In this document: one piece after another, positions 1-64,000 of the stretch
Numbering within the stretch: the first letter of the stretch is position 1
How the letters are laid out: each line of letters opens with the position of its first letter
Origin: a virus
Taxonomy: Duplodnaviria > Heunggongvirae > Uroviricota > Caudoviricetes
Virus record (IMG/VR): IMGVR_UViG_3300044693_000272
Length of the DNA stretch: 64,000 nt
Reading direction: 5' to 3' (one strand)
The notes under the pieces: generated by a model
The model's database searches: none
Seen by the model: only the letters and a program-made list of their open reading frames with translations
Told to the model about the DNA's origin: nothing
Position numbers and translations under genes: made by a program

Positions 1-301
1 TAACTGCAAAGTCACCGTGCATTGTGAGCAATACTTCACCATGTGTACCAATCATTTGTGTATCAGCATCAAAACAAAAATGTTGAATATATTTCATATT
101 CCATTTGCCACCACAATATTCAAACACTCTTTTACCATCTTTGAATTTGTAAGAGTCAGTCCTATTTTGCAGTGTATCGGGTAGTTTGGTATTGCCATCT
201 AAAATATAACACTTGAGGTCTCTCTGATGGCACAAATCATTAAGATAATGCTTTAAATCTGTGAACTTTCCATAGTTCATCAACTTGTAAACATATTTCA
301 T
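1..301 (-). CDS. hypothetical protein, 3'-truncated by window edge (MKYVYKLMNY...HGDFAV)
   Basis: ATG at 301 overlaps upstream TGA (ATGA); frame open to position 1. Confidence 0.7.
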   Translation of the reverse strand, partial: MKYVYKLMNYGKFTDLKHYLNDLCHQRDLKCYILDGNTKLPDTLQNRTDSYKFKDGKRVFEYCGGKWNMKYIQHFCFDADTQMIGTHGEVLLTMHGDFAV

Positions 302-589
302 ATACTGTTTCTCGCTGCTTCCAAAGCATTGATAACGTCCAATAAAGCTTCTTTGCTAAACACTGACTTACCACCAGTTACATTTTCATTGTGTGATTTT
401 GTTTTGTAATCTTTGTTTGATGGATCATTAATGTCGAACGGTAGTTTCACTACTTTGGCAAAACCACCAAATTTTTTTTTTGGAATATGCCCGCATCTCT
501 TTTACGGTACGGCATTCGTGCCCATGCAGAATTTCCCATCCGGCGGGATAACGTCGAGATTTGATAACGATTGCATGTGCCATTTTCAT
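298..589 (-). pseudogene. hypothetical protein interrupted by a +1 frameshift in an A10 run (472-481)
   Basis: MKMAH..SKKK frame continues as FGGFAKVVKLPF..ARNSI* only with 9 A; that stop is coupled to the next ATG. Confidence 0.55.
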
Positions 590-601
590 ATCCTTTTTTG
601 T

Positions 602-678
602 TGGTACCCCAAGAGGGATTCGAACCCCCGACCTCACGCCTTCGGAAGACGGCACTCTATCCACTGAGCTATTGGGGC
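602..678 (-). tRNA. trnR: tRNA-Arg(CCG)
   Basis: cloverleaf, loop TTCCGAA, TTCGAA T-loop, CCA. Confidence 0.95.
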
Positions 679-1004
679 GATAAAGAACGGTAATACGACC
701 ACCATACTAGCAATGCTGTATTCGCCAAATCTGCATCACTCATATTTACCAATTGAATCCTTAGCGGAGCATGATCTACAAACAAACCTGATGTCAACTC
801 CATAATCAACATCGTTCGTTGATTATGGTCAAACTTCACAATTCCTGCTGCAACGTTGCGAACTACTTGTTCCTGTTTATCACAGGAGCAGACTGAATGA
901 TCGCAAATGCATACACTTGGTGTATCCCAGATTTTATTAGCTAACATCAAGTTCTTTGTTATGAATTCCCAACGACCATACAATTTCGCCTTGATTTTCT
1001 GCAT
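669..1004 (-). CDS. hypothetical protein
   Basis: 111 aa ORF in co-oriented gene string. Confidence 0.6.
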   Translation of the reverse strand: MQKIKAKLYGRWEFITKNLMLANKIWDTPSVCICDHSVCSCDKQEQVVRNVAAGIVKFDHNQRTMLIMELTSGLFVDHAPLRIQLVNMSDADLANTALLVWWSYYRSLSPQ

Positions 1005-1248
1005 CTTGGGTCGAAGTGTCTTCGACCGTGTTCAACACGAACGGCTCATGAATGAAGTCACTGTCAATGCAAGCTTGCTTCAATTCTTGCATTTTACTTG
1101 CATCTTGCAGACGATCGAATACAAACAAAATTCGACCATCGTCGAGTATTACCTCTGAAGGGTTCAAACCAACTTTGGCGGTCTGCTCATATGCCCACGC
1201 TGTAAACGCTTGCTGAAGTCCACTCATATACCCTCCGTTGGTAGTCAT
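937..1248 (-). CDS. hypothetical protein
   Basis: 103 aa ORF, SD-like GGAGGG nearby. Confidence 0.65.
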   Translation of the reverse strand: MTTNGGYMSGLQQAFTAWAYEQTAKVGLNPSEVILDDGRILFVFDRLQDASKMQELKQACIDSDFIHEPFVLNTVEDTSTQDAENQGEIVWSLGIHNKELDVS

Positions 1249-1288
1249 ACTGGCTAGAGTGTAGCTTCATATGAAGACCAACGCAAGG

Positions 1289-1858
1289 TTACTTGATGTC
1301 AACATAACCACGAAAAGTTAAGCTGATTCTCGGTGGACAACTGGCCCCACGATCGCTCTTCGGAATTCGGTGCATATGCGTATCCTGCATTCCAGGATGC
1401 ATCAAACACAAACTTCCGTTCTGGAGTTTGACTCTTGTCACTTTCTTGGTGTCATCGTTCGGACGAAACAGAATGTCACGCTCTGCACCCAAGCTGATGA
1501 TAGCAATGCTACGAGTGTCATCCATTTCAGGACTATCATCGGCATGCCAACCCAGGTGATCCAAACCGTGATCGTATCCATTCAAGAAAACGACTTCATA
1601 CTGCTCGCTTGCATACAATGCAAGGTCTTCAGTCATCTTGGTAATAAGTGGATGCCATGGCTGCGAACAATATGTGCGGATGCCCCGGCCAGAACCATAC
1701 GTGTACGGTTCGCCTGAACGGCTACAATAGTATTCTCGACGTGGCACATTTTCATGTCGTACCCAATCAAGCTCATTCCAAAGCATCTTGAATACTTCGT
1801 CTGGGTTCGAAATCCAGTTCGGTACATAGCTGATTGGTACGCCGTCAAATGCATCCAT
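1289..1858 (-). CDS. AlkB-family 2OG-Fe(II) dioxygenase (ALKBH2/3-like)
   Basis: PRREYY, LNGY, GWHADD (HxD), HRIPK, RISLTFR motifs. Confidence 0.9.
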   Translation of the reverse strand: MDAFDGVPISYVPNWISNPDEVFKMLWNELDWVRHENVPRREYYCSRSGEPYTYGSGRGIRTYCSQPWHPLITKMTEDLALYASEQYEVVFLNGYDHGLDHLGWHADDSPEMDDTRSIAIISLGAERDILFRPNDDTKKVTRVKLQNGSLCLMHPGMQDTHMHRIPKSDRGASCPPRISLTFRGYVDIK

Positions 1859-2370
1859 TATTCACTCCTTTTACGCAACATCAACCTCGTGTTCGAAGCG
1901 TTGACGTTGAATTCGTCACCCTCGCAGATGATAGCGTACCTGTTAACATCAAACAAGTAGCATTCGTAATCTTTGCTGAGTTTCCTCCAAAGACCGTTGC
2001 TTGCATGCGACTGGTTGTTTCCGGACACGAGAGTATAACCGTTGTTCAGTATCCAGCGATAGATTGATTCAACGTAACCATTACCACGCTGCTCTTTAAC
2101 GGTGAACGAATGTGGTTCGAAAACTTTCTTATACTTACCGTATCTTTTGGGAATCAATTCAACTATTCCCATGACCCGATCTCGCCAGTTACTTTCAGCA
2201 TTCATGAGCTCAGCATGTTCAATACTCACGTAGTATTCATAATTGGTTTTATGAACAACTAACTTGATGGTATCAAAGTTGGTATCGATGATCGTTCTTT
2301 TCCTAATCCAACTATCGTTAACCATGCTACGAAAATCAGTAGCGCCATCACTAAATGAATCAACAATCAT
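1858..2370 (-). CDS. GNAT-fold-like hypothetical protein
   Basis: QRGNGY..SIY and QSHASNGLWRKL resemble acetyl-CoA-binding motif A. Confidence 0.5.
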   Translation of the reverse strand: MIVDSFSDGATDFRSMVNDSWIRKRTIIDTNFDTIKLVVHKTNYEYYVSIEHAELMNAESNWRDRVMGIVELIPKRYGKYKKVFEPHSFTVKEQRGNGYVESIYRWILNNGYTLVSGNNQSHASNGLWRKLSKDYECYLFDVNRYAIICEGDEFNVNASNTRLMLRKRSE

Positions 2371-2377
2371 TTTATTT

Positions 2378-2695
2378 TTAACTTCCTGTGTTGAAATGCT
2401 TCAAAAGTTGGTTCATTTTTGATTCAATATTTTTGACACCAACTGGATTCTGGCTGTGAACGTAATATTGAAATTCAGTAGGAAACTGCAATCGTCCTTC
2501 AATTAGTTCGTCGGTAAGCCAATTGATGAAAACGATTGATGTATCTTCACCACCTAAGTCATGATCAAAAGAAATGAAATCAGGAATACCAAACTTTTTT
2601 ACGAAGTTTTTGGCTTCGGCACTAGATCTAACTACGATCCATTCTGTACCATCATTCGGTGGAAATCGTTCGTCATCAATGAAAAGTTTGATCAT
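2378..2695 (-). CDS. cyclic-phosphate-processing receiver-like domain protein
   Basis: LFIDDER.P, ISFDHDLG, HSQNPVG motifs. Confidence 0.7.
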   Translation of the reverse strand: MIKLFIDDERFPPNDGTEWIVVRSSAEAKNFVKKFGIPDFISFDHDLGGEDTSIVFINWLTDELIEGRLQFPTEFQYYVHSQNPVGVKNIESKMNQLLKHFNTGS

Positions 2696-2802
2696 GCGTA
2701 TCCTCAAAGTTGCCAAATAGTAACATGCATAATTTGGCAACTCAAGGTAGCAAATGAAATGGCTACCAGTTTGGTAGCCATTATTGACGAGCTATTATTG
2801 TA

Positions 2803-3504
2803 TCAGTATGGGAGAATACCGCAAAACTGCACAGCGAGAGTGAGTTGATACGCAGTGTCAAGCTGTTTGAAATCTTGCCATTCTTCAGGAGAACAAGCAG
2901 GACCTTCACCATCTACTTCACCTGTAGCATCTTCTGTTCCCAAGTACGGTTTTAACTTATTCGTGACAAAATCAAGCACGTATTCTGGATCGCTCCAATT
3001 TTCTTTTTCACGCGTGCTTCCGCTGATTTTTCGATCGATAGTTTGACCAAATTGTTCGAAAAAGAAGTCGAATGCTGGTCGAGCAAGCTCAATCACTTCA
3101 CGTTCAGCAGCCGGTACTTCAATCTCGTAACGTTTGAGCCGTTCGACTAGAGAAGGTTCATTAGATTCCACCAATCCCTTCTTTCGAGCGGCTCGGCGGG
3201 CATCACGCTGCTTTTGCTTTTCTTCAGCAATTGCAGCCATTTGTTCGTTAAATTCTCGTTCCTTACGAGCTCTAACTTCTTTGGGATCATTAATCGTGGG
3301 GCCAGTCCAGCCTTTGCGATATTTGACCAATTCATCTTTTTCAAAGCGTTCAAATGTTCCATCTGGATACATGACAAAGTGAACACCTTGATTAACACCA
3401 ACAGCAGCTAGTTCATTACCATTTGTTACTTGTTTGTCAAGTATTTCGCCGCCAATCTTCAGGAGGCGTTCGATTCGATCTTGTACTGCGGTTGTGTATT
3501 GCAT
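2803..3504 (-). CDS. hypothetical protein (central charged coiled coil)
   Basis: 233 aa ORF. Confidence 0.75.
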   Translation of the reverse strand: MQYTTAVQDRIERLLKIGGEILDKQVTNGNELAAVGVNQGVHFVMYPDGTFERFEKDELVKYRKGWTGPTINDPKEVRARKEREFNEQMAAIAEEKQKQRDARRAARKKGLVESNEPSLVERLKRYEIEVPAAEREVIELARPAFDFFFEQFGQTIDRKISGSTREKENWSDPEYVLDFVTNKLKPYLGTEDATGEVDGEGPACSPEEWQDFKQLDTAYQLTLAVQFCGILPY

Positions 3505-3564
3505 TTGTCTTTGTTGGTAGTCTTGGAGAAAATATTATAACGAAAGCAACCTTATCATGCAACG

Positions 3565-3993
3565 TCAATCACGTGGAAATTTGCGCCAAAATGGCACATT
3601 TACTTTTGGGAAATTCGCGTTATCTTGCCAAATGTAATCGAGGAATTCAGGATTTATCAGCTTCAAAAACCACGGATCATGACCACATTCCAGGTACATT
3701 TGCATCTTTACTTTGTAGTCAACATTCAACAAACCACCATGTGAAGGCCATTCACTCATCAAATCTGTATTATCCAACAATGTTCGAGGAAAGTGCTGTT
3801 CAACAAATTCCAACATATTAGCGATAATATCTTGACCTGCATGCTCAATTTTCAGCAAGGCATGCGCCATCTTATATGCGCGTACTCGGTCTTGCAGAAT
3901 GCAAGCCTCTGCAAAACTGCCCGGGTACAACCCGGCAACAATGAATATAGCCATCGATCGAATGACATCAATGTCGTACTTTTTATCCATCAA
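3565..3993 (-). CDS. hypothetical protein
   Basis: 142 aa ORF overlapping upstream stop. Confidence 0.7.
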   Translation of the reverse strand: MMDKKYDIDVIRSMAIFIVAGLYPGSFAEACILQDRVRAYKMAHALLKIEHAGQDIIANMLEFVEQHFPRTLLDNTDLMSEWPSHGGLLNVDYKVKMQMYLECGHDPWFLKLINPEFLDYIWQDNANFPKVNVPFWRKFPRD

Positions 3994-4225
3994 TGTTTAC
4001 TCGTAAACATTCATACCAATTCGGGTGAGTTCCAATTAACCACAGACGACGCCATTCCGCAAGGTATCCGTAAGTTTTGATGTAATCCATCACTCGTGTT
4101 TCAAGATCATCTCCTTTGAACACAGCTAAAGCTTCACCCTTGTAGGTGACTTGGACCACATGGTCATCACCACCAGTTTTTTCGTTCTTGCGAGAACCAT
4201 GTATGATGTTGAAGTCTTTATTCAT
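3983..4225 (-). CDS. hypothetical protein
   Basis: 80 aa ORF. Confidence 0.65.
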   Translation of the reverse strand: MNKDFNIIHGSRKNEKTGGDDHVVQVTYKGEALAVFKGDDLETRVMDYIKTYGYLAEWRRLWLIGTHPNWYECLRVNIDG

Positions 4226-4269
4226 TTGGGATCCCTTAAATTCTTCAAATGATACGAAATGTTGTTCAT

Positions 4270-4488
4270 TTAATCAACGTCTTCGACTTCTTCAGATTCT
4301 ACATACGGATACTTGAATGTGCGTGTTAATTCAAAGTCACAACCATTGCACCAATTTGTACAACGATGACGAAATTGAACAGGATTGCTCATCAAATTCG
4401 CATAGGACCGCATCTTGCCCTGACCACACTTGTCGCAGACATAATCAATTTCAACGGGGCGAACGATTTTTCTAGTCAGCGGCATCAC
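4270..4488 (-). CDS. small Zn-finger protein
   Basis: CDKC..HRC..C motifs. Confidence 0.65.
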   Translation of the reverse strand: MMPLTRKIVRPVEIDYVCDKCGQGKMRSYANLMSNPVQFRHRCTNWCNGCDFELTRTFKYPYVESEEVEDVD

Positions 4489-4808
4489 TTATTCCAATTC
4501 GTAGTTTCAATTTTGTAAGGTGAACGAGATGTTCGTTCTTCAAACGGTGTTGCAGCCATCATTCGTGCGGTTTTCTTATATTTCGCAGCTAAAACCTTCA
4601 CCGCTTCACGATCAGAAGCATGTTCAATAATCGTTCGTTGATGAGCTTCTACACCATGTGTGGCAACTGAATCAAGCAGCAATCTAGAACGACCCAAGTA
4701 ACCATCATTCAAGTCATCAGTTGAATGATAATCTATGAAACTTTTACCAGTTGTCGAACAGGTGGTAACAAATACAAAATGATGCTGTTTATCTTCAAAA
4801 TCGCTCAT
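4485..4808 (-). CDS. degenerate GIY-YIG-like protein
   Basis: FVFVTTC..TGKSFIDYHSTDDLNDGYLG resembles Seg-like N-terminus but lacks YIG. Confidence 0.5.
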   Translation of the reverse strand: MSDFEDKQHHFVFVTTCSTTGKSFIDYHSTDDLNDGYLGRSRLLLDSVATHGVEAHQRTIIEHASDREAVKVLAAKYKKTARMMAATPFEERTSRSPYKIETTNWNK

Positions 4809-5206
4809 TATCGATATGCGTAAGTAATTTCTGTCTTGCCATGTGCTGCTGGTTTGCCATCCTCACCAATGTTGACAAATACAATTTTAGCAATTGATAG
4901 TATTGTTTGTTTGGTCATTTTGTTGCGGACCTCACAGCGCATTGTGATTGATGTGCGACCGAAGTGAGTGGCCACAATGCCAAGTTCGATAATGTCACCT
5001 TGTTTAGCACTGCTAACAAAGTTAATTTCTGACATCAGCTTTGTAACGATACGCTGATTCTGAAGTTGAATCGTTGCGTAGATTGCACACTCTTCATCAA
5101 TCCACGAAAGTAGCCTTCCACCAAATAATGAACCGTTAGGGTTCAAATCTTCGGGCTTGATCCATCGTCGGGTGTGAAAATTCATTGGGTTGGTTACTTC
5201 AATCAT
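4808..5206 (-). CDS. acyl-CoA thioesterase, hotdog fold (YciA-like)
   Basis: DLNPNGSLFGGRLLSWIDE, GDIIE, GRTS motifs. Confidence 0.9.
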   Translation of the reverse strand: MIEVTNPMNFHTRRWIKPEDLNPNGSLFGGRLLSWIDEECAIYATIQLQNQRIVTKLMSEINFVSSAKQGDIIELGIVATHFGRTSITMRCEVRNKMTKQTILSIAKIVFVNIGEDGKPAAHGKTEITYAYR

Positions 5207-5211
5207 TGTTA

Positions 5212-5631
5212 TTACCAATCAAAAACAAAGCTACCAATATTAGCTTGCATCAATTCTTCTTTTATCTTATCTACTACATTTGGAATTTTCACTAGCTTCT
5301 CAGTAAAACAATACACCAAATCATCTGTGCTACAAGTCTGAATGTATTGATCAACATCACCTTGAACTTCGTTCACAAAGTCAATCATATTAATTGTTTG
5401 ATGTCGTTCGGCACCGTAATCATCATACCATTCAAACCCACCAAAACACGAAAAAGTATAATAATATTCTTTATGTCCTCGCAATTCACTTGGGGCCGAA
5501 ACAAACAATTTCCAACGATCATCAATTGGAATCGTTTTATCAGTAATAACTTTCATGAAATGCGAATGGATATTGTTTACGATATCCTTGTATAGATCGA
5601 TTTCTTTTTGTAGTTCTTGAATGGTTGTCAT
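5212..5631 (-). CDS. hypothetical protein
   Basis: 139 aa ORF. Confidence 0.7.
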   Translation of the reverse strand: MTTIQELQKEIDLYKDIVNNIHSHFMKVITDKTIPIDDRWKLFVSAPSELRGHKEYYYTFSCFGGFEWYDDYGAERHQTINMIDFVNEVQGDVDQYIQTCSTDDLVYCFTEKLVKIPNVVDKIKEELMQANIGSFVFDW

Positions 5632-5695
5632 TTTATTTTTCGGTATTGACTAGAACGGTGCCAATTATATAACACAATTGGCACCTTCACAGCGG

Positions 5696-7192
5696 TTACT
5701 TGGCTTGGTTCAACAAGAACTGAACGAGCAACGGCACCGGTCGTCCGGTTGCTTCTTTGTTTTTACCACCAGTTGAAGCTGTACCAGCAATATCAAGGTG
5801 AGCCCAACGTGTGCCATCTTCGATGAAACGGCCCAAGAAACAAGCAGCAGATGAACTTCCACCATCACGACCACCAACATTAGCAACGTCCGCATGGTTA
5901 GTCTTCAACATATCATCGAACTCTTGATCCATGGGCATACGCCACACCGTATCCATAGCACCATAACCAGCATTGATCAGATCACGAGCAAGTTCATCAT
6001 CCTTGGTGAACAAACCACTATGCACTTCACCCAAGGCAACACAAATAGCACCAGTCAATGTAGCAAGGTCAATAATCAATGATGGCTTGGTGCGCAGCTT
6101 TTGTTGAGCATAGGTCAATGCATCACATAGAATCAAACGACCTTCAGCGTCAGTGTTGTTATTCTCGATAGTAATACCAGACATCGAGGTAACGATATCG
6201 CCAGGTTTAACAGCCGAACCTGATGGCATATTTTCACATGTTGGGATAACACCAACAATGTTCTTCTTAATGCCAATTTGTTGTGCGGCCTTGATGGCAC
6301 CAATAACGGCACCTGCACCAAGCATGTCGTACTTCATTTCGTTCATGCCAGATGATGGCTTGATCGAGATACCACCTGTATCAAATGTGATTCCCTTACC
6401 AACCAATGCTATAGGGGCTTCATCATAATTATCGGCACCATTGTATGAAATCAAAATAAGCTTTGGTTCCTGCACCGAACCTTGTGCAACTGACAAGAAC
6501 GAATTCATACCCAACTGCTCGATCGCATACTTGGTTAGTACAACCACGTCCGTGTTTTTATTGGCCAGTGTAATAGCCTGTTCACCAAGCCATGTTGGAG
6601 TGCAAACATTACCAGGTGTGTTACCGAGATCTTTCGTGAACGACATACCCGATGCAATAGCATTACCTGTATTAACCGAATCTTGCGCAAACGGCACGCT
6701 TTCATCGTCATCAATGACAACAGTAATTGCATTTGGGAAGACAACAGGTTCAGCCTTGCTCTTGAACTTGTCAAAAGAGTATTCGGCACCACGAAGCGTC
6801 ATGGTAAGCTCACGAAGAGCATCCAAGCCAGTCATGTACTGGGTGTTGATCTGTTCGATCAAACGTACCAGAACGCCGGAAAACGCACGACCTTTGATAT
6901 TTGATGCAACAGCAGAAACAGCCTTGTTGAATGCATGACGATCAAATTTTTCTCGTTTACCAAGACCAACAAGAAGAACTCTGGAGAGTGACGTCACAAA
7001 TTCAATATGCGTATTGCCCAGAGACGGTTTGAAATCACCATCAGCAATACGCTTGGAGATGACACCAGCGAAATATGAATCATATTCACTGACAATACCA
7101 GTCAGTATGTCTTCTTCAAACACACCAACAACAATCATGTCCTGATCTTGCGTTTTATCATAATCAGAATGACGAACTACTTTGATTTCCAT
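5696..7192 (-). CDS. pepA: leucyl aminopeptidase (M17)
   Basis: VGKGITFDTGGISIKP, MKYDM, NTDAEGRL, DLATLTGA, HLDIAG. Confidence 0.97.
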   Translation of the reverse strand: MEIKVVRHSDYDKTQDQDMIVVGVFEEDILTGIVSEYDSYFAGVISKRIADGDFKPSLGNTHIEFVTSLSRVLLVGLGKREKFDRHAFNKAVSAVASNIKGRAFSGVLVRLIEQINTQYMTGLDALRELTMTLRGAEYSFDKFKSKAEPVVFPNAITVVIDDDESVPFAQDSVNTGNAIASGMSFTKDLGNTPGNVCTPTWLGEQAITLANKNTDVVVLTKYAIEQLGMNSFLSVAQGSVQEPKLILISYNGADNYDEAPIALVGKGITFDTGGISIKPSSGMNEMKYDMLGAGAVIGAIKAAQQIGIKKNIVGVIPTCENMPSGSAVKPGDIVTSMSGITIENNNTDAEGRLILCDALTYAQQKLRTKPSLIIDLATLTGAICVALGEVHSGLFTKDDELARDLINAGYGAMDTVWRMPMDQEFDDMLKTNHADVANVGGRDGGSSSAACFLGRFIEDGTRWAHLDIAGTASTGGKNKEATGRPVPLLVQFLLNQAK

Positions 7193-7217
7193 ATTTGTTT
7201 TTATTTCCAAATGAAAA

Positions 7218-7236
7218 GAAGCCGTAATACGGCTTC
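7218..7236 (-). terminator. intrinsic terminator
   Basis: GAAGCCGT-aat-ACGGCTTC hairpin with T-run on minus strand. Confidence 0.6.
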
Positions 7237-7307
7237 ACTAATGAAATTGCCGCTTTGTAATAATAACAGAACGGCAAGCCAAACGTTATTTCACTGTGGT
7301 ATTTGAT

Positions 7308-7661
7308 TCAATCCTCATCTTTCATCCGTTCATACTCAGCTGTTTCAATTTCATCACGAATGGCGAAATACTTTTCAGTCCAAACATCGTCACCTGGTTT
7401 GAACCCAAGACCGTTCACAGCACAAGTATGTAGCGTGCATATCGGGCGTAAATGCGGATCGGCAGTACAACCAGTCGGACCCATCAATGGAAGCCTTGGA
7501 TGATTCGTACGAACAAGAGTGACACCCCATTGCTCTTGAGCATAGATGATCGCTCCCTCGCAGTATTCGGGTGAACAACAAGAATGCGGGCATCTACATT
7601 GCGCACACTCGTCCTTCGTATGTTCGTACATCGTTTGGTACAAACGGACCAAGTGTTCCAT
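7308..7661 (-). CDS. Cys-rich YkgJ-like metal/Fe-S-binding protein
   Basis: CAQCRCPHSCC..C..GC..RP.C...C pattern. Confidence 0.55.
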   Translation of the reverse strand: MEHLVRLYQTMYEHTKDECAQCRCPHSCCSPEYCEGAIIYAQEQWGVTLVRTNHPRLPLMGPTGCTADPHLRPICTLHTCAVNGLGFKPGDDVWTEKYFAIRDEIETAEYERMKDED

Positions 7662-7676
7662 AACCTACCCCTCAAA

Positions 7677-7751
7677 TGGCGCGCCCGGAGGGAATCGAAC
7701 CCCCACTCGATGCTTAGAAGACACCTGTTCTATCCGTTGAACTACGGGCGC
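7677..7751 (-). tRNA. trnR: tRNA-Arg(TCT)
   Basis: cloverleaf, loop CTTCTAA, CCA. Confidence 0.95.
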
Positions 7752-7779
7752 ATAAGCGAATGATAACATCACTCGCCAA

Positions 7780-7992
7780 TTAAATCAGCACACCTTCGCA
7801 CGAATCAATCGTCACATAATACGATACATCATGAGGACGACTCTGCCCTTCATAATGAACCATGACCTTAGCCATTGCATCATCTGAGTCGGCGGCTACC
7901 ACTAATCGACGTAGCTTTTCGTGCTCGGGTTCCCGCATATAATGCCTGGTTTGCAATGTGAATTCAACCAGAAATAAATTGGTTATGTCCAT
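7780..7992 (-). CDS. hypothetical protein
   Basis: ORF coupled to upstream gene. Confidence 0.6.
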   Translation of the reverse strand: MDITNLFLVEFTLQTRHYMREPEHEKLRRLVVAADSDDAMAKVMVHYEGQSRPHDVSYYVTIDSCEGVLI

Positions 7993-8303
7993 CAGAACTT
8001 GATCCATTCCCCTTCTTGATCACCCTCGTTATCCGTTGACTCAACCAAATCTTCAGGCCGGTAAAACAACGGCAACGCTTGCGATTTCGCAGTTATGTTC
8101 ATCATGTACGCATTCATCTCGTACACATTTTGTTGAATCGCTTGGCAAATACGACAACGTGAATCAGGATCAACCACATCACCTTCATTGAGAGTAACAC
8201 ATTGCCCTATAACACGAACAGAACGAGTCTCTATCCAGGTATCATGAATAACCTTGATACCTTCAAGTTCGATAACAGGCAACTCTCCAGGAAAATTAAA
8301 CAT
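7992..8303 (-). CDS. hypothetical protein
   Basis: SD GGAGGG before ATG. Confidence 0.65.
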   Translation of the reverse strand: MFNFPGELPVIELEGIKVIHDTWIETRSVRVIGQCVTLNEGDVVDPDSRCRICQAIQQNVYEMNAYMMNITAKSQALPLFYRPEDLVESTDNEGDQEGEWIKF

Positions 8304-8579
8304 GACGGCCCTCCTGTAGTTATTCTGCTTCAACAATTAATTTACGAAGCTAATCATGACCAATCCAGGTTGGTTCCAAAAAAGCATATTGCATGGTTTG
8401 CCCTAACTAATCACCACCTCCTCCTTTAAGTTCACCCTCATCACATGATATGCTCATTTGAGCATTACGTCAAACGTAATACCGTAGTAACTGAGCAAGT
8501 ATGACTGTCAGTATAGTAAATTATCCTATGTTCACAACCGTCACTCGTATATCACGAACTAACCATCAATCACAGAAGA

Positions 8580-8652
8580 ATTCATGGAGGTTATAAGTCT
8601 TTCCTAATGACTTTCACGAATCATTAATTGGAGACTATCAAACCCAGGCAGA
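8580..8652. repeat. dispersed intergenic repeat copy A (ATTCATGGAGGTT-N~46-CAAACCCAGGYAGA)
   Basis: same ends at 56723-56795 and 57673-57741. Confidence 0.75.
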
Positions 8653-8659
8653 GGTCATG

Positions 8660-8689
8660 AAAAATGGCGGCTTAACAGCCGCCATTTTT
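8660..8689. terminator. bidirectional intrinsic terminator
   Basis: AAAAATGGCGGC-ttaaca-GCCGCCATTTTT. Confidence 0.8.
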
Positions 8690-8707
8690 GGCATGTGTGA
8701 TAATTAC

Positions 8708-8974
8708 CTACATAGGTACTAGCTCAACATTGAAGTAGGTGAGTGGTCGATTTGGTTTACCATCTGGGCGTATTGGGGTAACGTTAGATTGTTGACGCCA
8801 AAATTCATGTGCAGTGACTCTATCTGGGAACTGTTTTGCATCTTTGATGAAAGGGGAGCATTTCAATTCCCCTCGTCCATCATGGGCCTCAACGTCAAAT
8901 GATTTGATATAGGTACCATCAAAGTCTGTTGCCTGTCCCGTTGCCGCACTCAATATCTTGATCACAATCATCAT
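8708..8974 (-). CDS. hypothetical protein
   Basis: 88 aa ORF; RPDGKPNRPLT motif. Confidence 0.7.
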   Translation of the reverse strand: MMIVIKILSAATGQATDFDGTYIKSFDVEAHDGRGELKCSPFIKDAKQFPDRVTAHEFWRQQSNVTPIRPDGKPNRPLTYFNVELVPM

Positions 8975-9026
8975 TCGCCCCTGTGAAGAGATTTCATTCT
9001 AACACAGGTGAGCTTAGAAGTCAGGC

Positions 9027-9341
9027 TTAGTCACCAGAGTCAATCATATAAGTATCCCCACAATGCTTGCAGTGATAGTTGGTTGTACAGCGCCACGAAC
9101 CTTTGCTTGCCGTGTATTCATGTTCGCATGGCGAACCATCATCTCGTAGTCGCACTTTCCCGCTGGATTTACCGAACATGTATTGTGCGCCGCAGTTAGT
9201 ACAGTCAACACAATCATCTTCTGCTTTGTAACCATACCATCCGTTACTTTCAGCATATTTGCGGAGATGATCAGGACATGACATCCGCCCCGTTCCTTTA
9301 CAGACCGGGCATGTGCCGTATTGAACGTTCTTTGTGTTCAC
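9027..9341 (-). CDS. Zn-finger protein (DnaJ-type CxxCxGxG plus further CxxC pairs)
   Basis: CPVCKGTG, CTNCG, CKHCG. Confidence 0.75.
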   Translation of the reverse strand: MNTKNVQYGTCPVCKGTGRMSCPDHLRKYAESNGWYGYKAEDDCVDCTNCGAQYMFGKSSGKVRLRDDGSPCEHEYTASKGSWRCTTNYHCKHCGDTYMIDSGD

Positions 9342-9351
9342 AATTCATCCT

Positions 9352-9537
9352 TTAAAAACGGAATTCTCTCACCCACCAGAATTTGGTCGTTTCGGCCGGA
9401 AGCCAGCGAACAGTGAGGCTTTCAAGATCTCCAGGTTCGAGGCTAATCAGCAACCAGTCCTTGGCATCTGAAAACCGTACATCGTGTGCAATCCTCACGA
9501 TTTCAACTACTCGGTCATCTAATTTCGCCAATAACAT
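9352..9537 (-). CDS. hypothetical protein
   Basis: 61 aa ORF with SD AGGAGAG. Confidence 0.6.
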   Translation of the reverse strand: MLLAKLDDRVVEIVRIAHDVRFSDAKDWLLISLEPGDLESLTVRWLPAETTKFWWVREFRF

Positions 9538-9736
9538 GATTGCTCTCCTTGTTACATTCTTCGTTAAATGATAAGCTCATTTGAGCTTATATTCAAGCAT
9601 TAGATTGCGCTCGAAACGTCGCTCCTACTTGAAACAATTCGAACGGCATTGGTTGAAATCCATATTTCTCGCACAAATCGGTATAACGTTGATAGCTTTG
9701 CTGCTCTTGCTGCGTCATCTCACTCTCCTGTTCATC

Positions 9737-9777
9737 TACCATGTTCATATGGTAGATTCATTTGGCAATGGGATCAA
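9737..9777 (-). promoter_or_regulatory. sigma70-like early promoter with palindromic -10/+1
   Basis: TTGATC-N17-TACCAT-atgaac-ATGGTA. Confidence 0.7.
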
Positions 9778-9779
9778 GC

Positions 9780-10271
9780 TTATTTGAAAGTCAACAAATA
9801 TGGTTGCCACTCGTGATCAATCCAATCATAACGTTCAAGCGGGCCATGTTTGACGAAGCCAACTTTCTGGAAGAAAGGTTCGACTACAGTGCGTCCATAA
9901 TCCGTATGCGGCACTAATTCGACCAAATGTTTGCGATTTGGGTAATGAAACGGACAAACATCACGAAGAAGCAAGTCAAGAGCAGCACGGCCAATACCAC
10001 TTTTACGAATGTTTGGAACTACACCTGTCCATCTCAAATATATGTTTTCTGGATGTTCACCCAATTGATCTTCAGGATAGTCTTCGCTTGAGAACACACC
10101 TGTTATACCAACTACTTCATCATCGAGAGTAATCAAATAGATTTCGCCGGTATTAGAATCTTCAGACGAGATTTCATGAGCGATGGAATTATAGGGCTCA
10201 GGCCAAATTGTTTGCAATTGAGGATACAAATCAAATGGACTGCCCGTTGCCTGAACTAGTTTTATTGTCAT
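9780..10271 (-). CDS. GNAT acetyltransferase
   Basis: YLRWTGV.P..RKSGIGRAAL motif A. Confidence 0.75.
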   Translation of the reverse strand: MTIKLVQATGSPFDLYPQLQTIWPEPYNSIAHEISSEDSNTGEIYLITLDDEVVGITGVFSSEDYPEDQLGEHPENIYLRWTGVVPNIRKSGIGRAALDLLLRDVCPFHYPNRKHLVELVPHTDYGRTVVEPFFQKVGFVKHGPLERYDWIDHEWQPYLLTFK

Positions 10272-10730
10272 AAATCGATGTCTACATCTGGTGGATCTAT
10301 TTCTTCAAATGCGAATAACAGCACTAACCATACGATGATGCCAATTATGAGAAGTGCTTTCATTTTATGAATTAAAAATCATCATCACAAAACATATCAT
10401 ACGTGTCAAAAAGCAAAATAAACAGAACGATAAAGAAAACCACGACACCCAGAATTACTGCTCTCATTTTATTATAAACTTTACTTATTGAACATATCAC
10501 ACAATTGGCCATTCAGCTCTTCATCCGAAGAAGCCATGATTGTTGCTTGATATGTTGATACACTCACACTACCAATTCGAACCTCAAATTCAATGTTGTC
10601 GAATGATTCAACGAATACGTAAGCGTTCGCTGTCATCATCTTTGAATGATGCAAAGTTTTGGTTGGTAGACATATTGAAATGAAACATAAGCCATTCCTA
10701 CAAAAGCATTAGCATAACACAGAAATGGCT

Positions 10731-10753
10731 AAAGCCACCCTTAGGGTGGCTTT
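10731..10753. terminator. intrinsic terminator
   Basis: AAAGCCACC-cttag-GGTGGCTTT. Confidence 0.7.
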
Positions 10754-10787
10754 ATGCTCAAATGCAATGATATGCATCGGTCATCAA

Positions 10788-11747
10788 CTATTTGATTTCG
10801 AAATACTGTAACGCTCGTTTAATCAACTTTTGTGTTTGTTCTGGTGTCAATGTTTCTTTTGACAATTGATGCTTACGAAATGATTTGTTAAGTTCTGTGA
10901 TGAACCGATCACGTTGCAACAAATCAGGGTCTGCTTTTATCTTACTTGCAAGTTCTTTGATTGCTTGCGTGAAGCGAGCATTCACTTCAATATTTGATTG
11001 CAAATATTCTTGGTTAGTCATTTTTGATTGATCTTGGAATTGACCAGTGCGTTTGTTCATCATGTATCTCCCCGCACTCTTTTGATCGTCAATTGCATGT
11101 GTTAATTCATGCGCAATCGTACTAGCTATTGATTTCGCAGCAACACGACCATTTTTAATAAACCAGAAAGCACTTATCATTACTTCACCTTGTAATGAAT
11201 GCATACCATCTTCTTTTGTCTTTTTTATGTCATTATCATTTTTTGCATTCGGAGAATATTTTCCCTTTGACGCACCATTATTGGTTAAAACTACCCATAG
11301 AGATTTAACCATATTGTATGTATTGCTATCAACTGAATTGAAATCAAAATCATTGTTTCTTAAGATTTCATCTATTGTTCCAACTTCAATCTCGCTAGTA
11401 GCATGATCTGAGCCTTTAAGCGTGTTGTCATGTTTTCCAACAAGCATAGAACAAACGGAAGAACTAATTTCATCCCAATAGTCTTCGATGATTTCATCTG
11501 ATATAACGTCTTTAAAACGACGTGGTGAATTTTTAGTTGATGAATTTGCCCAATCTTTATTTCGAGCGGGCGCCATGAAAACACTAGGGCGCCATATTAG
11601 ATCTTCAGGGTCATCATCATTCTGGGTGCCAGAATTTTGACGTATATTTATTTGGATGGCTTTATTAATAGCAGTCATTAACGCATCTGATATCTTAATA
11701 ATATCATTGATTTCTCTGGCTGTTTCTCGTAATTCGAAATACCGCAT
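10788..11747 (-). CDS. HExxH zincin-like protein, probably late/virion-associated
   Basis: IAHELTHAID, EVNARF; ATAAATA motif just upstream (11766-11772). Confidence 0.65.
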   Translation of the reverse strand: MRYFELRETAREINDIIKISDALMTAINKAIQINIRQNSGTQNDDDPEDLIWRPSVFMAPARNKDWANSSTKNSPRRFKDVISDEIIEDYWDEISSSVCSMLVGKHDNTLKGSDHATSEIEVGTIDEILRNNDFDFNSVDSNTYNMVKSLWVVLTNNGASKGKYSPNAKNDNDIKKTKEDGMHSLQGEVMISAFWFIKNGRVAAKSIASTIAHELTHAIDDQKSAGRYMMNKRTGQFQDQSKMTNQEYLQSNIEVNARFTQAIKELASKIKADPDLLQRDRFITELNKSFRKHQLSKETLTPEQTQKLIKRALQYFEIK

Positions 11748-11769
11748 AATGGTTCTCTGAAAATAATAT

Positions 11770-12393
11770 TTATATGGTAAAGAAGCCACCCTTGGGTGGC
11801 TTCTTTTGCTTTACATACGGCATTGAAAAAACATTTGGTGCATAAAGTACAGTACTGTAATTTGTCACTTGGGGCGGTGGCACAGGGTCTTTGGGTCTGT
11901 CAATCACCATAAATGCCATAGTAATAGCTAGCAACGTTAGTGCTACTGTTATTCGAACAAATTTGATGTTCAATGTTGCTTGTGTGATATTGTTGCTCGT
12001 ATCCATAGCTCGTTCATGCATGGCTATGTTGCTTTCTGAAATCATCTTTTTAACATCGTGATACGATTTGGGATCGTTCAAAATTTGCTTATCACCTGCT
12101 ATTTCATTATCCAACCTAGCTTGCGTTGACGAAATCATTACCATCAATTTACTGAGTGCCACCAATAGATCATACATCACTTCATAAATGATATTCCATG
12201 AAACGATGATAATAAACGCGAGGATGTTAATTTTGAAGACTGACACTTCTTTAGAATGGTAATGGTTAAGAAACATGAACCAAATTAAGAAACCAGAAGT
12301 AACAATGGTAGAAAAATAATTAACAATCACTTCTTTCCAATATACAGAAAGAATAATCATGAGTAATCCAAAAGCTCGTTTAAATTTTGCCAT
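11770..12393 (-). CDS. multi-pass membrane protein
   Basis: several hydrophobic segments. Confidence 0.6.
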   Translation of the reverse strand: MAKFKRAFGLLMIILSVYWKEVIVNYFSTIVTSGFLIWFMFLNHYHSKEVSVFKINILAFIIIVSWNIIYEVMYDLLVALSKLMVMISSTQARLDNEIAGDKQILNDPKSYHDVKKMISESNIAMHERAMDTSNNITQATLNIKFVRITVALTLLAITMAFMVIDRPKDPVPPPQVTNYSTVLYAPNVFSMPYVKQKKPPKGGFFTI

Positions 12394-12442
12394 CTAACAT
12401 TCCTATAATAGAATTATGGCATTACATAGCCATAATAAGAAA

Positions 12443-13114
12443 ATGTCAAATACGTTTTACGTCTACAAATATTTGAGAGAAGCCGACTCACCAAATGGCA
12501 AAGCAGGCACGCCATATTACATAGGTAAGGGAACAGGCCGTAGATGCTACGAGAAGCATCATGGTGTTGCTGTTCCAAAAAACAGAGATCGGATAGTCAT
12601 AGTTCACGAGAACTTGCCAGAGTGGCAAGCGTTTTCTCTAGAAATCTGGTATATTCACAAATATGGGCGCATTGATAAAGGAACTGGCTCACTCAGGAAT
12701 TTAACTGACGGTGGAGAAGGCGTAGCTGGCAGGAAATGGACTGATGCCGAACGAGTACACATGAGCAATATCAAGAGAATCGCTTACACTGGTGAAGGCA
12801 ATCCAATGTATGGCAAGAAGGGTAATCTCAACCCAAACTATGGTAGAACGGCCTGGAATAAAGGTAAACTGATGCCTAAAACACCAGAGCATATTGAAGC
12901 GCAAGCGTCTGCCCAACGTGGTGAAAATAACATAATGTACGGGAAAACATATGCTGAAGTTTATGGTGAAGAATATGCGTCAAAGAGGAAAGCAGCAATC
13001 AGTGCCGCGTTGAAGGGAAGAAAACAAGAATTAACCACTTGTCCCCATTGCAGTAAAACTGGTGGTAACGGTATGATGAAACGCTACCATTTCGACAACT
13101 GCAAACAGAAATAA
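12443..13114 (+). mobile_element. free-standing GIY-YIG homing endonuclease (Seg-like, NUMOD3-type repeats)
   Basis: FYVYKY..PYYIGKGTGRR, NLTDGGEG, NPMYGK, AWNKGK, CPHC..RYHFDNCK; opposite strand to neighbours. Confidence 0.9.
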
Positions 13115-13142
13115 AGAAAGCACCCAAATGGGTGCTTTCTTT
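13113..13142. terminator. bidirectional terminator between convergent genes
   Basis: AAAGAAAGCACCC-aaat-GGGTGCTTTCTTT. Confidence 0.85.
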
Positions 13143-13166
13143 TAGACTACATTTAATCTTGACTTA

Positions 13167-14138
13167 TTAGTCGAGATCAATCCCGTCCTCGTTTCTCGCT
13201 CGAAAATACATTCTGAGCGCATCACGCAGTTCTGGCTTGTTGCCGACCAGGAAAGGTATGCCATCCTTGTCGAACGCGATGTCAGTACGTGGATCAAACT
13301 TGGTTTCAACAAGAGTGCTCCATCGTTCTACGTAAAATCTCTTCTTCTTGCTGCCATGCCAGTGATGCATCAATGTACCCGGAACATAGCCTACATCCTT
13401 CTGAATGTGCTTATCACAAAGTGCTTGGAATTCAGCTGCCATTGTGCGGTAGCCGATACCCATTTGACCGTGTACGCCGCTCCAAATGTCACCGACAAAT
13501 CCCCAAGCCATGTGGTGATCCCCGGCGCCCATGGGACACCAATCGATGAGTTTCTTGATACCATCCATTGCGTCACGACGAATTGCCCATGCGTAGCCAG
13601 CGTGCCAGTATTCACCACCATATTGTGACGATGGTGGAATACCTTCAACATAGCATGACAGGAATGAGCGTGCTGGCTTGCCAACGATTTCGTGGTTAGG
13701 ACCGAGGTCCAAAGAGTGGCTCCATGGCTGAACAACCTTATAATGTTGCAACGCTTCGAGAGTTTCTTCAGCCCAGTCAGAACGAGTAAACTCAACATCA
13801 GCATCGATCCATGCGGCGTATTGCCAATCTGGGTACTTTTCGTACAGATGCTTGAATCCGCGGTTGATCATTGGTTCCTTCAACCACAATTCATATTCTG
13901 GACCACCGCGCAGTTGAACGTGATCTGGATTATTGACATCAGTGATTTCGAATGGTCGATCACCGAAAGCGTGCTCTACGACTATTAATTTTATGTTAGG
14001 AGTTTGAAGCATGCGTTCTTCAAATTCTTTGTATAGCCGATAACGACTGTCGTATCGCACTGGATTGCTGATAACAGCGATGACATAAAGTGTGCGCCCG
14101 TTATGTCCTTGAGAAACTGGTTGATTACGATGTGACAT
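13167..14138 (-). CDS. GT-A-fold glycosyltransferase-like protein
   Basis: KE..IN.G, AWIDADVEF (DxD), HAGYAWA, GAGDH, HHWHG. Confidence 0.7.
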   Translation of the reverse strand: MSHRNQPVSQGHNGRTLYVIAVISNPVRYDSRYRLYKEFEERMLQTPNIKLIVVEHAFGDRPFEITDVNNPDHVQLRGGPEYELWLKEPMINRGFKHLYEKYPDWQYAAWIDADVEFTRSDWAEETLEALQHYKVVQPWSHSLDLGPNHEIVGKPARSFLSCYVEGIPPSSQYGGEYWHAGYAWAIRRDAMDGIKKLIDWCPMGAGDHHMAWGFVGDIWSGVHGQMGIGYRTMAAEFQALCDKHIQKDVGYVPGTLMHHWHGSKKKRFYVERWSTLVETKFDPRTDIAFDKDGIPFLVGNKPELRDALRMYFRARNEDGIDLD

Positions 14139-14339
14139 TTTCTTTTCCTGGGATGGAGTTGGCAAGACGAAGAGTCTCAAACCTATTTATGAATTAACTA
14201 CTTGTTTTAATAGGTTTTCTTGCCAACTTCTAGAATAAGGAAAAGTTGGTTTTGTCTCAATTTTGTAATTGTTATTTACTGTTACACGAACGGCAAAATC
14301 AGATGGCATGAAGCCCTGCCGACATGGCAGGGCTATATT

Positions 14340-14417
14340 AGCGGGTTAGGGGTGGGATTTGCACCCACAACCTTCTGTGGTCGACCTCACAGAACTCTAC
14401 ATTGAGTTACCCCAACC
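14340..14417 (-). pseudogene. degenerate tRNA (Asp/GTC-like)
   Basis: acceptor, D and anticodon stems pair; 8-nt anticodon loop AGGTCGAC, T-loop GTGCAAA, no CCA. Confidence 0.6.
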
Positions 14418-14458
14418 ATAAAATCGATTGACTCGAAAGAGTCAATCGATCATTCAGT

Positions 14459-14683
14459 TCAATAATACCAAGTCTTTGGTTTGAATCTCTTACGTTCTTC
14501 GTCAAGCTGACGCTCGCGCTCATCTTTTGCCATCATTTTAAGCATATGACTTTCTGCGACTTCTCTTTCATAGAAAGACATGGGTTCGGTTTTATAGTAA
14601 CATACGGCATGCCAGAAAAACCGAGTTTTCCAGTACAAATGAAAAACATCCTTTTCGACTTCAACAATTTTATACTTTTTCAT
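14459..14683 (-). CDS. hypothetical protein
   Basis: MKKYKIVEV.. ORF after tRNA-like RNA. Confidence 0.6.
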   Translation of the reverse strand: MKKYKIVEVEKDVFHLYWKTRFFWHAVCYYKTEPMSFYEREVAESHMLKMMAKDERERQLDEERKRFKPKTWYY

Positions 14684-14690
14684 TTTTGTA

Positions 14691-14812
14691 TGGTGCCGGG
14701 GGCGGGAGTCGAACCCGCACTTCACCACCGTGGCCTTTGGTGGGTCTGCGTTGTCTAGAATACGCACACATGGCTTTCTGGCCATGGCCTCTACCTATTG
14801 GGCTACCCCGAC
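14691..14812 (-). ncRNA. enlarged tRNA-like RNA (122 nt) with three hairpins between D and T arms
   Basis: acceptor GTCGGGG/CCCCGGC-A-CCA, Leu-like D arm, GGTTCGACTCC T arm. Confidence 0.75.
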
Positions 14813-14818
14813 AATAAA

Positions 14819-15019
14819 TCAGTTTTGTTCGATTTTGATCTTTGAAAGCAATTGCTTTACTCGTTCAATCGTTTCAAGCTCTTCTTGAGCACCAACAGCG
14901 TACTGGTCTGAACTTTTAACAATTTTCTCAAGATATTGTTCGATGATCCACCACTCACTACGACGAGTTAAACCAATAATTTGGTTATCGCGCTTGCTAT
15001 CACCAGTCAATTCAACCAT
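14819..15019 (-). CDS. hypothetical protein
   Basis: 66 aa ORF. Confidence 0.6.
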   Translation of the reverse strand: MVELTGDSKRDNQIIGLTRRSEWWIIEQYLEKIVKSSDQYAVGAQEELETIERVKQLLSKIKIEQN

Positions 15020-15206
15020 TTTTACCCTCGCTTGCTTCTAACCGTTGCTTAGTGGTTTCATATTGATCTTCAGGAATACAAAGACCAAATACACGCTTAT
15101 CACTCAACCTACATCTAGAACAAAGATATCTATGGTATTTCCTCACCTGGCCTTCACCAGTTGTTGGATGAACACACCAATGAATGTCAATTATTTCAGG
15201 TACCAT
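15012..15206 (-). CDS. hypothetical protein
   Basis: 64 aa ORF, coupled. Confidence 0.55.
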   Translation of the reverse strand: MVPEIIDIHWCVHPTTGEGQVRKYHRYLCSRCRLSDKRVFGLCIPEDQYETTKQRLEASEGKNG

Positions 15207-15439
15207 TATTTTACGAAAATAGCAATCGCTAGTATCACAATAAAGAAGGAAAAGAAAACTCCAAACGCGATTGCAGCAGTTTTACCCATATCTTCATATA
15301 TGGCTTGGTTTGTTCTTTCCCACTCTCGTTGTTCTAGTTCATACCACTCCAAATCGTATTGAGAAGCAGTACCATTTTCAATACGTTTCAGTCGCTCAAC
15401 CTTAAAGCGCCATGCACCTAATTCGGAAAATAAACTCAT
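15206..15439 (-). CDS. C-terminally anchored membrane protein
   Basis: hydrophobic C-terminal helix. Confidence 0.65.
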   Translation of the reverse strand: MSLFSELGAWRFKVERLKRIENGTASQYDLEWYELEQREWERTNQAIYEDMGKTAAIAFGVFFSFFIVILAIAIFVK

Positions 15440-15735
15440 TCGCTTGTCTTCACATCAACCGTTCGTCTACAGTTTCTACCACATCCTTCAACAAAGGATG
15501 TTACTGGTTGTGAATCAGATTTACAATAGGTGTAATACCCTTCTTCGTACCGTGTCCCATTCAGATATAAATGTATGAATTTTGTCACAGTACAACCATC
15601 AGAATTGGTACCAAGTTTCAAGAACGTGGTTGTTTCGTTCAGCTCTTCATTTGTTTTTACTGGTGCATTTTGCCGGACGCAACCAAACAATGACATAACG
15701 CAGAGAAAACTAATGAATACTTTTAAAATCGTCAT
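15436..15735 (-). CDS. putative lipoprotein
   Basis: signal peptide ending LFGC (lipobox). Confidence 0.6.
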   Translation of the reverse strand: MTILKVFISFLCVMSLFGCVRQNAPVKTNEELNETTTFLKLGTNSDGCTVTKFIHLYLNGTRYEEGYYTYCKSDSQPVTSFVEGCGRNCRRTVDVKTSE

Positions 15736-15736
15736 T

Positions 15737-16075
15737 TTACTTCATCCCCGGGTGCGGATGGTTCAAAATATACAACTTGGCACGCTGAATAACAGCAGTG
15801 CGATATTCGTCATCACAACCAGCATCGATCAATGCGTGTTCCATCTGCTCAATTGTCTGGAAATCCCACCACTTCGACTTACGAGCAGTCTCGATGAACT
15901 CGACCCAGTTAATAGCCATACCACGGTCTCGGACCATTTCAACAATAAGATCGAGTGGCATTCCTTTCTCGTCTTTCATCTTAAAAGCTGTGCGGCCGGA
16001 AAAGAGCGTCATAGTACCTCTGGCGGTTGTGGGAGAACATCCGTTAGCCTCAACGCAATTTGGTACTGTTCCCAA
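15737..16075 (-). CDS. stand-alone fragment resembling the AlaRS tRNA-recognition helix
   Basis: SGRTAFKMKDEKGMPLDL vs AlaRS G..AF.LYDTYGFP.DL. Confidence 0.6.
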   Translation of the reverse strand: MGTVPNCVEANGCSPTTARGTMTLFSGRTAFKMKDEKGMPLDLIVEMVRDRGMAINWVEFIETARKSKWWDFQTIEQMEHALIDAGCDDEYRTAVIQRAKLYILNHPHPGMK

Positions 16076-16404
16076 GCTGATTTGACCGTCTCATTGTCAT
16101 TTATGTTGGTGGGTACCAAATCCATCCATACATGTTCTTCGCGAATGCGTACTGGATACTTACCAAAATTGCGTGGCTGATGCAACTTGCCATCATGCTG
16201 AAGTTGAAGCGCAACTTCATTACATTTGTCTACGTCGAGACCTAAAAGGTAACCAGGTGTATACATATATTCGGCCACTACATCTAAAATGGCATTATCA
16301 TCTTCCATACGAGTACGGGCGATGATCACTGCAACATCTTTTATGTCAACTTCACCATTCACGATATCGCGAATACAACGACCAAAAGAAAACCCAACCT
16401 TCAT
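16009..16404 (-). CDS. hypothetical protein
   Basis: 131 aa ORF, MKVGFSFGRCIRDIV. Confidence 0.7.
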   Translation of the reverse strand: MKVGFSFGRCIRDIVNGEVDIKDVAVIIARTRMEDDNAILDVVAEYMYTPGYLLGLDVDKCNEVALQLQHDGKLHQPRNFGKYPVRIREEHVWMDLVPTNINDNETVKSAWEQYQIALRLTDVLPQPPEVL

Positions 16405-16586
16405 TTTTTGCCTTTTTCTTTTTGTTTTTGCTTGGCTGACGTTTTCATACCAAGTTTCAAATACTTTAATATCAAGTCAGTATGCTTGATGTTTAACTTT
16501 GCTGCTTCTTCGCGCAGCTTATCATCAAGCTCAATCGGCACGTATATAACGTTTCCTACGACTTGGTTCACGATATTCTCAAATTT

Positions 16587-16672
16587 TGGAGCCCAGAGAG
16601 GGATTCGAACCCCCGACTTTGCGGCTTTGCGGCTTTGCAGGCCGTTGCCTTTGACCTCTCGACCACCTGGGC
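16587..16672 (-). tRNA. trnC: tRNA-Cys(GCA) with 8-nt tandem duplication
   Basis: loop CTGCAAA; 86 nt vs 78 nt for the other two Cys tRNAs. Confidence 0.85.
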
Positions 16673-16956
16673 ATAACAAGTTAATTGCCAATTCTACAGC
16701 TTTGGCAACTTATGTCAAGCAAGATTGGTGTTTTCGTTTGCTACTTTGAAAGCTTCGTATTTTTCTTCATCATCAATATAGATGCGAAGCTCAGAATTAC
16801 CATAGCTACTATTCCATTCCATAAACCACACGCCAGGAACTTCTTTCACTTGCACCTCCTATTTGTTCACCTATTCATATGGTAGCACAAAACGGTTGAT
16901 TTACACGTGAATGAAGGGCCTACACTGTAGGCCCTTCATTTCAAAGCATTTTCAGC

Positions 16957-17502
16957 TTACTTTGCGGCTTTCAAAAAGTGCGGTTTCGTTTTTTCCGGCG
17001 TTCCATCTTGCAGACGCAGCGTAACAACACCTGCGGGGCTAATGCTTTCAATTACCGCATTACCATTTGACCATGCAACTTCAGAGCCAATCTTGAGGCC
17101 CTTCTTCTCAAGTGCTGCCATACGCTTTGCGGCTTTTTCTGCCCGAGCCTCACGCTTTTCTTCAATCGTTTTAATCATGCCACGTTCGACCAGCTGCGTA
17201 TACAGCAATTCAATCAAGTCCTTTGTATTGGACATGACCGTAATTTCAGCGTTGACACCGTGCAAGTCAAGCAAGTGAATCGCACCAACATTGCTTTTGT
17301 AAACCGACCAGGCCCACGTTTTGTTCATTTCGATGCTAAACTCATTACCACCAAGTTCTTCATCCTCAGTCAAACCAAGTTCGACGATGAGTGCTTTAAT
17401 GTCGGTAAGGCGAACATCATTGAAGATATTCGCAACAAATTGCTTGTTCTTCTTGTACTGCGCTTTCAACGCATCACGTACTTGCCAAGCATCTTGCTTC
17501 AT
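16957..17502 (-). CDS. hypothetical protein (C-terminal SH3-like strand pattern)
   Basis: strong SD AAAGGAG, upstream sigma70-like promoter TTGATT-N17-TAATAT. Confidence 0.75.
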   Translation of the reverse strand: MKQDAWQVRDALKAQYKKNKQFVANIFNDVRLTDIKALIVELGLTEDEELGGNEFSIEMNKTWAWSVYKSNVGAIHLLDLHGVNAEITVMSNTKDLIELLYTQLVERGMIKTIEEKREARAEKAAKRMAALEKKGLKIGSEVAWSNGNAVIESISPAGVVTLRLQDGTPEKTKPHFLKAAK

Positions 17503-17598
17503 TCGCTTTCTCCTTTGTTGTTCACCATGTTCGTATATTACGTTCATATGAACCAAGAATCAAGCAAAATCTAGACAGATGAAGGCTGAGCCGTGTTC

Positions 17599-18036
17599 TT
17601 ACAACTCAACCACGTTAACTGGTGATTCGATTTCAAGTGCATCGATTACTTCAAACCAATCGACGTCGGGGTCGAACCCAGCTTTGTCATCAAGCAGAAT
17701 GCTGAAGTAAAACTTCTGGTCGAAGCAACCGGTTTTTGTATTCTTCTCATCAGGATTCTCGTTGAAATAATGGACCATGATGCCATGTTGTCCAAAGAAA
17801 TCAACAATAGCTGTTTTCTCGTGGTCGTGACAGGACGACCACAGAATGATCTTGCTCTCTTTGCGAGCTGTTATTGCTTGAAGCCCATCAACTACGGTTT
17901 GATTAATGAATGTATAGCCACCGTTATCGTAGTTTGACTTTAGGCAAACACCGTGCAGGTCAATTGCCCAGTAAATTGTGTCCCAATTGCGCGAGCGCAT
18001 GGTTTGGTAAGCGCGATGAATAGCTTTTTTGATCAT
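17599..18036 (-). CDS. HAD-superfamily-like protein
   Basis: AIDLHGV, ILWSS, LLDDKAGF. Confidence 0.7.
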   Translation of the reverse strand: MIKKAIHRAYQTMRSRNWDTIYWAIDLHGVCLKSNYDNGGYTFINQTVVDGLQAITARKESKIILWSSCHDHEKTAIVDFFGQHGIMVHYFNENPDEKNTKTGCFDQKFYFSILLDDKAGFDPDVDWFEVIDALEIESPVNVVEL

Positions 18037-18103
18037 TGTTATCGCTCTGAATGGTGAAAGAGTGCCAGATTATAGCACTCTTTCCGCAACTTTTTGTAAT
18101 TGG

Positions 18104-18373
18104 TTACCAGTTACCTGACTGGCTATCACGCTCATCTTGTCTACCGTCAGAACGGGCTTCACTCTTAACTTCATCTATGTAATCATCAAGGGTCATCACA
18201 GAATATTTGAGCGAACCCAAGTTCGGCAAATTGCGATCGGGCCTCGACATTTTGTCCGCCATTCGTTGTGCTTCTTCTTTGTCATCATACAAGTTATCCA
18301 GATCACCTGAAATTCCGCTATAACGGATATAGGTAACTACGATGTAAAGTTGATTTGCCGAAAATGTTGTCAT
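18104..18373 (-). CDS. hypothetical early protein
   Basis: directly behind conserved early promoter. Confidence 0.7.
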   Translation of the reverse strand: MTTFSANQLYIVVTYIRYSGISGDLDNLYDDKEEAQRMADKMSRPDRNLPNLGSLKYSVMTLDDYIDEVKSEARSDGRQDERDSQSGNW

Positions 18374-18389
18374 GTCAACCTCCCTTGTC

Positions 18390-18430
18390 TACCATGTTCA
18401 TATGGTATACTCAACTGACCCGGCAATCAA
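18390..18430 (-). promoter_or_regulatory. sigma70-like early promoter with palindromic -10/+1
   Basis: TTGATT-N17-TACCAT-atgaac-ATGGTA. Confidence 0.7.
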
Positions 18431-18990
18431 GCAATGGTTTTGATCGCTTCGATCACCTTGTCCCAGTGCAGATCATAGCGATGACCACCGTCTTCCGTTA
18501 CGGTGAGGGACTTGATATAAGGGATATTCTTGCGTGCAACTTCTGGATTCAAAACATCATCGTCAGCAGCTAGAAAAAGATGGATGTTTGCACCATTTTG
18601 GTCGAACGCAATTTCGGTCGCCATTGCTTCCCACTCATCGATGAAATCTTCAGTAACCCAGAAGTCTTCACCCGTTGCATAGTTCTTGCTCTTTCCCAAT
18701 CGTTCTCGCATCGTGATATGTGGCTCAGTGCTCGGATTAACAAGAACGCATGGTGCATCAAACTTGGTGGAAAAGTAATGAGCGTAGAAGCCACCGAGAC
18801 TCGTACCAACAAACACGATGGGTTCATCTTTGTTATTTTTGACGATCGATTGGACCATCTCAACAACAGAGCGGGGATTGATGGGGAGGTTGGGAGCTTC
18901 AACATGATCATCACCAAACACGGCTTTTAGTGCATCAGACTTTGCGCTCTTACCAGAACTCCCGAAACCGTGCAAATAGATGATTTTCAT
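18427..18990 (-). CDS. YqiA/UPF0227-family alpha/beta hydrolase (esterase)
   Basis: YLHGFGSS, GTSLGGFYA, VLVNPS, DDVL, GGHR. Confidence 0.9.
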   Translation of the reverse strand: MKIIYLHGFGSSGKSAKSDALKAVFGDDHVEAPNLPINPRSVVEMVQSIVKNNKDEPIVFVGTSLGGFYAHYFSTKFDAPCVLVNPSTEPHITMRERLGKSKNYATGEDFWVTEDFIDEWEAMATEIAFDQNGANIHLFLAADDDVLNPEVARKNIPYIKSLTVTEDGGHRYDLHWDKVIEAIKTIA

Positions 18991-19052
18991 TTCGACTCCG
19001 TCATATTCCTCACAGCTTCATTATATGAAGAATACAGGTAGCCGTCAAACGA

Positions 19053-19640
19053 TTACTTACTTAACTTTACGTTTGGTGGCAGCTCACTCAATTCAACGCC
19101 TTGAGAAGCAAGGAAGTCAGCAGTCCGCTTATCCATGTTGACAAAACCGTAGATCATCTTTTTGTGACGATGGCCCGAGATCATGCGTTCATAGTGATAA
19201 CCGTCTGGATCAAGTTCGAGGATTTCTTTACCAGTCAGTGCTGCTGCCAGTGTATTTGGTACTGGCTGAGCGCCTGCTCTCTTCAATATCAACTCAACCG
19301 GACCACTTACTTCAGCCCATGAACGCTCACGTGTGACATCTTCATCTTTCATTCTAAGATAATCGCGCTTGCCCTGGCTTGAACCATCTGTACCACTAGC
19401 AATACTCTTTCGACCGTGCTGGTCTTTATACACCATGGCTGCGAATACGTGACCGTTTCGTACGCATAATTTCCACAAACCAGTTTTTGCAATCAATTCT
19501 TCAACATTAGCAGCTGAATGAAACCCGCCAACTTTCTCGTAACTGAGTTGCATTATATGCCAGACTTGGTCTGCGTACTTGGTCTTGGAATCATCGTCAA
19601 ACGCATTGACGTAATGTTCAAACAGATCAGTATAGCGCAT
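19053..19640 (-). CDS. conserved hypothetical protein
   Basis: 195 aa ORF; ATAAATA motif upstream. Confidence 0.75.
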   Translation of the reverse strand: MRYTDLFEHYVNAFDDDSKTKYADQVWHIMQLSYEKVGGFHSAANVEELIAKTGLWKLCVRNGHVFAAMVYKDQHGRKSIASGTDGSSQGKRDYLRMKDEDVTRERSWAEVSGPVELILKRAGAQPVPNTLAAALTGKEILELDPDGYHYERMISGHRHKKMIYGFVNMDKRTADFLASQGVELSELPPNVKLSK

Positions 19641-19677
19641 CGTCTATATCCTTTTGAGTTATAGACTTATTTATGCG

Positions 19678-20214
19678 CTACTCAACTTCGTTGGCAACCT
19701 TTTTCTTCTTCATCAACACTTCACGCCACGTCGATTCGAACGGTTCTTCGATGAAGCTCTGGTCGTTCCAGATCAAAGCATTCTTGCACCAGAAATCAAG
19801 GTTCTCAGCATCATTTACATGGTTGGGCTCAGCTGGTGCGGAATCGCCACACCATGCCGAAACGAAAAAATAGTCACCATATTTACCGCGTCGCAATACT
19901 ACAGTGACAAGCGACGTTTCCTGAGGCTCTGCAATTGTGCAACGAGTCGCACGCTTACGATTGACACGATGCGCAAAGGTAGCTGGCTCATCAATACCAA
20001 CAGCAGGAGCAGCAACACACCCTGAATGGCCAATAATGCGACCAAGATCAACAGTTCCCTTCCAGAATTTGGTGTCCACGTACGGCACAACGAGCATACG
20101 AAAGGCCTCGTGCAACAGATGCTCTTCGATCGGATGGGCAGCCATGTGATCGATACCTGCTTGGGTAATGATGATATTACGCTGCGAACCAGATTGGAAA
20201 ACACCAGATTTCAT
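19678..20214 (-). CDS. hypothetical protein
   Basis: 178 aa ORF. Confidence 0.75.
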   Translation of the reverse strand: MKSGVFQSGSQRNIIITQAGIDHMAAHPIEEHLLHEAFRMLVVPYVDTKFWKGTVDLGRIIGHSGCVAAPAVGIDEPATFAHRVNRKRATRCTIAEPQETSLVTVVLRRGKYGDYFFVSAWCGDSAPAEPNHVNDAENLDFWCKNALIWNDQSFIEEPFESTWREVLMKKKKVANEVE

Positions 20215-20259
20215 TGTTCACCTCGTATTTCAAGATGTCAAATTCTAAGTTCAGATGGC

Positions 20260-20293
20260 AAAAAGAGCAAGGGGAATTCCCCTTGCTCTTTTT
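20260..20293. terminator. bidirectional terminator
   Basis: AAAAAGAGCAAGGGG-aatt-CCCCTTGCTCTTTTT. Confidence 0.85.
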
Positions 20294-20297
20294 GTTT

Positions 20298-20382
20298 TGG
20301 TGCGGGTGACGGGACTCGAACCCGTACGCCAAAAGGCGGCAGATTTTAAGTCTGCTGTGGCTACCTATTACACCACACCCGC
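20298..20382 (-). tRNA. trnL: tRNA-Leu(TAA)
   Basis: loop CTTAAAA, long variable arm, CCA. Confidence 0.95.
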
Positions 20383-20400
20383 GTTGATCTTTACTCTATT

Positions 20401-20643
20401 TTACGACAATTCGTAGGTACTGCAACCGCGAATTCGCCACTTTTCCAACTTTGGAGAACCATCTGTGTTCTCATCAACGGCCACATAAGCAACCGTCTTC
20501 AGCAGTTTACATGCACGACGTTCTTCGCCGTTCTGTAGGAGAAGATCGTATTCAAGACCGTGAGAGATGGCCCAAGCGTTCTTCGATCGTTCGACGTAAA
20601 ACGTTTTGCCGTTTTCGATCAATGTAAAGTGACCAGCTTTCAT
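20401..20643 (-). CDS. hypothetical protein
   Basis: 80 aa ORF with SD. Confidence 0.7.
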   Translation of the reverse strand: MKAGHFTLIENGKTFYVERSKNAWAISHGLEYDLLLQNGEERRACKLLKTVAYVAVDENTDGSPKLEKWRIRGCSTYELS

Positions 20644-20670
20644 ACTGTTCCCTTCAGGTGTGTCAACATA

Positions 20671-20994
20671 TCAGTCGTTGATCACAAGAACTGACGTATT
20701 GCGACACTGCGGATATTGGCGCTTGCTTTCTTCCGTAGGATAAAACCGCCAACCTGCGATTTCACGATCTTCGCCCTGTCCGCTGTACTCTTCGTGGTCG
20801 AGATAGTAGACAACTTCTACACCAGTACGATGAGATACAAGCGTGAAGCCTTCGTCAGCGGCATCGTCGTAAACTTGACCCCAGACTTGGATCTTTCCGC
20901 CTTGGCTGAGTGTGGAGATTTCTTCTACCAATGAACCCGTTTCACGTACGAATGTAAAACCTTTGGTCGAAAAGCGCGGTGTGCTGAGCATCAT
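20671..20994 (-). CDS. hypothetical early protein
   Basis: SD CAGGAGG behind early promoter. Confidence 0.7.
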   Translation of the reverse strand: MMLSTPRFSTKGFTFVRETGSLVEEISTLSQGGKIQVWGQVYDDAADEGFTLVSHRTGVEVVYYLDHEEYSGQGEDREIAGWRFYPTEESKRQYPQCRNTSVLVIND

Positions 20995-21014
20995 TAGCGT
21001 TCCCTCCTGATGTT

Positions 21015-21056
21015 TACCATGTTTCATATGGTAGTTTCATATGGCTGGGAAAGCAA
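21015..21056 (-). promoter_or_regulatory. sigma70-like early promoter with palindromic -10/+1
   Basis: TTGCTT-N17-TACCAT-atgaaac-ATGGTA. Confidence 0.7.
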
Positions 21057-21061
21057 GCTCT

Positions 21062-21274
21062 TTATCGAGCCGTTACAACGACTGAACCACGCTTAATTGA
21101 CTGGGGCATCACGTGCGTTGTAACGCCGCTCCGTGCATTGTAAAACTCGATGTCGTCATGACCAACTTTCGTCACGACTGCTGAAATGCTGTAGCTGGGG
21201 TCTTTCGACGAACAGAACACGTTCACACGTTTCAAGTATGTAAGATCGGAAACTTGCAGCTTTTGCTTCTTCAT
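21062..21274 (-). CDS. hypothetical early protein
   Basis: SD AAGGAG behind early promoter. Confidence 0.7.
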   Translation of the reverse strand: MKKQKLQVSDLTYLKRVNVFCSSKDPSYSISAVVTKVGHDDIEFYNARSGVTTHVMPQSIKRGSVVVTAR

Positions 21275-21294
21275 TTACGTTCTCCTTCGGTGTC

Positions 21295-21336
21295 TACCAT
21301 GTTTCACATTGTAGCTTCACATGACGGAGAACGCAA
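21295..21336 (-). promoter_or_regulatory. sigma70-like early promoter
   Basis: TTGCGT-N17-TACAAT-gtgaaac-ATGGTA. Confidence 0.7.
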
Positions 21337-21377
21337 GCATTACGGAGATTTTGAAGCAATTTCGGTGTATCGCATGA

Positions 21378-21623
21378 TCAATTGTTTACTTGTTTTGGTT
21401 CAAAACAGAAAATATCTTCCATAACAAGCGTACCTTTGTCCACTTGTACTGGTGTTGACTTGTAGTATTTTTTCATACCAGCTTGATGCGCAACACGATT
21501 ACCTTCGATTATCTTTCTTTTAATCGCCGGACAAGAACTATGATGCTTTGAACAGCATTCTTTGCCATTTTTCAATGAAAAGTTGGCTTCTCCACCACAA
21601 CCATAAACACATTTACCCATCAC
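21378..21623 (-). CDS. small Cys-rich protein resembling an endonuclease N-terminal Zn module
   Basis: C.YGCG....F..KNGK.CCS.H..SCP. Confidence 0.55.
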   Translation of the reverse strand: MMGKCVYGCGGEANFSLKNGKECCSKHHSSCPAIKRKIIEGNRVAHQAGMKKYYKSTPVQVDKGTLVMEDIFCFEPKQVNN

Positions 21624-21644
21624 CGACTCCCTGTTTATGGTTAT

Positions 21645-21959
21645 TTATTGGTCGCCGAACTCCTCGTCATCTGCTTGGGCACGAGCTTCGTCTAGAACGT
21701 CTTTGCGTAATGCAGTTGAGCGACGTTTGGTCCAACTGTAATCCGCTCCAGTTTCGTCAACACCAGGCTTACCGACACTGTTGGGATTTTCTGACACGAA
21801 CGTGACGAAGCCAACGCTGCCATCTTCACGTTGTTGTTTGCGGAGATCTTCCATGAACTTAAGAGCAGCCGACATTTCATCGGAGCCGAAATGTTTGTGC
21901 TGTGGGGACCAGCCGGGCGCATATTGCTCTAACATATAAGTCCAGTACACCATGTACAT
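21645..21959 (-). CDS. hypothetical protein
   Basis: 104 aa ORF; ENPNSVGKPGVD motif. Confidence 0.7.
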   Translation of the reverse strand: MYMVYWTYMLEQYAPGWSPQHKHFGSDEMSAALKFMEDLRKQQREDGSVGFVTFVSENPNSVGKPGVDETGADYSWTKRRSTALRKDVLDEARAQADDEEFGDQ

Positions 21960-22039
21960 TTAGTTTCTCACTTTTCTGTTTTGACGATTCATTATATGAA
22001 TAATGAGAAGCCAAATCAACTGCAATTATTGCAAAATGG

Positions 22040-22300
22040 TTATTTCACAGAAGTCATGTTATTGTTGAAAAATTCAACTGCTTTGGTTGCTTCTTCTTTA
22101 AAGAAGCCACGCTTTATCATTATACCATCATCATGAATTTTGATAACGAAACCAAATATGTGTTGACGACCGACACCTTGTTCGAATACTACTTGGACTG
22201 TTTTCAGTCCATTGCTCCATCGATAGCAAACGTCATCTGTTAGAAACAACGCGAGCAGATCATTCTCGGTGATCTGCTCGGTAACGTTTTGAATTTCCAT
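22040..22300 (-). CDS. hypothetical protein
   Basis: 86 aa ORF. Confidence 0.6.
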   Translation of the reverse strand: MEIQNVTEQITENDLLALFLTDDVCYRWSNGLKTVQVVFEQGVGRQHIFGFVIKIHDDGIMIKRGFFKEEATKAVEFFNNNMTSVK

Positions 22301-22362
22301 GATTTTCCTGACTTAGTTTGCACGATCCGACTCGGAAAATTTGAAACAAGATTCCAAGTGAT

Positions 22363-22875
22363 TTATGACGCAAGAACCGCATTCAAGGCAGCTATGCGTT
22401 CGTTGATGAAATCACGTTCGATCGTATCGGATTTGAAGGAAATGGTCCGCTTACCAGCTTTGATCGCGTCGATCTTTGTTTGCGCACGGCGAATCGTTTC
22501 TTCAAGATTCGCGATTTCTTCAGCATCGCGGTCGTCGCATTTTTTGCAAGCTTCGTCGAACTTTTTGTTCAAGTATGCACGGATGCCTGCTTCGTTTGTC
22601 GTCCAGTTCCCATAGAAACGGGTGCTATTCCGAGCTATATCGCCCCATTGACGGCCATCCCGCTGATCGTACAGCTTGCGTTTATCGTGATGATCCATGT
22701 TCACACGCTTAGTCACATCAAGTCCGGGCGCAGTTGTGAAACAGTAATCGTCGGCGGCAGTAACGACTTCCTTCTTGAAGTAGTGCAGCGTCTGCTCGAA
22801 ATGGTACACATTGTCCCAGAGTTCGATCGACTCGAAATTGATAACAACGTCACCAACATTAAACTTACGCGTCAT
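22363..22875 (-). CDS. hypothetical early protein
   Basis: SD AAGGAG behind early promoter. Confidence 0.75.
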   Translation of the reverse strand: MTRKFNVGDVVINFESIELWDNVYHFEQTLHYFKKEVVTAADDYCFTTAPGLDVTKRVNMDHHDKRKLYDQRDGRQWGDIARNSTRFYGNWTTNEAGIRAYLNKKFDEACKKCDDRDAEEIANLEETIRRAQTKIDAIKAGKRTISFKSDTIERDFINERIAALNAVLAS

Positions 22876-22892
22876 TGTTTGCTCCTTATCTT

Positions 22893-22933
22893 TACCATAT
22901 TCATATGGTAAGATCAAATGAACATGGTAGCAA
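22893..22933 (-). promoter_or_regulatory. sigma70-like early promoter with palindromic -10/+1
   Basis: TTGCTA-N17-TACCAT-atgaat-ATGGTA. Confidence 0.7.
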
Positions 22934-22941
22934 GGATTTTA

Positions 22942-23376
22942 TTATATCGCTACGGCTACTGAAATCGTATTGTATCGTGTCTTGAGGTGTACAATCAAAT
23001 CATCGTACGCTACAACGCGATATTTGACAGGCGCTTTGCCTTTGAATTCAATCGGTTCAATTAACGTTCCCTTGTACTTCCAGTACGGATTGACCATCGC
23101 TTTCAATTCATTAATCGCTGCTTGATTGGGAGTATCAATGACGAACTCTTTGTATTCAATTCTCCCAAGATGGGGATTGAGCAACAGATTAAGAAACTCT
23201 TGAAGAGTTTCGACGGTGTTGCCCGTGTCGACTAACTTTTGGATCAAGTCTGCATCAACGTGTTCACTAGATTCATATGTACTACCGTATAGCTCGTTTA
23301 ACAGTGCAGAGCGGAACCTTGAATACCGCCGGAATGGGCCGCTCCGTACTGCGTCGTCAATACTTGTGATTTTCAT
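22942..23376 (-). CDS. hypothetical protein
   Basis: 144 aa ORF, SD CAGGAGG. Confidence 0.7.
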   Translation of the reverse strand: MKITSIDDAVRSGPFRRYSRFRSALLNELYGSTYESSEHVDADLIQKLVDTGNTVETLQEFLNLLLNPHLGRIEYKEFVIDTPNQAAINELKAMVNPYWKYKGTLIEPIEFKGKAPVKYRVVAYDDLIVHLKTRYNTISVAVAI

Positions 23377-23438
23377 GAAACCCTCCTGTTTTCCAATATG
23401 ATAAAATCATATGGTGAGGGGGTCAATACCTAGAAGGG

Positions 23439-23514
23439 TGGTCTCCGAAGAGGGACTCGAACCCTCGCTCCATGCTCCCGAAGCATGAGTGCTTGCCGCT
23501 AACACTATTCGGAG
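23439..23514 (-). tRNA. trnP: tRNA-Pro(CGG)
   Basis: loop TTCGGGA, C1-G72, CCA. Confidence 0.92.
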
Positions 23515-23522
23515 TTTTGAAT

Positions 23523-23600
23523 TGGTGGGCGTGGTCAGATTTGAACTGACAATCAACTGATTCTGAATCAGCTAGGTATTCCGGTTCCCGTCACATGCCC
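23523..23600 (-). tRNA. trnL: tRNA with CAG anticodon (Leu) lacking a long variable arm
   Basis: loop TTCAGAA, short variable loop, A73-CCA. Confidence 0.75.
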
Positions 23601-23602
23601 AT

Positions 23603-23938
23603 TTATTTTTTCCGTTTGGCAGTTGCTGATAACCTACCATGAGAACGCCAAACGCTTACCGCAAATCGTTCGACTCCGGCGTCAACACCGTCAATCAAAC
23701 TATAATTCACTTCAATCTCATACAAATGAGTGGCTTTATGTGGGCCATCAATCATATGATTGTATTTAACCTCAGTTACAGCATGTAATACTTGCTTATT
23801 GCTGAATATGCCCTTATGCACAGGGCTGTCAGAATGCAGAAGACAGCAGAGTTGACGGGTTGTTAGATGCCTGATGTTCATTACTTTTACCGTACGCACA
23901 CTAAGCAAGTATGATAAAGCCACCAAGTAACATGTCAA
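23603..23938 (-). CDS. hypothetical protein
   Basis: ORF in gene string; true start uncertain. Confidence 0.5.
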   Translation of the reverse strand: MTCYLVALSYLLSVRTVKVMNIRHLTTRQLCCLLHSDSPVHKGIFSNKQVLHAVTEVKYNHMIDGPHKATHLYEIEVNYSLIDGVDAGVERFAVSVWRSHGRLSATAKRKK

Positions 23939-24324
23939 CTCTTGTTTTCGCTATTCTTTCCGATATGATAGCCGTCACAGCGCATACACTTGTAATTGCT
24001 GAAATAGACACCGCGCTTCTTAGCCATAACTGTGGCAGCTTTCTGCGCTGATGCCTTGGAACCATAGCTGATCTTTGGTTTACCATCTGCATTCTCATGT
24101 GAGCGTCGAGAAAGCAAACCAAAGATGTGACCCTTCCAAAAATTAAGGACCAACCTACGCAGTGGTAGTTGGTCCTTCAGGGCCAGGATAATATTCCTGA
24201 CTTTTAACAATTCATTAATCGCTTGACAAATTCGAAAATTTCGTATGCATGAACGCACGTTTCTTTGTCCCAGTTGGACTCGTTGACGATCCATTCCTTG
24301 AAGTCTTCGAAGGTGGAGAACCAA
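23935..24324 (-). CDS. hypothetical protein with C-terminal Y.C..C.GYHIG module (true start downstream of ORF start)
   Basis: KPKISYGSK..A...A..YKCMRCDGYHIG. Confidence 0.55.
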   Translation of the reverse strand: MVLHLRRLQGMDRQRVQLGQRNVRSCIRNFRICQAINELLKVRNIILALKDQLPLRRLVLNFWKGHIFGLLSRRSHENADGKPKISYGSKASAQKAATVMAKKRGVYFSNYKCMRCDGYHIGKNSENKS

Positions 24325-24449
24325 CCCATGAATGTATCGATCTCATCCTCCTTTATACCATATTGGCTAGCATTCACATCGTTACGTACTTCCGCCACCT
24401 TCATGGTGATGTACTCAAGGCCGAATGTTTGGATTTGCTTTTGATTCAT
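24204..24449 (-). CDS. hypothetical protein
   Basis: SD AGGAGG before MNQKQ. Confidence 0.65.
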   Translation of the reverse strand: MNQKQIQTFGLEYITMKVAEVRNDVNASQYGIKEDEIDTFMGWFSTFEDFKEWIVNESNWDKETCVHAYEIFEFVKRLMNC

Positions 24450-24504
24450 GATCCCTCCTTTGTTGTTCACCGTATAACCATGATGCATTCATCTGGCTGT
24501 GGTG

Positions 24505-24834
24505 TCAACTACAGATCACTTCGTATGAAAAGTGCTTTTCGGGATCAATGCAGTCTTCATCAGGTCGAAGACCATTCCACCAATCCGGTGTGTCGCCAAA
24601 GCTGTATTTGCGACTTGCATAACCATAGAGGAGTGGTTTGCCTTCCAAGGCAGCTTCGACAATACTTTTGACGTAACCATATTCGAATTTATGCTGTTCT
24701 AGCCAACTGCCCAACTTTCGAGTACTGATTCGATATTCAGTAATATCACAACGATATTCTTCTGGTTCCCAATATTCTGGATCGGAATGAAGAATGCGGC
24801 TCTCAGTAATGATCAATATGAAATGCTGATCCAT
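24505..24834 (-). CDS. hypothetical protein
   Basis: 109 aa ORF. Confidence 0.65.
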   Translation of the reverse strand: MDQHFILIITESRILHSDPEYWEPEEYRCDITEYRISTRKLGSWLEQHKFEYGYVKSIVEAALEGKPLLYGYASRKYSFGDTPDWWNGLRPDEDCIDPEKHFSYEVICS

Positions 24835-25079
24835 TATTGTTCCGTAATCGTAACGTTGCTATAAAGTTCGATCACGTTCACATTCTTATCGAAATCGCCA
24901 TCGTACGGATCACGCTTGATGTCAGTCGACACGTTGAGAATGACGTCAAACAGATTACCGTTGCCATCTTTTAGCAAAACATCGTTAGCCAAATCGCAAT
25001 TGTTAGTGATGTAGTCGATCAATTCTTGACCAGTCATTTCATTCTCCTTGCATTTGTTTACCATGTTCAAATAGTACAT
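24834..25079 (-). CDS. hypothetical early protein (likely start MTGQEL)
   Basis: behind promoter TTGCAA-N17-TACTAT (25071-25099). Confidence 0.6.
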   Translation of the reverse strand: MYYLNMVNKCKENEMTGQELIDYITNNCDLANDVLLKDGNGNLFDVILNVSTDIKRDPYDGDFDKNVNVIELYSNVTITEQ

Positions 25080-25104
25080 TCATTTGAACATAGTTGCAAG
25101 ACGT

Positions 25105-25542
25105 TTATGCAAGCTTGCGGGCATTACGTTTTTTCTTATATGCCGGCTTACCGCTCATCAACATGATCGCGCGCATGAACTCATCCATGGCGAGAAATGT
25201 GGTAAGCTTCATTTCTTCACCAGCAAAGCGGACCTTGTTTTGTCCGCCACCAGAAACGTTGCCTTCATATTTGTTCCAGATAAAACGTGCATCAGATTGA
25301 TCACCAACATACGCGATAAACCGGGTCAACGTAGTCATCTCTCTACTGTCTGCGTAACGGAGATGAGCAACAAACTTAGTTGCTTTCATGAACGTGAGTT
25401 CAAGCCCCGCAACTGCTAGAATTGCTTTGATCGCTTCGTAGTTGGCTGTTTGCAGTTTGAAGTTGAAGTCTTTCGGATGACCTTCAAAAATTTCAAGTAC
25501 CGTTCCAGCATCTTCATACGTGAAATTATTTCCGTAGGCCAT
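25105..25542 (-). CDS. hypothetical protein
   Basis: 145 aa ORF, SD AAGGAG. Confidence 0.75.
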   Translation of the reverse strand: MAYGNNFTYEDAGTVLEIFEGHPKDFNFKLQTANYEAIKAILAVAGLELTFMKATKFVAHLRYADSREMTTLTRFIAYVGDQSDARFIWNKYEGNVSGGGQNKVRFAGEEMKLTTFLAMDEFMRAIMLMSGKPAYKKKRNARKLA

Positions 25543-25614
25543 GTTTTCTCCTTACTGTTGTTAACTATGTAACGATTCTACGTTCATATGAACGAAACAG
25601 CAAGGTTTGAATGA

Positions 25615-25703
25615 TGGTGCCCAAGAGGGGGCTCGAACCCCTACGCCCTAAACGGGCCACGGACTCTCAATCCGTGATGTCTACCAAATTCCAACACTTG
25701 GGC
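25615..25703 (-). tRNA. trnL: tRNA-Leu(GAG)
   Basis: loop TTGAGAG, long variable arm, CCA. Confidence 0.93.
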
Positions 25704-25760
25704 ATAAAACAAAAGAGCCACATGTGGCTCTTTTGCGCAAATTTATTATTCCAGCTTTGT

Positions 25761-26057
25761 TTAGCTGAACGTGGTTTCGAACGCGATCTCACTTACTGCG
25801 TCGTGTGCTTGTTCGCGCGTCGACCAAGGACCTTCCCAACCACGCGATCGTGAGCCACCGAACTTTCCGTAAAAACCCGGTTTACTGGTAAACTGTTCCA
25901 GTGTAACAAGGGGGAACATCTTGTCCACCTGCTCTTGCGTCTGGCCTAGCTGCATCCAGTTATCACGAAGCTTTTGCTGAACTTTGTTGTAGGAATTGAC
26001 ATCAGCTTTGGTCAATTCCGACGAATGCTTGACGGTTACCTTGGGCAGCTTCTTCAT
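25761..26057 (-). CDS. hypothetical early protein
   Basis: SD AAGGAG behind early-type promoter (26077-26117). Confidence 0.7.
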   Translation of the reverse strand: MKKLPKVTVKHSSELTKADVNSYNKVQQKLRDNWMQLGQTQEQVDKMFPLVTLEQFTSKPGFYGKFGGSRSRGWEGPWSTREQAHDAVSEIAFETTFS

Positions 26058-26124
26058 CTACTTGCTCCTTGTTGTTTACCATGTATCAAATGATACACTC
26101 ATCTGGCTAGGATGCAAGCATTTT

Positions 26125-27111
26125 TCACTTCGTTTTTACTCGATAGTCTTTTACGATGACACCGTGTTCAGCTTTACTGCGCATATGTGAATGCCACCAG
26201 AATATTCCAGTTTTTCGGCGTTTAAAATGCCCGCTCACCGTATGTAACCTTGGTGGATTTCTAAGCCATTGCTGGATGGCAGCATTACGTCTACCATGCC
26301 CTGACGGTATGTCACGTATCGCATTACCGAGAAAGATATCGAGCACTTTGTATTCGAAAAATGGTGGCTTACCAGTTTTACGTCTTTTTCGATTCAACTT
26401 CTCTGAAGGTGTTATCGAAATCTCATTCACATTACGAGCATTGATCGCTAACAATGTCGCAATCGTGACTGTTACTTCTTCATGACAGTCACGAGCCATC
26501 GTATTCATATCAACACCAGCTGCTTTGTTCTGTCGAATAGCATCTGGATGCAAAGGTATCCAAGCCGACTTGAAAGAAGATCGTTGTCGCCCTTCAATAG
26601 TTATTAGTTCAACTTCATTAATGCGAGGGATCCAGATACCAATAGGTGAAGGTACCCACAAATCCATTTCATCATAATACGACACGGGTTGTACTAACAC
26701 ACCGTCAATTGAATCATTTCTTGTAACAGTTTTCACTATCGATTCAAGAGGACCAAGTGCTTCACCATCAGTGACAACAATCAAACGTTTTGATGACGGG
26801 GTAATTGAAGCCATCGAACTATTTGAACCGTAAAATTCATTTGTACCTGATATCAACCGCTCATTCACAGTGTTGACAGTTTCATATTCAAACACCATGA
26901 CGGGGTACGGGCATTTCGTGAGTCTAAAAAGGTCAGTGTCTATGTTCGACACACCAACTTCACCGTGCAACGGTAGGAGAAACTTCACACCATAACGTAG
27001 TTGATCAATAAGCAACTCAATAGCAACTGCGTCATTTTTCAACTCAGGTTTACGAGCTGAAATTGCTGATAACCGTTGTAAGAACTCAATCGCATCTGAG
27101 ACGAAGTTCAT
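26125..27111 (-). CDS. conserved phage protein with C-terminal R.H.V.GH motif (paralogue of 40467-41495)
   Basis: PRLHTVSGHF..W..HMR...G.IVKDY.V. Confidence 0.8.
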   Translation of the reverse strand: MNFVSDAIEFLQRLSAISARKPELKNDAVAIELLIDQLRYGVKFLLPLHGEVGVSNIDTDLFRLTKCPYPVMVFEYETVNTVNERLISGTNEFYGSNSSMASITPSSKRLIVVTDGEALGPLESIVKTVTRNDSIDGVLVQPVSYYDEMDLWVPSPIGIWIPRINEVELITIEGRQRSSFKSAWIPLHPDAIRQNKAAGVDMNTMARDCHEEVTVTIATLLAINARNVNEISITPSEKLNRKRRKTGKPPFFEYKVLDIFLGNAIRDIPSGHGRRNAAIQQWLRNPPRLHTVSGHFKRRKTGIFWWHSHMRSKAEHGVIVKDYRVKTK

Positions 27112-27186
27112 TTAAGTTGACCCATAGACGATGTGTATCGTTTATGATACACTCATATGAATTTTACTGCAAAGCTTTTTGTTTAC

Positions 27187-27261
27187 TGGTGGACCGTCGG
27201 GGATTCGAACCCCGGACTCCTGCGTGCAAGGCAAGTGTGTTCCCAATTATACCAACAGCCC
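27187..27261 (-). tRNA. trnA: tRNA-Ala(TGC)
   Basis: loop CTTGCAC, G3.U70, CCA. Confidence 0.95.
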
Positions 27262-27268
27262 ATAAACT

Positions 27269-27345
27269 TGGTCAGAGCGGAGCGACTCGAACGCTCAACC
27301 TTCGGATTCCAGATCCGACCGTCTACCAATTGACATTACGCCCTG
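27269..27345 (-). tRNA. trnP: tRNA-Pro(TGG), C33
   Basis: loop TCTGGAA, CCA. Confidence 0.9.
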
Positions 27346-27360
27346 ATATGAAGTTGTTGA

Positions 27361-27433
27361 GGGGTGACCAATGGGTTTCGAACCCATACTAACAGAGTCA
27401 CATTCTGTAGTGCTACCATTACACTATGGCCAC
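27361..27433 (-). tRNA. trnH: tRNA-His(GTG), no encoded CCA, flanked by 10-bp inverted repeat
   Basis: loop ATGTGAC, C73; GTTGTTGAGG/CCTCAACAAC flanks. Confidence 0.85.
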
Positions 27434-27456
27434 ACCTCAACAACCTCTTTGAGACT

Positions 27457-27530
27457 TGGTACCCCCGGAAGGAATCGAACCTTCGTATTCGGTTTGTAGG
27501 ACCGATGTTCTACCATTGAACTACAGGGGC
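27457..27530 (-). tRNA. trnV: tRNA-Val(TAC), C33
   Basis: loop CCTACAA, CCA. Confidence 0.9.
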
Positions 27531-27666
27531 ATTGAATTATTTTGTGATTCGATAACCGACAAACCATAAATCGATTCTGGCAAACCATTTTCCGTCATGC
27601 TTACCAAAACCAATTCTCAGCATACGATTATTATTGTCAAGTGAAATTTTTGTAATCATATAAATT

Positions 27667-27740
27667 TGGCGGGGACGGAAGGGATTGAACCTTCACCTAC
27701 TGAGTCAGAGTCAGCCATGCTTCCTTTACACCACGTCCCT
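27667..27740 (-). tRNA. trnQ: tRNA-Gln(CTG)
   Basis: loop CTCTGAC, CCA. Confidence 0.93.
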
Positions 27741-27819
27741 ATTAATTGGTCCGGTTACGGGTTCCGGAGTGACGCCCTATCATTGCGTACCGATTTCTGC
27801 GTTATAGCGCATTATTCAT

Positions 27820-27895
27820 TGGGGTGGCTAGTGGGGATCGAACCCACATCTCCGGATTCACAGTCCAGAACTCTAACCATTGAGCTATAGCCACC
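27820..27895 (-). tRNA. trnH: tRNA-His(GTG)
   Basis: loop CTGTGAA, C73-CCA. Confidence 0.95.
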
Positions 27896-27919
27896 ATTGA
27901 CATACTACTCTTTGAAACT

Positions 27920-28026
27920 TGGCAGGGGCACTAGGATTCGAACCTAGATCACGTCCTTGGGATGGAAGAAATGGTTGCTGAAAGGAAAGCCTTTTTACGT
28001 GTGCTGACCAATTACACCATACCCCT
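27920..28026 (-). ncRNA. tRNA-shaped RNA with CAGCAA helix module inserted in the anticodon arm
   Basis: intact acceptor/D/T arms and CCA; CGT-AAAAAGG-cttt-CCTT-TCAGCAA..CC-atcccaa-GGACG. Confidence 0.75.
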
Positions 28027-28035
28027 GTAAAACCT

Positions 28036-28365
28036 TTACTGCTTATCAGGATACTTGGAGTCAAGTTCCTCGATATAAGCAAGTGGGCTCATACCTGGTT
28101 CCAGATCATGAACCTTGCTAAAGCCGTTTTCTATCGTAATAAGTGAATCCTTAGGCTGGACAGCACCTGCATACTTTCGAAAACCAGGCTTATTCATCAG
28201 CTTACCTGTTGCTGGATCCACAGAACCCCACGCCGTCCAATCAGTTTTGCTCTGATTGTCAATCGGTTCTACAAAATACGATTTACCAGTGCGTTGCGAT
28301 ACAACGATGAATCTACCGGTTTCATCTGTATTTGTGAGAAACCGTTTGCGGAGGTCGTGGTCCAT
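28036..28365 (-). CDS. conserved hypothetical protein inside tRNA array
   Basis: TDETGRFIV.S.RTGK.YFVEPI, WGSVDPATGK, ENGF. Confidence 0.8.
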   Translation of the reverse strand: MDHDLRKRFLTNTDETGRFIVVSQRTGKSYFVEPIDNQSKTDWTAWGSVDPATGKLMNKPGFRKYAGAVQPKDSLITIENGFSKVHDLEPGMSPLAYIEELDSKYPDKQ

Positions 28366-28417
28366 ATAATTACCTTACGTTAAAAACTTGGCTGACTTAA
28401 ATGTCAGCCAAGGGTAT

Positions 28418-28536
28418 TGGTTGGGCCGCCAGGAATTGAACCTAGACTTCGTCCTTGTGCATGGATGAATTGAGTGCTGAACGGATCCTTATCAGGATCA
28501 CCTTCTTTACGCGTGCTACCGTTACACTACAGCCCA
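28418..28536 (-). ncRNA. tRNA-shaped RNA with CAGCA helix module inserted in the anticodon arm
   Basis: intact acceptor/D/T arms and CCA; CGT-AAAGAAGGT-GATCCT-gata-AGGATC-CGTTCAGCAC..CC-atgcacaa-GGACG. Confidence 0.75.
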
Positions 28537-28543
28537 ATAAACT

Positions 28544-28618
28544 TGGTGCCCCGAGAGTGAATCGAACACTCATTTCCGACATACCAAGTCGGTGTACTGA
28601 CCTTTATACTATCAGGGC
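28544..28618 (-). tRNA. trnT: tRNA-Thr(GGT)
   Basis: loop TTGGTAT, CCA. Confidence 0.93.
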
Positions 28619-28619
28619 G

Positions 28620-29051
28620 TTACTTGTTGTCCCAAGGAGTTGGTGAAGGAACAACAGCATTTTCTGGTGCATCAACTTCAATGCTACCAAAATCTGCTGG
28701 TGAACAAATTTCCAAGTACTCCATGTCAGGCGAGTAATCATACAAATAATGTACTAGCCCAGGAACTTGATGTACTACATCGCCTGCTTCAACAAGCGTT
28801 ACTTGATCGCCGTACATGAACTTGGCCCAGCCTTTGTTCATTACAACAATCTGAAAATCTAAAATATGTCGGTGCCAACCAGTACCTTCAAAAGGTGGTT
28901 TGTTAGCTTTCACCAAATGTGCAATGACTTTACCATCAGTTGCGTCCTTGATACCGAGATCCTTATACAGGAAGAAATCGCGCAGACCATCACCTTTCCA
29001 TTCAGTGTCAGCTGGCTTGATGTGTGAAAATTTCATGGGGTCTAACCTCAA
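28620..29051 (-). CDS. cupin-domain protein
   Basis: GWHRHILDFQ, GWAKF.Y, GD.VHQ.PG..H. Confidence 0.9.
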   Translation of the reverse strand: MRLDPMKFSHIKPADTEWKGDGLRDFFLYKDLGIKDATDGKVIAHLVKANKPPFEGTGWHRHILDFQIVVMNKGWAKFMYGDQVTLVEAGDVVHQVPGLVHYLYDYSPDMEYLEICSPADFGSIEVDAPENAVVPSPTPWDNK

Positions 29052-29097
29052 AAGTTGATGCTATAATTATAAGCAACTTGGTTAGAACCACAATATT

Positions 29098-29172
29098 TGG
29101 TGCGTCCTACAGGAATTGAACCTGTATCCAACTCTTAGGAGGAGCTTATTCTATCCATTGAACTAAGGACGC
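29098..29172 (-). tRNA. trnR: tRNA-Arg(CCT)
   Basis: loop CTCCTAA, CCA. Confidence 0.95.
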
Positions 29173-29178
29173 GGTATT

Positions 29179-29532
29179 TCAACTAATCACTTGTTCAAGT
29201 TTATTCCACACATCATCATACAACACATGGTGCTTGGATCCGTCTTCTAGTTCGATCGGAACTGCTTTGCTACCAAGACCAGCCATACCCACAACATCAC
29301 CAGGAATAACCATTTTCCCGGTTACTTTGATCATAGTCCGCGCGGGAATAGTTGCAATCACGTTATCCGTAACGTTGCCATCAGCATCTTTCTTGGAAGC
29401 TTGGTGATAAATCCCCACACGCACTGGAATCTCTTTCTTAGTCACCCAGACTGTGCCTTTCTTTAGCAAAGCACGAATACCACCGGCCATGATTTTCTCC
29501 ATAGGAAAATCATATGATACGATAGCATTCAT
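29179..29532 (-). CDS. hypothetical protein
   Basis: 117 aa ORF between tRNAs. Confidence 0.7.
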   Translation of the reverse strand: MNAIVSYDFPMEKIMAGGIRALLKKGTVWVTKKEIPVRVGIYHQASKKDADGNVTDNVIATIPARTMIKVTGKMVIPGDVVGMAGLGSKAVPIELEDGSKHHVLYDDVWNKLEQVIS

Positions 29533-29549
29533 TCTGCATCAAGCAAAAC

Positions 29550-29624
29550 TGGTACCCGCAGGTGGAATCGAACCACCGACCTACGGCATGTCAAGCCGTT
29601 GCGCTACCGCTACGCTATACGGGT
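29550..29624 (-). tRNA. trnV: tRNA-Val(GAC)
   Basis: loop TTGACAT, CCA. Confidence 0.95.
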
Positions 29625-29632
29625 ATTGAAAC

Positions 29633-29706
29633 TGGTGCCCCATGGCGGAATTGAACCACCATCACCTGACTACGAAACAGGTATTCTACCATTAAACTAA
29701 TGGGGC
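29633..29706 (-). tRNA. trnT: tRNA-Thr(CGT)
   Basis: loop TTCGTAG, CCA. Confidence 0.92.
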
Positions 29707-29714
29707 ATAAAACT

Positions 29715-29788
29715 TGGCGTGCCGTACGGGAGTCAAACCCGTCTTCTCACCGTGAAAGGGTGATGTCCTATCGATAGACGAACGACAC
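29715..29788 (-). tRNA. trnE: tRNA-Glu(TTC)
   Basis: loop CTTTCAC, CCA. Confidence 0.93.
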
Positions 29789-29796
29789 ATGAATTC

Positions 29797-29870
29797 TGGA
29801 GCCCTAAGTGAGAATCGAACTCACATTTCCGGAGTACAAAACCGGTGTTCTACCATTAAACTAAAAGGGC
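29797..29870 (-). tRNA. trnT: tRNA-Thr(TGT)
   Basis: loop TTTGTAC, CCA. Confidence 0.92.
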
Positions 29871-29872
29871 GA

Positions 29873-29948
29873 TGGCGTCGGTACGGAGAATCGAACTCGC
29901 GATCCGCGGATTGAAGGTCCGCTATTCTAACCATTAAACTATACCGAC
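29873..29948 (-). tRNA. trnE: tRNA-Glu(TTC), C33
   Basis: stem GCGGA/TCCGC, loop CCTTCAA, G73-CCA. Confidence 0.8.
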
Positions 29949-29953
29949 AAAAC

Positions 29954-30071
29954 TGGTTGATATTTTAAGTGCTATCCAATTACACCACAGAGGGGCTCAT
30001 CTCCTCCGCCAGGGTTCGAACCTGGACCTTTCATTTCTCAGATGATTAAAATAAATTTGCTGAAATCAACC
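29954..30071 (-). ncRNA. YrlA-like circularly permuted tRNA-mimic RNA
   Basis: GGTTGAT-TTCAGCAA..T arm (CCAGGTTCGAACCCTGG)..closed acceptor..D arm..AAAAT-ATCAACC. Confidence 0.75.
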
Positions 30072-30083
30072 TACGAGCACAAC

Positions 30084-30173
30084 TGGCAGTGGGAAGGAGA
30101 TTCGAACTCCTGGGGCCATTCCAGACCCTCCCGGCTTCCAACCAGGCGCCTTAAACCGCTCAGCCATCCCACT
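30084..30173 (-). tRNA. trnS: tRNA-Ser(GGA)
   Basis: loop TTGGAAG, long variable arm, G73-CCA. Confidence 0.95.
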
Positions 30174-30211
30174 ATATTCTTTTCAAATCGCCAAGCCACG
30201 AAGAAAGGCGA

Positions 30212-30358
30212 TTACGAGTGTACAGCGAAACCCTCTTCACGCGTCAAGACACTAGTCTCAGGTGAGACTTCAAGTGTGGACATATGCTCAGGGAGAGCCA
30301 GAGCGAGCGTATGCTGCGGTAATGCGGTAACATGCGCGAATGTCAGCGTCGTAAGCAT
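30212..30358 (-). CDS. small ORF (48 aa, MLTTLTFAHV...), possible leader peptide
   Basis: strong SD AAGGAGAG; not in ORF track. Confidence 0.45.
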   Translation of the reverse strand: MLTTLTFAHVTALPQHTLALALPEHMSTLEVSPETSVLTREEGFAVHS

Positions 30359-30387
30359 AATGCTCTCCTTGAGAAAATGGTTAAAAG

Positions 30388-30570
30388 TTATTCTTCGTTG
30401 AGGTATTCAACGAGGGTTTCACGACTGATTTCACCAGCTATGAATTGATTTTTCAACTCATTGAACTTGCGTGCTCGATCAGCTTGGTTGTATGTAACAC
30501 CATATTCAGCTGATACTTTAGCTTGCTTATCCACGCACTGATGAATCAGGTTTACTATGTCTTGTCTCAT
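30388..30570 (-). CDS. hypothetical protein
   Basis: SD GGAGG before MRQD. Confidence 0.65.
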   Translation of the reverse strand: MRQDIVNLIHQCVDKQAKVSAEYGVTYNQADRARKFNELKNQFIAGEISRETLVEYLNEE

Positions 30571-30713
30571 ATGGCCTCCAATATTAGCCATATGATATAT
30601 TCATTGTCACTGTGAATCAATACCTGCTATTGTTCATCTGCTCTCAAACGAACAGAAGCGCATTACATAGATTCTTCACAGGCGGTCGTAATATCCGTGC
30701 CTGGCATTGCAAT

Positions 30714-30805
30714 TGGCGGTAGGGGTGGGATTTGAACCCACGGAGCTTTTTAGGACTCGCCAGTTTTCGAGGCTGGAGCAATAAACCGGACTCTGCCACC
30801 CTACC
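30714..30805 (-). tRNA. trnS: tRNA-Ser(CGA)
   Basis: loop CTCGAAA, long variable arm, CCA. Confidence 0.95.
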
Positions 30806-31098
30806 ATAAACTTCATATACTTGAATGGTGTGCTGTTACGCCAAAAGGTGCTCATGCAGACTAAAACCCAACTCCTAGTATGGAATGCACGTTGGATCTC
30901 CGCTGTTGCAAAACGCTTGCCACGGTACTCAAAGCAACCATCCCCTCGTCTCTCACTATACTGCTGTGAGTTCGTTTGAGGTGGAAATTAGGTTTCTGGG
31001 GCAAGTACCCTAATTTTACTGCTCTCCCACGTCCAACGCCCTACTCTTTAAATGATGGGTGCTACTATCCCTACATCCCGTATCAAGTTATACGAAAC

Positions 31099-31199
31099 TG
31101 GAGCCGAGTCACGGAATCGAACCGCAGCGGGTTGGACCTGGGTCACCAGAAGACCAACTCTTATTGATTCGTACCAGCAGCCTACTGGACTCTCTCGGC
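31099..31199 (-). ncRNA. atypical tRNA-like RNA (101 nt) without a pairable anticodon stem
   Basis: acceptor GCCGAG/CTCGGC-T-CCA, T arm GCGGTTCGATTCCGT, long GTTGG..CCAAC stem. Confidence 0.6.
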
Positions 31200-31200
31200 A

Positions 31201-31413
31201 TTAAAACGTTGGATTGGGCGTGTTGCTTTGATCGTCACGCTCACGAATATGAGACATGAACATACAACCTTCAACGCCACAACCACAAATAACATGAAAC
31301 GTGCGACGAATCTCGTCTGCTTCTTTCACTTCTCCACGCTTCAAACGAGAATTGAAAACTTCCTCTTCATAGCGTGCTGCTGCCATATCAACTTGTGTTA
31401 AACGTCTTCCCAT
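31201..31413 (-). CDS. hypothetical protein
   Basis: 70 aa ORF, C.CG..GC motif. Confidence 0.65.
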   Translation of the reverse strand: MGRRLTQVDMAAARYEEEVFNSRLKRGEVKEADEIRRTFHVICGCGVEGCMFMSHIRERDDQSNTPNPTF

Positions 31414-31432
31414 TTTGGGTCTCGATTATATC

Positions 31433-31526
31433 TGGCAGAGAGTATGGGATTCGAACCCATGCGGCAGTTTATCACCACCCTAACGTCTTAGCAGGACGCC
31501 CCCTTGAACCTCTTGGGTAACTCTCT
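31433..31526 (-). tRNA. trnS: tRNA-Ser(GCT)
   Basis: loop CTGCTAA, long variable arm, CCA. Confidence 0.95.
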
Positions 31527-31536
31527 ATGGTAAAGC

Positions 31537-31614
31537 TGGAGCCCAGGGCTGGATTCGAACCAGCGGTTTGACTGCTTTGCAGGCAGTTGCCTTGGACCTC
31601 TCGGCCACCTGGGC
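31537..31614 (-). tRNA. trnC: tRNA-Cys(GCA)
   Basis: loop CTGCAAA, U73-CCA. Confidence 0.95.
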
Positions 31615-31623
31615 ATTGAAACT

Positions 31624-31920
31624 TTAACTTTTGATGAAAGTTTTGAATTCATCAAAGGTTTTAAACTGTTTTGCAACATTAAAGCATTCAGCACCAACCA
31701 CCTGAGCTTTATTCGATAAATCTTGTGCTAGAACTCTAAAGGTTGCTCGTGAAGCGCTACTCCATTTACCACGAACTACGCCTGTTTTTGGAAGCCCATT
31801 GCAGGATTCCCAATACCATAGCATCAAGTCATCATACGTGTAATCGTAACCCGGATGAATTGGGCCCACAAACTTTTGTTCGTGGTTGATGAACTGTATC
31901 TGGGTCTGTGCTCTTTTCAT
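31624..31920 (-). CDS. hypothetical protein
   Basis: SD GAAGAG before MKRAQ. Confidence 0.65.
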   Translation of the reverse strand: MKRAQTQIQFINHEQKFVGPIHPGYDYTYDDLMLWYWESCNGLPKTGVVRGKWSSASRATFRVLAQDLSNKAQVVGAECFNVAKQFKTFDEFKTFIKS

Positions 31921-32001
31921 GTTCTCTTCTAGAAGATGAGGCATCGTTCCCTTTTTGTTTCGTGTGTAATAACGAATAGTTGCTTCGCTTTAAACGTAAA
32001 T

Positions 32002-32228
32002 TGGTGGATCGGACGGGAATTGAACCCGCGTAGTTTCCGCTTACCTGGGCATTACTCCAGGCCCACACATAACTTGGAAACGCGCTTCCCTTGCTGTTTA
32101 GATGCCACCTCTTTCGAGGCCGCTATAGGTGCTTCTGCAACCGTGCGTTATGTGTGACTTGCGAATGGAACCCGTTTTACCGGATCTCCTTTCATTTTAG
32201 GAGTGCTTTTCCTCTCAGCCACCGACCC
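32002..32228 (-). ncRNA. 227-nt tRNA-like RNA with Ala identity (G3.U70, A73) and large structured insert
   Basis: GGGTCGG/CCGATCC-A-CCA, D arm, GCGGGTTCAATTCCCGT T arm, 10-bp CACACATAAC/GTTATGTGTG, GAAA-capped helix followed by AACAGCAA. Confidence 0.75.
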
Positions 32229-32271
32229 ATAACCATATGATTACGTCATTTGCAGCATCAGTCAAGACAAA

Positions 32272-32685
32272 TTACAGTTCTTTCAACATCAAAGGGCCGC
32301 CGCCCGTTTGATGAAGCACTGCAAAACCATTCTTTGCATACCACTGCACAAGATCAAAACCTTCAGCTTGTGATTCAGCAGTATCGGCTATCAACAAAAT
32401 AGCCTTTGCATCTTCATATCCAACGTCGTCTATAAAACGACCAAGTAGGAAATTTCCGTAGCCTTGACCTTTGAATTCATCGTATACGTTGACATTATTC
32501 AACATTGCAATGCGCGGATACTTTGCACGAATTTCGGCGATCAACGCGTCATTATCAATACCATGCTTTGAAAACCAATTAACTATCTGGACAGCATTGC
32601 TATTTACAACGTAGCCTTCAACTGTACCTTCATCTTCTTGAAGGTTTACCACAACAGGTCGATCATACAAACTATCAGCTTTCAT
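32272..32685 (-). CDS. GNAT acetyltransferase
   Basis: NVNV.DEFKGQGYG..LL, L.QWY.K.GF. Confidence 0.8.
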   Translation of the reverse strand: MKADSLYDRPVVVNLQEDEGTVEGYVVNSNAVQIVNWFSKHGIDNDALIAEIRAKYPRIAMLNNVNVYDEFKGQGYGNFLLGRFIDDVGYEDAKAILLIADTAESQAEGFDLVQWYAKNGFAVLHQTGGGPLMLKEL

Positions 32686-32750
32686 GAGTCTTCCTTTTTC
32701 ATTTGCTTATATGATGAGGCCATTTGTGGTGTTAGTCAAGACACATTCAT

Positions 32751-32828
32751 TGGAGCGGGTAGGGAGAGTCGAACTCCGCGATCTTCAGCTTGGAAGGCTG
32801 CTGGACGCCCCTTGTCCTGTCTACCCGC
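32751..32828 (-). tRNA. trnG: tRNA-Gly(TCC)
   Basis: loop CTTCCAA, U73-CCA. Confidence 0.95.
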
Positions 32829-32835
32829 ATCAATA

Positions 32836-33039
32836 CTACTTATTGTAAGGCACACGAACCATCTTATACTTGATGAACTGCGGAACAGTGTCAACAAATT
32901 CAGTTTCGCTTGCGATCACAAACGGTTTGTCAGTAAAGAACTGAAGCTTCCGCAATAATGGATTCGCCAGTAACTTGATTGGACTGCGATGCACCCAATG
33001 CCCATCTATTTTCGTATAATACTTGTTTTTCTTTTGCAT
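32836..33039 (-). CDS. hypothetical protein
   Basis: 67 aa ORF between tRNAs. Confidence 0.65.
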   Translation of the reverse strand: MQKKNKYYTKIDGHWVHRSPIKLLANPLLRKLQFFTDKPFVIASETEFVDTVPQFIKYKMVRVPYNK

Positions 33040-33046
33040 TTATTAG

Positions 33047-33141
33047 TGGTAGTCCCCCAGGGATTCGAACCCTGCCGTTGCAGCCCATCTAGCCGCTCTC
33101 CCAGGTGTATAAGGCCCGGCCGCTCACCAAAGCTGAGGACT
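33047..33141 (-). tRNA. atypical long-variable-arm tRNA with UAU anticodon
   Basis: AGTCCTC/GGGGACT-A-CCA; 3-bp D stem; CCGGGC-CTTATAC-ACCTGG; GCGGC/GCTGC variable stem. Confidence 0.7.
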
Positions 33142-33153
33142 ACTGTAAAACTT

Positions 33154-33227
33154 TGAGCGGGCACCGGGTTTCGAACCCGGGACTACAGCATGGCAAGCTG
33201 TCGTTTTACCAACAAAACTCTGCCCGC
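33154..33227 (-). tRNA. trnG: tRNA-Gly(GCC), 3' end TCAA
   Basis: loop TTGCCAT. Confidence 0.9.
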
Positions 33228-33237
33228 ATTGTAAAAC

Positions 33238-33300
33238 TGGATAGCTTTTTAACGAGTCAAATTAACGGTTTGATGTTTTTAAGTTTGCTGCAACTATCCA
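33238..33300 (-). ncRNA. minimal Y-RNA-like stem element
   Basis: TGGATAG-TTGCAGCAAA..AAAAAG-CTATCCA. Confidence 0.65.
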
Positions 33301-33308
33301 AAACTGAC

Positions 33309-33359
33309 TGGAAGCACATGGTCATGTTGGAAAATGAATGTGATTGCTGTAGGCTTCCA
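33309..33359 (-). ncRNA. minimal Y-RNA-like stem element
   Basis: TGGAAGC-CTACAGCAAT..ATGT-GCTTCCA. Confidence 0.65.
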
Positions 33360-33380
33360 AAAACTGGGTCTAAAATGAAT

Positions 33381-33473
33381 GTGTTTTGCTCCGCGTGTGA
33401 GGATCGAACTCACCTAGCCACTGATTAACAGTCAGGCCCATGCACCAAGCTCGGGTTTCGCGGAGCAAAACAC
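33381..33473 (-). tRNA. trnN: tRNA-Asn(GTT) with 15-bp extended acceptor stem, no CCA
   Basis: loop CTGTTAA; GTGTTTTGCTCCGCG/CGCGGAGCAAAACAC perfect inverted repeat. Confidence 0.8.
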
Positions 33474-33520
33474 ACTCTAAATCATATAGCTCTACCGCTG
33501 AGCTACATCGGAACAGAAAC

Positions 33521-34054
33521 TTATGCTACAAGCCCTAGAGCCTGCAAACCAGCCTCATGGTTAGCTTGCGTTGCTGCCAGTGCTACTGGACTAGACAATT
33601 CGCTAAAAGCGCGCTCATGCCATTCTTCGTCCTTCAAAATACGTTCAAACACACTACGAATATCAGCAGGTGCTTGCTCATCAGCTGCGATAACACGGAT
33701 CCGTTCAAGTCGCATACCTTCAGCATGCGCTGCTACTGCTGATCCGGTTTCGAAATCTGTGATACCATGCAACGTTTCTTTCCAATAACGTTGCTCTGCT
33801 TGATCAATCTGACCTGCATCAACTTCAATACCACGCGAGAGGAGCAATTGCTCAACCCATTCAGCATGCTGGCGTTCTTGTGCTGCAATCGCATTCAACA
33901 CCTTTACTTGATGTTGATCGCTTGCATATTGCTCTGCAAACCGTACAATGCGATTTGAGGCTGTTACTTCACCACGCCATTGCTTCAGCAACCAATCTTT
34001 TAAAAGTGTTTCATCTGCTTTAACTGCTTGCCACCATGTTTCAGAAGTTTTCAT
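33521..34054 (-). CDS. ferritin-like (di-iron four-helix) protein
   Basis: W.GE..A, QE.QH, HAE.MRL, DEEWH (two ExxH motifs). Confidence 0.85.
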   Translation of the reverse strand: MKTSETWWQAVKADETLLKDWLLKQWRGEVTASNRIVRFAEQYASDQHQVKVLNAIAAQERQHAEWVEQLLLSRGIEVDAGQIDQAEQRYWKETLHGITDFETGSAVAAHAEGMRLERIRVIAADEQAPADIRSVFERILKDEEWHERAFSELSSPVALAATQANHEAGLQALGLVA

Positions 34055-34374
34055 ATTCAGTTGTTATTGTTATTGATTCGAATAGCAATTAACACCAGGT
34101 TTGCACATTAACGCAGTGGAGAATGGACGCCAAGTGGTGATCAATCCACTCTTCCATTCGCTCTCACGACCAACCTTGCCTAGAAGTGGGAGGCGCGTCG
34201 GGGGTTCCCGATATTTGTAAGCGACTTAACTTCTGTGTGATACACTGTCCACACTCACCTATCCCACGTGAACAAGGGCTTTACCACTTGCAGTGCAAAA
34301 GCGTCCGACCACTTCCTGACGCTAATTACTATGCAAACTATTCTACTACTCTATTGTCGTTTTGCAACTAAAAC

Positions 34375-34449
34375 TGGCAGGGGATGTAGGAATCGAACCC
34401 ACGTCTGCGGATTTGGAGACCGATATTCTAGCCATTGAACTAATCCCCT
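34375..34449 (-). tRNA. trnW: tRNA-Trp(CCA)
   Basis: loop CTCCAAA, G73-CCA. Confidence 0.93.
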
Positions 34450-34465
34450 GTTGAAACTTGGTACT

Positions 34466-34732
34466 TCAAAAATCTATATCATCGGGGTCAAACCCCCACT
34501 TGAACTGTTTATCAGTTGGCTCGCAAACTAAAAGCCGATCCTTGAATTCCAACAAAAAAGCAAGACGTTCTTGCTCAGTTGAGAATCCTAAACCAATAAT
34601 TGCAGGCGAACAGGTATGACCGTTAAACCTTACATTCTCAGCTACTAACGCTTCACTGTCGCAAATCTTTAGGCGCGCCAATATTTCATCACGTAGCTTA
34701 CCAGCTGCTGAAAGTTTAATGTTGAATGTCAT
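34466..34732 (-). CDS. hypothetical protein
   Basis: ORF between tRNAs; GFSTEQERLAFLL weakly like the FKL-family motif. Confidence 0.6.
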   Translation of the reverse strand: MTFNIKLSAAGKLRDEILARLKICDSEALVAENVRFNGHTCSPAIIGLGFSTEQERLAFLLEFKDRLLVCEPTDKQFKWGFDPDDIDF

Positions 34733-34744
34733 TGTTATTGAAAT

Positions 34745-34820
34745 TGGTAGGGCCACTCAGATTCGAACTGAGACAAACGGATTAAGAGTCCGCTGTGCTA
34801 ACCATTGACACCATGACCCC
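34745..34820 (-). tRNA. trnK: tRNA-Lys(CTT)
   Basis: loop CTCTTAA, CCA. Confidence 0.95.
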
Positions 34821-34968
34821 ATTAAATATCATTGGATGTGATCTCCATCACATCACCTGTTGATCACGATGCTGAAGCTACTTGCACATATAACGCTGAG
34901 TAGGCGTCATGCACTTTTACTTACCGTGGGTGATCAGGTTAACCACATCGAATGATACTTGTGGAAAT

Positions 34969-35045
34969 TGGTGGGGGCACTGGGATTCGAACCCAAGCCT
35001 GACGGATTAAAAGTCCGCTGTGCTAACCGCTAACACCATACCCCC
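34969..35045 (-). tRNA. trnK: tRNA-Lys(TTT)
   Basis: loop CTTTTAA, CCA. Confidence 0.95.
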
Positions 35046-35437
35046 TTAGGGTTACTACAAATTCGCCTAAGGGGGTATGAGAATTTACTTCCCAACCCCC
35101 TCAGGTTTGCCAGATTTGTCACTTGACATGACAGTCTCTCCTGAGAAAGTTAAATTAAATGTGCTGAGGTTTTCCTACTCAGCTCCGTGTCGACCTATGT
35201 CACGGAGGACAGTGCTATGAACACAAACATTTAATCATGACAGCGTAGATCATGTTTGACTAGCACGAGTTCTAAGCTGTCGCCTAGGTCGGTTTAAACT
35301 GGTGAGTAATGCCACGCAGAATGCGACAGCTTCTATCGCTAAACTACGCGTTCATGTTAATAACCCCATGAACTGGTTCAAGCACTACTCGGTTACTGGT
35401 TGCGGACGTCGGAATCTAACTGCTCCGCGACAAATAT

Positions 35438-35514
35438 TGGATGCGGAAATTGGGAGTCGAACCCATTGTCACCAGCTTATGAGACTGGTATGTAAACCGT
35501 TTCACTCTTCCGCA
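35438..35514 (-). tRNA. trnM: tRNA-Met(CAT), initiator-like body
   Basis: loop CTCATAA, GAGTGAAACGGTTTAC D arm. Confidence 0.85.
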
Positions 35515-35524
35515 ATTGAAAACT

Positions 35525-35609
35525 TGGTACCTCGGGTCGGACTCGAACCGACACTCCTTTCGGAACTGGATTTTGAGTCCAGCGCGTCTACCACTTCCGC
35601 CACCGAGGC
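35525..35609 (-). tRNA. trnL: tRNA-Leu(CAA)
   Basis: loop CTCAAAA, long variable arm, CCA. Confidence 0.95.
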
Positions 35610-35755
35610 ATTTGTAAAAAAAGCACAGGCTGCGTATATCGCGCCACGTGCAAAAAGATGTCAGCTTGCTGATCAGGAGCCCTTTTACAGACCCCCGTGG
35701 TTTTGCACCACACGCACACGTTGAACAGCTAGTTTTATGTGAGCTGACAAAAATC

Positions 35756-35838
35756 TGGTGCCCGACAAGGGACTCGAACCCTCACCCCGAAGGACTGGAA
35801 CCTAAATCCAGCGCGTATGCCAATTTCGCCAATCGGGC
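35756..35838 (-). tRNA. trnL: tRNA-Leu(TAG)
   Basis: loop TTTAGGT, long variable arm, CCA. Confidence 0.95.
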
Positions 35839-36109
35839 AATGAATACAACGCATCCCCAGCACTGCTATGGTAGGAGAAGTGGTGTGTGCCGCCCAGAAT
35901 TGCTATGGTAGGACGACCGTTGTATTGAAACACTTTTATGCAAATTGCATTGAACGACGGTATGTCGTTCTGCGTGCAATTGAACGCTTGACAGAATCAA
36001 CTACAATGCCTTTCACGATGTCAATTACGACCGCTTTGATAATACCGAGAACAAATGACCACATATTCGTTTCACTTAGTTATTATAGTTGATGTGCAAA
36101 AATGTTCAC

Positions 36110-36186
36110 TGGTTGCGGGGAGCAGGAGTCGAACCTGATGTCTTCGGCTTATGAGACCGACGTGTAAACCGTTTCACTCCCCCGCA
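36110..36186 (-). tRNA. trnM: tRNA-Met(CAT), initiator-like
   Basis: loop CTCATAA, GCGGGG acceptor, A73-CCA. Confidence 0.9.
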
Positions 36187-36206
36187 ATCGTCGAAAGCGA
36201 GAATTC

Positions 36207-36282
36207 TGGTTGCCGGTATTGGATTTGAACCAATGACCTTCGCCTTATCAAGACGCTGCTGCTACCACTGAGCTAACCGGCA
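36207..36282 (-). tRNA. trnI: tRNA-Ile(GAT)
   Basis: loop TTGATAA, CCA. Confidence 0.92.
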
Positions 36283-36707
36283 ATATATTGAAAGCACTCG
36301 TTGCGTTCGCACAAGTCATCATGCAGCGCTTTACATTTCCACATAATGAACGAGGAGCTACGTCCCTAACTGTAACCAAGTCTGTCACCAATAAAACGTA
36401 GCATACTACTGGTACATATTGGCTCTGTTACAGCCCGTCAGCTTACGCTAACAGTTTGCCACATTATACACCTTTCGCTGTACAATGCAACACAAATTTA
36501 TTCACCACGTCGATCAAGCAATCTGTAGAATGCTTCTACTCGACGGTTATACGCTTTACGTGGCCCATGTATGTCACGGATACGGTAAAGTAATTCATCA
36601 GCACGCTTCCACTTACTGTGGCGCCTGCGTGTCTTGCAGAAGTATCGTTCTTGTTGCATCAATTTCCTCGTATTGTACAGCGTTTGGCATACAACACAAT
36701 TTAAAAG

Positions 36708-36782
36708 TGGTACCTAATAGTGGAATCGAACCACTGTCGCCCGATTATCAGTCGAGTGCTCTAGCCATTGAGCTAATCAGGT
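36708..36782 (-). tRNA. trnI: tRNA-Ile(GAT)
   Basis: loop CTGATAA, CCA. Confidence 0.95.
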
Positions 36783-36792
36783 ATTGAAATCT

Positions 36793-36867
36793 TGGTCGCT
36801 ACGGGTGGAATCGAACCACCATAACCTGCGTATGAAACAAGTGTCCTAGCCGTTGAACGACGTAGCG
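36793..36867 (-). tRNA. tRNA-CAT (elongator Met or Ile2)
   Basis: loop TTCATAC, C1-G72, CCA. Confidence 0.85.
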
Positions 36868-36872
36868 ATAAC

Positions 36873-36984
36873 AGGATGTACATAAATGGCTCCGGAGGCT
36901 GGGATCGAACCAGCGACCCGCGCATTAACAGTGCGCTGCACTACCGCTGTGCTACTCCGGAATTGATGATGCTGTAAACATCCT
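36873..36984 (-). ncRNA. Y-RNA-like stem enclosing an intact tRNA-Asn
   Basis: AGGATGT-TTACAGCAT..[tRNA]..TTTATGT-ACATCCT. Confidence 0.7.
36887..36961 (-). tRNA. trnN: tRNA-Asn(GTT)
   Basis: loop CTGTTAA, G73-CCA. Confidence 0.95.
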
Positions 36985-37049
36985 AAAACATTAAAAGGGT
37001 GAGCCTCGAGTTCCACGACGCCAGTCTAACATTCACCCTGAAAAACAAC

Positions 37050-37100
37050 TGGATGCACTTTCGTTTTCACCAAGAAAATTTAAGTTGCTATAGGCATCCA
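37050..37100 (-). ncRNA. minimal Y-RNA-like stem element
   Basis: TGGATGC-CTATAGCAAC..AAAGT-GCATCCA. Confidence 0.65.
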
Positions 37101-37152
37101 AAACCATTAATGCTCACCACTAAATATCAATATCTCTTTAAGGATGATACCG

Positions 37153-37770
37153 ATGAGCATGTACAAGCTATATTTACCAACTATTTCGCCAGAAACGAGC
37201 AATGAGATTATTGGTAAACTTGAATTTCTTTATAAGACAAACAAGGACAATTCAACGTTCATCCTACCTTGGAATTATCGAGAAGGAGCAAATATTGCTC
37301 TGTTTCTAAACTTCCCTCAATGTTCAGGTATTTTCCCGGAAGTTGATGCCATACTCGATTCTATGCCATGGCCTATGTGCTATTCACTCTCGGTGATAGC
37401 AAACCAAAATCCAAACAGCACTGCTTACATTGTACCGCATTATGATCGAAAACGCAATGTAGCGTTCAATTTTTTACTTGAACCTGGTGGTTCTCAAGTT
37501 GAGACTTGGTTTATAGCTCCTACAGAAGAGCAACGAGATCAACAAGCCATACATGATTCTTTTGAAATTTCGGAATCATATATTCAAGAAGCAAATAACT
37601 GGTGTCTGTTTGATACCGCACGCTTACACGGTGTTTCAAACATCGAAACCACTCGCTTTATCATTAGCGCAACCACCATTGATCGATCAATCACATTAAG
37701 TGAGATCGTTAATCAACTAGGCAATTTAACTACAAGCATCAAACCAGATACTACAGTCAAACGACTATAG
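37153..37770 (+). CDS. 2OG-Fe(II) oxygenase-like protein, only plus-strand gene in the array
   Basis: IVPHYDR (HxD), NF.L, LFDTARLHGVSN, RFIIS. Confidence 0.7.
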   Translation: MSMYKLYLPTISPETSNEIIGKLEFLYKTNKDNSTFILPWNYREGANIALFLNFPQCSGIFPEVDAILDSMPWPMCYSLSVIANQNPNSTAYIVPHYDRKRNVAFNFLLEPGGSQVETWFIAPTEEQRDQQAIHDSFEISESYIQEANNWCLFDTARLHGVSNIETTRFIISATTIDRSITLSEIVNQLGNLTTSIKPDTTVKRL

Positions 37771-37780
37771 CCAATAAACT

Positions 37781-37856
37781 TGGCTCCGCCCGTTGGATTC
37801 GAACCAACCTCATCCGGTTAACAGCCGGGGGTACTCACCGAGAATACGAGAGCGGA
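37781..37856 (-). tRNA. trnN: tRNA-Asn(GTT)
   Basis: loop CTGTTAA, G73-CCA. Confidence 0.92.
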
Positions 37857-37867
37857 ATTGAAACTTG

Positions 37868-37943
37868 TGGTGCCGCCCCGCGGGATCGAACCGCGCCCTC
37901 AGGATTTTCAGTCCCGCGCTTCCACCAGGTTAGCTTGAACGGC
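37868..37943 (-). tRNA. trnF: tRNA-Phe(GAA)
   Basis: loop CTGAAAA, CCA. Confidence 0.95.
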
Positions 37944-37954
37944 ATTGGAATACT

Positions 37955-38030
37955 TGGAGTCGCGTGTGGGACTTGAACCCTACATTTGCGGCTTGAAAGG
38001 CCACCGTCCTTACCTTTAGACGAACACGAC
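37955..38030 (-). tRNA. trnE: tRNA-Glu(TTC)
   Basis: loop CTTTCAA, CCA. Confidence 0.9.
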
Positions 38031-38040
38031 ATTGTAAATC

Positions 38041-38117
38041 TGGTGGAGACAGTGGGAATCAAACCCACCACAGACGCATTGCAAGTGCATCTCGCCACTC
38101 TTGGTACATGTGCCCCC
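38041..38117 (-). tRNA. trnA: tRNA-Ala(TGC)
   Basis: loop CTTGCAA, G3.U70, CCA. Confidence 0.9.
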
Positions 38118-38242
38118 AGAATTTGTTGTGCGTTTTTCTATGCGAAGGTCGCACCCCCTGCATTCCACCTTGAGACGCAAGCGTCTGTTTCACTGAGAAA
38201 CAATGCTATGTTCGCTACTCATAGCACCAAGTAATTTAAAAC

Positions 38243-38318
38243 TGGCGCCCCGTAGGGGGTTCGAACCCCTGACTTCCCGATAGACAGTCGAGCACTCTAG
38301 CCGCTGAGTTAACGAGGC
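38243..38318 (-). tRNA. trnD: tRNA-Asp(GTC)
   Basis: loop CTGTCTA, G73-CCA. Confidence 0.95.
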
Positions 38319-38327
38319 AATGAAACT

Positions 38328-38403
38328 TGGAGGGTCCTGGGTGAATCGAACACACCATCCTCGCGTTCGTAGCACGAGATTCTCTCCATTGAACTAAGGA
38401 CCC
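38328..38403 (-). tRNA. trnR: tRNA-Arg(ACG)
   Basis: loop CTACGAA, CCA. Confidence 0.93.
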
Positions 38404-38421
38404 ATCATGTAAAACAAAACT

Positions 38422-38497
38422 TGGTCACCCCGGACAGACTCGAACTGTCGCTCCATGATCCCAAATCACGTGTGCTTGCCGCTAACACTACGGGGAG
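38422..38497 (-). tRNA. trnP: tRNA-Pro(TGG)
   Basis: loop TTTGGGA, CCA. Confidence 0.9.
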
Positions 38498-38570
38498 ATA
38501 AGCGAATTGGACGCTCTGGATTGGCTTGCGCGAATCGTCAAACGTTTAACCCAACCGTTACTATTAAACT

Positions 38571-38645
38571 TGGCGACCCTGCGGAGAATCGAACTCCGTT
38601 CCCCAGATAGACAGTCTAGGATAATAACCAATATAAGACAAGGCC
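38571..38645 (-). tRNA. trnD: tRNA-Asp(GTC)
   Basis: loop CTGTCTA, G73-CCA. Confidence 0.93.
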
Positions 38646-38721
38646 AAAAACACATACCCGGCTGAGAACCTTACGCATGCCTTAACATGCGTGCCCGTCT
38701 TAACGGGGTATGTGTAGTAGA

Positions 38722-38877
38722 TGGTGGAGACATTTGGAATCGAACCAAACTAGCCTACTTGCTCAATCCCTGTTCTATGCAACAGTGCTATCCATGGTCA
38801 ACTGTCACACGTCGGAATGCTATTGCTTTCAACGGCAGCCTATGCTGCTGCTGGGCTTCCCAGTGCCCTATATCTCC
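38722..38877 (-). ncRNA. 156-nt tRNA-like RNA with multi-hairpin insert in place of the anticodon arm
   Basis: GGAGATA/TGTCTCC-A-CCA, GGGC/GCCC D stem, TTTGGTTCGATTCCAAA T arm. Confidence 0.75.
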
Positions 38878-38885
38878 GTAAAACT

Positions 38886-38973
38886 TGGTGAAGAGTGAAG
38901 GAATCGAACCTAATAACCAACCACCTGTCTATCAGGGTAACGGGTTTACAATCCGCTGACAGGAACACTCTCC
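38886..38973 (-). ncRNA. D-armless tRNA-Tyr(GTA)-like RNA
   Basis: GGAGAGTG/CACTCTTC-A-CCA, loop TTGTAAA, variable arm, no D hairpin. Confidence 0.6.
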
Positions 38974-38991
38974 ATTGAAACTTTATCGCAA

Positions 38992-39141
38992 TTTGCTTTG
39001 CTCATCTGGGTGGATTCGAATCCACCATTTTATCCGAACATTAGGCGCCATTCTTGATCATATCGGCCCGATCAAGTGTGGCTGTTCACTTCTGCACATT
39101 GTCGGCCGTGACTCAAACGCAATTCAGATGATTAAAGCAAA
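38992..39141 (-). ncRNA. 150-nt RNA with tRNA T arm stacked on a ~15-bp terminal stem, no CCA
   Basis: TTTGCTTT-aa-TCATCTG / CAGATGA-gc-AAAGCAAA; GGTGGATTCGAATCCACC. Confidence 0.6.
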
Positions 39142-39152
39142 CTACTGAATTA

Positions 39153-39237
39153 TGGTGGGGTAGGATGGATTCGAACCAACTCACCCGAAGGAACGGATTT
39201 ACAGTCCGCCGCCACTCTCCAACTTGACCGCTACCCC
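39153..39237 (-). tRNA. trnY: tRNA-Tyr(GTA)
   Basis: loop CTGTAAA, variable arm, CCA. Confidence 0.93.
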
Positions 39238-39302
39238 ATAAAACTTACAAATGAAACGCAAGTGCCTTTATAGCTGTTATCCTCTCGTTTCATCTTTATT
39301 AC

Positions 39303-39392
39303 TGGCGGAGGCGGTGAGATTCGAACTCACGGAGCTTTTTAAAACTCGTCGGTTTTCAAGACCGGTGCAATAAACCACTCTGCCACGCCTCC
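39303..39392 (-). tRNA. trnS: tRNA-Ser(TGA)
   Basis: loop CTTGAAA, long variable arm, CCA. Confidence 0.95.
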
Positions 39393-39398
39393 ATATTC

Positions 39399-39472
39399 TG
39401 GCTGAGGGACTAGGGCTCGAACCTAGGCTACATGAGTCAAAGTCATGGGTGCTACCATTACACTATCCCCCA
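39399..39472 (-). tRNA. trnQ: tRNA-Gln(TTG)
   Basis: loop CTTTGAC, U1-A72, CCA. Confidence 0.95.
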
Positions 39473-39746
39473 ACAAGCGCTTACTAAGTTGGTTACGCTT
39501 TTTCAACGCACGTGGTATTGAGCCACGCCCAACTTAGTAAGCGTCTGCATAACGGGGCAACATCAACTTCATGCTGCTGCGTTATGCAGATGTGTCTAGG
39601 CCTAATTGCCCTAGACTGACGAATTTTATACGTTCGCTCGCAAACGAACCTTCATCCTCGCCGCCGCCCATTTAGCCAGTTTTTACGTGCGCGCCTGGGA
39701 TCTCGTTTCCCGTCTACACGTTACTGCAAAGAACATAGGTGCTCTT

Positions 39747-39781
39747 AAACACGAAACCCCGGAAACTTTCGTTTACCGGGG
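39747..39781 (-). terminator. intrinsic terminator (attenuator candidate) ahead of the tRNA array
   Basis: CCCCGG-13 nt-CCGGGG-TTTCGTGTTT. Confidence 0.7.
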
Positions 39782-39808
39782 TGCCTTGTTGTTTAAGAAT
39801 TGCGCTTA

Positions 39809-39958
39809 CTATGCGCTACTCCCTTGGCACCCCTTACTATCTGACAGACTAATGCTTTTCACTTCGCGATTACCATTACCGAGCCATGTTGCGGCGGGCA
39901 TGGACAAGCAATGTCCTTGCTGCTGCTCTGGTCGATAAAAGTTAAACGAAGTTTGCAT
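39809..39958 (-). CDS. putative leader peptide (49 aa, MQTSFNFYRPEQQQ...)
   Basis: ATG with GAGGGA SD between promoter and terminator. Confidence 0.5.
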   Translation of the reverse strand: MQTSFNFYRPEQQQGHCLSMPAATWLGNGNREVKSISLSDSKGCQGSSA

Positions 39959-40013
39959 TTTTCCCTCAAATAGGAGTTAATCATTACGCTGTGTTCATCA
40001 CAGCATGTTACGT

Positions 40014-40042
40014 ACTCTACATCTACTACAACGGCAAGTCAA
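40014..40042 (-). promoter_or_regulatory. sigma70-like promoter for the tRNA array
   Basis: TTGACT-N17-TAGAGT. Confidence 0.65.
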
Positions 40043-40106
40043 CAAACTTTTTGTTAACCCACCAACACTTACTTGTTGCAGAAAAACAACACTCTACAAC
40101 TACAAT

Positions 40107-40354
40107 TCTATTTAGCAAAGTCGGGTGGAGGACTTCACTTAACCCTGTTTCTACTTCCACCATGAGCAGCGTTTCGTTATCACTGCAACGTCCAAGTAAC
40201 AAGGGCGTAAGGATTCGCCACCAACTGTTAACTACAACGTTTTCTAATTCTATTTAGCAAACTGGCTGAAGTCAACAACTTTTTCTAACTTTCTTGCCAC
40301 TTGCTAAACAAACGCTGCCGTTTCCTACAGCGTGTTCACATTATATTTAGCAAA
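40107..40354 (-). promoter_or_regulatory. three TTTGCTAAATA motifs (late-promoter-like)
   Basis: copies at 40107-40119, 40249-40261, 40344-40354; a fourth at 44523-44535. Confidence 0.55.
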
Positions 40355-40466
40355 CAATTTGGCGTCAATTATTTCTACCAACTTGCTTGCCACTTTGTTG
40401 GTGCGTTGTTCTGCAACAACATATGTCACACTATATGGCATGCCAATCTACCTGTCAACAATTATT

Positions 40467-41495
40467 TTATTCTGTTACTTTGTAGTGGCTCGTGACCGTT
40501 CCTTTGTCAGCATGCCCACGTTGATGCTCATGGCGCCACCATCGAACCCCACCACATCTGAGTTTGCATTCCCAATGTAGCGGTTTAGTTTCTTCCCATT
40601 CATGCATACAACCGCTAAACTTCGCTTCTTTATTATGACAGAAGTGCCCACGCACATCATGCAACCGTCGCCAAACACCAGGACCAGCAATCAACTTACG
40701 CAATCTTGGTATTGGATTCAACTTCAGGTGAATGACTGAATGCTTTAATAATGGCCTTACTTGGTGTCGCACAAGTGCTTGAGCATGACCAACTTCCTTC
40801 AGGTAGATGTCACCTCTAGTGCGATTCAAAAACAACAAGAACGCAATGATGTTGCGTAAGTCACCTGCTTGTCCATACGCAAGTTCGTCCATTATACGAT
40901 CTTGAATTTGTGGTAAGCAGCACAATTCTATCGAATGATTTTCGCGTAACGATCTCAACCCTTCTTTATCTTGTTCATTCAGGAAAACATCAGCTGCCGA
41001 GCCCCAATACATTGCATCTAAAGCGATACGCGATATACGCGTCTTCTGGCAGAATTCTAATTCCTGTTGAAACGAAAACGGTTGGAACAGTTTGTATTGC
41101 AAGGGGAGAACTTCTGGAATCATCTCTTCGTCGTTCGAATTGACGATTACACGAACAAGCGGACCTGTTATCAGGTAACCCAACCGAAAGTCGCTGATCA
41201 CATCAGGTTCTTTACAGGTTACGGCTTTGAACAGCACTCGAGAATCAAACTCTATCCAAGTTTTCTCAAACGGTGGAATAGCGAAATCTTGCGCGTCAGC
41301 AATGATACGCGGCATCGTTCTGATCATCTCACCCACATATTCGGTTGCTTGATCATCAAACACAAAGCGATGCGCTTGCCGTAAATGGTCGCACGTGGTT
41401 TCGTGAAAATGTGGTTCTTCAATTTCTCGGCGAACAGATGTTGCCAAGAACATATCAGCTAGTGTCGGCTTCCGCTTGACTTTGCTAACCACCAT
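40467..41495 (-). CDS. conserved phage protein with R.H.VRGH motif and Cys/His insert (paralogue of 26125-27111)
   Basis: RRLHDVRGHF..WWRHEHQRG...G.V...Y.V. Confidence 0.8.
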   Translation of the reverse strand: MVVSKVKRKPTLADMFLATSVRREIEEPHFHETTCDHLRQAHRFVFDDQATEYVGEMIRTMPRIIADAQDFAIPPFEKTWIEFDSRVLFKAVTCKEPDVISDFRLGYLITGPLVRVIVNSNDEEMIPEVLPLQYKLFQPFSFQQELEFCQKTRISRIALDAMYWGSAADVFLNEQDKEGLRSLRENHSIELCCLPQIQDRIMDELAYGQAGDLRNIIAFLLFLNRTRGDIYLKEVGHAQALVRHQVRPLLKHSVIHLKLNPIPRLRKLIAGPGVWRRLHDVRGHFCHNKEAKFSGCMHEWEETKPLHWECKLRCGGVRWWRHEHQRGHADKGTVTSHYKVTE

Positions 41496-41588
41496 GGCCC
41501 CCGTAGTAATCTCTAATTCATTCTACTACGAACGCCAACACGAGTAAAGGCACAAATGAATAGGGGGCCAATTGGCCCCCTAGTTTGA

Positions 41589-43463
41589 TCACTTTGCTAG
41601 AAACTGTTTCCAGCGCTCCGTAAATGGAAACGAAGGTTGCTGTTTTTCAAGTTTAATGAACGGTTGGGATTCAGCGATAAATTCATCTTGACTGAGTGAA
41701 TTCCGTTCAATCAACACATTTGTAATATGTTTGTAATAGTCGAGGTGCTCACCGATCAAGGCCTTAGCACGAACATATTGTTGTTGAATCAAATCTTTCA
41801 CTGCTGGATCAGTTTCTTCGATCATCGTCAACCAATTGATCGTGGGTGATGCACTAGTTTCGATCAGCCCAACAACGTCAGTAAAGCCATAACGTCGCAC
41901 ATAGAAACTAGCACCTTCAGTTGCTTTAGCAATATCAGATTGCGCACCAGTAGTAGTATTTTCAATACCGAATACGATTTCTTCAGCAGCCCGTCCACTC
42001 AACAAAATGCAGAGATCATTTCGCAATCCCTCACGCGTCACTGCTTCGTTGTCTGGTGGAGGCAGCATGTAACCACCATTGAAGGAATTAATATTAACCT
42101 TCACTTCAAAAGGTGATGTCTTGTTCAACAATGCAAATGTGATCGCGTGCCCTGCTTCGTGTGCCGCAACCAACGTCTTATAATCAACCGATGTTTTCTT
42201 CTTGCGTTCGTTCATTTCGAACTCAACTGCAAACTTGGCTGTTTGCCCATCTGCTGTTGCATTAACAAAAGCTAAGCCATCATTGATCGTTAGCTTCACG
42301 TCTTTGTGGTCATTTTCAATGGCCCAAAACGTAACGTTGACGAGCAGATTACTGAAGATCTTATGAATCGAAGAAAAGACTGGTCGTGTTCCTTGTGTTG
42401 GGAAAACTGAATTGTCGTAAATTTGATCGAGTATTGACTGGTCGATGTCAAACTTGATATCTGATACCGCAGTCATCTCATCAGTGTAACGCTTGCACGT
42501 TGCTGCGATAAGCTTCTGGTATGACACTTTGCTCATCGAGGGATAGATGATGTGGTTATTGCCCATGCGAGCAATTTGCTCTGGGCGGAAGCGACGCAAC
42601 AGATTTGCCTTGATCTTGTTGGTTGAAATATTCTTCGTGATTTCGTGGTAGAAGTCAGCATCAGTGTCTGAATCGTCCGTACTGGTTGCACCAGCAAATG
42701 CAGTGTCAAGATTGCCAGAGATGAAGATGATCAACTTCGTATAATCAATTTCCCATGACTTGCGTGTTGCTTGAACTTTATGATATGCAGCTACCACATC
42801 TTTTGAATCCCACGACATGATCTCGGAAACTGAATTCGGCAAACGCAAAAGCTTCTTGATGTTGTTTGCTTCCCACATGTAGATCTTGTGCTTCTTGGAT
42901 TTTGCTTCACCTTCTGCCACAACTTCGCTTTCTTCATCATCGTCGTTCATGCGACTGGCCATCATCATTTCAATCTCATTGAATACTGATGAATCGGATG
43001 AGAATTTACCATCACTCAACAACGTCCATACGTCTTGATAACGTTCAACCTTCATGTCACCGCCGTTATCATCAACTGTACGGAAACGTTGAATCTCATC
43101 AAGCAACAAAATGCCTGGCTTACCTTCTTCAATTTTTGATTGCGACAAAATCGAAGAAAGTGAGTTACTAAAATAACTACCATGAGATGAACTACCATCC
43201 ATAACCACTTCAACAAAGCGGTCACTAAAATCGAGCAGGGAAACAATGCGACGCACGAGTTGCGTCTTGCCAACACCAGTCATACCCCAAAGGTTAACTA
43301 TGACTGGACGTGTAATAAGTTCAGGGAAAATATACCAGGCCGACATTGAATCAATCACCTTGTCGATGATTGAGTCGAGACCAAAGAATTCTGTTTTGAG
43401 CTGCTTTTTTACTTTTTCAAGTTCGACTCGCTTGGAGTCGATGACTGATTTGTCAAGTGCCAT
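41589..43463 (-). CDS. soluble AAA+ ATPase fused to M41 (FtsH-type) zinc peptidase
   Basis: GMTGVGKT, LLLDEIQ, RFRPEQIAR, GTRP, AAHEAGHA, GRAAEE, GA.SDI..AT; no TM segment. Confidence 0.9.
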   Translation of the reverse strand: MALDKSVIDSKRVELEKVKKQLKTEFFGLDSIIDKVIDSMSAWYIFPELITRPVIVNLWGMTGVGKTQLVRRIVSLLDFSDRFVEVVMDGSSSHGSYFSNSLSSILSQSKIEEGKPGILLLDEIQRFRTVDDNGGDMKVERYQDVWTLLSDGKFSSDSSVFNEIEMMMASRMNDDDEESEVVAEGEAKSKKHKIYMWEANNIKKLLRLPNSVSEIMSWDSKDVVAAYHKVQATRKSWEIDYTKLIIFISGNLDTAFAGATSTDDSDTDADFYHEITKNISTNKIKANLLRRFRPEQIARMGNNHIIYPSMSKVSYQKLIAATCKRYTDEMTAVSDIKFDIDQSILDQIYDNSVFPTQGTRPVFSSIHKIFSNLLVNVTFWAIENDHKDVKLTINDGLAFVNATADGQTAKFAVEFEMNERKKKTSVDYKTLVAAHEAGHAITFALLNKTSPFEVKVNINSFNGGYMLPPPDNEAVTREGLRNDLCILLSGRAAEEIVFGIENTTTGAQSDIAKATEGASFYVRRYGFTDVVGLIETSASPTINWLTMIEETDPAVKDLIQQQYVRAKALIGEHLDYYKHITNVLIERNSLSQDEFIAESQPFIKLEKQQPSFPFTERWKQFLAK

Positions 43464-43542
43464 TTATTGTTATTATTCGGAGTGGAGTAAAGCTTGACCC
43501 GAATTATAACAGTATGGCAAGCTAGACGTGCAAATTATTTTC

Positions 43543-44322
43543 CTACCACCCTCTTTCAATGATGGTTTGACGCATTCGATCCAACAGCCGACGATCAAAG
43601 AAGTCTAACATAAACATAGCTCCGATTAATGCACCATGTCCATATGCATCATTCTCGTCTTTAAAGTGTTCAATACAGACTTGAATATTGTTATTTTCAT
43701 ACGGACAATGCAACCAATCTTTAAGTGTTCTTCTATTATTATACCTACAGTAGGTTACTTCTGATACAACGGAAACCGTAAAATTCAACATCAATCCTAA
43801 TTTGATCGCATCAGTAAAATCGGCAATTGGATCAATGTCAGGGTCATTCAAACGATATTTGAGCACTGCTTGAAAGAGCTGAGTTACTTCTTGTTCATTC
43901 ATCACAGGAAACACTGGCTCGATGTATGGTCGTCGAAGTTCGTAACGTAGATGTTTGCGGTAACGTTTCGACTTTTCCTTCATTAAACTTTGGCAAAATC
44001 TACGTTCATACAAGACATGACCCCAGATCGATTCACATTCTAAGTCTTCATATGATTTGTTTTCTGGTTTGACCTTAATCGTCCAATCGTCATGATTGAT
44101 ACATCGAGCACCAATTACACCATTACCATATGCGACAGTATAACCTGTTCGTTTGGCCCAATAACGCGCAAGATCAATTTCATAGAAGCGGCTTAGATCA
44201 CCAGCAACAGAAGCAAATTCATCCTTTAATTTACTAATGGATGCTTCTTTTTGCTGCCATTGATGAAAACAACCAAATTGCAACCTACGCTTGTTTAGCA
44301 TCTCTTCGGTGAACTCGATCAT
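43543..44322 (-). CDS. hypothetical protein
   Basis: SD AGGAGAGG. Confidence 0.75.
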   Translation of the reverse strand: MIEFTEEMLNKRRLQFGCFHQWQQKEASISKLKDEFASVAGDLSRFYEIDLARYWAKRTGYTVAYGNGVIGARCINHDDWTIKVKPENKSYEDLECESIWGHVLYERRFCQSLMKEKSKRYRKHLRYELRRPYIEPVFPVMNEQEVTQLFQAVLKYRLNDPDIDPIADFTDAIKLGLMLNFTVSVVSEVTYCRYNNRRTLKDWLHCPYENNNIQVCIEHFKDENDAYGHGALIGAMFMLDFFDRRLLDRMRQTIIERGW

Positions 44323-44388
44323 TTCCTCTCCTATATGAGACTTCATTATACATTCATATGAATGGGAAGTCTAGGTTCGCCGGAAATG

Positions 44389-44414
44389 AAAAAGCGGCCT
44401 TTTAGGCCGCTTTT
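44389..44414. terminator. bidirectional terminator
   Basis: AAAAAGCGGCCT-tt-TAGGCCGCTTTT. Confidence 0.8.
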
Positions 44415-44427
44415 AAAACTTGATCAG

Positions 44428-44501
44428 TGGTGCCCCGTGACAGAATCGAACTATCGTCTGATGATTACAAGTCAACTGTTCTACCATTAAACTAACAGGG
44501 C
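44428..44501 (-). tRNA. trnT: tRNA-Thr(TGT)
   Basis: loop CTTGTAA, CCA. Confidence 0.92.
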
Positions 44502-44564
44502 GTACTTGATTACAACTACATTTCTATTTAGCAAATTGAATCAATTTGCTAAGAGTTTCAAACA

Positions 44565-44848
44565 GGATGGATTGTGCATGCAGTTTTTTGTTTATCGTTT
44601 GGTCTACATAGCAAGCTGCCTTATCCTTCACGTACTGACAAAAATTTCATAATGCCAGCGGAAGACCTTATCAACAAGCGTACACCCACCAAACTATCAC
44701 GTATTCTACGTGCCTATCTCGCGCATTTCGTCTACGAGCCCAACGCCACATATTCGCTATGGACACTATCCGTTACATCAGCTTTCACCTAAAAGGTGAA
44801 AGCATTCAACGGCTTTCTATATTAGAAAGTTTATTGCTGTACCCATCC
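44565..44848 (-). ncRNA. long (284 nt) Y-RNA-like element L1
   Basis: GGATGG-GTACAGCAAT..CAAT-CCATCC ends; core shared with L2. Confidence 0.65.
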
Positions 44849-44888
44849 AAACACCTAACTATCCAAAAGCCAGTGCTTTGAAACTACC

Positions 44889-45087
44889 AGGATTGTGGTC
44901 TCCCTACTATCGATTCAAGGCCAGGATCTTCCTTGGTCGATCTCGTTTCTACGAGCACTATTCCATATTCTATGGACACTATCTTCATCGCACTCCACAC
45001 ACGACCTTTCGGTCTTAGCATTTAAGCCAGCACATGGATCATGAAGCAACGCCGGATTAAGTAATTTTGGCTTGCTGTAACAATCCT
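44889..45087 (-). ncRNA. long (199 nt) Y-RNA-like element L2
   Basis: AGGATTGT-TACAGCAAG..ACAATCCT ends; core shared with L1. Confidence 0.65.
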
Positions 45088-45231
45088 AAAACATCTATTC
45101 TAACAGAGTTACCAAACAAGTCAACAACTTTGTTAAAATTTTCTACACATTGACGACGTAGATAACTTCAATCAATCACGAAGGTTTATTAACCGTATGC
45201 CATTTTACGCCTTCCATAGAGAAATGCAATA

Positions 45232-45690
45232 TTATTCCATCTCTTGTAGTTTGAACATGGTCATCAAGGCATCACACGGATCATCTTTCACAGTCACCAC
45301 ATAGAAGATCAAATCATCAGTATCCCGAAATGAATCTTTATCTGAATGTAATAGTTCTATTCTTGAAATCGTCCACTCATTACAAGTCGCCTGACTTAGA
45401 TCAGAAACGCCATCAATGCTCATTGGGTTTTTAAACCGATCATGAAGTAGTTCTTGAATATACTGTTTATAATGATTTTCTAATTTCACCCAAGATGCAT
45501 AATCCTCTTTTAACTTTGAATTAAACCGATCAGAAAATAGACCGCCAGAAGCCCAAATTTTTGATCCATAATGGGCAGTTATGCGTGCATTATTGGTTGA
45601 TCCAATTTGCTTTGACAGCCAATCAATCATTCGTTCCATTAGATCAGTATCAAGATCGTAATCCCAATTAACACGAAAAATGAAAGTCAT
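45232..45690 (-). CDS. hypothetical protein, C-terminal FKL-motif family
   Basis: ends DDPCDALMTMFKLQEME. Confidence 0.7.
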   Translation of the reverse strand: MTFIFRVNWDYDLDTDLMERMIDWLSKQIGSTNNARITAHYGSKIWASGGLFSDRFNSKLKEDYASWVKLENHYKQYIQELLHDRFKNPMSIDGVSDLSQATCNEWTISRIELLHSDKDSFRDTDDLIFYVVTVKDDPCDALMTMFKLQEME

Positions 45691-45692
45691 AA

Positions 45693-45881
45693 TTAATTCA
45701 AAAATGTGAGTTTGAATTGAACGGCGAGAATTGAATCTTCAATCTGAATGTGGACGTTGTGTGAAATGACGCCAATCCATGTTCGTTGCATAGTACAGTC
45801 ATACAATTTCCATCCATATCCTTCAATGCGATGGATATCATTTATTTTCTCAACATGAAACCAATTCGTGAATTGAGTCAC
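45693..45881 (-). CDS. hypothetical protein, C-terminal FKL-motif family
   Basis: ends IEDSILAVQFKLTFLN. Confidence 0.7.
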   Translation of the reverse strand: MTQFTNWFHVEKINDIHRIEGYGWKLYDCTMQRTWIGVISHNVHIQIEDSILAVQFKLTFLN

Positions 45882-46103
45882 TTCGGCGGCTAACAGACAC
45901 TAGCTACTAACGTTTTTATCAGCTCTATTGGCGCGCATTTTGCACTGTTTATCACCTACATGGCCAATCAACCATGTGAGTATTTCACGAACTACCTCCG
46001 GGTTGTGTATGGCTTGTTTAATGTGTATCAGGTGCATCAGAATACCCTATATAGGGAACGAAGGCCACTTACTACAGTAGCCTTCGTTGTCACTACCAAC
46101 TGC

Positions 46104-46889
46104 TTACAGCTTGATTTCGTGCGAACCAAATGCAACGTGTGATACGAGATCGATGAACTTACGCGAAACAAAGATCACCTTATCTACGATCACCGTCAGG
46201 AAGCGTGAAAACAGGATTGAGAGAATTGTGATCGGCCATTCGAAAACCGCGCTTGCGAGAATAGCCTTACCGCGTAATGTCTTCGGCGGAAAAAGCTCCG
46301 CCATCTTCTTGGCAATAGTATCTTCAACACTTAAGATCGATTGTTCGTGCTTTAGTGAATAAAGATCAAACATCGTATTCACTTTATACGAACGGCCAAA
46401 GATATGATCCTTGTTATTGGCAGCAATGTCTAATTGAAGCACACGACGAATAAAATCATCTGTTACCGTTAGAGGATCAATTGGCGTAGGACGACCATCA
46501 TTCAAATTCTTGATAACAGCGTTTGCGTATTTTTGAAAAGCATCTGAATCCGTCAAATACGGCAATATCATATTGCGGTATCGTGTCTTCACATGCATAC
46601 AGAACAAAATCCAATTCACAAACGACACACCGACACCAATAGCAAGATACAATGCAATCGGCTCCATAATGGCATGGATAAGTGAAGTGGAATGGAAGTA
46701 CGCGATGAGTGGCTGATGGTAAACATAACCAATCGCCACAAAACAAAGCAGCATCGTAAAGAACGACAATCCAAATGCATCTTCTGCGTAGACACTGATC
46801 GAAAGAACAATGAACACAAAAGCTACGGCAAGTGCGATCCATTCGAAGAGTGAAAAGGCAATCGCACTAGCAAATAGGGCTTCGAACAA
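46104..46889 (-). CDS. membrane protein
   Basis: three N-terminal hydrophobic helices. Confidence 0.75.
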   Translation of the reverse strand: MFEALFASAIAFSLFEWIALAVAFVFIVLSISVYAEDAFGLSFFTMLLCFVAIGYVYHQPLIAYFHSTSLIHAIMEPIALYLAIGVGVSFVNWILFCMHVKTRYRNMILPYLTDSDAFQKYANAVIKNLNDGRPTPIDPLTVTDDFIRRVLQLDIAANNKDHIFGRSYKVNTMFDLYSLKHEQSILSVEDTIAKKMAELFPPKTLRGKAILASAVFEWPITILSILFSRFLTVIVDKVIFVSRKFIDLVSHVAFGSHEIKL

Positions 46890-47115
46890 GGTGTTCTCCT
46901 AAAGTTGTTTTTAAAGAATGAAACAACTAAGAGTGTGTATTGGCGCGCCATTTCAGTCAAGCTGACTTAACCACTTCACCAGTCCAAACACCAGATGGCT
47001 AGGCGCCCCAAACAATCTTTCGATCATTCGGGGCGCTTTCGCCAGGTAAACAACTTTCAGGAGGAAAGTGTTAAGTCATATACTACGACTATTCGTCTAA
47101 GCAGTCAAGAACTTT

Positions 47116-47943
47116 TTAGAACAAGGTAAGTGCTGTACCACATTCGCTGCAAAATTTAGCAGTCGCTTGGTTCGTTCTACCACATGTTGTGCAGACGGGC
47201 TTTGCTTTCACTGTAACAGGAGCTTCAACTTTCTTGCCCTCTGGGCTTTCACCCAACAGCTTCAGCGTAATCACGTGCTTAGTTGATTCAACTTGAAAAC
47301 CATATGATGTCTGGAACGTTTGTTCGCTCTTAGCACCAGGAACAGTAATACCAACATCGTTTTGAACTGAAGCTTGTGCTGAATAGGCAGCAGTAGGTGC
47401 TTCAGTTGAATTTGATGTCAACGTAGTGGCGGTTGCTGCCGAAGAAGCCATCGATACATTATTCACCGCGCTACGAAGAACTGAATTATTCAACGTTGCG
47501 TGATTGCTGGTTGTGGTCCAGGTAGGTTGCCCATACAGAGTTGGTTGTATTGAAGACCCAGTATACCAAGTATTGATATTGTTCCAATTATATACTGCTT
47601 CGAACTGATATTCGACACGGATGAATCCATCATCTACCTTGGAACCACGATGCTTCTCAATGTTTGCTGTACGTTCAATGAACTTGAACTTGTTACCTTC
47701 CTTTAAATTGCCGTTTCGAATGAAACGTTCAAGCTCGATCTCACTATTCGCATTGACGATAAGTGACACACCTTCTGTTGCATCAGTACCGTCGATTGAT
47801 ACTCGAACCATAGCACGACGAGTGTCCAAGTTCTTGATCAAGATTGAATATTCAGATCCGAATGGAATGTAGGTTGCGTCCTTGAACTCACGGAGAACCT
47901 TATTGTTGGCTTTGATGGCCACGACTAGATTTTCTTTGAACAT
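47116..47943 (-). CDS. conserved phage protein with C-terminal zinc ribbon
   Basis: LREF....YIPFGSEYSILIKN, LERF; CTTCG..N...AKFCSECG. Confidence 0.85.
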   Translation of the reverse strand: MFKENLVVAIKANNKVLREFKDATYIPFGSEYSILIKNLDTRRAMVRVSIDGTDATEGVSLIVNANSEIELERFIRNGNLKEGNKFKFIERTANIEKHRGSKVDDGFIRVEYQFEAVYNWNNINTWYTGSSIQPTLYGQPTWTTTSNHATLNNSVLRSAVNNVSMASSAATATTLTSNSTEAPTAAYSAQASVQNDVGITVPGAKSEQTFQTSYGFQVESTKHVITLKLLGESPEGKKVEAPVTVKAKPVCTTCGRTNQATAKFCSECGTALTLF

Positions 47944-48156
47944 TTTGATGTCCTTAATACTGACGACAGCATAGGCGTCATTTGTTTATAATGCTGTGGT
48001 TTGAGCATTGCGCTCAGATGATGACTTTACATAATTGGATTATGCCAGTCAATATTATTTATCGAATAATGATTCAAACTTAGAATGGATTAAACATCCA
48101 TCGGACTACAATGCCAGTCCAAAGCATAAAGATGGTATAAAGACTCATTTGATTTC

Positions 48157-48630
48157 TCACATTTCACTAATGTAATCAAGCAAAACATCAAGGCTTTCAT
48201 ATGTACGAACGCCATAACGATTGCAAACAATATCAACATTACCCTTTCGCCAATATCCTTCTGGGCAACAGACATGCAACTTACCAGGATTACTTGCTGC
48301 GATAATACCAAGTTCAAGTAATGTGATTGGTGACTTCGTACCAGGCGCAAAATACATTACCACAATATCAGACGAATTGATGTGATCAAGTTCCCAATTT
48401 ACTTGGGAATTGAATTCTGGACTGTCGATTTCCTGTGTCCACGAAGCATCCCAGTCTGATCGCCGTGGGTTGTAGATCACGCTTGCATTGACCATCAAAC
48501 GATCGATAGCAATTTGCTGCCAGTCATCGCTGTTGCCCATTTCTATGGTACCAGCAAGAAAGATGGAGGGTTGCTCAAGATGAGCAGGCTTCTTAAAGAA
48601 GCAGGGTGGATATTTTACTAACGCAGTCAT
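48157..48630 (-). CDS. nucleoside 2-deoxyribosyltransferase-like protein
   Basis: IFLAGTIEMG...DWQ, NPRR, QVNWEL, SPITLLELG, YWRKGNV. Confidence 0.9.
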   Translation of the reverse strand: MTALVKYPPCFFKKPAHLEQPSIFLAGTIEMGNSDDWQQIAIDRLMVNASVIYNPRRSDWDASWTQEIDSPEFNSQVNWELDHINSSDIVVMYFAPGTKSPITLLELGIIAASNPGKLHVCCPEGYWRKGNVDIVCNRYGVRTYESLDVLLDYISEM

Positions 48631-48738
48631 GTTGTTATTTATTTTTCGACTGTAGAACGACTAAGGGCCCCGTTGCCGGGGCCCGTCGCCGATGGTAAAC
48701 AACTACAGGAGGAACTACATGGTTAATTCAAAAACAAC

Positions 48739-48874
48739 AGGATCCTATTTTCACATTGTCTAGCGCGTCTACCAATTTCGCCATAATCCACTTTTAAGGG
48801 TGGATCAGAAGGACTCGAACCTTCACGTCTTGCGACACCAGATTCCTTAGCCTATAGATTGCTGTAAGGATCCT
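48739..48874 (-). ncRNA. YrlA-like circularly permuted tRNA-Leu mimic
   Basis: AGGATCCT-TACAGCAAT, Leu 3' half (variable and T arm), TAAAA linker, Leu 5' half (GTGGATTATGGCGAAATTGGTAGACGCGCTAGAC), AAAAT-AGGATCCT. Confidence 0.8.
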
Positions 48875-48883
48875 AAAACTAAC

Positions 48884-48935
48884 TGGATGCACCTTTGGTC
48901 ACATAGCAAGTGTAGGTAATTGCTGTAGGCATCCA
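48884..48935 (-). ncRNA. minimal Y-RNA-like stem element
   Basis: TGGATGC-CTACAGCAAT..AAAGGT-GCATCCA. Confidence 0.65.
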
Positions 48936-49154
48936 AAACCTTAAATTCTTCCAATATTCAGATTTAGCGCATAGCAATACTGGCAACTTTTGCGCTAAGT
49001 CTAAGCTTGTTGAGCGCTGAAACACTAGGTCTTTTAACTCTCACTCGTCACTAGCTTCAAACATCTAGTGCAGACCTAACTACCTTAACTCTAGTCTACT
49101 GCTATGGCAACCTTACGTCAAGCACTTTATTGCCACTTCTTGAAACTTTTAAAC

Positions 49155-49267
49155 AGGATGAACTTTTAAGTCGGGCGCCTTACCACTTGGCGACTAGGTC
49201 TTTCAACCTAGGTAGAGAATCGAACTCTACGCTTGCCCGATTGACCAGTAATTGCTGAACTCATCCT
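49155..49267 (-). ncRNA. YrlA-like circularly permuted tRNA mimic
   Basis: AGGATGA-GTTCAGCAAT..TCGGG..GTAGAGTTCGATTCTCTAC-CTAGG-loop-CCTAG-D arm-CCCGA..AAAAGT-TCATCCT. Confidence 0.8.
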
Positions 49268-49280
49268 TATACTACAAAAC

Positions 49281-49355
49281 TGGTGGACCCCAGAGGAATC
49301 GAACCTCCATCAGCGGCAAGACTTTCATCTCCCACAGCACCGTGCCAAAGGGCCC
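49281..49355 (-). ncRNA. 75-nt tRNA-like RNA with Ala acceptor (G3.U70, A73) and non-canonical D/anticodon region
   Basis: GGGCCC/GGGTCC-A-CCA, GGAGGTTCGATTCCTCT T arm. Confidence 0.6.
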
Positions 49356-49718
49356 AAAACTTGTAAAGCTTTTGGAAGGCTCACCAACTTGCAGCATCAT
49401 GCGCTAAAACTCAGCCTCAGTGCAAATGATCGTTTTACACTTGATCGTGAGGTTTGACTTTCAGTTTGGATGCCAGCGCATCGGTGAGTCTTACAAAAGC
49501 TTCATTAATGTATTAAGCGTGATAGTCAGGGATAATGATCCCTCTGTCTCGGCTTCCCAGGCACGTTCCCCAGTGACCGTCTAGACTACCACGTTTAATG
49601 CATTAAACACTAATGGATCCGAAACTTTCACCCTGTTGCTCTGCTCTACAACCCATGCTGCTATTCTATGGCAATACTCATCTACAGTCAAGCGATTTAT
49701 TCACCTAGGTAACCACTT

Positions 49719-49967
49719 TTAAAAAGGATAATCGCCCTTGTCAGCAATAACAGTGGCGCCAATCGCTTCGAGCTCATTCAAAATAGCTTCACGGAGATTG
49801 AACTGACCGTCTGCGTAGACGACATAATTCCCGTCTCTTGCGGCTTCCACTTTGTCGTAAATGCGTTCAGCGGCTGCATTGGCCTCATCTGTCGACATTG
49901 TTTCAGGTGGAGTAGCAATGACGATAGTACCATCCCAGTTCTCGAAGTTGATGATCATCACATTCAT
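49719..49967 (-). CDS. hypothetical protein
   Basis: acidic ORF with SD. Confidence 0.65.
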   Translation of the reverse strand: MNVMIINFENWDGTIVIATPPETMSTDEANAAAERIYDKVEAARDGNYVVYADGQFNLREAILNELEAIGATVIADKGDYPF

Positions 49968-50058
49968 CGTAAATCCACCAGCACGAAGATCCATCACGTT
50001 CTCCCAAATTCATCATGCTCTTACTATACGATGCCAAGTGATTACAGTCAAGCCTAGA

Positions 50059-50087
50059 ATGAAACCCGGCTACTAGCCGGGTTTCAT
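50059..50087. terminator. intrinsic terminator
   Basis: ATGAAACCCGGC-tacta-GCCGGGTTTCAT. Confidence 0.8.
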
Positions 50088-50101
50088 GTTTGCATTAGTT
50101 A

Positions 50102-51289
50102 TTAGTCAACATTCGATTTGACGAAGCTTTTCAACGCACCGTAGCGTGCATTGAAGTTCAGTGTATAGCTATCATTCGTAATTCCCCAGGACCCAAGCAT
50201 CTGATACAACATAACCGATTTGATACCATTGCCCCGGCTGCGGTTGCTATAAACCTCAGTGAGGAATTTCGTGTAATATGCCGCCTGATCAGCGTCAGAC
50301 TGTTCAGGCAAACCACCCCATTCAGTAATGATGAATGGAACACCGTAAGCCTTATCACAGTAATCAACTAAATTGAAACGTGACGTTCCATCGCCGTCAC
50401 GAGCAATATTGAAGATATCACCGTATACTTCATAGTTATGCCAACTAGTCAAGTCCCAACGCACTTGTGGTTTTCCGGTTGCACCACCGGGCTCATTTCC
50501 GTTCCAAAGAGCGTCTGATGCACCAATATCTGCCACACAAAACAGAGCAGCGGTGACATTCTTGCTATCAATTGATTTTACGCCATCGTGAATACCTCTG
50601 ATCAAACCACGCATTTGAGGCCAGAAGCCTTGTTTGAAATCAGTTATGCTGGTTCCCATTAACGCTGGATTAGAGATAATTTCTGGTGCTCGGGTGTATT
50701 CATTCCCCATTTCATATATGAAATCCCCATATGGAGTTAGGGTTTGCGCTACATGAGCAGCAGTGGATTTCGCATAGTTATATGCCGCGTCTTCACTTTG
50801 CCAATATGCCCCAGTCGAATCTTTAAAGGAACAATTGATACAAACAACAAATGTGATACCACTACCACGTAGTGCTTGGAGCCAATTGAGTATCGAATTA
50901 AGCGATTGATCAGATGATTCGTAAGTCATACGAATTGACGTCAAACCAATATCAAGCATTACATTCTTCAACCCAGTCGGATTAAAAGGAAAATCCCAAT
51001 GAGCGTTTATACCATAAAACATCTTTGGTAGAGGATACGTTCGAGGGTCAGCTGACGCGAACCATGTCTTCTGGGCATCATTCCATGCATAAAATGCACC
51101 GGATGTATTTTGATGGTACAAAGTGTTTGCATACCACAATAACATTGCGGCATTATAGCTACCACCAGCACGTTGGCCATTTAAAAGAACATATCCATTG
51201 CCATCAGTACTGATAGTCCACACTCGTCCCAAATTATCACTGATTGCATTATCAGTTTTGAACGTGGTTCCGCTTAGTGCTGTAGTCAT
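50102..51289 (-). CDS. clan GH-A glycoside hydrolase with N-terminal beta-rich module
   Basis: FYGINAH, YEMGNE (acid/base), SWHNY, IITEWG (nucleophile). Confidence 0.85.
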   Translation of the reverse strand: MTTALSGTTFKTDNAISDNLGRVWTISTDGNGYVLLNGQRAGGSYNAAMLLWYANTLYHQNTSGAFYAWNDAQKTWFASADPRTYPLPKMFYGINAHWDFPFNPTGLKNVMLDIGLTSIRMTYESSDQSLNSILNWLQALRGSGITFVVCINCSFKDSTGAYWQSEDAAYNYAKSTAAHVAQTLTPYGDFIYEMGNEYTRAPEIISNPALMGTSITDFKQGFWPQMRGLIRGIHDGVKSIDSKNVTAALFCVADIGASDALWNGNEPGGATGKPQVRWDLTSWHNYEVYGDIFNIARDGDGTSRFNLVDYCDKAYGVPFIITEWGGLPEQSDADQAAYYTKFLTEVYSNRSRGNGIKSVMLYQMLGSWGITNDSYTLNFNARYGALKSFVKSNVD

Positions 51290-51393
51290 TTGACTCTCCT
51301 GTGAAAGTACAAATGTTCTAGTATAGCTAGACATATATCACACCAACAGTCACCAACTATTTTTTTTGGAATTTTGCTGTATTTCTTACAGAT

Positions 51394-51431
51394 GTGTGAA
51401 GGGGTCAACATTTTTGTTGACCCCTTCACAC
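51394..51431. terminator. 17-bp hairpin/terminator after infA
   Basis: GTGTGAAGGGGTCAACA-tttt-TGTTGACCCCTTCACAC. Confidence 0.75.
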
Positions 51432-51455
51432 CAACCAGCTATCAAAAGCCTGGTG

Positions 51456-51677
51456 TTATTTGTGACGGAAGGTGATTCGACCTTTTGACATATCGTACGG
51501 TGAAATGTCGATCGTTACTTTATCACCAGGTAAGATACGAATGAAGTTCTGTCGAATCTTGCCCGAAGCATGCCCAAGAACGGTATGACCGTTTTCCAGT
51601 TTCACCCGGAACATTGCATTAGGTAGATTTTCAACTACCTCTCCCTGCATTTGAATCACATCATCTTGTTTGGCCAT
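51456..51677 (-). CDS. infA: translation initiation factor IF-1
   Basis: [48 protein letters not shown]...SPYD..KGRI.FR. Confidence 0.97.
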
Positions 51678-51685
51678 TTTCCTCA

Positions 51686-51865
51686 TTAACCTTGTTCAAC
51701 ACCAGCTTTATCTAGTGCATTGTAAAAAGCTTTTTCAGCATCCAGAAAAGCTTTTGCGGCAGATGAAAGCTCTTCACAGTCGGTAACTGTTGCCGCTTCA
51801 TCTGCAAAGTCAGTCAAACTCCACGGTCCACCGCTAAATTGGTCTCGAAATTGTTCAAGTGTCAT
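51686..51865 (-). CDS. small hypothetical protein (59 aa, [10 protein letters not shown]...)
   Basis: open frame read by eye, coupled to infA. Confidence 0.6.
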
Positions 51866-51881
51866 TGCATTTGTTATTAAA

Positions 51882-51959
51882 TGGAGCGCGGGGTAGGATT
51901 TGAACCTACGGTTTTACTGCTTTGCAGGCAGTTGCTTTGGACCACTCAGCCACCCGCGC
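51882..51959 (-). tRNA. trnC: tRNA-Cys(GCA)
   Basis: loop CTGCAAA, U73-CCA. Confidence 0.95.
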
Positions 51960-52039
51960 TTTGGAGATCGTTATTATGAACCTACTGTGCCAGAAGTCAA
52001 TTACTAATGCAATGAACCAGGCATAACCTGGTTCATTGC

Positions 52040-53110
52040 TTATACTGCATCGTAGTTGAAGTACTTGGGTTGCACCTTCTTCAGAATCAACTTTCGTGTG
52101 GCATCACCAAACACGAATGTACTTTGTGATGAATCAATTTTCTGCAGGTGGCTAGATGTGAAACTAACCGTTGACCATTCCCAATCACCTTCATCAGCAC
52201 TGGAATCTTCGTAATAACCAATGGAGATACCTTCAGGTGAAAGAGGATTACCACGCCATTCACGATCACCAGACATACGACGTTCTTCAACTTCCTTACC
52301 GTTGATGATAAGTTGCACTTCATACTTGGCATCGTTGTCGTACTCTGGGCTTGCATTCAGCATACGCAATGCATCTTGCGGACTTTCGCCATAACGATTC
52401 ATTTCTTCGACCAAAGCTTTCAGCATATCGAAGTTGAACTGATGGAACAACGAAGCAATTGAGCAAATCTTGTCGATATGCTGTTTGTTCTCCAAGTTGT
52501 CTTCGCAGTATTCACGAATGAATGATTCCGCCAAACCTTTAAAGTCGATCATGTAATAGATACGACCCGGACGATTACGCATGTGTGAATCGACACGGTA
52601 TTTGTCATTGCATGTGATCACAAACAACTTCTTGCTGGGGAAAACACCATCAAGCAGAGTCAGGATTTCTTCCTGATCTTCACGATCGTATACTTTTTCA
52701 AATTCGTCGAACAAAACTACACAAGGCTGGTTTATGTCCTGCATGAACTTGTTGAAGCCATCACCCTTCCATGCTGCATTGATAACGATGGTCGGAATAC
52801 CTTGCTCAGCGCACTTGATTGACAATGTCTTAGCAAGCAAAGACTTTCCACTACCCTTTTCACCGGTAAGCATAACGCCAGTGCTTACTGTGCGTTGCAT
52901 GAATGTGTTAATGATTCGATCTGCATTGCGAGATGTATCGCCGTACATCTTACTGATGGGAGTGAAACTGTCGATCATCTCCAGATACAATGCACCAGTT
53001 TGAGGATTTTGGCGAACGATGTAATTACCAGCTGGCAATTCGCTGTGAATATCAAGTGATGCGGAATCTGAAACGCTGAAAGTGTTGCCGTTACGGATGA
53101 AATATGACAT
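52040..53110 (-). CDS. AAA+ ATPase
   Basis: GEKGSGKS, VLFDEFEK, LLDG, RNRPGRI. Confidence 0.9.
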   Translation of the reverse strand: MSYFIRNGNTFSVSDSASLDIHSELPAGNYIVRQNPQTGALYLEMIDSFTPISKMYGDTSRNADRIINTFMQRTVSTGVMLTGEKGSGKSLLAKTLSIKCAEQGIPTIVINAAWKGDGFNKFMQDINQPCVVLFDEFEKVYDREDQEEILTLLDGVFPSKKLFVITCNDKYRVDSHMRNRPGRIYYMIDFKGLAESFIREYCEDNLENKQHIDKICSIASLFHQFNFDMLKALVEEMNRYGESPQDALRMLNASPEYDNDAKYEVQLIINGKEVEERRMSGDREWRGNPLSPEGISIGYYEDSSADEGDWEWSTVSFTSSHLQKIDSSQSTFVFGDATRKLILKKVQPKYFNYDAV

Positions 53111-53207
53111 TTATAGTTATGTGTTGTGTTACGGTTGCCACATTGTACAGCTTTACCTACACTTTACAAGCTTTTCTTGCCAGTTTGTGGTTACTGGCAA
53201 GAACCAC

Positions 53208-53522
53208 TTACTCAATCTGGGCAGCAATCAGGTGTCCATCTGCGTCAATGTCAAAAACACATGTATGCTTGGAAACATAAACAACATAACCAACAGTATG
53301 ATTCTTATTATCGACTACATCTTCTACTACCCAATCTTTGTATCGATTGGTATCCATACCAGTCACTTGACCACAAGCATATCGCAAGTAATCTTTTGAT
53401 GCTGTTTGTTCTGCTTTAGATGGCGGACTTGCATGAGCGTGCTGTGCCATAAACATCACAATCACGCTCAAACAAATTGCCACAACTGCAAGCATGCAAG
53501 TACGAACAATATCAACTTTCAT
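53208..53522 (-). CDS. secreted/membrane-anchored hypothetical protein
   Basis: N-terminal signal-like hydrophobic segment. Confidence 0.65.
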   Translation of the reverse strand: MKVDIVRTCMLAVVAICLSVIVMFMAQHAHASPPSKAEQTASKDYLRYACGQVTGMDTNRYKDWVVEDVVDNKNHTVGYVVYVSKHTCVFDIDADGHLIAAQIE

Positions 53523-53602
53523 TTATGTCCCCTTTATAGACGTTGTTCACCTAGAACGGTAGCACAAATGGCAATAAGAATATGTAAGTACTTACACTAG
53601 TA

Positions 53603-53959
53603 TTACATATAAGATCGAAACCGTTCTCGGGCGCGTGAAGAAATGTTGCGATTACGTGCTACTTTCTCCCATCGCAAATTGGCTTGTTTCCAACGCTTTG
53701 CCGCTTTTTCAGGCCCATGGCTGACTATATGATGTAGCATACCAAAGAACCTGATCTTGAATTGAATATTCAAGGCATATGGTCGTTTCGTTTTATAATT
53801 CTCAAACAGACGACTTTTGCGACGTTCCTTTATATTGCTGTAATAATAAAGAATGTACGTTTCTTTCTTACCGAATGAAGATTTCGCTCGAGCTTTCGAA
53901 AGAGACACTCGATAACGTGCCTTCTTAGAAAAACCATCTGGGCAAAAATGCTTGCTCAT
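53603..53959 (-). CDS. basic hypothetical protein
   Basis: 118 aa, K/R-rich. Confidence 0.55.
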   Translation of the reverse strand: MSKHFCPDGFSKKARYRVSLSKARAKSSFGKKETYILYYYSNIKERRKSRLFENYKTKRPYALNIQFKIRFFGMLHHIVSHGPEKAAKRWKQANLRWEKVARNRNISSRARERFRSYM

Positions 53960-54279
53960 GCCTCTTTATCCGTTAAAAACGAATCAATCAGTGCTTGTTC
54001 ACTTGGTTTTTTCCAGTTCATAATTTGACCAGTTTCAATATCAATAACGAATTCGATATAGTCTGAACGACCAAAACCCAAACCTGATGGCATATAGCCA
54101 TCAATGTTAAACAAGATTCCACCATCGCTATTCGTTGCAATAACCTGTGACCGATCATCACACTTGCCACGCACACGCATGAACTTGATCGAATGCACTT
54201 TGTTCAGAGCATCAGCTTCTCGACGTGCTTGCTCACCTTCGCCGTGATCTTCTTCAAACTGATTATCAAACATACTCAT
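53956..54279 (-). CDS. hypothetical protein
   Basis: K.DDR, DGYMP, DYIEF.ID.ETGQI.NW. Confidence 0.7.
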   Translation of the reverse strand: MSMFDNQFEEDHGEGEQARREADALNKVHSIKFMRVRGKCDDRSQVIATNSDGGILFNIDGYMPSGLGFGRSDYIEFVIDIETGQIMNWKKPSEQALIDSFLTDKEA

Positions 54280-55898
54280 GCTTGTTCCTTTTCTTCAATT
54301 ACTTCGGTCATCTTTTTCAAGTCGATCATGACAATTTCAAGACTACCACTATACGTCAACCTGATCTGAATAGCGGTAGTGATATCTTTTATTGCGAATG
54401 CCATCTGAGTATCGCTCTTTGCACGCTTGTAATCCTTCTTGTCAAGCACTTCTACAGCTTCGTTGATTTTGGCCTTTTCAGTGTCAGTCAACTCGTAATC
54501 GTAATAGTATTTGTCGTCCTCTTTCTTGGAGAAGACAACCATCGCACTGAATTCATCAAGCTTTTTCTTCTTCTCAAGATCAGAATACACTTGACGAACT
54601 GCACTACCAAACTTGATTGTCAAATCACGAAGACGCCATGTACGCTTAAACGATTCAACCAAATCAATCTTTTTAACCAGTTGTTTGGTGCTTTTGTCGT
54701 ATTCGTGAATCTCCCAAGTATCTGGAATGTCAAACTTATAGCCAGTCGTGTAATACTCAGCGCCACCATACATATCGGGCAAACCAACATAATACCCACT
54801 TGCGTTCAAAGCAAACTGGCGAACATCGCTTAAACGTTTCCAATTCTTGCAACCACGAATACCCTTCTCAGAGTACTCAATTGCATGCTGATAACCATTT
54901 TTCCAATTACCAGCATCACCCTTGAAATATTTTTGTTCAGAAGTGTCGTATATGTAGAAGACCGGAATAATATCGTTAGAATCAAGATTCACCGTTCCAT
55001 CAACATTTACATTTGATTGTGCCGATAAAATCCGTTCAACTTTACCATTCACATCAGACACACGTGCCCAATGCGTCACGGTGCCGCCAAATGTATTTGT
55101 AAACCACAGACCAGAACTATATCCGGGTCCCGGTTGACTAACTTTTTCAGTCAACTTGAATTCTGCTCCAACAGGAATCACTGCACCTGCATCTTCTTCT
55201 AATGTGGTGGTGTAGTATTGATGACCGTTATAGCTATGAGACGGCGTTTTAATAATCTTGGGCAATTTGATTTCTTTTGTTACTTTCCAGGTAGTTCCAG
55301 GAACGAAAACCTGGCGGAACGTAGGTCCAGATTCTTTTGCTTCTTTACGGGGTTTCGGAGCTTCTGCACGAATAACATTGTCAATATGTACTGCACACTC
55401 ACCGTCTTTATAGACTAAGTACACACCAGGCTTCGCATCTGCCGGTAATGCTGGTTTCGTTAACGTTTTAGCATTAACGATTTTTCCATTGTACTTACGG
55501 GGAGCCTTTTCAGCTTTGATCTTCTGATTGTAATTATAGAGAATGTTGCTATTGCCTTCAGCCTGAAGAATGTCTACACCACCAGCAATCGAAAAATACT
55601 GATCTTCTTCTACGACTGAACCATCAGGCCATTTCAATTCTTGTTGCTGAGCATCAACTTGCATGAAGAAATAGTACAAATTGTCATCAACTTGCACTTT
55701 TTCGAAACGCAGTATTCGACCATTTGTATTGTCTCTGATGAGATGTCTAATTTCGTAGGGAATACCATAATGGTGTGACTGATTCGAAGACAATAGCAGG
55801 TCTTCCGTTAGGAAGTCAGTCACATAAGGGACGTTATCACCACCACGGAAGATGGTTGAACCAGCAGGAAGAATTTTATAGTAGATTGGCGTTCCCAT
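54276..55898 (-). CDS. large hypothetical protein (540 aa)
   Basis: long ORF, no recognised motif. Confidence 0.85.
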   Translation of the reverse strand: MGTPIYYKILPAGSTIFRGGDNVPYVTDFLTEDLLLSSNQSHHYGIPYEIRHLIRDNTNGRILRFEKVQVDDNLYYFFMQVDAQQQELKWPDGSVVEEDQYFSIAGGVDILQAEGNSNILYNYNQKIKAEKAPRKYNGKIVNAKTLTKPALPADAKPGVYLVYKDGECAVHIDNVIRAEAPKPRKEAKESGPTFRQVFVPGTTWKVTKEIKLPKIIKTPSHSYNGHQYYTTTLEEDAGAVIPVGAEFKLTEKVSQPGPGYSSGLWFTNTFGGTVTHWARVSDVNGKVERILSAQSNVNVDGTVNLDSNDIIPVFYIYDTSEQKYFKGDAGNWKNGYQHAIEYSEKGIRGCKNWKRLSDVRQFALNASGYYVGLPDMYGGAEYYTTGYKFDIPDTWEIHEYDKSTKQLVKKIDLVESFKRTWRLRDLTIKFGSAVRQVYSDLEKKKKLDEFSAMVVFSKKEDDKYYYDYELTDTEKAKINEAVEVLDKKDYKRAKSDTQMAFAIKDITTAIQIRLTYSGSLEIVMIDLKKMTEVIEEKEQA

Positions 55899-55967
55899 CC
55901 ATCACTCCAATGATGAAAACGCCAGTCTACACTAAAACAGTAACAACTACTCAACAAAGTGGCATTC

Positions 55968-56243
55968 TTATATCATCAAAATAGTCACCCGAACTACCAA
56001 CATCTGCTCTCCTCGCTCTACAATCACCCGAAACGAACTATCTGAATTAGAACTATATGTGATAGCTCGATGATCAGAATCATAACACCTAAATCCGAAC
56101 TTCTGATCACCCACTAAAAAGGTATCAATATGATCCAACAATCGATCATATTCAGCACGTGTCGCTAAACACCAATACGCTGAGAACGCATTACTTATAT
56201 CTGGCTTATAACCGACCTCATTCGCTATTTTTATAGCATCCAT
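55968..56243 (-). CDS. hypothetical protein
   Basis: 91 aa ORF. Confidence 0.55.
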   Translation of the reverse strand: MDAIKIANEVGYKPDISNAFSAYWCLATRAEYDRLLDHIDTFLVGDQKFGFRCYDSDHRAITYSSNSDSSFRVIVERGEQMLVVRVTILMI

Positions 56244-56382
56244 GATGAGATCCCCTGCACAGGGTTAATGATGTTGTTAGCCAACAGTAATAATACTAGC
56301 AGGTACTTATCTATATCTAAACCTAAATGTCAATTGGTTGTAACTATCAACAATCAACTTCCAATAACGAAAACCTATTAAA

Positions 56383-56706
56383 TCACACACTTAACTTGAA
56401 TATCAAAGCATCCAGCTCGCATGGAAACTCAATTACAATATCATAATATGTTTCATTAATGTTACCAGTAACGATGTCCCTCTGAGTATCCCAAACCTTT
56501 ACTTCACAATTACTACGGCAAGAAGCATACGAAAGGTAACCCTCCAAATTATGCCTTACAACAATTTCATATATCGACAGATCAGAGTCAACAGCTTTCA
56601 ATGGTCCATATTGCTCACACAACATATCAAGGGTGCGCGCTAGTAAACGATCATGTTCATATGCTTCATTAGGAAATAATTGTGTAAACACCACAGTAGT
56701 TTTCAT
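56383..56706 (-). CDS. FKL-motif family protein
   Basis: ends FPCELDALIFKLSV. Confidence 0.7.
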   Translation of the reverse strand: MKTTVVFTQLFPNEAYEHDRLLARTLDMLCEQYGPLKAVDSDLSIYEIVVRHNLEGYLSYASCRSNCEVKVWDTQRDIVTGNINETYYDIVIEFPCELDALIFKLSV

Positions 56707-56722
56707 ATCATTTCAACGAATA

Positions 56723-56795
56723 ATTCATGGAGGTTATTAACTTTACCTAATGATAATATCTAATCAATAGAGGAAAGCTACCAAACCCAGGTAGA
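56723..56795. repeat. dispersed intergenic repeat copy B
   Basis: ATTCATGGAGGTT..CCTAATGA..CAAACCCAGGTAGA. Confidence 0.75.
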
Positions 56796-56888
56796 ACTCT
56801 AAGAAGTGGCCAATCGATAAGCAACTGCTTCGGCATCAGTTTTTAAAATGGTAATATCTGGTGTAATTTTTGAATGTGACAACATTCA

Positions 56889-57299
56889 TCATGATACCGC
56901 CAATTTAAAAAGTACAGCATCATTATCATTTTCGAAGGCATAGATGCAAGCAGGTCGTTGATCGCAACAAAGATACCACATACGCCATCCAACACCATTA
57001 ATAAAATAAATGTAACCACTATCCTGAACTTCGAAATAACAATGTTGTCGAATTTCACAAATATGATTATTTGCTCTATCTGGCCAACACACTTCAGAAC
57101 CGCGCACCAAGTAGTAATCCAGAAAACAATCAGTATCATTCCTGGGACCATACATTTTCACTATGTCTTCACGAACATTTGATTCCTCAACTAAAGAAAA
57201 GCCACCAAAATATTTTTGAAGGACCTGGTGATGCGCCCTACCTATATTCTTTAATTGCGCTAGATCATAACGAGGAAGTTCATAAACTAGAAATTTCAT
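56889..57299 (-). CDS. FKL-motif family protein
   Basis: ends FENDNDAVLFKLAVS. Confidence 0.7.
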   Translation of the reverse strand: MKFLVYELPRYDLAQLKNIGRAHHQVLQKYFGGFSLVEESNVREDIVKMYGPRNDTDCFLDYYLVRGSEVCWPDRANNHICEIRQHCYFEVQDSGYIYFINGVGWRMWYLCCDQRPACIYAFENDNDAVLFKLAVS

Positions 57300-57637
57300 G
57301 ACATCATCAATTTAAAAGTAATAGCATCTGCATCATTCTTAAATACCATCACAATAACAATCCTGTCAGGATCATTTTGGATGGTATAGTAATCCCAGAT
57401 ACTAGTTTTTTCATGCTTCCCAATTCGGTAGGTTGGAAAATCAAATCCAACATCACGAAATACTTGAAGAAACGGACCAATTCGTTCCCGTTTCTTTTCC
57501 ACCAACTCATCAAAACCAAATCCCAAAAACATCCACCGCTCATAACTACCATCCTCTGGAACATGATCCGCCAGAAAATGAAGCACCTTGGAATGCAACT
57601 CACCCCATGCAGCAGTCTCATACACAATAGTAGCCAT
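57296..57637 (-). CDS. FKL-motif family protein
   Basis: ends FKNDADAITFKLMMS. Confidence 0.7.
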   Translation of the reverse strand: MATIVYETAAWGELHSKVLHFLADHVPEDGSYERWMFLGFGFDELVEKKRERIGPFLQVFRDVGFDFPTYRIGKHEKTSIWDYYTIQNDPDRIVIVMVFKNDADAITFKLMMS

Positions 57638-57672
57638 ATCACACCATCAACTTTAAAATAATATCAACGAAT

Positions 57673-57741
57673 ATTCATGGAGGTTGATATCGGATCCGTC
57701 AGTGGCTAGAGCCTTATACCACGATGTCAAACCCAGGCAGA
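57673..57741. repeat. dispersed intergenic repeat copy C
   Basis: ATTCATGGAGGTT..CAAACCCAGGCAGA. Confidence 0.75.
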
Positions 57742-57753
57742 AGTCTTCAATTT

Positions 57754-58149
57754 TTACAAAAAAATCAACTTCAACTGAACGGCTACCAATTCATCATATA
57801 CCATAATCATAGTGTGATTCTCCAGATATCCATCCCTATTCCAATGCCACATGTAGAATGCCGCCCATCCCTTACCAACCGCTCGCCCTGCATTCCTCGT
57901 CCATACGTAGCCGGACCATAACGGATCAGCCACACTAATGTAATGTGCTATGATGTTATTGAACTTTTGGTTAATTTCTATTGAATCATCAGGATTAGTA
58001 TAGTATGAATGTCCCCATTTCGAGACTTCGCACTGCTTACTAGTGTAAGGTGATACATTGGCAGAAAGCCAGTTGATTATCTCTTCAAACTTTGCACGAA
58101 GCGCCAATATACCTTGTTCAGTTGGCACGTAATAAGTCACGTTATACAT
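57754..58149 (-). CDS. FKL-motif family protein
   Basis: ends VYDELVAVQLKLIFL. Confidence 0.7.
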   Translation of the reverse strand: MYNVTYYVPTEQGILALRAKFEEIINWLSANVSPYTSKQCEVSKWGHSYYTNPDDSIEINQKFNNIIAHYISVADPLWSGYVWTRNAGRAVGKGWAAFYMWHWNRDGYLENHTMIMVYDELVAVQLKLIFL

Positions 58150-58550
58150 CAGAGCATCTCAAGCTTGAACTGAACTGCTAACGTTTCATCGTAAAAGTCG
58201 AATGTGAATTTTACGGTGCCATGCATAGAAAGAGCATCGTTCCTGTAAAGGGTTTCTCGCAACGTGCAACCATCAAAATAAAAGGTCCAACAGAAATAGA
58301 GATCAAAATCGTTTTGTAATTTGATTTCTTGAATTTCAAGATATTCATTCGCATACGCACGCATCTTGGTCCAGTCACCAGCACATGTGACCATATTCAT
58401 ACCTTCATGCTTTATACCGTCATCCCACCATTCACCATCTGGGTTTAGCAATCTGCCGAATTCTGCTAGTTTATCCTTGGCACAAACGGCCACATTATCA
58501 TGACCGTACCATGGACCTTCTTGAACGTAATGCAAACGAATCATAGTCAC
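58149..58550 (-). CDS. FKL-motif family protein
   Basis: ends FYDETLAVQFKLEML. Confidence 0.7.
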   Translation of the reverse strand: MTMIRLHYVQEGPWYGHDNVAVCAKDKLAEFGRLLNPDGEWWDDGIKHEGMNMVTCAGDWTKMRAYANEYLEIQEIKLQNDFDLYFCWTFYFDGCTLRETLYRNDALSMHGTVKFTFDFYDETLAVQFKLEML

Positions 58551-58960
58551 TAACCGTAAAGCAATCTCATCTCTGTCGCCTCACAGAGATCTTCAATCAA
58601 TACCAAATATGTGTATCTCGTCGCTCGATGTTGTAAACCTTTATTTTCATCTTCCGCTTCATCTACTGCCAAACTACCGATCATATCAATTGAACTCACA
58701 AAAATGACTTCCCATCCGTCATTATATGAATGAACTACTTCATTTAAATCTTGAGTAGCAAACCAAGAATCGAGCTTGATAATACGTTTATGCCATGTGC
58801 GTGGAATTTGCTCCTTGCCATATCGACGTTGTTCATATACTCGGCCTTTATCTCTAACTGGACGTTCGAGGCTTTTAACCCACTCCAGCAATTCCTTGCT
58901 CTTTTGAACATAAGCATTATGATTTTCGACAGCGTCAAATCGATACTTGAAGAGATACAT
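58550..58960 (-). CDS. FKL-motif family protein (divergent)
   Basis: ends IEDLCEATEMRLLYG. Confidence 0.65.
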   Translation of the reverse strand: MYLFKYRFDAVENHNAYVQKSKELLEWVKSLERPVRDKGRVYEQRRYGKEQIPRTWHKRIIKLDSWFATQDLNEVVHSYNDGWEVIFVSSIDMIGSLAVDEAEDENKGLQHRATRYTYLVLIEDLCEATEMRLLYG

Positions 58961-59494
58961 TTAAAGTGGAAATGTGATTTTATGTTTCTTCGCAATAGCA
59001 ATTAGAGCCTCACCATTGCCCCTAGCATCATTAACCGGATTGTGATCATGTGCGGTAGTCCGCATACGCTTCCAGTTGTTTGCAGCTTTGAAATTGCGTT
59101 CCAATCCAGCAAAGAAATCACCAATTCTACGGGATGAAAACCCGAATGGATTGCTACCTGCATATTTGTGCATGTAGTAATTAATGAACTGCCAGTCGAA
59201 GCCGTTGTTGTCCGAGATGAAAACAGCATGTCCTTCACCCTTCTGCTCATTCACAAACGTCATAGCTTGCGGCATAACGACGCTGGCTTGATCGAAACTT
59301 AAGGTCTCTTCGCGGGTATGACCACTGACAGCCAGAGCCTCAGGTAGCCATATATCACTAATTGGAGCTACTTTACCGTAGAAAGATGGTGCGGATGCCA
59401 TATCGTTTTGTACTTTAACGATTCCAAATGATACCATCGAATAATCACCTGGGTACGGTCCATCAGCTTCTACGTCTACAATAAACAGTGCCAT
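58961..59494 (-). CDS. DEDD 3'-5' exonuclease (Rv2179c-like)
   Basis: IVDVEADGP, YSMVSFG, FISDN.GFDW, H.HNPVNDA.GN.EA. Confidence 0.85.
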   Translation of the reverse strand: MALFIVDVEADGPYPGDYSMVSFGIVKVQNDMASAPSFYGKVAPISDIWLPEALAVSGHTREETLSFDQASVVMPQAMTFVNEQKGEGHAVFISDNNGFDWQFINYYMHKYAGSNPFGFSSRRIGDFFAGLERNFKAANNWKRMRTTAHDHNPVNDARGNGEALIAIAKKHKITFPL

Positions 59495-59579
59495 TTCATT
59501 TTCCTTTTTGATTGCTTGCCAATTGTAGCATGGCAATCTTTGTGTTATGGCACTCTTTACCATCTGTTCATCAACGAAC

Positions 59580-59605
59580 GAAAGGGGAGCAGATGCTCCC
59601 CTTTC
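59580..59605. terminator. intrinsic terminator after YadA-like gene
   Basis: GAAAGGGGAGC-agat-GCTCCCCTTTC. Confidence 0.8.
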
Positions 59606-59626
59606 GCATTTACTGCTGATGTTCAA

Positions 59627-61462
59627 TTAAAATTGATAACCTGCACCGACTACTGCGCCAAAGTCACCACGGCTGTTACCTGTAACTGCTCCCTTCACTA
59701 CCCAACCGCCAGTAGCAGTAGATACGCCGATCGCGTAACCAGTAGCACCATGATACGTGCTCGCTGCTGCCGACATCATAGAATGGCCATTACTCATCGG
59801 TTGCGGGAGGCCTGCTACTGCCATTGCGCTGGCTACACCACCATACATATCTTGACGAAGCGTGCTAATGTCGCTCTCTGCTTGATTAAAGCGTTGATTC
59901 GTGTAGTTGTTGGCTGCCTGCACACCATTTGCAACCGATTGATCAGTATAACTGTTAGCAGCTTGTAAAGTCGCTGCCGACGACTGATCAGTGTAAACGT
60001 TGGATTGTGCATGCGCTTGTGCCACTTCATCATGGGATGCCGATTGCTGTTGAAGCGTTGCAATGTCACCAGTATTTTGTGTCACTTGCGATTGCAAACC
60101 AGCTTCAGCAGTCTTCGCACGTTGCGTTTCATTCGAGATTGCATTTGCATTCGTTTGTTCAGCAGCCTGCGCACGAGTCGATTCTGCACCAACCTGCTGG
60201 TCAGTGTACGTCTTCGCCCCAGCCAACGTCTTACTTGCAACTTGATTCGTATATTGGTTTGACGTCATAACTGCCGCACCATATGCGATTGACGCGTCTT
60301 TTGCTGCAACCGCATCAGCATGTCGGTTAGCCGCCGAGAGAGTCTTGGCTGCCGTCTGGTCAGTGTAACTTTTTGCAGAAGCAGCATTCGTTGTGATCTG
60401 AGACTGCAGGTTGTTTTCGGCTCCTTCAGCACGTGTTGTTTCAATGCCGATTGCCGTGCTCAGCGATGCTTCAGCTGCTTGAGCACGTTGCGATTCACCA
60501 GCAACCTGTCCCATGGTGAAGCTATTTGCTTGTTCGATCGCATTACCCATCGCTTGAGTAACTTCCGAATGCGTAGCGCTCTTTTGTTGCAGCGAAGCAA
60601 TATTGGACGTGTTCGTCGAAACTTGCTTCGCAACATTTGCCACATTAGCATTTGTTTGGTCAAGACGTTGATCAGTTGCGTTGATCGCGATCGAATTACC
60701 AATACCGATGCCAATCGCCACACCAGCTCCAGTCAATGCTTGATTAGCAGTGCTCTGTGCCGCGCCTGCGGCACCAAGTGCTTTATCTGCAGTTGATTGC
60801 GCAGTATTAACCTTTGCATTCAGCGTCGACTCTGCTGTTTGTGCGCGAGCGGTTTCAGCAGCCGTTGCTCCAGCCGCAGTCGATGCATTTGCCGCAATCT
60901 GCGATTGCAACATTCCTTCAATTGTCGTTGCTCGCTGATTTTCACCTTGAACCATCGATGAAGCGGTTGCCGCGTTGTTGTTGATTTGAATCTGCAAGCC
61001 AGCTTCAACACCTTGTGCCCGTTGCGTTTCAGCGCCTACGACTGTGCTCGCATTTGCATTAGCCGCTGACAATGTCGCAGCCGCCGAATTCATCACTTCT
61101 TGATGAGAAGCACTATTCGTCTGTAGGCTATTGATAGCTGCCGTATTTGCATTTACTTGCGTTTGTGTGCTGGCGAGACCTTGACCCAGGCCGTTGACAG
61201 TGGTGTTAGTGTTGTTGATCTGCGTTTGCAAATCGCCAGCTTGTTTTTGCAAAACAGTGATATTACCAGCATTCGTCGTGATCTGACTTTGCAAACCAGA
61301 TTCTGCATTGGTTGCTCGGGTCGTTTCTGTTGCAATGCTTTGATCAACATATGTTTGGGTTGCACTTGTGCAGTCATGCGGATTACCAGTGCAATCTGCA
61401 AAAGCTTGCGAAGAGATTGCCAAAATAGCAATCATTGTCGAAGCCATAAGACTCTTCTTCAT
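59627..61462 (-). CDS. YadA-family trimeric autotransporter adhesin
   Basis: Sec signal peptide (..SQAFA), E..RA..AE coiled-coil stalk repeats, AN.YTD neck repeats, GGVASAMA..LPQ..GAGYQF anchor. Confidence 0.9.
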   Translation of the reverse strand: MKKSLMASTMIAILAISSQAFADCTGNPHDCTSATQTYVDQSIATETTRATNAESGLQSQITTNAGNITVLQKQAGDLQTQINNTNTTVNGLGQGLASTQTQVNANTAAINSLQTNSASHQEVMNSAAATLSAANANASTVVGAETQRAQGVEAGLQIQINNNAATASSMVQGENQRATTIEGMLQSQIAANASTAAGATAAETARAQTAESTLNAKVNTAQSTADKALGAAGAAQSTANQALTGAGVAIGIGIGNSIAINATDQRLDQTNANVANVAKQVSTNTSNIASLQQKSATHSEVTQAMGNAIEQANSFTMGQVAGESQRAQAAEASLSTAIGIETTRAEGAENNLQSQITTNAASAKSYTDQTAAKTLSAANRHADAVAAKDASIAYGAAVMTSNQYTNQVASKTLAGAKTYTDQQVGAESTRAQAAEQTNANAISNETQRAKTAEAGLQSQVTQNTGDIATLQQQSASHDEVAQAHAQSNVYTDQSSAATLQAANSYTDQSVANGVQAANNYTNQRFNQAESDISTLRQDMYGGVASAMAVAGLPQPMSNGHSMMSAAASTYHGATGYAIGVSTATGGWVVKGAVTGNSRGDFGAVVGAGYQF

Positions 61463-61618
61463 ATTCTTGTACCTCCGGGAAAATTTTGATAATTTACCAC
61501 GTCATTGCGTGGTCCCTTTATGCGTATTACTAGTTCAAAACGTTTGTGATACTACTTTCACGTGGTACATACAGCAAGCAGAATCTAATTTGTTGTACTT
61601 TTACAACAAGTTACAAAT

Positions 61619-62035
61619 TTACCAAATATGGCGGCGCGATCTCAAGCGTTCAAAGTAGGCGTCTACTTTAAGTTGGACATCCGGATGGTAACCAGGCAAA
61701 CCAAGTTCGTTTGCATATAGCCGTTGCAAGCGTTTACGCATAATGTCACGGCGTTTGTTCTCGTTTTTCTCGGGTACCTTTTGTGCCTTGGAGAGTTGAC
61801 GGCGGTATTTTGGGTGTTCACGCACTTGTTCTTCTGTCAAGTGAGTTTTCGCCATGATTCGACGAAGCTCTTTCGATTCATTTTTGTTTGGAGCGTGTGG
61901 ATCATTCGAATCAATTAAATGACGCTGGGTTGATCTGACGGTGACATATTCTTGTTCGTCTTCATCCCATTCACGTTCTCGATGATAATAACCATCATCT
62001 TTAATAGATCGCACTTCTGATTTTGACAATGGCAT
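61619..62035 (-). CDS. basic hypothetical protein
   Basis: 138 aa ORF. Confidence 0.7.
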   Translation of the reverse strand: MPLSKSEVRSIKDDGYYHREREWDEDEQEYVTVRSTQRHLIDSNDPHAPNKNESKELRRIMAKTHLTEEQVREHPKYRRQLSKAQKVPEKNENKRRDIMRKRLQRLYANELGLPGYHPDVQLKVDAYFERLRSRRHIW

Positions 62036-62129
62036 TTTTGTAATTGTAATAGTTCAGAACTGCATCATACTATATTCATCTACAGTATGATGCAAGGGAA
62101 AATTGATAAATCGTTGTGCCGTGACAACG

Positions 62130-62537
62130 TTAGATATACGTGCTTGTTTCAGCGTTTTGCCGGCGAGTTTCTTCGAGATCGAACCGGTAGTTGCGGAAGC
62201 AGAATTCATACAAGCCGAGTCGATGTTGTTTCACATCCTTGCCGTAGGTCTTGACGATCGTGACAGACTTGTCACTGATGGATTTGATCGTTCCCAAGTA
62301 AGAAAGATTGTAACTGTCGTATTCAGCAATATCACCAAGTTCAAACTTACGGCACACGGTAATCGACCCGTCTTTGCCTTCACGGTAGATCTGGATGCTC
62401 TTGTTTTTCTCGATCACAACCAGGTACTCAGTAGGAGTCGCAGGGTATTCGACACCAAAACGCTTGTGGGCTTTGGTCATCACGCGTTGTGCATTCTTGA
62501 TTGCTTCAAGCATTTCGTCCTCCTGTTTGTTCACCAT
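62130..62537 (-). CDS. hypothetical early protein
   Basis: GDIAEYDSYNL.YLG.I..I..K.V.I; promoter TTGACT..TATCAT upstream (62545-62572). Confidence 0.75.
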   Translation of the reverse strand: MVNKQEDEMLEAIKNAQRVMTKAHKRFGVEYPATPTEYLVVIEKNKSIQIYREGKDGSITVCRKFELGDIAEYDSYNLSYLGTIKSISDKSVTIVKTYGKDVKQHRLGLYEFCFRNYRFDLEETRRQNAETSTYI

Positions 62538-62632
62538 ACATCAAATGATACATTCATATGATGAAAAGTCAACTCACAAATGAACTAAGGTGCTACAATG
62601 TTGTGGCACCTTGCTTTGAGCAAAATCGTGCT

Positions 62633-62986
62633 TTATTCGAACATTAGCGGATCAGTCGCGCAACTAAAGATGGCGGAGTGCATTTCTTTTGTGCCGCCGT
62701 TAATGAATGCACTAACAATACGTGGGAGGTGATAGTCGTACAGTTTCGTGGTGAGTGCCGGATCTTGTAATCGCCTCGATGGACGAATTCGCTTGTCGAT
62801 ATTGGTCGGTAATGCAGCAAGCGTTCGAGCAATGCTGTTGTCAACCAAGTCTTGGACGCCAACTTGAATACCGACACGGCCACCATCCATGAACTTGAAG
62901 AAGATATGCTCCGTAAAGAAATCAGTAAACTCTTCCATACGAAGTCGTTCAAGCGGCTTATCATTGATCTTCACAAATCGTGACAT
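62633..62986 (-). CDS. hypothetical protein
   Basis: SD GGAGG before MSRF. Confidence 0.65.
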   Translation of the reverse strand: MSRFVKINDKPLERLRMEEFTDFFTEHIFFKFMDGGRVGIQVGVQDLVDNSIARTLAALPTNIDKRIRPSRRLQDPALTTKLYDYHLPRIVSAFINGGTKEMHSAIFSCATDPLMFE

Positions 62987-63036
62987 ATGACCTCCAAAGA
63001 GTGACTGATTATAACCAGATGGTACAACCACCTGAA

Positions 63037-63612
63037 TCATTCTGCAAGCTTCATTCCGTTGCATTCAGTGTACAACCACGTCCAAGTACCACGCGACGGT
63101 CCCTTTTCCTTGAAGGGAGTGGGGTTGAACTGCTTACCCTTGCGCTCTGCCGCTTCCTTGGCTGCCGCTTGTGCAGCTTCGTGGCGCACGAGATCTTTCT
63201 CACGATTGTAGAAGCTGTACTTGTACACCAGGTACAGCCGCACACTACCGACCGCCATATGGGGATATTGTTCATCCTCACGTTCTGGCAGTTGCGGCAG
63301 TGCCGTGGAATAATCGTTGTGATGTGGCGAAGGGGCAGGGAACAAGTCGTAAACGCCGGTAGCACCAGGCTTGCTGCTCTTGACCCTGATGCAATTTCCA
63401 GTGCTTGGGGTGGTAGTGCCGTGTCGAGCATGCATCTGCGCAATCGTCTGAATGTCGTCAATGACTAGCTTTTGATGCTCGACAAGCTCAAGCGCCAACT
63501 TGTACCCCATGTACGCATTGTCTGCCGCGTCGAAACCATACTGATAGCCCTTGTCGACTAGCATCTTTCTGAAATCATCGAACCCCATTGGTTCGAGTTG
63601 GGTATTGCTCAT
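63037..63612 (-). CDS. hypothetical protein
   Basis: long ORF with SD AAGGA. Confidence 0.65.
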   Translation of the reverse strand: MSNTQLEPMGFDDFRKMLVDKGYQYGFDAADNAYMGYKLALELVEHQKLVIDDIQTIAQMHARHGTTTPSTGNCIRVKSSKPGATGVYDLFPAPSPHHNDYSTALPQLPEREDEQYPHMAVGSVRLYLVYKYSFYNREKDLVRHEAAQAAAKEAAERKGKQFNPTPFKEKGPSRGTWTWLYTECNGMKLAE

Positions 63613-63697
63613 ATTAATCCTTAACGTTGACGGAATGCCTTCAGCCAAAAATTGGCGACTGCATCGGAAATTTCACTGTCGGTCATTTGCTCCGCTT

Positions 63698-63988
63698 CTA
63701 CCAGCTTCTTGCGGAGCTCTGCCATCCACGAACGGTCGTGCGTTGCAGTTGAATGAGCCCTTCAGCCTTGAAGGAATCGACGAGCGCCATGCAGCGCAAT
63801 TGCGCATGTTCAACAGAATGACCGTACACCTGAATGTGAGTCATGGTGGTTGGGTTACCAACTTTACCAGTCAGACGATCTCGAATCCAAGATTCATCCA
63901 TGGTTTTATCAAACATGGTTGGGCATTCTTCCAATACTAGGTATTGGTCGTCGAGAATGTTATAAACAGCACAATGCGTGAACGGCAT
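63698..63988 (-). CDS. hypothetical protein
   Basis: 96 aa ORF. Confidence 0.55.
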   Translation of the reverse strand: MPFTHCAVYNILDDQYLVLEECPTMFDKTMDESWIRDRLTGKVGNPTTMTHIQVYGHSVEHAQLRCMALVDSFKAEGLIQLQRTTVRGWQSSARSW

Positions 63989-64000
63989 ATCACCTGCTTC

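What the first reader, a model, noticed from the sequence alone, without database searches (positions are those of the whole stretch)
32002..32228. 227-nt G3.U70 tRNA-like RNA: tmRNA-like ends, no ssrA tag, CAGCAA module inside
Seen: acceptor GGGTCGG/CCGATCC with G3.U70 and A73-CCA, a D arm and a canonical T arm. About 150 nt of nested helices replace the anticodon arm, including a perfect 10-bp CACACATAAC/GTTATGTGTG helix and a GAAA-capped helix followed by AACAGCAA. Established: G3.U70/A73 is the AlaRS identity set, also used by tmRNA. I could find no ANDEN..AA-type tag frame, and the RNA is shorter than typical tmRNA. Inference: an alanylatable scaffold RNA that may link the Y-like module to the translation machinery.
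Basis: partly seen in the sequence, partly recalled or inferred. Interest (0 to 1): 0.76.

Follow-up and report, generated by a model that had tools for sequence, protein, structure and literature searches.

The report
Alanine-type tRNA-shaped phage RNA, giant arm
This 227-base gene in a huge phage's tRNA cluster encodes a conserved, uncatalogued RNA with a complete tRNA body, alanine-charging signals and a large structured extra arm; it is not a tmRNA, and its function is unknown.

Summary
Window 32002-32228 (minus strand) encodes a 227-nt RNA with a 7-bp acceptor stem (G3.U70, A73, encoded CCA), a D arm and a canonical T arm.

One correction: the anticodon arm is not replaced. A 5-bp stem with an 8-nt A-rich loop sits in that position. 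The roughly 155-nt extra domain lies where the variable arm belongs.

It belongs to a real RNA family:
- About 14 lineages, in tRNA arrays of unrelated phages (including cultured Ralstonia phage RSP15, unannotated there) and of Variovorax megaplasmids.
- 92.7% of pair cells are paired, against 38-48% in slid controls, and 47 of 61 pairs show double changes.
- Two strands of the arm are invariant in every member found.

It is not a tmRNA. The Rfam tmRNA model gives 18 bits (threshold 47), there is no conserved tag frame, SmpB is absent from carriers, and one carrier also has a canonical tmRNA. It is not an intron-bearing tRNA either. A Y-RNA/Ro60 link was not supported by my tests.

G3.U70 with A73 is kept in 10 of 14 lineages, so alanylation by the host enzyme is likely for this copy. 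Carriers share almost no proteins, so the RNA must work with host machinery. The function of the arm is unknown.

The scan had already noted this family on other DNA.

The parts
32002..32228 (-). Whole RNA gene, 227 nt (RNA position p = 32229 minus the window coordinate).
   Evidence: Covariance model R1 scores it 263.9 bits, and it is the only full-length match in the window.
32222..32228 (-). Acceptor stem, 5' strand GGGUCGG (positions 1-7).
   Evidence: All 7 pairs show compensatory changes across the family, and 98% of cells are paired.
32002..32012 (-). Acceptor stem 3' strand CCGAUCC (positions 217-223, with U70 opposite G3), discriminator A73 and an encoded CCA.
   Evidence: 45 of the window's 49 tRNAs also encode CCA. 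G3.U70 is otherwise found only in tRNA-Ala(UGC) and tRNA-Gln(UUG).
32205..32219 (-). D arm (positions 10-24): a 3-bp stem GCU/AGC whose loop carries G18G19, resembling class-II tRNAs.
   Evidence: All 3 pairs covary. The best non-family matches of R1 are tRNA-Tyr (L120, 36.3 bits) and tRNA-Ser (window, 36.2 bits), both class-II tRNAs.
32186..32203 (-). Arm in the anticodon position (positions 26-43): stem CUCCU/AGGAG with the 8-nt A-rich loop AAAAUGAA. There is no U33 and no 7-nt loop.
   Evidence: The stem covaries. Loops are 8-14 nt in homologues and share the pattern AAnAAYG.
32172..32183 (-). Short hairpin CCG-GUAAAA-CGG (positions 46-57) with a conserved hexaloop.
   Evidence: All 3 pairs covary and 100% of cells are paired. 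The loop is GUAAAA in nearly all lineages.
32164..32171 (-). Helix Pb, 5' strand (positions 58-65). Pb is the base of the giant arm.
   Evidence: It pairs with 32033-32042. In homologues it is 8-10 bp and covaries, for example GGCCAGUC/GAUUGGCC in RSP15.
32158..32163 (-). Junction element CGCAAG (positions 66-71): a minimal GNRA-capped hairpin.
   Evidence: It reads CGAAAG in L044 and CCA-GCAA-UGG in L121, so the junction is effectively four-way.
32147..32157 (-). Helix Pc, 5' strand UCACACAUAAC (positions 72-82).
   Evidence: It pairs with 32063-32073. All 11 pairs show double changes.
32119..32132 (-). Invariant block A, GCACCUAUAGCGGC (positions 97-110).
   Evidence: It is identical in all members found. 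The search patterns required part of it, so its invariance is partly a result of how members were found.
32104..32123 (-). Hairpin Pf (positions 106-125): GC-G-GCCUC GAAA GAGGU-G-GC.
   Evidence: The outer part is variable and covaries, including GCU/AGC in L123.
32083..32099 (-). Invariant block B, AAACAGCAAGGGAAGCG (positions 130-146).
   Evidence: Most lineages read AAACAAGCAAGGGAAGCG.
32076..32090 (-). Hairpin Ph, GGGAA-GCGCG-UUUCC (positions 139-153).
   Evidence: It shows no compensatory changes (3 of its 5 pairs depart only through unpaired cells) and is absent in some lineages (L119, L118, L125), so support for it is weak.
32063..32073 (-). Helix Pc, 3' strand GUUAUGUGUGG (positions 156-166).
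32043..32062 (-). Hairpin Pd (positions 167-186) with the conserved loop AGUAAUGC.
   Evidence: All 6 pairs covary. The loop is shared by the window, L044, L113, L120 and RSP15.
32033..32042 (-). Helix Pb, 3' strand (positions 187-196).
32013..32029 (-). T arm GCGGG-UUCAAUU-CCCGU (positions 200-216).
   Evidence: 100% of cells are paired and 4 of 5 pairs covary. The T loop is canonical.
32237..32265 (-). Weak sigma-70-like promoter match (TTGACT, 17 nt, AATCAT) ending 8 nt before the RNA's first base.
   Evidence: The number of such sites in the region equals the chance expectation, so this is only a hint.

Best explanation
This is one member of an uncatalogued family of tRNA-shaped non-coding RNAs. 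The family is carried, one copy per genome, in the tRNA gene arrays of unrelated large phages and of Variovorax megaplasmids.

Shown:
- The RNA folds into a complete tRNA body: acceptor, D arm, a stem in the anticodon position with an oversized A-rich loop that cannot decode, and a T arm.
- In the variable-arm position it carries a ~155-nt domain. This is a GUAAAA-capped hairpin followed by a long helix (Pb) that opens into a junction with a GNRA mini-hairpin.
- A second long helix (Pc) encloses two invariant strands, UAUAGCG and AAACA(A)GCAAGGGAAGCG. A hairpin with the loop AGUAAUGC completes the junction.

Inferred:
- It is transcribed with the tRNA array and cut out by RNase P and the 3'-processing enzymes like its neighbours.
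- This copy, like most members, is charged with alanine by the host AlaRS through G3.U70/A73.
- The conserved arm, not a codon-reading loop, is the working part. It acts on a component that all hosts share, most likely in the translation or tRNA-handling machinery.

It does not template a peptide tag. Which host component the arm binds is not known.
For: The family and its structure:
- Homologues were found by pattern scans and BLAST.
- R1 scores them 35-264 bits, whereas ordinary tRNAs stay at or below about 37 bits.
- 92.7% of pair cells are paired, against 38-48% when partners are slid. 47 of 61 pairs show double changes, and 0 of 500 shuffles reach the observed values.

tRNA context:
- Every member lies on the tRNA strand within or next to a tRNA array.
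- There is one copy per genome.

Alanine identity:
- G3.U70 plus A73 occurs in 10 of 14 lineages, with stem positions 4-7 differing between lineages.
- CCA is encoded here, as in 45 of 49 neighbouring tRNAs. The window's tRNA-Ala has the same GGG...UCC-A-CCA ends.

Dependence on the host:
- The complete 98-kb phage G004 shares 0-1 proteins (tblastn E<1e-5) with the other carriers, yet its RNA is 76% identical to this one.
- SmpB, AlaRS and TROVE were found in 0 of 5 carrier phage records.

Not a tag template:
- No frame is closed by a stop codon in all lineages. The C-termini are unrelated, and the 'codons' of the invariant block are fixed even at wobble positions.
Against: - Four lineages (RSP15, the L051 group, L118, L125) lack G3.U70 yet keep the invariant arm. 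Alanylation therefore cannot be essential to the arm's function everywhere.
- The invariance of blocks A and B is partly an ascertainment effect, because the search patterns required them.
- No target of the arm was identified.
- Hairpins Pe and Ph rest on invariant or non-covarying pairs.
Confidence: 0.5

Rival explanations
1. It is an uncharged decoy or sponge. The tRNA body serves only as a handle for processing and stability (RNase P, CCA addition, nuclease resistance). The arm, or the whole tRNA-like shape, titrates a host factor such as a tRNA-targeting defence nuclease or a tRNA-binding enzyme. Under this view G3.U70 is an ancestral leftover, or a binding signal rather than a charging signal.
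For: - The invariant nucleotides lie in the arm, not in the tRNA body.
- Four lineages have other 3:70 pairs and no encoded CCA, or other discriminator contexts.
- The RNA moves between unrelated phages as a self-contained gene.
- It sits in tRNA arrays, which published work links to escape from tRNA-targeting defences (my own knowledge, not tested here).
Against: - G1-C72/G2-C71/G3.U70/A73 is retained in most lineages, across 37-63% GC, while the rest of the stem changes freely. A pure handle does not predict this.
- No candidate target was found.
Confidence: 0.2
2. It is a Y-RNA-type partner of a Ro60/Rsr ring protein. It would be a tRNA mimic with its ends at the acceptor stem, where YrlA has its ends in the protein-binding stem. 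The giant arm would be the protein-docking module.
For: - YrlA RNAs combine a tRNA-like module with a short GNCGAAN0-1G motif next to the terminal stem, and they occur in phages (PMC4201824).
- Here a similar string (GUCGAAAG in L044, UUCGCAAG in the window) directly follows the arm's basal helix.
- Earlier unchecked notes of this scan place relatives beside rsr/rtcB operons.
Against: - No match to Rfam YrlA even at E<=10.
- TROVE (PF05731) was found in 0 of 5 carrier phage records and 0 of 1 carrier megaplasmid, and in none of the ten window ORFs of 328-624 aa scanned with Pfam.
- RtcB was found in 1 of 5.
- In 10 TROVE-bearing Bacillota genomes, R1 found only ordinary tRNAs.
- The motif reads better as a covarying GNRA mini-hairpin (CCA-GCAA-UGG in L121).
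- Host-encoded Rsr could not be checked.
Confidence: 0.13
3. It is a reduced, tag-less tmRNA. After alanylation it would enter stalled ribosomes with SmpB and release them without adding a degradation tag.
For: - The GGG...UCC-ACCA end with G3.U70 matches tmRNA, and the only Rfam signal is a weak tmRNA hit on the ends.
- An A-rich strand precedes an invariant GCA, as it does before tmRNA resume codons (the comparison is from my own knowledge).
- In the one carrier that has its own canonical tmRNA, this RNA has lost G3.U70.
Against: - 18.3 bits against a gathering score of 47; ARAGORN finds no tmRNA.
- It has a true D stem and an anticodon-position arm, both of which tmRNA lacks.
- In the frame that starts at the invariant GCA, 3 of 13 lineages have no stop before the 3' end, and no frame is closed by a stop in both the window and L113. 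The peptide ends are unrelated.
- SmpB is in 0 of 5 carrier records.
- It coexists with a canonical tmRNA 0.9 kb away in G002.
Confidence: 0.1
4. It is an intron-containing tRNA-Ala (or other tRNA) whose ~134-nt intron is removed to give a decoding tRNA.
For: With introns allowed, ARAGORN calls the window copy tRNA-Ala(GGC) with a 134-nt intron.
Against: - The same program gives homologues unrelated anticodons (Ile, Phe, Arg, Ser, Tyr, Thr, Pyl) and different intron positions, or finds nothing.
- The most conserved nucleotides lie inside the supposed intron.
- No group I or other intron family matches at E<=10.
- The stem in the anticodon position is intact but has an 8-14-nt loop.
Confidence: 0.03

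Closest known systems
tmRNA (SsrA), Rfam RF00023
   Same: - Alanine identity at the acceptor end (G3.U70, A73, CCA) and a canonical T arm.
- A large structured domain inserted between the 5' part and the T arm.
- Encoded in phage tRNA arrays; a canonical tmRNA lies in the same array in G002.
   Different: - It has a real D stem and a stem-loop in the anticodon position.
- No pseudoknot ring was recognised, and there is no conserved open reading frame or stop codon.
- The model score is far below threshold.
- SmpB does not co-occur.
- Several members lack G3.U70.
YrlA and other bacterial or phage Y RNAs, Rfam RF02553 (Chen et al. 2014, PMC4201824)
   Same: [quoted passage not shown]
- Expected to be a substrate for RNase P and CCA addition.
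- Found in phages.
- A short G-N-C-G-A-A-like string lies next to a terminal helix.
   Different: - The topology is inverted. Here the free ends are at the acceptor stem and the extra module sits in the variable-arm position; in YrlA the ends lie in the Ro-binding stem and the acceptor is closed.
- No match to the model.
- No TROVE gene in carriers.
- The alanine identity set is conserved here.
Class-II tRNAs (Leu, Ser, Tyr) with long variable arms
   Same: - A D arm with a 3-bp stem and a GAGNGG-type loop.
- The extra helix emerges between the anticodon-position stem and the T arm.
- The nearest non-family matches of the family model are tRNA-Ser and tRNA-Tyr.
   Different: - The arm is ~155 nt with a multi-helix junction, compared with 10-25 nt in class-II tRNAs.
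- There is no 7-nt anticodon loop.
- The acceptor identity is that of alanine.
GOLLD and ROOL ornate RNAs of phages (PMC12286853)
   Same: - Large conserved structured RNAs of unknown function.
- Typically encoded near tRNA genes in phages and prophages.
- Rich in tetraloops and junctions.
   Different: - They are much larger (about 600-800 nt, a figure from my own knowledge, not from a tool result) and are not built on a tRNA body.
- No sequence or model match.
- Oligomerisation was not tested here.

Membership tests
tmRNA (RF00023) | A match to the family covariance model at or above its gathering score. | tested here: not met
   18.3 bits against 47, and only the acceptor and T arm align. 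RSP15's copy scores 20.6 bits. ARAGORN in tmRNA mode finds nothing.
tmRNA (RF00023) | An mRNA-like region with a resume codon, a conserved tag reading frame and a stop codon. | tested here: not met
   In the frame starting at the invariant GCA, 3 of 13 lineages have no stop before the 3' end. No frame is closed by a stop in both the window and L113. The C-termini are unrelated and wobble positions are invariant.
tmRNA (RF00023) | A tRNA-like domain without a D stem or anticodon arm, with a pseudoknot ring. | tested here: not met
   A covarying D stem and a covarying anticodon-position stem are present. Pseudoknots were not searched for systematically.
tmRNA (RF00023) | Alanine identity (G3.U70, A73). 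| tested here: met
   Present in the window copy and in 10 of 14 lineages.
tmRNA (RF00023) | Works with SmpB. | tested here: inconclusive
   SmpB is in 0 of 5 carrier phage records. Host SmpB could still serve. The binding itself cannot be tested with these tools.
YrlA / Y RNA (RF02553) | A match to the family model. | tested here: not met
   No match at E<=10.
YrlA / Y RNA (RF02553) | Encoded next to, or in the same genome as, a Ro60/Rsr (TROVE) gene. | tested here: not met
   TROVE is in 0 of 5 carrier phage records and 0 of 1 megaplasmid. None of the ten window ORFs of 328-624 aa scanned matched TROVE. Host chromosomes were not searchable.
YrlA / Y RNA (RF02553) | 5' and 3' ends form the protein-binding stem and the tRNA-like acceptor is closed. 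| tested here: not met
   The ends are at the acceptor stem and carry an encoded CCA.
YrlA / Y RNA (RF02553) | The GNCGAAN0-1G motif beside the terminal stem (PMC4201824). | tested here: inconclusive
   L044 matches exactly (GUCGAAAG). The window has UUCGCAAG. Other lineages have a GNRA mini-hairpin with a covarying stem.
Decoding tRNA (RF00005), with or without an intron | A 7-nt anticodon loop with U33, and an anticodon conserved among orthologues. | tested here: not met
   Loops are 8-14 nt and lack U33. The anticodons that ARAGORN calls in intron mode differ in every homologue.
Decoding tRNA (RF00005), with or without an intron | Acceptor, D and T arms with elbow nucleotides (G18G19, T-loop UUCRANY). 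| tested here: met

The most novel reading that the evidence does not exclude
A third architecture of aminoacylated tRNA mimic, alongside tRNA and tmRNA. It would be a host-AlaRS-charged RNA whose own anticodon-position arm stands where SmpB stands on tmRNA. Its ornate ~155-nt arm would dock on the ribosome or another universal translation component. This would let phages and megaplasmids rescue, stall or reprogram host ribosomes without any dedicated protein and without a peptide tag.
Probability: 0.15. Interest if true: 0.92.

Novelty: new variant of a known kind. Interest (0 to 1): 0.72.

Why it matters
tRNA mimics that carry a second functional domain are rare and have been informative: tmRNA for ribosome rescue, YrlA for RNA quality control.

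This family is a further design:
- It has a full tRNA body with alanine-charging signals and a large, strongly conserved, junction-rich arm.
- It has spread among phages that share no proteins, and onto bacterial megaplasmids.
- It therefore confers something useful through host machinery alone.

It is missed by tRNAscan/ARAGORN-type annotation and is absent from Rfam 15. It is left unannotated even in a cultured phage (RSP15) and in the gene table PLSDB gives for the Variovorax plasmids, which omits RNA genes.

Two culturable systems make it directly testable. If the RNA is charged and acts on the ribosome, it would add a new player to phage control of host translation. If not, it is still a compact natural tRNA scaffold displaying a folded RNA domain.

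Tried and rejected
- **Classical tmRNA:** rejected.
- **Intron-bearing tRNA:** rejected, because the anticodons are inconsistent and the 'intron' is the most conserved part.
- **Known Rfam family:** none of the 4227 families matched at gathering thresholds over the window. At E<=10 over the locus, only the weak tmRNA end match had an E-value well below 1; the five other listed matches had E-values of 0.09 to 9 and scores far under their gathering scores.
- **CAGCAA as a shared Y-like module:** rejected as evidence. There are 43 copies on this strand, and it is not conserved in the family.
- **A partner protein encoded by the carriers:**
  - SmpB, AlaRS and TROVE were found in none of five records.
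  - The RF-1 domain was found in 1 of 5, the CCA-adding enzyme in 2 of 5 and RtcB in 1 of 5.
  - An all-against-all tblastn showed that G004 shares no protein family with the others.
- **Members beside rsr in bacteria:** I could only reach one phylum. In ten TROVE-bearing Bacillota genomes the model finds only ordinary tRNAs. The earlier notes on this point therefore remain unverified by me.
- **Similarity to E. coli rRNA, tRNA or tmRNA by blastn:** only a 31-nt match at the T-arm and 3' end, at E about 9.
- **Looser pattern scans for divergent members:**
  - These gave chance hits next to tRNAs (L218-L220).
  - They also gave one possible reduced relative, L217.
  - L128, in a Lachnospiraceae contig, is a chance match with no adjacent tRNA-like T arm or acceptor.
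- **Literature:** six keyword searches found no description of this family.

Full report
**What is in the window**

The window carries 49 tRNA genes, all on the minus strand. It comes from a virus-like record for which no whole genome is held. Earlier scan notes describe it as a roughly 520-kb phage.

- a 7-bp acceptor stem GGGUCGG/CCGAUCC with G3.U70, followed by A73 and an encoded CCA;
- a D arm (GCU/AGC, with G18G19 in the loop);
- a canonical T arm (GCGGG-UUCAAUU-CCCGU).

The 227-nt RNA folds at -83.1 kcal/mol with a z-score of -3.95, and 0 of 200 shuffles fold as well.

One part of the description needs correcting. A 5-bp stem CUCCU/AGGAG with an 8-nt loop AAAAUGAA stands in the anticodon-arm position. 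The extra ~155 nt therefore sit between that arm and the T arm, where a class-II tRNA has its variable arm.

ARAGORN in default mode and Rfam at gathering thresholds report nothing here. With permissive thresholds, the only match with an E-value well below 1 is tmRNA at 18.3 bits (gathering score 47), and it aligns only the acceptor and T arm.

**A conserved family**

- BLAST against GenBank phages found one relative, in an unannotated gap of the tRNA region of Ralstonia phage RSP15.
- Two strands shared with RSP15 served as patterns: GCACCUAUAGCGGCC and GCAAGGGAAGCG. These scans recovered further copies in IMG/VR and metagenome contigs.
- BLAST against plasmids found a copy in ~0.8-Mb Variovorax megaplasmids, inside an array of 41 tRNA genes.
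- This gives about 14 distinct lineages. All lie on the tRNA strand within or beside tRNA arrays. Contigs range from 98 kb to 572 kb, and GC content of the RNA ranges from 37% to 63%.
- A covariance model built from three members scores family members at 35-264 bits and ordinary tRNAs at about 37 bits or less.
- The model finds exactly one copy in the window and one in each of five phage records.
- The window's copy is 51-78% identical to the others.

**Structure**

I counted pairs on the model-guided alignment of 14 sequences:
- 92.7% of pair cells form standard pairs, against 38-48% when the 3' partners are slid by 1-3 columns.
- 47 of 61 pairs show changes on both sides.
- None of 500 column shuffles reaches any of the observed measures.

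The alignment is fitted to the model, which favours the structure, but the margin is large. Helices with compensatory changes in nearly every pair are:
- the acceptor stem, the D stem and the anticodon-position stem;
- a short hairpin with a conserved GUAAAA loop;
- Pb, a long-range helix that forms the base of the big arm;
- Pd, often capped by AGUAAUGC;
- the T stem.

Between Pb and Pc lies CGCAAG. In other lineages it reads CGAAAG or CCA-GCAA-UGG, so it is a minimal GNRA-capped hairpin and the junction is effectively four-way.

Inside Pc lie a variable, covarying hairpin (GAAA-capped here) and two strands that are identical in every member found: UAUAGCG within block A, and AAACA(A)GCAAGGGAAGCG. 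Part of that invariance comes from how members were found.

The loop of the anticodon-position arm is 8-14 nt, has no U33, and shares the pattern AAnAAYG. It cannot read codons in the normal way.

**Not a tmRNA, not an intron-bearing tRNA**

I translated all three frames from the invariant block in 13 lineages.
- The frame that starts at the invariant GCA (A-R-E-A...) has no stop before the 3' end in three lineages.
- No frame has a stop in both the window and L113.
- Peptide ends are unrelated. None resembles the ...LAA-type ends that I know from tmRNA tags, such as the AEESYSYALAA tag of the canonical tmRNA in G002.
- The 'codons' of the invariant block are fixed even at wobble positions. 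This points to constraint on the RNA, not on a peptide.
- About 70% of random frames of this length would contain a stop by chance, so the observed 10 of 13 is uninformative.

Other evidence:
- SmpB (PF01668) is absent from all five carrier phage records, four of them complete.
- The 306-kb phage G002 has a canonical tmRNA (189.9 bits, tag AEESYSYALAA) about 0.9 kb from its copy of this RNA in the same array. The two are therefore different genes.
- With introns allowed, ARAGORN calls the window copy tRNA-Ala(GGC) with a 134-nt intron. It gives the homologues Ile, Phe, Arg, Ser, Tyr, Thr or Pyl anticodons, or nothing. The supposed intron also holds the most conserved nucleotides.

**Alanine identity**

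- Ten of 14 lineages have G3.U70 with A73. Nine of these have G1-C72 and G2-C71; the Variovorax copy has C1-G72.
- Stem positions 4-7 differ between lineages with compensatory changes.
- Seven of the lineages extracted, and the Variovorax copy, encode CCA.
- In the window, 45 of 49 tRNAs encode CCA. G3.U70 occurs only in tRNA-Ala(UGC), whose ends GGGCUGU/ACGGUCC-A-CCA resemble this RNA's, and in tRNA-Gln(UUG), which has U1-A72 and G73.
- Established knowledge of AlaRS is that G3.U70 is the major determinant and suffices even in minihelices. This copy should therefore be a substrate.
- Four lineages (RSP15, the L051 group that includes G002, L118 and L125) have other 3:70 pairs but keep the arm. 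Alanylation therefore cannot be required for the arm's function everywhere.

**No carrier-encoded partner**

- AlaRS and TROVE/Ro60 are absent from all five carrier phage records. TROVE is also absent from the Variovorax megaplasmid.
- An RF-1-domain protein is present in 1 of 5, a CCA-adding enzyme in 2 of 5 and RtcB in 1 of 5.
- I fetched the five phage records whole and compared all ORFs of 70 aa or more by tblastn. The complete 98-kb phage G004 shares 0-1 proteins (E<1e-5) with any other carrier, and nothing with two or more even at E<0.05 apart from one 28-bit match.
- Its RNA is nevertheless 76% identical to the window's.
- The gene has therefore moved between unrelated phages, and whatever it does must use components supplied by the host.

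**The Y-RNA idea**

- That hexamer occurs 43 times on this strand.
- In those elements it directly follows a terminal helix (UUGGAUnnnUA-CAGCAA). Here it lies deep inside Pc.
- Most homologues have CAAGCAA.

I do not count it as evidence.

A better lead is that YrlA RNAs carry GNCGAAN0-1G beside their terminal stem (PMC4201824). L044 has GUCGAAAG right after Pb. In other lineages, however, the same place is a covarying GNRA mini-hairpin.

Earlier notes of this scan say relatives sit at rsr/rtcB operons. With the reach I had, I could not reproduce this:
- Rfam YrlA does not match.
- Carriers lack TROVE.
- Ten TROVE-bearing Bacillota genomes contain no member.

Host chromosomes of the carriers could not be searched, so this rival stays open at low odds.

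**Best reading**

Shown: this is a conserved, single-copy, tRNA-shaped RNA of tRNA arrays with a non-decoding anticodon-position loop and a junction-rich, partly invariant arm. It is distinct from tmRNA, YrlA and intron-bearing tRNAs.

Inferred: it is released by the tRNA processing enzymes. This copy is alanylated by host AlaRS. The arm is the effector and acts on a universal host component, most plausibly in translation or tRNA handling.

The target is unknown. I found no description in Rfam 15 or in six literature searches. The scan had already flagged the same family on other DNA.

Noticed in passing
window 33390-33512 (minus strand): An unannotated tRNA-like gene, starting GUUCCGAUGUAGCUCAGCGGUAGAGC, is interrupted by about 50 nt and flanked by a long complementary pair (GUGUGUUUUGCUCCGCG ... 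CGCGGAGCAAAACAC). ARAGORN does not call it.
   Followed up: no
window 28418-28536 and 14691-14812 (minus strand): These are two oversized tRNA-like genes of 119 and 122 nt. They match the family model only through their tRNA parts (28.9 and 26.2 bits). Rfam calls the second a tRNA at 33 bits. They are not members of this family.
   Followed up: partly
window 33238-33370, 44839, 45077, 48864, 48925, 49257 (minus strand): Small elements share the string UUGGAUnnnUA-CAGCAA at their 5' ends. These are the window's 'Y-like' RNAs from another finding. One of them, near 48864, contains a GUC-GCAA-GAC tetraloop hairpin.
   Followed up: partly
L001 2560-2900 (Ralstonia phage RSP15, NC_030948, about 95675-96015): A ~330-nt unannotated stretch sits directly upstream of RSP15's family member. 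It is closed by a 12-nt long-range complement (CUGUAUAUCCCC ... GGGGAUAUACAG). Rfam gives no match over its gathering score (best: sraA, 27.3 bits against 56, E 0.06, on the opposite strand). It may be another structured RNA.
   Followed up: partly
L129 1504-1848 (G002:C1:285825-286172): The 306-kb phage carries a canonical tmRNA (189.9 bits, tag AEESYSYALAA) inside its tRNA array. No smpB was found in that genome.
   Followed up: yes
window 32272-32685 and 33521-34054 (minus strand): The ORF directly upstream of the RNA is a weak GNAT acetyltransferase match (E 0.0036, below threshold). A nearby ORF in the array is rubrerythrin-like with a MiaE-like (tRNA hydroxylase) match at E 1e-4.
   Followed up: partly
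L217 about 1800-1975 (minus strand): A ~170-nt tRNA-Leu-like RNA contains GCAAGGGAAGCG and a CAGUAAUG loop but lacks block A. It may be a reduced relative of the family. The model did not score it.
   Followed up: partly
window 39399-39472 (minus strand): The phage tRNA-Gln(UUG) also has a G3.U70 pair, together with U1-A72 and G73.
   Followed up: no
L113 4456-4935 (minus strand): ARAGORN calls a permuted tmRNA here (tag ASLKCIVVP). The Rfam tmRNA model gave no match above threshold in that record, so this is probably a false call.
   Followed up: partly
L137 (Variovorax sp. WDL1 plasmid 2, NZ_LR594690, 62-80 kb): An ~816-kb megaplasmid carries an array of at least 41 tRNA genes interspersed with small hypothetical ORFs and an HNH endonuclease, much like a huge-phage tRNA island.
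   Followed up: partly

What the first reader, a model, noticed from the sequence alone, without database searches (positions are those of the whole stretch)
44565..45087. Tandem long Y-like RNAs (284 and 199 nt) sharing an internal conserved core
Seen: two adjacent elements with the family's terminal helix and ACAGCAA. Inside, both carry (plus strand) TCGT(C/TTC)TACGAGC..ATATTC(GC)TATGGACACTATC followed by a hairpin. The rest of the sequence and the length differ. No credible ORF overlaps them. Inference: duplicated, diverged large ncRNAs with a second conserved functional domain. This pattern could reflect guide/antisense or protein-binding cargo.
Basis: partly seen in the sequence, partly recalled or inferred. 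Interest (0 to 1): 0.72.

Follow-up and report, generated by a model that had tools for sequence, protein, structure and literature searches.

The report
Two long phage Y-like RNAs
Two neighbouring non-coding RNA genes in a giant phage's tRNA region belong to a large, apparently undescribed family of phage RNAs; in other phages the family sits beside a Ro60-shaped RNA-binding protein, and these two carry a folded domain that there lies directly in front of that protein's gene.

Summary
On the minus strand, L2 (45087-44889, 199 nt) and L1 (44848-44565, 284 nt) each close with a 7-8 bp terminal helix. UACAGCAA follows the 5' arm, and both share an internal core. They are two of at least 11 "handle" RNAs in the window. 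The same handle occurs in more than 120 viral contigs, almost always inside tRNA arrays, and its variable stem positions covary. In 65 of 120 such loci the neighbour is a DUF2828/DUF7788 protein, and a model of it matches only Ro60 over its full length. The shared core belongs to a larger pseudoknotted domain with strong covariation. A covariance model built without L1/L2 picks L1 as the best hit in the window and L2 second locally. All 33 of its other hits that I checked lie just upstream of the Ro60-like gene. Here there is no such gene within 64 kb. The pair has its own promoter and is followed by tRNA-Thr and a terminator. Protein binding and expression are untested, and antisense targeting is not supported. 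This scan has met the handle family on other DNA at least ten times. I found no published description.

The parts
44889..45087 (-). L2: a 199-nt handle RNA. It has the terminal helix AGGAUUGU/ACAAUCCU, UACAGCAA at 45079-45072 and a trimmed B-type cargo.
   Evidence: z -2.61. R1 scores 12.1 bits, E 0.008, over 44889-44987 with filters off.
44565..44848 (-). L1: a 284-nt handle RNA. It has the terminal helix GGAUGG/CCAUCC, UACAGCAA at 44841-44834 and a B-type cargo with extra insertions.
   Evidence: z -4.63. R1 gives the best hit in the whole window, 44571-44722, 20.2 bits, E 0.006.
44964..44983 (-). L2 core hairpin Pb: GAUAGUGU-CCAUA-GAA-UAUGG.
   Evidence: The stem pairs covary among relatives (AU/GC/GU and GC/UA).
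44749..44770 (-). L1 core hairpin Pb, copy 1: GAUAGUGUCCAUAGCGAAUAUG.
44694..44720 (-). L1 second Pb-like hairpin: GAGAUAGG-CACGU-AGAAU-ACGUG-AUAG. This is the copy that the relatives' model aligns to.
   Evidence: Alignments.
44942..44955 (-). L2 hairpin Pc: CUCGU-AGAA-ACGAG. The L1 counterpart is GCUCGUAGACGA at about 44727-44740.
44601..44667 (-). L1 helix M5, GGUCU (44667-44663) paired with AGACC (44605-44601), enclosing a 57-nt insertion. The conserved tail AAACGAUAAAC follows.
   Evidence: R1 alignment. The same helix covaries in relatives (helix 4).
45097..45124 (-). Promoter-like site: TTGACT, 16-nt spacer, TG-n-TAGAAT. It ends 10 nt before L2.
   Evidence: 10 of 12 matches, with an extended -10 TG. 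A consensus match only.
44428..44501 (-). tRNA-Thr(UGU), 63 nt downstream of L1 on the same strand.
44388..44419 (-). Terminator-like hairpin, AAAAGCGGCC-UAAA-GGCCGCUUUU followed by a U run, directly after tRNA-Thr.
   Evidence: Read from the sequence and from the stem shown in the alignment. The simple scan did not list it.
44849..44888 (-). L2-L1 spacer. It holds GCUUUUGGAUAGUUAGG, which looks like the decayed 5' start of a further handle element (compare the element at 33299).
   Evidence: Inference.

Best explanation
L1 and L2 are two tandem, diverged paralogues of a long subclass of a widespread phage non-coding RNA family.

Architecture:
- Each RNA has a 'handle': a 6-8 bp helix formed by the 5' and 3' ends (GGAUnnn/nnnAUCC). 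Single-stranded UACAGCAA follows the 5' arm, and a U/A-GU tail follows the 3' arm.
- Each RNA also has a cargo. In L1 and L2 the cargo is a multi-hairpin domain, which I call B-type here.
- The B-type domain consists of AAUGCU plus a hairpin, the GAUAG(U)GUCC...GGAAU hairpin, an AGAA-loop hairpin, and a helix followed by AGAAAAUAAAC. In fuller versions there is also a loop-to-tail pseudoknot.

Inferred expression: the pair is transcribed from its own sigma-70-like promoter as L2-L1-tRNA-Thr, ending at the terminator. It would then be cut into separate stable RNAs.

Inferred function, by analogy with Ro60/Y RNA particles:
- The handle docks a phage Ro60-like ring protein (DUF2828/DUF7788). That protein would have to be encoded elsewhere in this roughly 520-kb genome.
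- The B-type domain is the second, effector or gating module. It would recruit or occlude another factor, much as Y RNAs tether PNPase.

Shown here: the sequence features, family membership, covariation of the handle and of the B-type domain, and synteny of both with the Ro60-like gene in other phages.
Inferred: transcription, processing, protein binding and the role of the cargo.
For: Family in the window:
- Eleven handle elements lie in the window, all on the tRNA strand.

Family elsewhere:
- At least 120 viral contigs hold the handle motif.
- 117 of 120 loci carry tRNA genes.

Handle helix:
- I located the 3' end independently of the variable bases.
- 150 of 165 distinct elements then pair at 2 or more of the 3 variable positions, against about 61 in shuffles.
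- A-U, C-G, G-C and U-A exchanges occur.

Protein partner:
- The neighbour is DUF2828+DUF7788 in 65 of 120 loci.
- The AlphaFold model has pLDDT 74.
- Its top 12 PDB matches are all Ro60/Rsr over about 520 columns, with E values from 2e-8 to 2e-5.

L1/L2 core:
- It recurs in handle RNAs 48-153 nt before a conserved N-terminal motif of the DUF2828 ORF in three other lineages.

B-type structure on 12 relatives:
- 96.7% of cells are paired, against 28-38% when partners are slid.
- 14 pairs change on both sides.
- 0 of 500 shuffles reach the observed values.
- The pseudoknot helix is supported.

Model R1, built without L1 and L2:
- L1 is the best hit in 64 kb (E 0.006).
- L1 and L2 are the top two hits locally.
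- 33 of 33 further hits lie on the same strand upstream of the DUF2828 ORF. All but one lie within 15-259 nt of its start.

Local signals and analogy:
- A promoter-like site lies upstream, and a tRNA and terminator downstream.
- Fold z-scores are -4.63 and -2.61.
- A phage Ro60 binds two Y-like RNAs encoded upstream of its gene (PMC12135203).
- A Ro60-like phage protein counters the Ppl defence (bioRxiv 10.1101/2024.10.10.617714).
Against: - No DUF2828 or TROVE gene lies in the 64-kb window. The rest of the genome could not be read.
- In relatives L027 and L117 the Ro60-like gene lies directly before an AAA ATPase gene. The window keeps that ATPase gene but not the Ro60-like gene at that place.
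- The handle lacks the published Ro60-binding motifs, and Rfam Y-RNA models do not match.
- R1 scores for L1 and L2 are low (20 and 12 bits), and the model's E-values are rough.
- No expression data exist, and no binding has been shown for any member of the family.
- No orthologue close enough to test covariation within L1 or L2 themselves was found.
Confidence: 0.6

Rival explanations
1. The B-type domain is mainly a cis-acting 5' leader of the Ro60-like gene, for example an autoregulatory binding site. L1 and L2 would then be orphaned, possibly decaying copies left behind after the gene was lost or moved.
For: - In every relative checked the domain lies on the same strand before the DUF2828 start, within 15-259 nt in all but one (950 nt).
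- Here the Ro60-like gene is missing at the place where relatives L027 and L117 have it.
- L2 is a trimmed version without the tail or pseudoknot, and the spacer holds a degenerate handle start.
Against: - In relatives the domain is enclosed by a complete handle, like the free-standing family members. One or two further short handle RNAs usually separate it from the ORF.
- L1 and L2 keep intact helices and the motif, have their own promoter-like site, and fold better than shuffles.
- Two copies are retained.
- Known Y RNAs are also encoded directly beside their Ro60 gene (PMC12135203).
Confidence: 0.15
2. The handle is only a processing or stability module of tRNA-array transcripts, that is, an RNase entry site or a protective end helix. 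L1 and L2 would be structured spacers with no protein partner of their own.
For: - 117 of 120 loci are tRNA arrays.
- The elements lie between tRNAs on the tRNA strand. One handle encloses a normal tRNA-Asn.
- The 7-bp helix followed by U resembles a tRNA acceptor stem plus U8.
Against: - The single-stranded UACAGCAA and the CUGU-like tail are conserved across very different phages, which a bare processing helix does not require.
- The association with one protein family is strong.
- The B-type cargo is large, conserved and pseudoknotted.
Confidence: 0.12
3. L1 and L2 act as antisense or guide RNAs through their variable interiors.
For: The interiors differ between the two copies.
Against: - The longest antisense matches to same-strand sequence in the window are 11-12 nt, no longer than for shuffled versions.
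- The interiors are largely occupied by conserved or stable helices.
Confidence: 0.04
4. The region is a decayed protein-coding remnant or a chance similarity.
For: Small ORFs of up to 72 aa overlap it.
Against: - Homologous elements differ by indels of arbitrary length and by compensatory base-pair changes.
- A structure-aware model built from other phages finds both copies.
Confidence: 0.02

Closest known systems
Bacterial and phage Y RNAs with Ro60/Rsr: YrlA and YrlB, D. radiodurans Yrn1, and Thermus phage phiLo Yrl1 and Yrl2 (PMC4201824; PMC12135203)
   Same: - The RNA is modular. A stem made by the 5' and 3' ends carries a conserved motif, and a second module follows.
- Several paralogous RNAs occur per genome.
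- In relatives they are encoded on the same strand right beside the gene of a Ro60-fold protein.
- Other members in this window carry a tRNA-like module with a closed acceptor stem, exactly as YrlA does.
   Different: - The handle motif is UACAGCAA next to a short 7-bp helix, not GNCGAAN0-1G, CGAA or GGUCCGA in a long bulged stem.
- The protein is DUF2828/DUF7788. Pfam hits for the representative were those two families only, and it resembles Ro60 only by fold.
- The L1/L2 cargo is not tRNA-like.
- No Rfam Y-RNA match was found.
- In this window no Ro60-like gene is adjacent.
Dictyostelium Class I RNAs (Rfam RF01414; PMC7919456)
   Same: - The layout is the same: a 5' G, a short terminal stem, the motif (CCU)UACAGCAA directly after the 5' arm, a variable interior, and a 3' arm followed by CUGU.
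- It is the only Rfam family that the handle touches. The scores are 19 and 17 bits, with E values of about 1-2.
   Different: - Scores are far below the gathering threshold of 41.5.
- Class I RNAs are 42-65 nt long, eukaryotic, driven by a DUSE promoter, reported to bind the RRM protein Rnp1A, and reported as restricted to Dictyostelia.
- L1 and L2 are 199 and 284 nt long and come from a phage.
- Whether the likeness reflects common descent or a shared partner was not tested.
The handle RNA family of phage tRNA arrays. It is not in Rfam, and I found no paper on it. This scan has noted it at least ten times on other DNA.
   Same: L1 and L2 have every handle feature, the same strand and the same tRNA-array context.
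   Different: - They are among the longest members seen.
- They lie in tandem with their own promoter.
- They carry the B-type domain away from any Ro60-like gene. L1 has a duplicated Pb hairpin and a 57-nt insertion.

Membership tests
Y RNA / YrlA (partners of Ro60/Rsr) | Bound by a Ro60/Rsr protein | not testable with these tools
   No binding data exist. The only evidence is synteny of the family with a Ro60-fold protein in other phages.
Y RNA / YrlA (partners of Ro60/Rsr) | Stem formed by the 5' and 3' ends that carries the Ro60-binding motif (GNCGAAN0-1G, CGAA or GGUCCGA) | tested here: not met
   A terminal stem is present. The adjoining motif is UACAGCAA, and the published motifs are absent from the handle.
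Y RNA / YrlA (partners of Ro60/Rsr) | Encoded within about 4 kb of the Ro60 gene on the same strand | tested here: not met
   No TROVE or DUF2828 gene lies in the 64-kb window. The feature is met by the homologous RNAs in relatives, with respect to DUF2828.
Y RNA / YrlA (partners of Ro60/Rsr) | Match to the Rfam covariance model or a tRNA-like module | tested here: not met
   No Y-RNA family appears even at E up to 10. I saw no T- or D-arm in L1 or L2 when reading the sequences and folds, unlike the elements at 49266, 48873 and 30071.
Dictyostelium Class I RNA (RF01414) | 5' G, short terminal stem, 11-nt motif CCUUACAGCAA after the 5' arm, 3' CUGU | tested here: met
   L2 has UGUUACAGCAA (9 of 11) and L1 has GGGUACAGCAA (8 of 11). 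The terminal stems are present. The 3' ends read CCUGG and CCUGU (the family's consensus is).
Dictyostelium Class I RNA (RF01414) | Length 42-65 nt, score above the Rfam gathering threshold, dictyostelid genome with a DUSE promoter | tested here: not met
   The lengths are 199 and 284 nt. L1 and L2 do not match RF01414 in the permissive scan. Short members of the family reach 17-19 bits against a threshold of 41.5. The genome is a phage with bacterial-type signals.
Phage handle RNA family (undescribed) | Covarying 6-8 bp terminal helix GGAUnnn/nnnAUCC, U-N-CAGCAA after the 5' arm, and a U/A-GU tail | tested here: met
Phage handle RNA family (undescribed) | Located in a phage tRNA array on the tRNA strand | tested here: met
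   All 49 tRNAs and all 11 elements are on the minus strand, and tRNA-Thr lies 63 nt after L1. 117 of 120 loci elsewhere hold tRNAs.
B-type cargo domain (defined here) | Pb hairpin GAUAG(U)GUCC..GAA..GGAAU, Pc hairpin, helix M5 plus an AGAAAAUAAAC tail, recognised by model R1 | tested here: met
   L1 scores 20.2 bits (E 0.006) and is the best hit in the window. L2 scores 12.1 bits (E 0.008) locally. L2 lacks the tail and the pseudoknot.
B-type cargo domain (defined here) | Lies directly upstream of the DUF2828 gene | tested here: not met
   33 of 33 relatives meet it. L1 and L2 are followed by tRNA-Thr and a terminator instead.

The most novel reading that the evidence does not exclude
The handle RNAs and the DUF2828 ring protein form a second, so far uncharacterised lineage of Ro/Y-type ribonucleoproteins. 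It would be spread through phages and share its RNA docking module with the 'orphan' Class I RNAs of social amoebae.

Within it, the B-type domain of L1 and L2 would be a dedicated effector module. It would recruit a host nuclease or decoy a defence nuclease (Ppl is one candidate), and it would work in trans even when uncoupled from the protein gene, as here.

A further unexcluded twist concerns the Pb hairpin. In relatives it reads GGUCCGGA-GAA, reminiscent of the classical GGUCCGA Ro60 site. It may therefore be a second protein-binding site, so that long members bridge two rings.
Probability: 0.25. Interest if true: 0.85.

Novelty: new variant of a known kind. Interest (0 to 1): 0.7.

Why it matters
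Ro60/Y RNA particles are a classic RNA-surveillance system, yet their bacterial and phage versions are known from only a few examples.

If the reading here is right, a far larger set of phages carries a parallel system. That set includes huge phages and many uncultured ones. The system would use a different docking motif and exchangeable cargoes:
- no cargo;
- a tRNA mimic;
- a real tRNA;
- the pseudoknotted domain of L1 and L2.

That would give a direct handle on three questions:
- what the widespread 'RNA-binding protein' (DUF2828) gene of phages does;
- why it sits at tRNA arrays;
- how one such protein defeats the Ppl defence.

It would also give a testable clue to the function of the Dictyostelium Class I RNAs. 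L1 and L2 add one specific point: the gene-proximal domain can exist as a free-standing, duplicated RNA gene. That argues the domain acts in trans.

Tried and rejected
- **Permuted-tRNA maturation.** I first read the element at 48873 as a circularly permuted tRNA gene that a cut-and-join step would mature. A 7-nt anticodon loop could be rebuilt for 49266 but not for 48873 (my own reading). The closed acceptor stem fits a YrlA-type tRNA mimic better, so I dropped this.
- **5S rRNA mimicry by the core.** I compared it by eye with the E. coli 5S loop E region recalled from memory. Permissive Rfam scans give no 5S match, so it is not supported.
- **Known RNA family.** There are no Rfam matches for L1, L2 or the B-type domain.
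- **Close relatives of L1/L2.** None were found by blastn in INPHARED phages, among 120 viral loci, or by exact-word scans of viral and metagenome contigs. Two of the three metagenome pattern hits were chance matches inside coding sequence, and the third was a contig already held.
- **Flanking 267-aa protein.** It has no relative in IMG/VR and no Pfam or PHROG family.
- **Ro60-like gene in the window.** hmmsearch of all frames and hhalign of the large orphan ORFs were all negative.
- **Rest of the genome.** No whole genome is held. The Logan contig came without DNA. A second protein was not on record.
- **B-type domain in cultured phages.** The regions around the DUF2828 gene (1.5-2.5 kb of flank on each side) gave no R1 hit in nine cultured or deposited phages: Synechococcus BUCT-ZZ01, Erwinia Kaldavass, an uncultured 735-kb phage, Aeromonas LAh_8, Vibrio D483, Sinorhizobium phiM19, wV8, Campylobacter QDYZ and Mycobacterium LilDestine. 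BUCT-ZZ01 does have three handle RNAs before the gene.
- **Antisense targets.** None above chance.
- **DUF2828 in Dictyostelium.** The protein-atlas look-up said nothing about it.
- **PDB by sequence.** The DUF2828 profile found nothing. Only the fold comparison did.

Full report
**1. The observation.**

All 49 tRNA genes of the window lie on the minus strand. Read on that strand, the finding resolves into two elements.

- L2 runs from 45087 to 44889 (199 nt). Its ends pair as AGGAUUGU/ACAAUCCU.
- L1 runs from 44848 to 44565 (284 nt). Its ends pair as GGAUGG/CCAUCC.
- In both, U-ACAGCAA directly follows the 5' arm.

The shared interior is real.
- There is a 14-nt exact repeat plus flanking similarity.
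- The pairwise alignment gives AAUGCU + hairpin + GAUG.AA + GAUAGUGUCCAUAG(CG)AAUAUG + GCUCGUAGA.
- Only ORFs of 72 aa or less overlap the region.
- The minimum-energy folds close the terminal helix and are more stable than shuffles: z is -4.63 for L1 and -2.61 for L2.

**2. The family.**

A relaxed motif search finds at least 11 elements in the window with the same ends. All are on the minus strand, and their 5' ends lie at 49266, 48934, 48873, 45086, 44848, 37099, 36983, 33358, 33299, 30071 and 28488.

Their interiors differ.
- Four are 50-62 nt long with only a small hairpin.
- One encloses an ordinary tRNA-Asn.
- Three hold a tRNA-like body whose acceptor stem is closed by a loop, which is the YrlA architecture.
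- L1 and L2 hold something else.

The bare word ACAGCAA is not enriched, but the module is.
My rough estimate of the chance number is about ten.
- 117 of the 120 loci carry tRNA genes, many of them over 20.
- For the helix test I located the 3' end only by its constant part (the first ATCC[TA]GT). With that, 150 of 165 distinct elements pair at two or three of the three variable positions, against about 61 in shuffles. All four Watson-Crick types occur. The helix is therefore selected as a helix.

**3. The protein neighbour.**

I clustered the ORFs of the 120 loci. One family of about 470 aa is present in 65 of them.
- Its Pfam domains are DUF2828 and DUF7788.
- A sequence profile finds nothing in the PDB.
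- An AlphaFold model (pLDDT 74) matches Ro60/Rsr structures as its top 12 hits, over the whole length. These include Thermus phage phiLo Ro60, D. radiodurans Rsr, and Xenopus and human Ro60. Isolated vWA domains follow.
- tblastn finds the family in 707 deposited phage genomes, where it is often annotated 'RNA-binding protein' or 'Ro-like RNA binding protein'.
- Other frequent neighbours have an RNA-repair flavour. They are a calcineurin-like phosphoesterase, a dual-specificity phosphatase-like protein and an AAA_33 kinase.

**4. What the L1/L2 core is.**

The 20-nt core word occurs in only three viral contigs, which are identical over the region shown. There it lies inside a 166-nt handle RNA that ends about 30 nt before the start codon of the DUF2828 gene. 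Another handle RNA and a TTGACT-17-TACAAT promoter precede it.

Looser patterns add two further lineages, L132 and the large freshwater group exemplified by L010.

Comparing these shows a larger domain, which I call B-type here:
- AAUGCU plus a hairpin;
- hairpin Pb, GAUAG(U)GUCCnnn-GAA-nnnGGAAU;
- hairpins Pc and Pd;
- helix M5, GGUCUGA/UCAGACC, followed by AGAAAAUAAAC;
- a pseudoknot between the M5 loop and the tail.

On 12 relatives, 96.7% of cells are paired, against 28-38% when partners are slid. Fourteen pairs change on both sides, four of the five pseudoknot pairs among them. None of 500 shuffles reaches the observed values.

**5. Testing L1 and L2 against the relatives' model.**

I built a covariance model (R1) from those 12 relatives, without L1 or L2.
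- L1 (44571-44722) is the best hit of the whole window, at 20.2 bits and E 0.006.
- With filters off on 651 nt, L1 and L2 are the top two hits, both on the minus strand.
- The alignment shows that L1 holds a second Pb-like hairpin (44694-44720), the M5 helix with a 57-nt insertion, and the AAACGAUAAAC tail.
- L2 is a trimmed form with no tail or pseudoknot.
- R1 finds 35 further loci. All 33 that I checked lie on the same strand upstream of the DUF2828 ORF, within 15-259 nt in all but one (950 nt). Three of them score about 21 bits, the same range as L1.
- No hit was found around the gene in nine cultured or deposited phages.

**6. Local context.**

Within the window there is no Ro60-like gene.

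A sigma-70-like promoter (TTGACT, 16-nt spacer, TG-n-TAGAAT, 45124-45097) ends 10 nt before L2. After L1 come a 12-bp palindrome, tRNA-Thr and a terminator hairpin. L2-L1-tRNA-Thr therefore looks like a small transcription unit of its own.

The window's AAA ATPase gene (52040-53110) is 58% identical to the gene that directly follows DUF2828 in L027 and L117. Here, small ORFs occupy the place of DUF2828.

According to earlier notes of this scan, the genome is a megaphage of about 520 kb. I could not read the rest of it.

**7. Mechanism.**

The best-supported reading is that L1 and L2 are stand-alone Y-RNA-like scaffolds. The handle would dock a Ro60-like ring protein, and the B-type domain would be the second module.

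The analogy rests on published systems.
- Bacterial YrlA and YrlB are encoded beside rsr (PMC4201824).
- The phiLo Ro60 binds two upstream Y-like RNAs and, with them, the host PNPase (PMC12135203).
- For the DUF2828-type protein, the only functional datum I found concerns Bas63 gp130, described as Ro60-like. It counters the Ppl defence, and its authors guessed that some neighbouring 'tRNAs' may be Y RNAs (bioRxiv 10.1101/2024.10.10.617714).

Binding, processing and expression are all inferred.

Rivals:
- The main rival is that the B-type domain is a cis leader of the protein gene and that L1 and L2 are orphaned copies.
- A pure processing role is less likely.
- Antisense action has no support.

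**8. Comparison and novelty.**

The handle does not carry the published Ro60-binding motifs and matches no Rfam Y-RNA model. I therefore do not file L1 and L2 as YrlA members. They work like Y RNAs by context.

The only Rfam family the handle touches is the Dictyostelium Class I RNA, at 17-19 bits, far below threshold. The layout is nevertheless the same: a 5' G, a short stem, (CCU)UACAGCAA and a 3' CUGU (PMC7919456). This is a striking resemblance, not a membership.

I reached the Class I and Ro60-fold links before opening the scan's notes. Those notes show that the handle family was seen at least ten times before on other DNA, with the same two links.

I found no paper describing these RNAs.

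What this finding adds is the B-type domain. It has a covariation-supported fold and strict synteny with the Ro60-like gene elsewhere. Here it occurs as a duplicated, free-standing gene pair.

Noticed in passing
window 49266-49155, 48873-48739 and 30071-29954 (minus strand): Three handle RNAs have interiors that form a tRNA-like body. They have T and D arms, one has a long variable arm, and the acceptor stem is closed by a short loop. This is the YrlA-type tRNA mimic layout, and it looks like a permuted tRNA.
   Followed up: partly
window 36983-36873 (minus strand): A handle helix and a CAGCAU motif enclose a complete, ordinary tRNA-Asn(GUU) that has an encoded CCA.
   Followed up: no
window 48934-48884, 37099-37050, 33358-33309 and 33299-33238 (minus strand): Four minimal handle RNAs of 50-62 nt, two of them back to back. 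These are the members most like Dictyostelium Class I RNAs.
   Followed up: partly
window 52040-53110 (minus strand); L027 and L117: This AAA ATPase is 58% identical to the gene that directly follows the DUF2828 (vWA-containing) gene in two viral contigs. Here small ORFs (53208-54279) occupy the place of DUF2828. Whether the two genes are functionally linked was not tested.
   Followed up: partly
window 44528-44552: A perfect 12-bp palindrome, TTAGCAAATTGA-T-TCAATTTGCTAA, lies between L1 and tRNA-Thr. Its function is unknown.
   Followed up: no
window 33384-33464 (minus strand): A tRNA-like stretch scores below the tRNA threshold (22.5 bits). It is nevertheless 85-91% identical to sequences in many of the viral loci, so it is a conserved non-standard tRNA-like gene.
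   Followed up: no
window 44571-44590 (L1 tail, minus strand): The L1 tail holds the 8-nt palindrome UGCAUGCA at the place where relatives have the pseudoknot strand. It could pair with GUACGUG in the L1 insertion (6 of 7 pairs) or mediate dimerisation.
   Followed up: no
L143 2158-2490 (Synechococcus phage BUCT-ZZ01, ON615601.1): A cultured cyanophage has three unannotated handle RNAs (176, 59 and 66 nt) directly before its DUF2828 gene. The long one is not recognised by model R1 but ends with a similar helix + UUAAAAUAAGAC tail.
   Followed up: partly
window 41589-43463 (minus strand): A 624-aa FtsH-like protein (AAA + peptidase M41) is encoded in the phage tRNA region. Elsewhere in the window there are an M17 leucyl aminopeptidase (5696-7210) and a protein with a YadA-type anchor (59627-61462).
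   Followed up: no
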